Source: Synechococcus sp.
GTDB taxonomy: Bacteria > Cyanobacteriota > Cyanobacteriia > Thermostichales > PCC-7336
Direction: 5' to 3'
NCBI GenBank assembly: GCA_051439425.1
Contig: JBFRWD010000071.1
Coordinates: 1-12,019 of the forward strand
DNA: 12,019 bases
The notes below the pieces were generated by a model, which searched no databases, was not told the DNA's origin, and saw nothing but the letters and a program-made list of their open reading frames with translations. Below, in pieces: positions 1 to 12,019 of the stretch. Both the position numbers and the translations under genes were made by a program. The first letter of the stretch is position 1. Every line of letters begins with the position of its first letter.

Positions 1-104
1 ATTGTATGCTGACCACAAGAAGCACATTTGCGCTGAAGAATTCCTGTCTGAATAGGCGTAAAAGATGATTGGGTTTGAGTGTTTGTGGGCGATCGCATTT
101 GCAT
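1..104 (-). CDS. 5' end of a second DUF4157 (eCIS core domain)-type protein, running off the left edge; missed by the ORF track
   Basis: Manual translation from ATG at 104 gives MQMRSPTNTQTQSSFTPIQTGILQRKCASCGQHT, matching GILQRKCTSCGQQ at the N-terminus of the 608-aa protein. GGAGG RBS at 113-117 lies 8 nt upstream. The DUF4157 domain itself would be outside the window. Confidence 0.85.
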   Translation of the reverse strand, partial: MQMRSPTNTQTQSSFTPIQTGILQRKCASCGQHT

Positions 105-228
105 CTGCTAGCCCTCCATGTTTATCAACAATATTTACTACTTCATTCATAGCAAACTGAACGGGATATGAGGCAATCTCGCAGCAAAAGTTCATACTCG
201 TCTCGATCAATACTGGTAGAATATCAAA

Positions 229-246
229 TTTAAAACCGGTTTTAAA
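229..246. repeat. 18-bp perfect palindrome TTTAAAACCGGTTTTAAA
   Basis: Seen directly; self reverse-complementary. It lies between the two DUF4157-type genes. Function unknown. Confidence 0.8.
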
Positions 247-285
247 GACTGCAACAATGCCTCCTTCATTTCCATGACTGAGACG

Positions 286-384
286 CGATCACAAAACTTT
301 ATGCATAATGGGCGAAATTTCAGAAGGTTCTGATTGATTAGTGGAGCGACGCTGCAAGAGAGATCGCTTTTTCTGACACTCTTC
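286..384 (-). pseudogene. Degenerate fragment of a DUF4157-protein N-terminal leader
   Basis: Translates as EECQKKRSLLQRRSTNQSEPSEISPIMHKVL*S versus AECQKKKSPLKRRSAIQSEPAEVPPIIHEVLQS in the 608-aa protein (21/33 identical by hand count). It has an in-frame TGA at 289-291 and lacks the first CxxC. Confidence 0.85.
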
Positions 385-401
385 CACATTGAAGATGATT
401 T

Positions 402-2228
402 TTAGAAAGTTATTCCTAATTGGAGTCCCAACTGAAAATATGGATCTTCGCGCAGTTTTGGTGAACCTCCAATAATTGCAGCGCCAACCTCACCGAAAGC
501 ACCAAACTCGAACCACGGTCCGGCGTAACCAAGCTGTAGGCGACCGCTAGTCGTAAGTGCACCACTAGGGTCAACGGCTTTACCAAACGCGCCGCCTAGC
601 CGGAGGTCACCCCGAAGCCCAAACCCGCCAGCAGACCGATTGGTAGAATAGCTGAGACCTACTAGTGCACCGACAAGGAAAGCTTTCCGTTTCGGTGGTT
701 CGAGCTGTCCTAAGTATGCTCCGTATCCACCTACCAGTAAACGCCACCGACGTAAGCGGTTCAGGGGAAAACCCGCTGCCAACTCTAAGCCTTGCCCCAA
801 ACTCCAGACTCCTCCAAATTTCCCTGTAAAGGCGAGGTCTAATCCTATTACGACATCGATTACAACAGGGCGCGGTGCTGCTTTTATGCTGAAGCGACAT
901 TTGGGAAATTTTCGACCGAGCCATGCGGGCATAAATGAGAAATGTCGCGGGTGCAACACTGCGCGCCTACCAAAGGAACTATGAGACGCCATCGCTGACC
1001 AGTCACTCTCATTCACGTGCGAGCGCTCACCTGCTGCCCGCCCTTTCAATTCCGGTACGCTGGCTCGTGCAGCATACTCATCAGGCAAACCGAGAACAAT
1101 ATGACCTGCCTCATGCCACAATGTCCCTCCCGAGACACCACCAAGAAGTGCGGTAAACCAATCATCTCCACCAGCAAATATCTGAGCTTCATTAGATCGG
1201 CCTGTATCACTTCTAAGCTCAACTTCAGCAGCATTAGCCGACTTTCCCTCACGGGCAACCACTGTCACCTTGATCTCCTTCCCACGGCACGGCAGAGTGC
1301 AAGCCTTATCACTGCCTACGCTCAGTGTGATCCAGCCATTGAGACGTTTGTTCGCCACCTGCAGGATCTTCGTTTTAAGATTGTCGAACTTCTTGGAGGT
1401 TAGCCGAACCTTTTTGTCCTTGGGATGAGTAAAGTTAATTGCCATCGTCGAAGTCAAAGTGCACTGAGCCTGATTGAATTCCAGCAAGATAGGCCCAGGT
1501 TGGGCGAATAACGGATCGCCTTTCCTTTGTACCTGCTCGCGGATGATATCCCCCTTTTTGGTAAGAGTTCTTGGTACATCAGTCCCATTCTGCCCTGGCC
1601 AGGGTTTGAATGTCTGTCGCTGCAGAATATTTTTATTTAATCGCTTTATAGAATTCAGAGGCAGTGGCAGATCTCTGGCGATGTATTGTGCCACTGTGTC
1701 TGCCTGTATTTCAGAGGTATCGCTAGGTCGACTGATAGTCAAGAGGTTTCGACGCTGCACTTTTTGTGAACCTTGCTGTACTACGTGAGTCAACTCATGC
1801 GCCAGTAGTCTTTGGCCCTTGGTCGTACCAGGCATATACTGACCCTCTCCAAATATTACATCACGACCTACAGTATACGCCACCGCATTTACTGTAGCTG
1901 CTGATTCAGCTGCTTGTGTGTTGTTATGCACGCGTACCTGGCTGAAATCGTGCCCGAAGCGTGACTCCATAAAGGAACGTGTTTGGTGATCCAAAAGCTG
2001 ACCAGGCGATTGCAATACCTCATGTATGATGGGTGGTACTTCAGCAGGTTCAGACTGAATGGCGGAACGACGCTTCAAGGGCGATTTTTTCTTCTGGCAT
2101 TCAGCACACTCACCACCTGCAATCATCTGCTGCCCGCAAGACGTACATTTGCGTTGCAAGATCCCGCTAGAAAGCGGATGCGTTGTTGGCATCTGTTGCT
2201 GAGTCTGAGTTACACTTTCACGAGTCAC
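402..2228 (-). CDS. DUF4157 (eCIS core domain) protein with zinc metalloprotease domain and C-terminal beta-barrel-like domain; putative eCIS effector
   Basis: N-terminal LQRKCxxC..ECxxC leader. DUF4157 hallmarks MESRFGHDFSQVRVH, AYTVGRDVIFG and LLAHELTHVVQQ (~1773-2010). Second motif HEAGHIVLGLPDEY (1074-1115) followed by WSAMAS. Gly/aromatic amphipathic strands end in LGLQLGITF. GTG start overlaps the upstream TGA (GTGA). Confidence 0.88.
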   Translation of the reverse strand: MTRESVTQTQQQMPTTHPLSSGILQRKCTSCGQQMIAGGECAECQKKKSPLKRRSAIQSEPAEVPPIIHEVLQSPGQLLDHQTRSFMESRFGHDFSQVRVHNNTQAAESAATVNAVAYTVGRDVIFGEGQYMPGTTKGQRLLAHELTHVVQQGSQKVQRRNLLTISRPSDTSEIQADTVAQYIARDLPLPLNSIKRLNKNILQRQTFKPWPGQNGTDVPRTLTKKGDIIREQVQRKGDPLFAQPGPILLEFNQAQCTLTSTMAINFTHPKDKKVRLTSKKFDNLKTKILQVANKRLNGWITLSVGSDKACTLPCRGKEIKVTVVAREGKSANAAEVELRSDTGRSNEAQIFAGGDDWFTALLGGVSGGTLWHEAGHIVLGLPDEYAARASVPELKGRAAGERSHVNESDWSAMASHSSFGRRAVLHPRHFSFMPAWLGRKFPKCRFSIKAAPRPVVIDVVIGLDLAFTGKFGGVWSLGQGLELAAGFPLNRLRRWRLLVGGYGAYLGQLEPPKRKAFLVGALVGLSYSTNRSAGGFGLRGDLRLGGAFGKAVDPSGALTTSGRLQLGYAGPWFEFGAFGEVGAAIIGGSPKLREDPYFQLGLQLGITF

Positions 2229-2482
2229 AATCCAATCCCCCCATATACAGCTTGGGCAATCTGCTGTCCCAACTGGCTAGGATTGTTTTCTGGGGCCAGT
2301 TCAATCCTTCCTCCTGGAACACGAGGCACTGCCCCACCCCCCAGTAATTCCGTAGCTAACCCCCCCTCAGCCAGCAATCGTCCTAGTTCCGCTTCAACTG
2401 CTGCCTTTACGAAGGGACGCTGACTGGGCGAAATATTTACCCCATCCAAAACCAGACGCTCGATATGAATATTGATAGTCAT
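2225..2482 (-). CDS. Small conserved eCIS-locus hypothetical protein (85 aa)
   Basis: ATGA/GTGA overlaps with both neighbours. The pattern INIHIERLVLDG...AVEAELGRLL...LGQQIAQAVYGGI resembles the small gene commonly found after the eCIS ATPase. Confidence 0.8.
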   Translation of the reverse strand: MTINIHIERLVLDGVNISPSQRPFVKAAVEAELGRLLAEGGLATELLGGGAVPRVPGGRIELAPENNPSQLGQQIAQAVYGGIGL

Positions 2483-4587
2483 ATTTTAACTCCTTTTGGC
2501 TCTTGCCAGCGAAAATCCAGCTCATTAATCGGTCGCTCCAGCTTACGAAACTCCGCCCGCGCCGCTGCCATCACCAGAGGCATTGTCACCAATGTATTCT
2601 TTTGGGCAGCTAAAAATGCTGCGTTGAGAGCAATATTATGAATACTGCCCCCCGTCAAGTTAAAGCGCGCCAGACGATTGCGATCCAATCCCTTGAGCAA
2701 TTCCTGGTCGTGCATCTCGGTAGGAAACACCCGCTCCCAAATGGCCTCACGCTCAGCCAGACTGGGGAAAGGAAAGTTAACGATAAAGCGCAAACGGCGC
2801 ACGAAGGCATTATCCAGAGAACTCCTCATATTGGTTGCCAAAATCGCTAGCCCTCGGTAGGCCTCCATTCGCTGCAACAGATAGTTAATTTCAATGTTGG
2901 CATAGCGGTCATGGGAATCTTTCACCTCACTGCGCTTGCCAAACAGGGCATCTGCTTCATCAAAAAACAAGATTGCCCCCCCATCTTCCGCCGCATCGAA
3001 CAGACGACGCAGGTTTTTCTCAGTTTCGCCGATGTATTTGCTCACCACTGCCGAGAGATCAATTCGGTAGAGGTTCAGATCTAAGTCATTGGCAATCACC
3101 TCTGCTGCCATGGTCTTACCCGTACCACTATCCCCAGCAAATAGGGCGCTAATTCCCAACCCTCGGTTCATCCGTCGATGAAATCCCCATTCTTCATACA
3201 CCGTACCGCGCTGCCGCACCTGGTCGGCAATCTGATGTAGCAGGTTTTTCTCCTCTTCAGGTAGGACAATATCTTCCCAGGTGGCCTTGGGATCGAGGCG
3301 CTGAGCTAGCACGTCCAACTGGGGACGGGTGCTGCCTAAGCAAGCAGCCCAGAGCTTTTCATGTACGGGATCTCCGTTACTTGGTATTTCCGCCAGCACC
3401 GTTTGAGCAATCTGCTGAATTGTTAAGGCATTAAGGTTAAACTGTCCCGCCAGCAGAGCCGGGCTATTAGCTGCCACATCACCTAGTTCCTCTGCCCAGA
3501 TTTCTTCTTGTTCAACAGCAGTCGGTTTATCAATATCTGCTAAAATCGTAGGTCTTCCCAAGCTGTGATGAATCTCTCGGGTACTCAGGAACAACAGGCC
3601 TTGGCAGCGAGACAAAAAACGATACAGGGGTGGTGCCTGTCCCCCTGCCGGTTTAGGACCATCCGTATCCTGGGCATCTAGGTAGAGGGTGAAGGGCAAC
3701 AGCAAGCTCTCCCGTTGCCACAAACGAGCAAAGGTTTCCAACTCACTAGCTTGGACTGGCAATAACTCTACTGGCAAACGGCAGAGATCCAATTTTAGCT
3801 CCGCTGCGGCTCGCTGAGCCATCAGTTGCTTGCTCATCGAGTCCGCTCCAATTAGCTGTATTAGTGGAGGGCGCTGCCGCCAGTGAGCCTGCTCCAGTTG
3901 TCCCATGATTGCTTCTAGTTCTTCTTGCTGGGAAGGGGGCAATTCAATCTCCCGCTCGGCGGTCTCCAAGGGTACGAGCAACGGTGCTAGGCGGTCATCT
4001 AAATAGTTCAGCCCCTTGATATAGTTGACAATGCGCTCGTCTGACCGTAAGGGACTGGTGGTGAGGGGTTGAGCACCGGGTTGATTGATTTCGATCAGTC
4101 GCCAGTAGCGCAGGGGCCGTTCTGGAGATAGTACATCCCAGGCGGGTTCGTCAAATAGGGACAGCACCAGGGCAAAGGTGGGATAGGGGCGGTTGAAATT
4201 GTCCTGAGCCCGCGCACAAAGCTCGGCAATGCGCGTATCCAACTCCAGCGCAGCGCACAGCAGTAACACCTGCTGTTCGAAGCGAGACAGCCCAAATCGC
4301 TGACTCAGCAAAATCATTGCCGGTCTAGGCTCCAGCTTCTCCGCTTCCAGCATCTCCTCATAGGCTTGTCTCACCTTAGCATCACTTACCTTTTCAACAG
4401 GGGTGGAAGCTGACGCTAACCGATGCCTCCTAAAAGGTTTACACAGGCGGCTCAACCAAGAACCCGACGAGGTTGCCGTAGTTGTGCGATGAGAACGGGC
4501 CTGTTGGAGCAAACGCAAGCGCAGCCAGGTCAGGGCCTTAGCCAGATATACTTCGTTATTCTGCTGCCATTGCTCCAGCTCGTTCAT
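2479..4587 (-). CDS. eCIS AAA+ ATPase (Afp15/Pvc15-like)
   Basis: Walker A GDSGTGKT, Walker B ILFFDEAD, VVSKYIGETEKNL and DRYANIEINYLLQRME motifs. Degenerate first AAA module (GADSMSK). N-terminal FGLSRFEQQVLLLCAALELD winged-helix-like region. Adjacent to the DUF4255 gene. Confidence 0.95.
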   Translation of the reverse strand: MNELEQWQQNNEVYLAKALTWLRLRLLQQARSHRTTTATSSGSWLSRLCKPFRRHRLASASTPVEKVSDAKVRQAYEEMLEAEKLEPRPAMILLSQRFGLSRFEQQVLLLCAALELDTRIAELCARAQDNFNRPYPTFALVLSLFDEPAWDVLSPERPLRYWRLIEINQPGAQPLTTSPLRSDERIVNYIKGLNYLDDRLAPLLVPLETAEREIELPPSQQEELEAIMGQLEQAHWRQRPPLIQLIGADSMSKQLMAQRAAAELKLDLCRLPVELLPVQASELETFARLWQRESLLLPFTLYLDAQDTDGPKPAGGQAPPLYRFLSRCQGLLFLSTREIHHSLGRPTILADIDKPTAVEQEEIWAEELGDVAANSPALLAGQFNLNALTIQQIAQTVLAEIPSNGDPVHEKLWAACLGSTRPQLDVLAQRLDPKATWEDIVLPEEEKNLLHQIADQVRQRGTVYEEWGFHRRMNRGLGISALFAGDSGTGKTMAAEVIANDLDLNLYRIDLSAVVSKYIGETEKNLRRLFDAAEDGGAILFFDEADALFGKRSEVKDSHDRYANIEINYLLQRMEAYRGLAILATNMRSSLDNAFVRRLRFIVNFPFPSLAEREAIWERVFPTEMHDQELLKGLDRNRLARFNLTGGSIHNIALNAAFLAAQKNTLVTMPLVMAAARAEFRKLERPINELDFRWQEPKGVKI

Positions 4588-4598
4588 GGAAATTCACC

Positions 4599-5939
4599 TT
4601 AGGGTAATGGATTAATCTTAACTTTTTGGTCATCTGCAAACTGAGGTGGGATGTTCGTGAAGTCTATCGGAATGCTGTCTACCCCATCCACCCGCAATCG
4701 CAGGATATAGGTCTCAGGCTCTGCATCCCTCACGAGAAAATTGAGTTCTGTGGATGAGTCTGCTATTGTCGAAGCCGATTGCACCGAAATTTCGCGATCG
4801 CCAAATAGTAGGATGACCCGCTGCAATAGCTTGACCGGTTCTCCAGGGGAGATTTTTAAAAGCACTGGTGGAGTACAGGTCAAACGCAGGTTGACATCCC
4901 CAGTTGGGGCTTCTGCGATCGTTGCTCCTGGAGGTGGGGTTGGCTGAGTTATTACGAGCTGTGGAGCCAAGCAAAAGGGCAATTCATTTGTTGTCCAGTT
5001 GGGTAAATTAGGTCGTTGAATCACAAGAGACAGAGTGTAGAAACCAGCCGGCCACTGGGCGGGAACCCCAGGAGTATCAGCAGTAGGAAGTTGAACTTGC
5101 ATTTCCGTGGCAGCTCTCTCAGGTAAAGGAGAAATTTCCACTGGTAGGAGAATCGGCAAATCAGAGGGCTCAGCAAAATTGGAACGCTGATAGCGAAAGC
5201 GCACCATTAAATTATCGCTATCTAATCCTTCACCTCGAATTTTTAGGATATCACCTAACTCAGCACTGGGTTTGCGATTGGGTAAATGCACTTCTCGGAG
5301 GAAGGGAGAGGAAGAAGCTACGGTGTTCACCCCCCGATCGTCACTGCCACGGGATAGTATAGGAAGTGCCGCTTTCCCAGGACGAGTACTGTCGATTAAA
5401 ACCACTGCAACTTGGTAAGCTGCGGAGATACGGTACTGGGTCTGAAAGGTAGCCCATAGTTTGGACATCTCTTCCGAAGACATAGGTTGTGGTGTGATGC
5501 GCACGCGCTCCACCTGTTGGTAGAGATTATTGCCCGGCAACGCCGCTTCAATCTCAGCTCTGCCGAGAACTGGGCGATCGTGGAAGATACTCATTGCCTT
5601 ACCTAGTAAGCGATGGGCCAAAATATCCTCGTCACCTTTTCCGTAGGCAGTTATGAGGTAATATAGGTTCAAAGCTAGGGGAGGCTGACCAGTTTCTCCT
5701 GGTTTGACCTGAATTGGCATCTCCATATTACGCCAGGCAGCATTGGGTTCAGTCTGATAAAGAAAGAGGTTGACAAGATTGCTACTGCCTTCGTTGCTTC
5801 CATTTCCGTTACCTGCTTTATCCAGAGGTTTAGTCGTAACAGCAGCATCGGCTAGCTCAGCGGGAAGACCCTTTTGCGTATCATTGAGCAGATTGCGCAG
5901 GGTAGCAGTTACAGCAGCAATGGCTAAGGAGTTGCTCAT
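4599..5939 (-). CDS. Pvc16/Afp16-like cap (tail terminator) protein, DUF4255, with C-terminal extension
   Basis: MSNSLAIAAVTATLRNLL, VNLFLYQ..PNAAWRN, PPLALNLYYLITAY and EEMSKLW..YRISAAYQVAVVLID are typical of DUF4255/Pvc16_N. About 260 additional beta-rich residues follow. Confidence 0.9.
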   Translation of the reverse strand: MSNSLAIAAVTATLRNLLNDTQKGLPAELADAAVTTKPLDKAGNGNGSNEGSSNLVNLFLYQTEPNAAWRNMEMPIQVKPGETGQPPLALNLYYLITAYGKGDEDILAHRLLGKAMSIFHDRPVLGRAEIEAALPGNNLYQQVERVRITPQPMSSEEMSKLWATFQTQYRISAAYQVAVVLIDSTRPGKAALPILSRGSDDRGVNTVASSSPFLREVHLPNRKPSAELGDILKIRGEGLDSDNLMVRFRYQRSNFAEPSDLPILLPVEISPLPERAATEMQVQLPTADTPGVPAQWPAGFYTLSLVIQRPNLPNWTTNELPFCLAPQLVITQPTPPPGATIAEAPTGDVNLRLTCTPPVLLKISPGEPVKLLQRVILLFGDREISVQSASTIADSSTELNFLVRDAEPETYILRLRVDGVDSIPIDFTNIPPQFADDQKVKINPLP

Positions 5940-7024
5940 CTGTTGTCTCCTTGAGCGCGTTGGCGTAAATATTCATCGAGACTCATCACAGGTGATTGGC
6001 AACGAGATTTGGGTTGAGGAGAGACAGGTGGAGGAGTTACCCGAACTTCAATCCGACCAATAGTTACTTCAATGCTAGAAAACGAGCTGTTTTTTGATAC
6101 CGTGTTTCCAGATGCAGTTGTTACTTGTTTGACAGACGAGGTTGTCTGCGGCTGCACTTCAACTTTTGTCTTTGCAGGGCGCGGCATAGGAGTTAATGCT
6201 GGCATGGGATCTGACTCAACCAGGTTTGTAACTATTGGCTCGCTCAAAGGATTAACAAATGGTTGGGGTTGGGAAGTGCTCTTAATTGTAGTCGGTTGAA
6301 TCGAAGTCGGCTTAGGTACAGTTAGTTGAGATTGTATAGCGGAACTTCCCACAATGAGGTCAATCGTTTGTGCCTTCCTGGCAGGAGTAAATGATTGTTG
6401 ACCCGAACTCGACGTTGTTTCTCCTCCCTCTATAGCTTCTGCTTCGAGTGAGGGGGACGATTGTTTTGGTCTCACTTTAGTTGCTTTTGGTGTGTAACCA
6501 TTTAAAATGGGAATACTAGTCTCAGTATGAACAGTCGAGCTATGCTGCTGCCGATCTAGATTGTTCAGCAAATCTTCACTGGCAGGTGGCTGAATTAGCT
6601 CTGATTCTGCTCTAGGCTGACTAGTGGTAACTTGAGAATTTCCTGTCGGAGGTTCTAGGGAAGCAAATGGCTCTGGTAGTTCTAGTTTTTCCTCAGATTT
6701 TTCTTCAGAGGCTTGCCGCTTAGTCACAGATGATATCATCTGCTCCTGCAATTGAGAGGATAGAGGTTGCTCCATAGGCTGATGAGCTAGCACATTTCCT
6801 AACTGTTCAACAGAAAGAGTTGTTGAGATTTGCTCCTCTGAGATCTCTGCTAATTCAATCTGATCGGAAGTAACTGCCCCAGCTTGTTGCTCCCAGCTCA
6901 TCTTTTCAGTTTCACCTGACCCAGCTAATCCTGGCACAGATTCAAAGCGGTAGATCGGGCGGGGTTTAACTGTCTCAGCTAGACCCAGATTTCTAGCTAC
7001 TAGATTACTGAGATAGTTGCTCAT
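5936..7024 (-). CDS. Low-complexity S/T/P/Q/E-rich eCIS protein (candidate tape-measure/lumen protein)
   Basis: ATGA overlaps at both ends. Ordered termini (MSNYLSNLVARNLG; IEVTIGRIEVR...PVMSLDEYLRQR) flank a probably disordered middle. The function is inference. Confidence 0.75.
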   Translation of the reverse strand: MSNYLSNLVARNLGLAETVKPRPIYRFESVPGLAGSGETEKMSWEQQAGAVTSDQIELAEISEEQISTTLSVEQLGNVLAHQPMEQPLSSQLQEQMISSVTKRQASEEKSEEKLELPEPFASLEPPTGNSQVTTSQPRAESELIQPPASEDLLNNLDRQQHSSTVHTETSIPILNGYTPKATKVRPKQSSPSLEAEAIEGGETTSSSGQQSFTPARKAQTIDLIVGSSAIQSQLTVPKPTSIQPTTIKSTSQPQPFVNPLSEPIVTNLVESDPMPALTPMPRPAKTKVEVQPQTTSSVKQVTTASGNTVSKNSSFSSIEVTIGRIEVRVTPPPVSPQPKSRCQSPVMSLDEYLRQRAQGDNR

Positions 7025-7776
7025 TTGCCTATAATCTCCATATACAATTGCCGCCGTCCAGGACTCAATGCCAGAATCTCCGACTCCCGCCAGCCGTAAA
7101 CTGAAGCCAAAGCATGAATCTCCCTAAGAGTTCGCTGTGCCCAAGTGTGAATTTCACTCCAGAAAAACGACACGATATCAAAAGCTGACTGCCATTGATG
7201 GTTGCAGGTTGGACAAAATAAGTTGAGCTGCACGTCAGCTTGCGGATCCTCCAGTGCCATCTGTTCTATGACCTTCTGTTCCACTTCAGGGGGCAGTTGA
7301 TCGGGTTTCTTCACTTTACCTTGATAGACAATCTTGAGGAGACAGCGTTCCAGCAGAAACTGTGAAGTTTCAACTGCCCGATCGAGGTTAGGAATTTTAC
7401 AGTTAGCTGCAGGAAGTGCAGTTAAATCCGCGCTGTTGGGAAGCCGAAAACAAATCTCATAGCCATCAATACTGAGAGAAAACTCTCTGACTGACTCAAT
7501 AGTCGTTGTAGCTTGGATGTCTGAGACTTGAAAGCTGAGCTCTATGCGATCGCCACACTTGGGACAGGTGGCAACGCCCACGAGTTGAGAACCAAAGAGC
7601 CACTCCCGCAACATTAGCAGCAGGGTATCGCGCTGACCAATGCTGAGTTGGGCTAGTGCCTCTAGTGATGTTTCTGGACAAGCCGTACCTAACAACATTA
7701 GGGCTCTCTCAACCGATGACTTAGAAACCCCTTGTTCCCAGAGGTTCAATAATTCGGAAGCTGATATAGGACGCAT
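7021..7776 (-). CDS. Phage baseplate/tail-assembly chaperone-like protein (T4 gp26-like with DUF6760-like C-terminus)
   Basis: Two CPxC motifs (CPKC, CPTC), LSIGQRDTLLL, FRLPNSADL, and C-terminal EIHALASVYGWRESEILALSPGRRQLY. Lies directly after the tube gene. Confidence 0.75.
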   Translation of the reverse strand: MRPISASELLNLWEQGVSKSSVERALMLLGTACPETSLEALAQLSIGQRDTLLLMLREWLFGSQLVGVATCPKCGDRIELSFQVSDIQATTTIESVREFSLSIDGYEICFRLPNSADLTALPAANCKIPNLDRAVETSQFLLERCLLKIVYQGKVKKPDQLPPEVEQKVIEQMALEDPQADVQLNLFCPTCNHQWQSAFDIVSFFWSEIHTWAQRTLREIHALASVYGWRESEILALSPGRRQLYMEIIGK

Positions 7777-7782
7777 AAGTAA

Positions 7783-8316
7783 TTACGCAGGAGGTTCAGT
7801 AAAAGTGGGCTCAGTCGGCTCAGTTACTTCGTAGTCTCGCTCCCAGCCTTCGTTTTGGAGCGTTAACGTCTGAATCGCAACCGCATTGGCACTGGCGTCA
7901 AGTTCTGGAAGAGCCTGATACTCGGAGACCCAGCAGCGATAAACCTTATAGGCGATCGCCAGTTGTCCCGCTTCATTATACATTTCAATGATTATGTCTT
8001 TGCGAAAATCTTTTAGAGAGACCTCCTTGCCTAGCCCAGAACCATAGTTCCAAACCTTATTTGCCCATTGTTCAAACTCCTTGTCGTGGGTGACACCGCG
8101 TTCGAGCATGATCGCTTCGTACTTACTCTGTCCTGGAGACTTCCGAACCGAACTAGGATCTCCACCCTCGCGATGCTCAACAACTTCGGTTGTCCGCTTC
8201 AGAGCACCGACCTTACTGACCCCAGCAACATATTTCCCATCCCATTTCACGCGAAACTTGAAATTTTTATAGGGATCGAACCGCTGAGGGTTAACATTGA
8301 CGCTAAATTGAGCCAT
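7783..8316 (-). CDS. Tail tube protein (T4 gp19-like; Afp1/Pvc1-type)
   Basis: RFDPYKNFKFRVKWDG, EHREGGD, KSPGQSKYEAIMLERGVT, WVSEYQALPELDA motifs. AAGGAG RBS at 8324-8329. Confidence 0.95.
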   Translation of the reverse strand: MAQFSVNVNPQRFDPYKNFKFRVKWDGKYVAGVSKVGALKRTTEVVEHREGGDPSSVRKSPGQSKYEAIMLERGVTHDKEFEQWANKVWNYGSGLGKEVSLKDFRKDIIIEMYNEAGQLAIAYKVYRCWVSEYQALPELDASANAVAIQTLTLQNEGWERDYEVTEPTEPTFTEPPA

Positions 8317-8338
8317 TGACTTACTCCTTCATGATAAT

Positions 8339-10228
8339 CTAGGTAGCAATCTGACCAGCCATCTGCTGGATCTTAATAATGACGAACTCAGCTGGCTTGA
8401 GCGGGGCAAACCCAACCACAATATTGACAATGCCCAGATTGATATCATTCTGGGGTGTAGTTTCTTTGTCGCACTTAACGAAGTAAGACTCGCGAGGGGT
8501 ACTTCCCTGGAAGGCTCCTTGCCGAAATAGATTTTGCATAAAAGCCCCGATATTAAGTCGAATCTGAGCCCACAGAGGCTCGTCATTCGGCTCGAAGACC
8601 ACCCACTGAGTCCCTCGATAAAGACTTTCCTCTATGAAGAGAACCAAGCGACGAATCGGAATATACTTATATTCATCTGCTAGCTGATCTGCCCCTCGGA
8701 GGGTCCGCGAACCCCAAACGACTCTGCCAATGACCGGAAAAAATCGCAGGCAGTTAATGCCGAGTGGATTCAGCATCCCATTTTCAGGATCGTTTAAGTT
8801 GACTTCCAACCCCTGTATGCCATTCAAGGTCGCGTCAATGCCAGCCGGTGCCTTCCAAACGCCCCGTGTTGTGTCAGTGCGCGCCATTACACCCGCGATA
8901 ATTCCACAGGGAACAAAAGTATCTAGCTGTCCTTCGCGTTTGGGATCGGATTGAATGACTCGTGGAAAGAATAGAGCCGCATTTCTAGCTTGTTCACCAG
9001 TTAAGCCAAGGTTTGACAGCTCACTCTTAGCTTTCGCAGCCGCTGTTTCCTTATTAGCACTCCATTCTGCTGGGGAATCAACAATCAGCATAGCGCGTCG
9101 CTCCTGACAATAAGGCAGCGCATCTTGGTATATCTCTTTCGTCGTACTCTGACCCCGCTCTTCCGGGGGAATACATAGGAGATTAAAGAGATCTGCTTTA
9201 TCAAGCGCATAGAGACCTCTTTTGTTGTCTTTTAGTCCTGACCCAGCAGTAAAATCATTGCGGTCTAGCTTGCCGCCATTGCTCCCTAGATCATCGCCTG
9301 ACACTCCAACCGAACGCTTCGTGTCTTTTTCAGAGAAAGGTTGAATCTTTTTTTCTTCATCAGTTAGGGCAGGTGTTTGGTCATCTGTCTCCTTCGGACG
9401 TAATGCCGAAAGTTGGGAAACTCTTAAAAGATTTGACTCATTTTCAAGTACCCGATCTACCCGCCTTGAACTGTCTCTAACCGTCAGATTGAGGAACCGC
9501 TCGGTATCCCCTGTATTCATATTGCGGATTGTCAGGTTAAAGAGATCGTCCTTAGTCAGAGGCTGGTAACGGTCGGCAACGTTGTCATCAATGTCGTCGT
9601 AGTCCACGCGAGCGCGTAGCGCATTTCCCCACTCTCCTTCACTAGCAGCTTCAAGCTTCAGAGGATCACCAGCTGTCGACGTTGGCAGTTTCAGGAGCGC
9701 CTTTCTGGGGAAAAGAAGTTGCGCCGCTTTTTTAAGATCGTCAACAGTGACTCCAGTCTTACCTGCCGCTGTCGCGACAGCTTCCTTGACCAAACCCGCA
9801 TACTCTTTCTCAGCTACTGGGCTATCCGCATCATCTATGATTTCGTCTGCCTTTTGATCCATGGCAGTTTTGGCAGCATCTACATCGTCGCCATCAGCCT
9901 CATCAGCTACTAGATCTGCTACTCTAAGAGCTGTATCACGATTTCCATCTGTTGCGAAGTTAGGGTGAATCAGCCGCACAATAAGCGCCTGGCTACCACC
10001 GTTCTGGTAGAAATCTTTCACAGCATAGCTCATGAGATATTCCTCATGCAGCCCACCGAATAACCGCTCGAAGTCGCCGTAGCTATTGATGGTAGTTGGT
10101 TCATTGACAGGACCCTGCAAAGTGCGACCGATGAAGGCAGCAATGGATGTAGCAACGCCTGTAATCGTGCGCACACCACTGGGAATTTCCTCGATGTAAA
10201 CGCCTGGATAAGTAGGAGTGGTAGGCAT
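8339..10228 (-). CDS. Contractile tail sheath protein (Afp2/3/4-like)
   Basis: TYPGVYIEEIPSGVRTITGVATSIAAFIG N-terminus; RTDTTRGVWKAPAG, LNPLGINCLR, VWGSRTL, WVVFEPND, GFAPLKPAEFVII C-terminal sheath motifs. AGGGAG RBS at 10237-10242. Confidence 0.97.
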   Translation of the reverse strand: MPTTPTYPGVYIEEIPSGVRTITGVATSIAAFIGRTLQGPVNEPTTINSYGDFERLFGGLHEEYLMSYAVKDFYQNGGSQALIVRLIHPNFATDGNRDTALRVADLVADEADGDDVDAAKTAMDQKADEIIDDADSPVAEKEYAGLVKEAVATAAGKTGVTVDDLKKAAQLLFPRKALLKLPTSTAGDPLKLEAASEGEWGNALRARVDYDDIDDNVADRYQPLTKDDLFNLTIRNMNTGDTERFLNLTVRDSSRRVDRVLENESNLLRVSQLSALRPKETDDQTPALTDEEKKIQPFSEKDTKRSVGVSGDDLGSNGGKLDRNDFTAGSGLKDNKRGLYALDKADLFNLLCIPPEERGQSTTKEIYQDALPYCQERRAMLIVDSPAEWSANKETAAAKAKSELSNLGLTGEQARNAALFFPRVIQSDPKREGQLDTFVPCGIIAGVMARTDTTRGVWKAPAGIDATLNGIQGLEVNLNDPENGMLNPLGINCLRFFPVIGRVVWGSRTLRGADQLADEYKYIPIRRLVLFIEESLYRGTQWVVFEPNDEPLWAQIRLNIGAFMQNLFRQGAFQGSTPRESYFVKCDKETTPQNDINLGIVNIVVGFAPLKPAEFVIIKIQQMAGQIAT

Positions 10229-10606
10229 TGGAAGTTCTCCCTTTCAATTATTTTCAAGACAACACTTGCTCAGATAGCAATAGCTCCTACAAGAGAGTTT
10301 CTGTTTCTTCTACCCATAAAGGGCGCAATCAGCTTAAATGAATTTTTGAGTATTGCTTAATGGTTAACTAGGCTGTTAATAGAGATATTGCTGAGCAAAT
10401 TGTTTAAACGAGACTGCAATTTCAACAACCCCTTATACTTATTAATTGAACACCTAAAAGCTATAATTAAAAACAGATTAAACTTCAATTGGAACAATTC
10501 TTTACGATTCCATTAACTTTCTTGAAAAGCCATAGCCAACTTGGCATTAAACTAAACTAGTTTGTGACCAAAGGATTTTCTCAATACTTAATCCTGATCG
10601 AGAGAT

Positions 10607-10762
10607 TCAAACTTTGTTTAACTTTTTTTGATGTCTAGCCATCTTTTCAAAAGGTAACCCGCAGTGCTGACATTCACCTATTTCCCATTGAAAAGGAATC
10701 AAAAAGGGAGTATGACAGTTGATACATTTAGCAAAAAAACGAACCCTATGATGATCGCATAC
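10607..10762 (-). pseudogene. tniQ: 3' remnant of a type V-K CAST-like tniQ (C-terminal zinc-finger region)
   Basis: Manual translation: VCDHHRVRFFAKCINCHTPFLIPFQWEIGECQHCGLPFEKMARHQKKLNKV*. It fits the CxxH-x6-KCxNCxxPFxxPxxWxxGxCxxCxxPFxxMAxxQK C-terminus of cyanobacterial V-K TniQ as I recall it (Scytonema hofmannii TniQ). In-frame TAG lies immediately upstream (10763-10765), and the N-terminal two-thirds is absent. Confidence 0.85.
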
Positions 10763-10830
10763 CTATAAAAATTTTTCTTAATTCTTTTTTAAGCCTTTAG
10801 TATAGTGAATAAATTAAATTTGAGAAAAAA

Positions 10831-11007
10831 TTGACACTTAATTCTTTAAACTAAAAATTGCGTTTGAAAATAATTGACATTTAATTCTTTAAATCATTCA
10901 AGTGCTACTATATGAAGTGATAATGACTGAAACATATATTTTACAGAAGTTATAGGGATTATTCACTGTGACAATAATTCTTTAAATTGGACAAATAATT
11001 CTTTAAT
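10831..11007 (-). repeat. Four ~20-bp direct repeats, putative TnsB-binding sites (consensus TTTAAAGAATTAwnTGTCA)
   Basis: Copies at 10988-11007 (ATTAAAGAATTATTTGTCCA), 10968-10986 (TTTAAAGAATTATTGTCAC), 10874-10893 (TTTAAAGAATTAAATGTCAA) and 10831-10850 (TTTAAAGAATTAAGTGTCAA). A partial fifth copy (AAAGAATTAAG) sits at ~10777-10787. Confidence 0.88.
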
Positions 11008-11012
11008 GTACA
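10831..11012 (-). mobile_element. Tn7-like transposon end of the type V-K CAST/Tn5053-like family (right-end architecture)
   Basis: Minus strand from 11012 reads TGTACATTAAAGAATTATTTGTCCAATTTAAAGAATTATTGTCAC. Terminal TGTACA is followed by two abutting repeats and two internal repeats. It coincides with the FUSC truncation point and precedes a tniQ remnant. Confidence 0.85.
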
Positions 11013-11550
11013 CTTGCCGATAATCATTGATAACCGTAGCATAGAGTTTACCAATACTGGCGATCGCTCTGATCAAGGCTGGCTCGATTTTATCAAGATC
11101 GCGGTTAGGCCAGAAGGCGATATTAACTGCCATGCCGACAGCGGCACCGAGAAAAATGTTCCAAAATCTCAAACCAATATAATTTGAAGACTCGGTAATG
11201 TAGGTTGGATTACTGACTGCCATAATAATTACAATTCCGCTAAATGCTAACAAGCGCTTGGGGATGCCAAACCAATATCCCCCAACAAGCAACACGGTTA
11301 GACCGAGGGAAAGGGTTATATAGGCATTGCCTTGAAACGCAGCATCCCGACTTATGCCTAAAGTAGCTCCGAGAGCGGCAGATTTTAGTTTATCAAGAAC
11401 ATAATCCAGGGTATCGCCAGCAATCGGATGGATGCAGAGAATAGAACCATACAGAACGTAGGTCATGCGTCTTGAATGTAAGGCATTACCGACAGCAAAA
11501 GCGAGGGCTGCTCCGAGGGCGAGTTTGAAGATATAGCGGTTTACGTTCAT
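10963..11550 (-). pseudogene. FUSC/aromatic acid exporter family membrane protein, 3'-truncated by the transposon end
   Basis: Likely start ATG 11550 (MNVNRYIFKLALG). Several TM segments and RFWNIFLGAAVGMAVNIAFWP are typical of the FUSC/ArAE N-terminal half. The native frame breaks after ...NDYRQ at 11013; the final VYIKELFVQFKELLSQ is read from the repeats. Confidence 0.8.
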
Positions 11551-11563
11551 GGCAAAAAGTACT

Positions 11564-12019
11564 TCAATTTTGAGAAGCTGGTTCGAGGTCAATCAGCAAA
11601 TCGAGATCACAACGGCGTGTCTCTAACCAAGACAAAATCTTCGAGAGGTCTGAGATCAATCCTGCCAAACGATGTTCGATCAGTCCTACTTTTAGGCGAC
11701 TTGCTAAGTCATAAGATTGGATTGTTTCTGCCGTTCTCATTCTGTTTAACTGGTCTTGCCAGCGTTGAAAGTCAGGTTTAGGATTGGGAAGTTGTCTTCC
11801 AATTTGTTGGTCAACAATTGCTAGAGATAATTTAGCAAAAGTTGTACTTAGGCTCTCACCCAAAGCGGAAAGTTCGGTCATTAGTTCGAGTAGCAGGAGA
11901 TTGTCCCGATTATCTTGAAGTAACCGACTAATGGCTAGTAAGTGGGCTAGTAATCGTGCTTGAATAGCGATCGCCTGTAACCATGCTTCCCGATTATCGC
12001 GATCTGACGAGGACAAATT
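11564..12019 (-). CDS. 3' part of a helical protein, probably the soluble C-terminal domain of a tandem FUSC-family protein; start is outside the window
   Basis: The frame is open to the right edge, Leu-rich and helical, and stops 13 nt before the next FUSC start. Family assignment is from context only. Confidence 0.55.
   Translation of the reverse strand, partial: NLSSSDRDNREAWLQAIAIQARLLAHLLAISRLLQDNRDNLLLLELMTELSALGESLSTTFAKLSLAIVDQQIGRQLPNPKPDFQRWQDQLNRMRTAETIQSYDLASRLKVGLIEHRLAGLISDLSKILSWLETRRCDLDLLIDLEPASQN

Follow-up and report, generated by a model that had tools for sequence, protein, structure and literature searches.

A decayed type V-K CAST right end directly upstream of an eCIS operon, a possible case of a contractile injection system carried as transposon cargo

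Loci for contractile injection systems (eCIS) are 20-40-kb clusters that are patchily scattered across bacteria and, to our knowledge, the vehicles that move them are mostly unknown. Type V-K CASTs have cas12k, the tracrRNA and the CRISPR array near their left end, which lies downstream of a tRNA, and they produce a 5-bp target duplication. In the part of Ziemann et al. (2023, PMC9938897) used here, tnsB-tnsC-tniQ point inward from the right end, the stretch from tniQ to cas12k is where cargo is found, and decayed V-K CASTs with a degenerate cas12k are reported. The portion of PMC12150760 used here describes a type I-F3a CAST island of Vibrio parahaemolyticus, VpaI-7, in which T3SS2 and TDH are encoded.

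An earlier note on the present DNA had read an eCIS as apparently carried as cargo of a V-K CAST-family transposon. The DNA analysed (the window, 12,019 nucleotides) is the whole of the 12-kb contig C71 of a 4.8-Mb, 96%-complete assembly; its features are collected in Table 1.

Table 1. Features of the window, in the direction of reading of the minus strand
Feature	Coordinates	Strand	Remarks
Gene preceding FUSC, 3' part	11564..12019	-	Forms a conserved pair with FUSC
ArAE_1/FUSC-family exporter gene, 5' half, cut by transposon end	11013..11556	-	Pfam ArAE_1, FUSC_2
Type V-K CAST right end (RE)	10825..11012	-	TGTACA tip and four TnsB-type repeats
Deletion joint	10763..10824		~62 bp between innermost repeat and tniQ remnant
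tniQ 3' remnant	10607..10762	-	Last ~45 codons of a short V-K-type TniQ, natural C-terminus and stop
AT-rich spacer, 33% GC	10229..10606		tniQ stop to sheath start
eCIS sheath, 629 aa	8339..10228	-	Pfam Phage_sheath_1, Phage_sheath_1C
eCIS inner tube, 177 aa	7783..8316	-	Pfam Phage_T4_gp19, E 1.4e-46
T4_baseplate-family protein, 251 aa	7021..7776	-	PF12322, E 3e-18; position kept in related eCIS loci
362-aa protein	5936..7024	-	No Pfam match
Pvc16/Afp16-like tail cap (terminator), 446 aa	4599..5939	-	Pfam Pvc16_N, E 1.7e-51
Afp15-like AAA+ ATPase with winged-helix N-domain, 702 aa	2479..4587	-	Pfam AAA, WHD
Small conserved eCIS protein, 85 aa	2225..2482	-	No Pfam match
eCIS_core (formerly DUF4157) protein, 608 aa	402..2228	-	PF13699, E 2.7e-32, residues 79-154
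Two small frames, 60 aa and 70 aa (latter open at contig end)	1..389	-

The right end, the tniQ remnant and the interrupted gene

The TGTACA end with TnsB-type repeats described in the earlier note is present, with its tip at 11007-11012. From the tip inward, the minus strand shows TTTAAAGAATTA-n1-2-TGTC four times, near 11006, 10985, 10892 and 10849, two of the copies being contiguous at the tip and the other two about 115 and 160 bp inward. The exact repeat 12-mer occurs four times in the assembly, three of these at this right end, and a scan of all 4.8 Mb gave no second cluster of the repeat core. The terminal 24 nt, with at most 3 mismatches, was found in 31 of 401 cyanobacterial genomes (40 matches versus 4 for a reversed control). 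Both inverted ends of the G036 element, a complete V-K CAST of about 24.8 kb that adjoins a tRNA gene and contains cas12k, a CRISPR array and tnsB-tnsC-tniQ, match these 24 nt with 2 mismatches; G036 Cas12k matches ShCas12k with an E value of 3e-59.

The whole 190-bp end is common to three metagenome loci (L075, L076 and L078, 83-89% identity). In all three the four-repeat end lacks tnsB and the DNA right behind it differs, being in L078 a group of housekeeping-like genes (citrate synthase, pyridine-nucleotide disulphide oxidoreductase and TANGO2). These other copies are solitary relics, each bordering unrelated DNA. Among related ends, those in L077 and L086 adjoin tRNA genes, and L086 also presents cas12k together with a CRISPR array. 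The outermost ~44 bp of the window's end recurs at several further sites in the same metagenomes, as loose ends behind 11012 in three contigs of run X2 and five of run X5.

The tniQ remnant is a frame of 51 codons from stop to stop on the minus strand. Its identity, already claimed in the earlier note, was confirmed by alignment with residues 122-166 of the 167 of ShCAST TniQ (E 5.7e-11) and with residues 126-170 of the 172 of G036 TniQ (40% identity, E 6e-8). The PDB matches comprise three distinct sequences, all of them ShCAST TniQ. The TniQ match and the homology of the end to a Cas12k-bearing element bear out the assignment to the V-K family. An origin of the end in a non-CRISPR Tn5053/Tn7-like element would agree with the fact that cas12k and a CRISPR array are not seen in the assembly, but it is barely credible considering that the remnant matches only the short V-K TniQ in the PDB, colinearly to the C-terminus, that the end is homologous to both ends of the G036 element, and that its relatives L077 and L086 have the surroundings given above.

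At the deletion joint one would expect tnsB, tnsC and the ~120 opening codons of tniQ, but these are gone; the equivalent interval of G036 holds tnsB (633 aa), tnsC (295 aa) and tniQ (172 aa). A contig of run X2 and locus L078 part from the window sequence at ~10825, and a run X5 contig with a related tniQ parts from it at ~10760. No match of G036 TnsB or TnsC was obtained by tblastn in the assembly, from which an intact tniQ is also absent; the Mu-transpos_C profile had no match in the assembly and likewise gave none in control genomes. The element is a deletion relic and not a working transposon, it is unable to move by itself, and no helper transposase is encoded in the assembly. It illustrates how a V-K CAST decays, the loss of tnsB-tnsC-tniQ leaving a right end that persists beside whatever is behind it.

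The FUSC gene is broken at about codon 181-193 of ~359. Its full-length homologues have 344-374 aa and up to 87% identity, and the tblastn alignment ends at 11014. Intact forms of the gene occur among 37 database proteins, at three MAG loci and, as a loose end at 11013 in run X1, within the same metagenome. The right end does, then, interrupt a gene that is intact elsewhere, and the DNA to the left of 11012 is therefore inserted, at least in origin. In all three loci of other MAGs, homologues of the preceding gene lie directly upstream of intact FUSC, with 59-72% identity. Downstream, these loci present no CIS genes and no common synteny; as they have just the upstream gene in common, the other flank could not be located in this way. 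The 3' half of FUSC was not found in the assembly by tblastn. None of 30 relatives has a FUSC homologue, so that an empty site in relatives was not obtainable, and a single weak homologue was found in 400 genomes of the class. The window holds no tRNA; the right end lies inside a protein-coding gene and a homing tRNA would sit at the left end, beyond the contig. An Rfam search of 10100-11100 gave zero matches.

We considered that the contig might join DNA of different organisms at the repeated end, or might belong to another bin. The recurrence of the terminal ~44 bp at other sites in the same metagenomes, the lack of FUSC in the 30 relatives and a composition atypical for the bin (the tetranucleotide distance of the eCIS part is at the 96th percentile among 392 10-kb chunks of the assembly) all fit such an artefact. 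Nevertheless, an independent assembly of run X1 (a Logan contig) bridges 7887-11155 with zero differences to the window, although X1 may be the source sample of the assembly, and the depth of the junction contig equals that of the eCIS contigs in runs X1 and X2 (about 10-14). Window stretches without contig cover in runs X3 and X5 were given zero weight. Mis-binning would leave the local structure unchanged and would weaken just the arguments from absence in the assembly. An artefact is, on these data, very improbable.

The eCIS operon behind tniQ

The sheath operon that had been placed about 380 bp behind tniQ begins 378 bp past the tniQ stop, on the same strand, with the sheath start at 10228; its genes, six of them with Pfam matches (Table 1), share the minus strand. 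Sheath, tube, cap and AAA ATPase belong to one operon, which is syntenic with five related loci. The nearest sheath relatives among the matches listed are in other cyanobacterial families, at 55-67% identity. In related loci the tube protein presents 71-86% identity, the AAA+ ATPase 63% in G257, and the 85-aa protein 38-56% at the equal position in G257, G201 and G226. Just the C-terminal end of the 362-aa protein is conserved in the two closest loci (tblastn). The eCIS_core protein is a candidate payload or payload carrier, and related loci have several eCIS_core paralogues at the corresponding position. The last stretch, 1..389, is part of a unit of roughly 400 bp that recurs in tandem past the contig end and to which the 5' part of the eCIS_core gene is related (285-381 versus 2006-2102, 72% identity). 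The joint 384->1, with 16 letters between, was found in runs X1-X3, with a depth of ~19-21 versus ~12 alongside.

The eCIS promoter and 5' leader presumably lie in the spacer that separates tniQ from the sheath gene. This spacer contains no notable ORF and no terminator-like site, promoter-like sites are no more frequent in it than by chance, and a comparison with the upstream regions of 28 related sheath genes revealed no similarity and no conserved promoter.

Only the first ~10 kb of the eCIS is present. Its baseplate (gp25, gp6/J, gp7/I), spike and tape measure genes are in neither the window nor the assembly, in which neither C71 nor contig C97 overlaps any other contig end. C97 bears the sole gp25/J/I module of the assembly, which belongs to a second, genus-conserved CIS. 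Orthologues of this module occur at 93, 78 and 57% identity in three same-genus genomes, all without the window's eCIS, and its baseplate presents 23-34% identity with that of the related G201 locus. As a continuation of the window's eCIS, C97 (gp25, Baseplate_J, Tail_P2_I) was ruled out by its genus-conserved J and its weak match to the G201 baseplate. In a sheath search, the three same-genus genomes had, among the matches listed, just the genus-conserved CIS type and not that of the window. The eCIS is a strain-specific accessory acquisition and is not native to the lineage.

Possible histories of the locus

The V-K architecture that the earlier note relied on, with inward tnsB-tnsC-tniQ followed by cargo, agrees with the portion of PMC9938897 used here, and the eCIS starts in that position and orientation, inward of the right end and directly behind tniQ. 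In the history that we propose, a type V-K CAST would have inserted into the ArAE/FUSC exporter gene, its right end being still joined to the 5' half of the gene. Most economically, the eCIS would already have been inside the element on landing. Later an internal deletion of ~3-3.5 kb, with breakpoints near 10825 and 10760, removed tnsB, tnsC and the first ~120 tniQ codons and would have fixed the eCIS in place. As the natural C-terminus of tniQ is kept, only one deletion is needed under this history, and any history in which the eCIS was not cargo requires a second break inside the 378-bp spacer. The equal depth of the junction and eCIS contigs and the tetranucleotide distance of the eCIS part, both given above, likewise speak for the eCIS having been cargo.

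The claim that the eCIS is V-K CAST cargo is thus upheld in position and orientation, in the interrupted gene and in the accessory nature of the eCIS, and it fell short at the second end, which was not found. What is established here is the right end with its tniQ remnant, the break in the target gene, the deletion and the accessory character of the eCIS; from this we infer that the eCIS lay between both ends and moved with them. We give slightly less than an even chance to the eCIS having travelled as true cargo between two ends. A fuller account is put forward tentatively, as possible but short of probable: a V-K CAST would have brought an entire contractile injection system, probably of 30-40 kb with payload genes, into this cyanobacterium, and the subsequent loss of its transposase genes would have immobilised that system there.

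The second cognate end, cas12k and CRISPR array that the earlier note envisaged to the left were not found in the assembly. G036 Cas12k gave no tblastn match at E<=0.1, a k-mer scan gave no CRISPR array (its single match is a coding repeat), and neither a left end nor a tracrRNA-bearing region was found in the 96%-complete assembly. These absences are weak evidence, since the window covers its contig from end to end and the assembly lacks the remainder of the eCIS as well.

A screen of eCIS loci and V-K CASTs for linkage gave no second case. TnsB, TnsC, TniQ or Cas12k were found in none of the 20 regions upstream of the closest sheath homologues (tblastn, E<=1e-3; 15 regions of 16.6-20 kb, and five limited to 0.9-8.1 kb by contig ends). 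In the 83 of 401 genomes with a V-K-type TnsB, positions were compared by eye and no sheath match, among the 150 of 252 listed, lay within 100 kb on the same contig, the nearest among the matches listed being at 169 kb. None of seven metagenome loci bearing the window's end had eCIS genes. In IMG/VR, a single TnsB query and a 10-sequence alignment found no TnsB relatives, and the sheath search returned four short contigs with 1.2 kb or less of upstream DNA. In the only IMG/VR contig with a V-K end, the tail-like baseplate genes are separated from the element by about 4 kb, lying on the outer side of its left end and past the tRNA.

Instead of carrying the eCIS, the CAST could have hit FUSC in the neighbourhood of an eCIS island that was already resident. 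Another deletion, starting right after tniQ and extending through the cargo, cas12k, the CRISPR array, the left end and the FUSC 3' half, would then have fused the tniQ tail to outside DNA. The FUSC 3' half and every left-end feature are indeed missing from the assembly; the locus is demonstrably rearranged, one deletion being already proven; other right-end copies directly border unrelated DNA, as with the housekeeping-like genes of L078; and the screen of the 20 upstream regions and, among the sheath matches listed, of the 83 TnsB genomes gave no further linkage. However, the second deletion must end in the 378 bp that follow an intact tniQ 3' end, the three intact-FUSC loci have neither CIS genes nor common synteny downstream, and the eCIS, being absent from the same-genus genomes, is not an old resident. 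As the rest of the eCIS is also missing from the assembly, missing sequence is expected under either history. We regard a resident eCIS as unlikely on balance.

A later arrival, by recombination or another integration into the cargo region of the CAST or its relic in place, would mean that the eCIS, although structurally within the element, was never moved by CAST transposition. Cargo regions vary among related CASTs, and the tniQ relative of run X5 diverges from the window right at the gene end. The GC content of the eCIS (49.5%) is like that of the host genome (51.3%) and unlike that of the AT-rich transposon relic (27-33%), and the same screen linked no related eCIS to a CAST in the 20 upstream regions or, among the sheath matches listed, in the 83 TnsB genomes. 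Against such an arrival, neither the interval from tniQ to the sheath nor the 10 kb of eCIS seen contains an integrase, an IS element or any further mobility gene, and we consider it distinctly improbable.

If the eCIS was indeed CAST cargo, RNA-guided transposons would be one of the routes by which eCIS came to be spread so patchily, a CAST with an eCIS would be a concrete, named vehicle, and V-K cargo, mainly defence and restriction genes, would extend to a large nanomachine. The locus is at present a single decayed example without a second boundary, a lead and not a demonstrated mechanism. In a bolder variant, the four-repeat right end might mark a family of transposase-less derivatives moved in trans by the autonomous CASTs of the community, with varying contents.

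Comparison with known systems

In the literature searched no eCIS was paired with a V-K CAST, and the main text of Benler et al. (2021) does not mention contractile, sheath or secretion system. The earlier remark that the pairing was not known to be described holds to this extent; a type III secretion system on a CAST island has been published before (PMC12150760, in the portion used here). That island, VpaI-7, is like the state proposed for the window a CRISPR-associated Tn7-like island with a complete protein-injection machine and effectors. It differs in being an I-F3a element with TnsA, in carrying a type III secretion system, in belonging to another phylum and in having both ends and all transposition genes, as the same portion of PMC12150760 describes.

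With ShCAST and AnCAST, as presented in the part of PMC9938897 used here, the window shares the TGT tip, the TnsB-type repeats of about 20 bp, the short TniQ, a tniQ directed away from the right end and candidate cargo behind tniQ. Unlike them, it is without tnsB, tnsC and most of tniQ; cas12k, tracrRNA, array, left end and tRNA site are not seen, the right end is inside a protein-coding gene and not downstream of a tRNA, and the candidate cargo is a contractile injection system and not the usual defence or restriction genes. The order in G036, right end, tnsB, tnsC, tniQ and cargo, is that of the window, which keeps the tniQ remnant only; the G036 cargo follows tniQ after a 422-bp gap. In contrast to the window, this cargo consists of Dnd DNA-modification genes and a helicase/PLD protein, and tnsB is separated from the right end by an IS element.

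The eCIS itself lacks, unlike the Afp and PVC systems, baseplate, spike and tape-measure genes in the assembly. It resembles Afp, PVC and cyanobacterial eCIS in its sheath, gp19-type tube, Pvc16_N cap, Afp15-like AAA ATPase and eCIS_core proteins, and its gene order equals that of the G201, G226 and G257 loci.

Transposon end, tniQ remnant and interrupted exporter gene

Inward of the transposon tip TGTACA lie four repeats of the form TTTAAAGAATTA plus one or two bases plus TGTC; the first pair is contiguous at the tip, and the others lie at distances of about 115 and 160 bp from it. The exact 12-mer of the repeat has four copies in the whole assembly, of which three belong to this transposon end, and no further repeat cluster was found. 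A DNA search of 60 relatives recovered the terminal stretch in G036, a genome carrying a complete type V-K CAST, as two inverted copies 24.8 kb apart, and a search of 401 cyanobacterial genomes for the terminal 24 nt, with up to three mismatches, was positive in 31 (40 matches versus 4 for the reversed control). The tRNA-side (left) ends of G036 and of locus L077 have three repeats each, versus four in the window and in loci L075, L076 and L078, a count that fits a right end. The terminal ~44 bp (window 10967-11012) also recur, with identities of at least 90%, in three or more other contigs of sequencing run X2 and five or more of run X5, with unlike flanks on both sides; related elements are therefore multi-copy in these sediment communities.

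The short frame behind the end aligns to residues 122-166 of ShCAST TniQ (length 167, E 5.7e-11) and to residues 126-170 of the G036 TniQ (length 172), retains the natural C-terminus and stop, and has three PDB matches, exclusively ShCAST TniQ sequences. Only ~62 bp separate it from the innermost repeat, where G036 presents ~3.3 kb of tnsB, tnsC and tniQ. An X5 contig with a related tniQ tracks the window over 10625-10760 and then departs, while an X2 contig and locus L078 track the end inward to ~10825 before departing; these public contigs place the breakpoints of a deletion at ~10760 and ~10825. With ~62 bp in place of ~3.3 kb, the element is a deletion relic. In the assembly, no TniQ-family profile match was obtained, nor any Mu-transpos_C match (the control genomes gave none either), and tblastn with TnsB, TnsC and Cas12k of G036 gave no match, the remnant itself apart. 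An artefact, or a non-CRISPR element, is left with a small remainder of the probability.

The interrupted gene can be aligned with its 37 homologues (344-374 aa in all cases, up to 87% identity) as far as about residue 193, where the match ends precisely at TGTACA. A contig of run X1 matching rightward from 11013 has a loose left end; on the reverse complement of this end the reading frame goes on with GSLATNAQSR, the residues of the homologue P0010 at the same point by hand comparison. Record 14 of X2 is an intact-type FUSC allele with 14 differences in 154 bases from the window, hence the empty site is demonstrable for related strains but not for this one. Intact FUSC with a conserved upstream partner was found in three MAG loci with differing downstream genes. 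This pair (window 11013-12019) lies in L061, L062 and L063, from MAGs of three cyanobacterial families, in unrelated surroundings; the partner measures 366-376 aa in the two loci with the whole ORF. The pair was absent from 30 relatives of the window's genome and itself resembles an accessory, mobile module.

The arrangement described in the earlier note, a TGTACA end with TnsB-type repeats, a tniQ 3' remnant and an eCIS operon behind it, was thus recovered in full, as was an interrupted FUSC gene that is intact elsewhere. Its assignment to the V-K CAST family is sound, as the remnant is of ShCAST type and the end is homologous to that of the Cas12k-bearing G036 element.

The eCIS operon and its origin

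Features of the window, with strand and basis of assignment
Feature	Position	Strand	Basis
Tandem-repeated unit	1-400		
eCIS_core-domain protein	402-2228	minus	Pfam
AAA+ ATPase with winged-helix domain	2479-4587	minus	Pfam
Pvc16_N cap	4599-5939	minus	Pfam
T4_baseplate-family protein	7021-7776	minus	Pfam
gp19-type tube	7783-8316	minus	Pfam
Tail sheath	8339-10228	minus	Pfam
tniQ remnant	10607-10762		ShCAST TniQ alignment
5' half of ArAE_1/FUSC exporter gene	10963-11592		Pfam
Transposon tip TGTACA	11007-11012		

Every large frame of the window is carried on the minus strand. The order sheath, tube, T4_baseplate-like protein, cap, ATPase, 85-aa protein and eCIS_core proteins is common to loci of G201, G226, G215, G257 and G397, with 40-86% identity to the window proteins; the operon is a genuine eCIS of a known cyanobacterial lineage. 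The window holds its first ~10 kb alone, the G201 cluster continuing for ~39 kb. The contig, C71, is one of 182 in a 4.8-Mb assembly of 96% completeness, and as it is the entire window, readable sequence ends at position 1. This end falls within the ~400-bp tandem unit, which accounts for the assembly break: in runs X1-X3, position 384 is joined to 1 with 16 letters between, at a depth of ~19-21 versus ~12 alongside. In sequence the unit is similar to the 5' portion of the eCIS_core gene, and it extends past the contig end, with a variant copy (10 differences) in public runs; its two small frames are possibly payload-gene N-terminal modules that have decayed.

In the three same-genus genomes, sheath matches were weak and C-terminal (E-51 to E-54), a level also shown by a second sheath in the window's own assembly. 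This sheath belongs to a genus-conserved second system spread over four contigs, with the sheath at C33:61598-63274, the tube at C153:7295-7774, the cap and ATPase at C150:11950-15419 and the baseplate at C97 (L009):10559-14425. The gp25/J/I baseplate set of C97 is the sole one in the assembly; its J protein has orthologues of 93% (G003), 78% (G001) and 57% (G002) identity, whereas identity between the set and the related G201 baseplate is only 23-34%. Since the same-genus genomes have the other sheath type alone and the C97 baseplate is genus-conserved, the window eCIS is a strain-specific acquisition, not native, and the bin lacks its baseplate half. The tetranucleotide distance of this eCIS from the bin centroid is at the 96th percentile. 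On C97, a 743-aa ORF with a weak PBP_like_2 match as sole Pfam match precedes the baseplate genes, and Cache/HAMP, WD40 and NACHT-HEAT proteins follow.

Possible histories of the junction

The eCIS begins at the cargo start position, in the correct orientation and behind an undamaged tniQ 3' end. If it is cargo, one deletion would suffice for the observed structure, while the alternatives need a second break within 378 bp, which was counted for cargo. That the eCIS travelled inside the CAST, as the earlier note proposed, is plausible but unproven, and we place it slightly short of an even chance: position, orientation and the tniQ end stand, whereas no second boundary, be it a repeat cluster, cas12k, a CRISPR array or the FUSC 3' half, was found in the 4.8-Mb assembly. 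This absence weighs little, since the assembly lacks the remaining eCIS part as well.

Alternatively, a second deletion joined the relic to a neighbouring island. A JGI scan for this transposon end gave seven loci, with no TnsB, TnsC, TniQ or Cas12k match in any of the seven; L075, L076 and L078 carry the full four-repeat end (83-89% identity), with different DNA directly behind each, that of L078 encoding citrate synthase, a pyridine-nucleotide disulphide oxidoreductase and TANGO2. Fusions of a solo right end to unrelated DNA are therefore common in this end family, which counts against cargo; given the additional break, we consider this history rather unlikely. Entry of the eCIS into the cargo region in place, which shares the need for that break, is still less probable.

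The screens, which also count against cargo, were all negative. CAST genes were found upstream of none of the closest sheath genes (0/20 regions). In the 83 genomes with a V-K-type TnsB match, a by-eye comparison covering the 150 of 252 sheath matches listed showed none at less than 100 kb from such a match, the nearest among them being at 169 kb (G314). Among the sheath matches listed, none of the window type shared a contig region with an end-pattern match. IMG/VR yielded no V-K TnsB relatives, and in its sole contig carrying a V-K left end the tail-like genes are situated beyond the element.

Comparison with known elements

In that IMG/VR contig, a V-K left end, cas12k and a CRISPR array adjoin a tRNA gene (L086:642-9240), with gp25/J/I-like baseplate genes ~4 kb past the tRNA, an instance of a CAST neighbouring tail-like genes without cargo relation. 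In L077, the three-repeat left end (9982-10024) lies ~25 bp from a tRNA gene; an IS630-type (DDE_3) transposase and ordinary genes come next and cas12k is absent, making this another decayed CAST. In L078 (415-712), the four-repeat right end directly follows codon 36 of an ORF whose PDB matches (5/5) are Cas12k, over its first 35 residues (E 0.26); this suggests a CAST end inserted in the cas12k of another CAST, a metagenome misassembly at a repeat being possible.

The complete G036 CAST (G036:C12:734830-759671, i.e. L004:2831 to L005:11671, ~24.8 kb) lies beside a tRNA gene, has a CRISPR array and encodes a 583-aa protein with a match to ShCas12k (E 3e-59). Its cargo includes genes for Dnd-type DNA phosphorothioation (DndE, a PAPS-reductase-like protein, SMC-like ATPases) and a PLD-helicase. 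Behind the cargo come tniQ, tnsC and tnsB, all oriented away from the far end; the stretch from tnsB to the right end contains a DDE_Tnp_1 transposase gene and a holin-family ORF.

The pairing of an eCIS with a V-K CAST was not found in our literature search, the two terms co-occurring in a single paper, a gene-editing review, and the main text of Benler et al. 2021 makes no mention of contractile systems among Tn7-like cargo. VpaI-7 is described in PMC12150760 as a type I-F3a CAST island with T3SS2 and TDH. If true, an eCIS on a V-K CAST would thus be a new instance of an event type already known, since that island shows a CAST with a secretion machine.

Follow-up and report, generated by a model that had tools for sequence, protein, structure and literature searches.

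A tniQ remnant and transposon left end beside an eCIS operon of Synechococcus sp.: the probable stump of a type V-K CRISPR-associated transposon

Introduction

Type V-K CRISPR-associated Tn7-like transposons (CASTs) usually home next to tRNA genes, and the element of Scytonema hofmanni (ShCAST) makes untargeted insertions. The left end of ShCAST carries a TGTACA tip, several spaced TnsB-type repeats and a tniQ gene that points away from the end, and a stretch of DNA from Synechococcus sp. has an end of the same kind. Here a 51-codon reading frame with zinc-finger motifs lies, startless, between such repeats and an eCIS (Afp/PVC-like) operon. The locus raises the questions of what this short frame is a remnant of, how it came to be joined to the repeats, whether the element can still move, and whether the neighbouring eCIS genes were brought in by it.

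The window analysed is the entire contig C71 of 12,019 bp. It belongs to a metagenome-assembled genome (MAG) with cyanobacterial kin, the bin of which amounts to 4.80 Mb in 182 contigs and is 96.2% complete and 1.1% contaminated with a GC content of 51.4%. Both ends of the contig are assembly breaks, as judged from Logan contigs, and exact overlaps of 20-55 nt join no contig ends across the assembly. To the right of the eCIS genes follow a 780-nt AT-rich stretch and then two ArAE/FUSC-like genes. The features of the window, including those predicted from Pfam matches and the list of open reading frames (ORFs), are as follows.

1..10228, minus strand: upstream module of the eCIS operon, in the same orientation as the tniQ stump
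402-2228, minus strand: eCIS_core/DUF4157 protein (Pfam/ORF list)
2479-4587, minus strand: AAA ATPase (Pfam/ORF list)
4599-5939, minus strand: Pvc16-like protein, cap (Pfam/ORF list)
5936-7024, minus strand: eCIS-module gene of unknown function
7021-7776, minus strand: T4_baseplate-like protein (Pfam/ORF list)
7783-8316, minus strand: eCIS gp19-type tube (Pfam/ORF list)
8339-10228, minus strand: eCIS sheath (Pfam/ORF list)
10229..10606, minus strand: AT-rich spacer of 378 nt and 33% GC, from the tniQ stop to the start of the eCIS sheath gene
10607..10762, minus strand: tniQ 3' remnant, 51 codons and a stop, startless, equivalent to residues 127-175 of the TniQ P0001 and 122-166 of ShCAST TniQ
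10763..10776, minus strand: internal-deletion junction zone of 14 nt, assignable to neither side, separating the truncated fifth repeat from the first base that aligns with tniQ
10777..10793, minus strand: fifth TnsB-type repeat, truncated (…AAAAAAGAATTAAG), without the TGTC core that would lie at an offset of ~236 from the tip
10831..10850, minus strand: TnsB-type repeat 4 (TTTAAAGAATTAAGTGTCAA)
10874..10893, minus strand: TnsB-type repeat 3 (TTTAAAGAATTAAATGTCAA)
10968..10986, minus strand: TnsB-type repeat 2 (TTTAAAGAATTATTGTCAC)
10989..11012, minus strand: left-end tip TGTACA (11012-11007) and repeat 1 (TTAAAGAATTATTTGTCC)
11013..11592, minus strand: 5' half of a gene for an ArAE/FUSC-like membrane protein, which the transposon tip interrupts at codon 178 of ~353
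11564..12019, minus strand: 3' part of a tandem paralogous ArAE/FUSC-like gene that continues past the contig end

Results

A 51-codon tail of tniQ

The minus-strand translation of 10593-10798 reads ...EKFL*VCDHHRVRFFAKCINCHTPFLIPFQWEIGECQHCGLPFEKMARHQKKLNKV*. It contains 51 sense codons at 10762-10610 (VCDHH…HQKKLNKV) followed by a stop at 10609-10607, with an in-frame TAG at 10765-10763 immediately 5' of them and no ATG, GTG or TTG at their head; the list of ORFs of at least 40 aa has no entry at this place. The motifs CxxH (CDHH), CxxC (CINC), CxxC (CQHC) and PFxxMAxxQK (PFEKMARHQK), which an earlier note on this DNA had named, are all found in the translation.

When the remnant was compared with PDB chains by phmmer, the sole significant matches were to ShCAST TniQ (PDB 8rdu, 7n6i, 7oxd, 8ea3), at E-values of 2.8e-11, 5.7e-11 and 2e-10, and the best other match had an E-value of 4.5. 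Residues 2-46 of the remnant align with residues 122-166 of the 167 in ShCAST TniQ, so that the zinc-finger tails are collinear over 45 positions, and all Cys and His positions aligning with ShTniQ are retained in the remnant (the counterpart of residues 127-175). All four candidates from a set of 5.8 billion proteins are likewise TniQ-like (E 9.8e-20 to 6.5e-12, 75-85% identity). The remnant is 78-79% identical to P0001 (175 aa, residues 127-175) and P0002 (174 aa, residues 126-172), the values referring to these two as cluster representatives of the loci L001 and L002 described below.

An intact small TniQ has about 160-180 aa with C-terminal zinc fingers, and the N-terminal TniQ domain is missing from the remnant. 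Pfam, including the TniQ model PF06527, and NCBIfam gave no match on the 51 residues because the region modelled by Pfam TniQ, i.e. residues 15-133 of the 172-residue TniQ of the intact element in genome G036, is deleted here. A tblastn search with full-length P0001 and P0002 found no other match on the contig and none with E<0.1 elsewhere in the genome. On these sequence comparisons, the 51-codon stretch is a 3' remnant of tniQ, as the earlier note had proposed for 10607..10790; the significant matches are to TniQ only, and neither of the contrary outcomes that the note had foreseen, a match to non-TniQ zinc-finger proteins or none at all, occurred.

Transposon end, deletion and insertion junctions

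Read on the minus strand from 11012, the element starts with the TGTACA tip, followed by repeats of the form TTTAAAGAATTA, 1-3 nt and TGTC. Four of them are complete (AAAGAATTA, 1-3 nt, TGTC), with TGTC at offsets of 19, 39, 133 and 176 from the tip. As a motif of fixed spacing, the repeat has three copies in the window against 0.02 expected, a number reached in none of 200 shuffles. The partial fifth repeat that the earlier note had placed ahead of the remnant is indeed there: AAAAAAGAATTAAG at 10790-10777 breaks off at the position where TGTC is expected.

The closest TniQs are found in a Xenococcaceae MAG (L001, JASJDB010000372.1) and a Chroococcales MAG (L002, JBBSPC010000097.1), which share with the window a five-repeat left-end layout behind a TGTACA tip, the repeat cores lying at 19/40/143/174/229 and 19/40/146/177/233, respectively. 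In contrast to the window, both keep tnsB, tnsC and a full tniQ: tnsB (567-591 aa, Mu-transpos_C) is located 312-326 nt from the tip and is followed by tnsC (285-286 aa, TniB/AAA_22) and then tniQ. The end repeats at these nearest TniQ loci differ from those of the window in sequence (…AATTAACTGTCGC), not in layout. Their hosts are low in GC (35-39%), compared with 51% for the host of the window.

DNA homology between the window and tniQ of L001 and L002 (~81-83% identity over ~100 nt) starts at ~10763 and extends to the stop, past which all three sequences diverge. Since homology begins there and the fifth repeat is truncated, the deletion junction lies between 10776 and 10763, which agrees with the breakpoint that had been suggested near 10765-10780. 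Measured on the two intact relatives, the missing piece has 3007-3082 nt (~3.0-3.1 kb), a size that, like its reading as a single event, is an estimate, as the parent element is not at hand and the nearest TniQs are 78-79% identical. It comprises the last 6 nt of repeat 5, the tnsB leader, tnsB, tnsC and tniQ codons 1-126, in line with the deletion of several kb through tnsB, tnsC and most of tniQ that the earlier note had postulated. The 14 unassignable nucleotides at the junction could reflect a more complex rearrangement than a single deletion.

Two metagenomic contigs among the Logan contigs bridge the locus without differences: one of 3269 nt from sample X1 equals window 7887-11155, and one of 3944 nt from X2 equals window 7014-10939. 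Two samples of one study thus span the deletion junction, and one of them also spans the junction between the end and its flank; the samples may include the source sample of the bin, so that they confirm the assembly and are not independent biology. An assembly chimera is ruled out by these two contigs. A joint running from 11012 back to 10969 (44 nt) was also seen among X1 contigs, at a depth of 13.5. Two further places, a site-like word at 10493-10506 and the 'GGGGTTGTTGAAAT' stretch, which is reminiscent of a V-K repeat end, were set aside, each being a single, weak resemblance.

On the other side of the tip, the insertion junction is precise. The 353-aa homologue of the split ArAE/FUSC-like protein in genome G427 (65% identity) aligns by residues 1-178 only, and this alignment ends at 11014, while the tip base is 11012; the open frame of the split gene takes in a further 16 codons from the element, up to 10963. 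The assembly does not contain the 3' half of the gene. One Logan contig of X1 matches the window from 11013 rightwards and has 112 differing letters on the left side. A hand translation of its 30-letter consensus carries the reading frame of the gene on, five of ten residues being those of the G427 protein; by this hand reading, the contig is an uninterrupted allele, i.e. an empty site in a related strain of the same metagenome. Record 14 of X2 behaves likewise, with 40 unlike letters followed by 11013-11166 with 14 differences. A DNA search for the empty site across 41 genomes found the flank in the source genome alone and the stump region in two, the source genome and G036. The ArAE-like gene was absent from all 12 relatives searched and occurs, besides the source genome, in four of 400 genomes of the phylum. 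A tRNA scan and Rfam searches (gathering threshold on the window; E<=1 on 10150-11100) showed no tRNA attachment site, tracrRNA-like family or other RNA.

Missing partners and mobility

The position beside the left end where tnsB belongs is occupied by the deletion junction, and no replacement was found elsewhere in the assembly, a MAG in which low-GC or repeat-bearing pieces (cas12k, array, right end) could be unassembled or unbinned. In tblastn searches with TnsB and TnsC of four elements and Cas12k of two, no match with E<=1e-3 was obtained, and the best matches at E<=50 were noise. Among Pfam models, TniQ has no match in the genome; neither has Mu-transpos_C (PF09299), a search that is weak on its own as the control genomes are also silent. 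TniB (PF05621) matches six places in frames of 567-930 aa, as weakly as in 14 control genomes. The 24-nt tip, with up to five mismatches, occurs assembly-wide on C71 only, which gives no right end, while a relaxed repeat search returned 99 single matches across the genome, clustered elsewhere only in an unrelated 15-nt tandem on contig C75. The assembly contains no CRISPR array.

Because no transposase, second end or targeting protein was found, the stump is taken to be immobile in this genome; given a 96%-complete assembly, it probably cannot move here. The earlier note had asked whether another tnsB or tnsC with the same ends exists in the genome, and none turned up. Its suggestion of a non-autonomous element movable in trans fares poorly, as no second end was found and the cognate transposase is absent from the genome. 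That the stump is the end of a non-autonomous element which related CASTs could still mobilise is very unlikely indeed. Four of its five left-end repeats are intact, and related elements live in the same communities: the 44-nt tip stands beside other flanks in X2 (three contigs) and X5 (two contigs), and one X5 contig matches the tniQ tail with nine differences in 125 nt. Against such mobility stand the destroyed fifth repeat, the lack of a second end (up to five mismatches) or other repeat cluster in the assembly, and the lack of cognate tnsB, tnsC, tniQ and cas12k in the genome.

Kinship of the parent element

Compared with ShCAST, the window keeps just the last 51 codons of tniQ and has no tnsB, tnsC, cas12k, tracrRNA, array or right end; its repeat sequence is different, and the insertion is in a protein-coding gene and not by a tRNA gene. 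The end repeats point to other relatives. The end-repeat word of the window (TTAAAGAATTA…) is shared by the CASTs of G036 (L016/L017) and of Gloeothece verrucosa PCC 7822 plasmid NC_014534.1 (L004), with tips 88-95% identical over 22-40 nt. The tip of the window is 88-91% identical over ~35-40 nt to both ends of the intact, cas12k-bearing G036 element, the two inverted end sites of which are 24.8 kb apart and are matched at 88-90% by the last 38 nt of the end in the window. One of these ends is followed by tnsB, tnsC and tniQ; Dnd-type defence genes lie between the ends, and at the other end a 583-aa Cas12k (E 3.3e-59 to ShCas12k) adjoins a repeat array. The G036 TniQ is 40% identical to the remnant, and its cargo consists of defence genes, whereas the neighbour in the window is an eCIS. 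In the Gloeothece element, annotated with cas12k and flanked by the repeat type of the window, the ends are ~6.8 kb apart and cas12k comes straight after tniQ.

Cas12k is also present in all three genomes with the closest TniQs (L001-L003). In L003 its gene shares contig and strand with tniQ and lies ~14 kb downstream, past DISARM-like cargo. The usual layout of the group is therefore left end, tns genes, cargo, cas12k, array and right end, and the parent of the stump would have been a type V-K, Cas12k-type element. In L001 and L002, cargo and not cas12k directly follows tniQ. At the stump itself, no cas12k was seen linked to the remnant.

A V-K-like parent that lacked Cas12k is not favoured. 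Such a parent could have been a protelomerase-associated transposon (PAST) or another TnsB-TnsC-TniQ element, perhaps with one recognisable end. In a preprint (bioRxiv 10.1101/2024.11.13.623437), PASTs are described as a TnsA-less TnsB-TnsC-TniQ lineage near V-K, with 27 cyanobacterial elements that have one recognisable end and neither cas12k nor an identifiable second end. The absence of cas12k next to tniQ at the closest TniQ loci would suit a PAST, and so would the five residues by which the remnant runs past the C-terminus of ShTniQ, as one PAST TniQ is reported there to have a 10-residue tail. However, the same text describes PAST TniQs as more diverged from those of V-K elements, while the remnant matches ShTniQ at E 2.8e-11, and it places PASTs at replicon ends by protelomerase, while the stump has a split ArAE-like gene on one side and an eCIS operon on the other. 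The insertion is within a gene on an ordinary contig with no telomere, and no protelomerase domain is found among the ORFs of the window. Two elements with the end-repeat type of the window carry Cas12k, as do the three genomes with the closest TniQs. Taken together, a Cas12k-less parent is quite improbable.

The neighbouring eCIS module

The cluster next to the stump has in common with Afp/PVC-type eCIS a sheath, gp19-type tube, Pvc16-like cap, AAA ATPase, eCIS_core, gp25, Baseplate_J and Tail_P2_I, and differs in being split over two contigs. Pfam locates the sheath, tube, cap, ATPase and eCIS_core proteins on C71 and gp25, Baseplate_J and Tail_P2_I, i.e. the rest of the system, on contig C97; synteny with the genus relative G001 (contig C16) supports linking C97, by its right end, with the left end of C71. 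The two halves have different relations to the genus. Baseplate proteins of C97 are 93% (G003), 78% (G001) and 57% (G002) identical to their counterparts and behave as vertical, whereas the eCIS proteins of C71 have 30-58% identity to those of the three relatives, the sheath half being xenologous. DNA homology to the closest relative, G003 (81.5% over 5.3 kb), ends at C97:14551 just past gp25. From this stop and the low identities on C71 it follows that the half from sheath to spike is strain-specific, and on its other side this half is bounded by the transposon end.

Base composition separates the eCIS from the stump. At 46-53% GC by gene and 49.5% over the whole region (GC3 55-67%), the eCIS is close to the 51% of the host; the values for tniQ stump, spacer and transposon end are 36%, 33% and 22%, respectively. 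In four intact relatives, the GC content of the backbone tracks that of host and cargo; for example, L002 has a backbone of 36-39% and cargo of 41%, and G036 46-55% and 50-53%, respectively. On this basis the backbone has the look of a recent import from a low-GC lineage, and the eCIS does not. The 378-nt spacer has no similarity to the fetched CAST and eCIS loci or to the genome itself and no Rfam match. A promoter and terminator scan of 10150-11100 gave four promoter-like sites against 4.2 expected and no terminators, which neither backs nor opposes a possible read-through from the left end into the eCIS.

The earlier note had offered, as one outcome of the deletion, that it fixed the eCIS in place by domestication. 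This would require the eCIS to have been cargo, and it could not be established: the right end, cas12k, array and other half of the target gene are absent from the assembly, the GC content of the eCIS is host-like next to a low-GC tniQ stump, and tns or cas12k genes are absent from all 80 metagenomic loci that have related sheaths (52-88% identity, best segment). Arrival of the module as cargo, with the loss of tnsB, tnsC, tniQ and the distal end locking the sheath-to-spike genes into the chromosome, is nonetheless a serious if somewhat doubtful candidate. The eCIS shares its strand with tniQ and starts 378 nt past the tniQ stop, no terminator-like site intervening, and in L002, L003, L005 and G036 cargo begins right after tniQ. 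The module is foreign to the genus, at 30-58% identity compared with 78-93% for the C97 baseplate in G003 and G001 (57% in G002), and the homology to G003 ends ahead of the spike-side genes. In addition, the sequencing depth of the eCIS is at the level of the strain itself, while the flanking gene attracts extra contigs from relatives. Beyond the missing distal parts and the 0 of 80 sheath loci, cargo of 49.5% GC behind a 36% GC stump departs from the intact relatives, in which backbone tracks host and cargo. A full-text literature search turned up no account of CAST or Tn7 elements carrying an eCIS, reports on eCIS plus Tn7 being judged by title and abstract. The main text of Benler 2021 (PMC8649781) has no occurrence of contractile, sheath, tail or secretion system, although its supplements could list such cargo. 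In the passages on cargo of a review (Annu Rev Biochem, PMC11406308), CAST cargo is mainly mobilome, defence and repair genes.

The converse reading, in which the transposon landed by a resident, already divergent eCIS that was never mobile, has close to an even chance without quite reaching it. It would involve two deletions, one through tnsB, tnsC and 5' tniQ and another that started just past tniQ and took everything up to and including cas12k, the right end and the ArAE-like gene's 3' half; the latter deletion would account in one event for all three of these losses. It fits the GC contrast among stump, spacer and eCIS, and a gene order equal to that of G001:C16 makes a resident system plausible. 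On the other hand, a separate and unexplained event is needed for the xenology to the module of G001 and G003. The rarity of the ArAE-like gene (0 of 12 relatives, four of 400 genomes of the phylum besides the source) also speaks against it, and relatives with an uninterrupted ArAE-like gene (~91% identity) add no eCIS depth, a weak point taken from contigs only. A more daring form of the cargo reading, in which a V-K CAST brought a foreign sheath-to-spike module that recombined with a resident eCIS near the gp25/spike boundary at C97:14551 to form a hybrid injection system, is unlikely; it would delete the resident upstream half, right end, cas12k and 3' half of the target gene in one event.

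Discussion

The locus is very probably best explained by the insertion of a type V-K CAST and a subsequent single internal deletion that left an immobile stump. In the history proposed here, the transposon would have inserted into the ArAE/FUSC-like gene of this cyanobacterium or a recent ancestor, with a backbone resembling the low-GC elements of Chroococcales and Xenococcaceae, a lineage that may have been the donor. The deletion of ~3.0-3.1 kb would have come later, taking the tnsB leader, tnsB, tnsC and three quarters of tniQ and fusing the fifth TnsB-binding repeat to tniQ codon 127. The outcome would be non-coding debris, made of a left end with four repeats predicted to be usable and a startless 51-codon tniQ tail. 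As such, the feature is a fossil of a familiar element type: the decayed type V-K CAST is itself ordinary, and what is unusual is its neighbourhood. It should be annotated as a pseudogene or transposon remnant, neither as a TniQ gene nor as a CAST.

For the family, the remnant marks exactly where and how a V-K CAST died, with a four-repeat left end joined to tniQ codon 127, and it records a V-K-type insertion within a protein-coding gene instead of beside a tRNA gene. For the organism, it sits at the boundary of the strain-specific half of an eCIS operon. If that half was cargo, it would be a case for which the full-text literature search found no precedent and a route for the exchange of injection-system modules. 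If the hybrid history were true, modules of a contractile injection system would have been swapped by means of a guide-RNA transposon, which would afterwards have been stripped of its machinery.

Mosaic structure and copy number of the eCIS operon

The eCIS operon of this Synechococcus genome is a mosaic, in which a vertically inherited baseplate half (on contig C97, which carries gp25, Baseplate_J and Tail_P2_I) is combined with a xenologous spike-to-sheath half (window 1-10228). The baseplate half is 93%, 78% and 57% identical to its counterparts in the genus relatives G003, G001 and G002, respectively, while identities of the spike-to-sheath half to these relatives range from 30% to 58%. 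DNA homology to G003 ends at approximately C97:14551, and a 495-aa AAA ATPase is instead found directly upstream of gp25 in G003.

Further sheath and Pvc16-like genes were found on two other contigs of the same genome:

C33:61598-63274, second sheath, a 576-aa frame that is 44% identical to the window sheath
C150:14187-15419, second Pvc16-like gene, 30% identical to the window Pvc16-like gene

The genus relatives have sheath matches at 42-43% and Pvc16 matches at 30-37%, similar to the C33 and C150 copies, and in G003 both matches are located on a single contig. Based on these additional genes and their like-identity matches in the relatives, the window eCIS is an extra copy or variant.

A short tandem repeat was observed at the left end of the window contig (window 1-400). 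In Logan contigs of three sequencing runs (X1, X2 and X3), position 384 is joined back to position 1 with 16 letters between, and residues 42-74 of the eCIS_core protein are also matched by window 286-384 at 64% identity with one TGA. This tandem repeat probably explains the assembly break between the window contig and C97.

Transposon end and related elements in the community

Across window 10828-12019, contigs of X1 and X2 reach 4-8 times the depth seen over the eCIS, and the extra depth comes from contigs that are 90-95% alike. Relatives of higher abundance in this sediment carry the ArAE-like genes, whereas they lack this eCIS at a likeness of at least 90%. The 44-nt end tip (window 10969-11012) occurs with different flanks in three contigs of X2 and two contigs of run X5, position 11012 is joined back to 10969 in one X1 contig (depth 13.5), and 69 and 119 nt are skipped from repeat 2 to repeat 3 in X2 and X5 contigs. 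Altogether, these observations point to the presence in the community of related elements whose spacers are shorter.

The 378-nt spacer contains a single end-repeat-like word (TAAAGAATTGTTCC, window 10493-10506) in direct orientation; this word is located 100 nt past the tniQ stop and may be due to chance.

Related V-K CAST elements

Genome G036 contains an intact V-K CAST about 24.8 kb long (C12:734.8-759.7 kb). It carries Dnd-type and PLD-helicase cargo, and its tnsB is separated from the left end by a DDE_Tnp_1 transposase gene and a holin-family ORF. The right-end flank resembles a tRNA 3' end, but ARAGORN makes no tRNA call there.

The end repeats of the plasmid CAST of Gloeothece verrucosa PCC 7822 (NC_014534.1, about 16814-23638) are apparently separated by only about 6.8 kb; the cas12k of this element is possibly frameshifted, since it is annotated as two overlapping CDS. 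A tnsB broken into two ORFs is found both in a Nostoc MAG element (L003 7409-9150) and in the Calothrix NIES-4105 plasmid element (L005 13007-14131). Broken V-K backbones seem to be common among the few relatives sampled.
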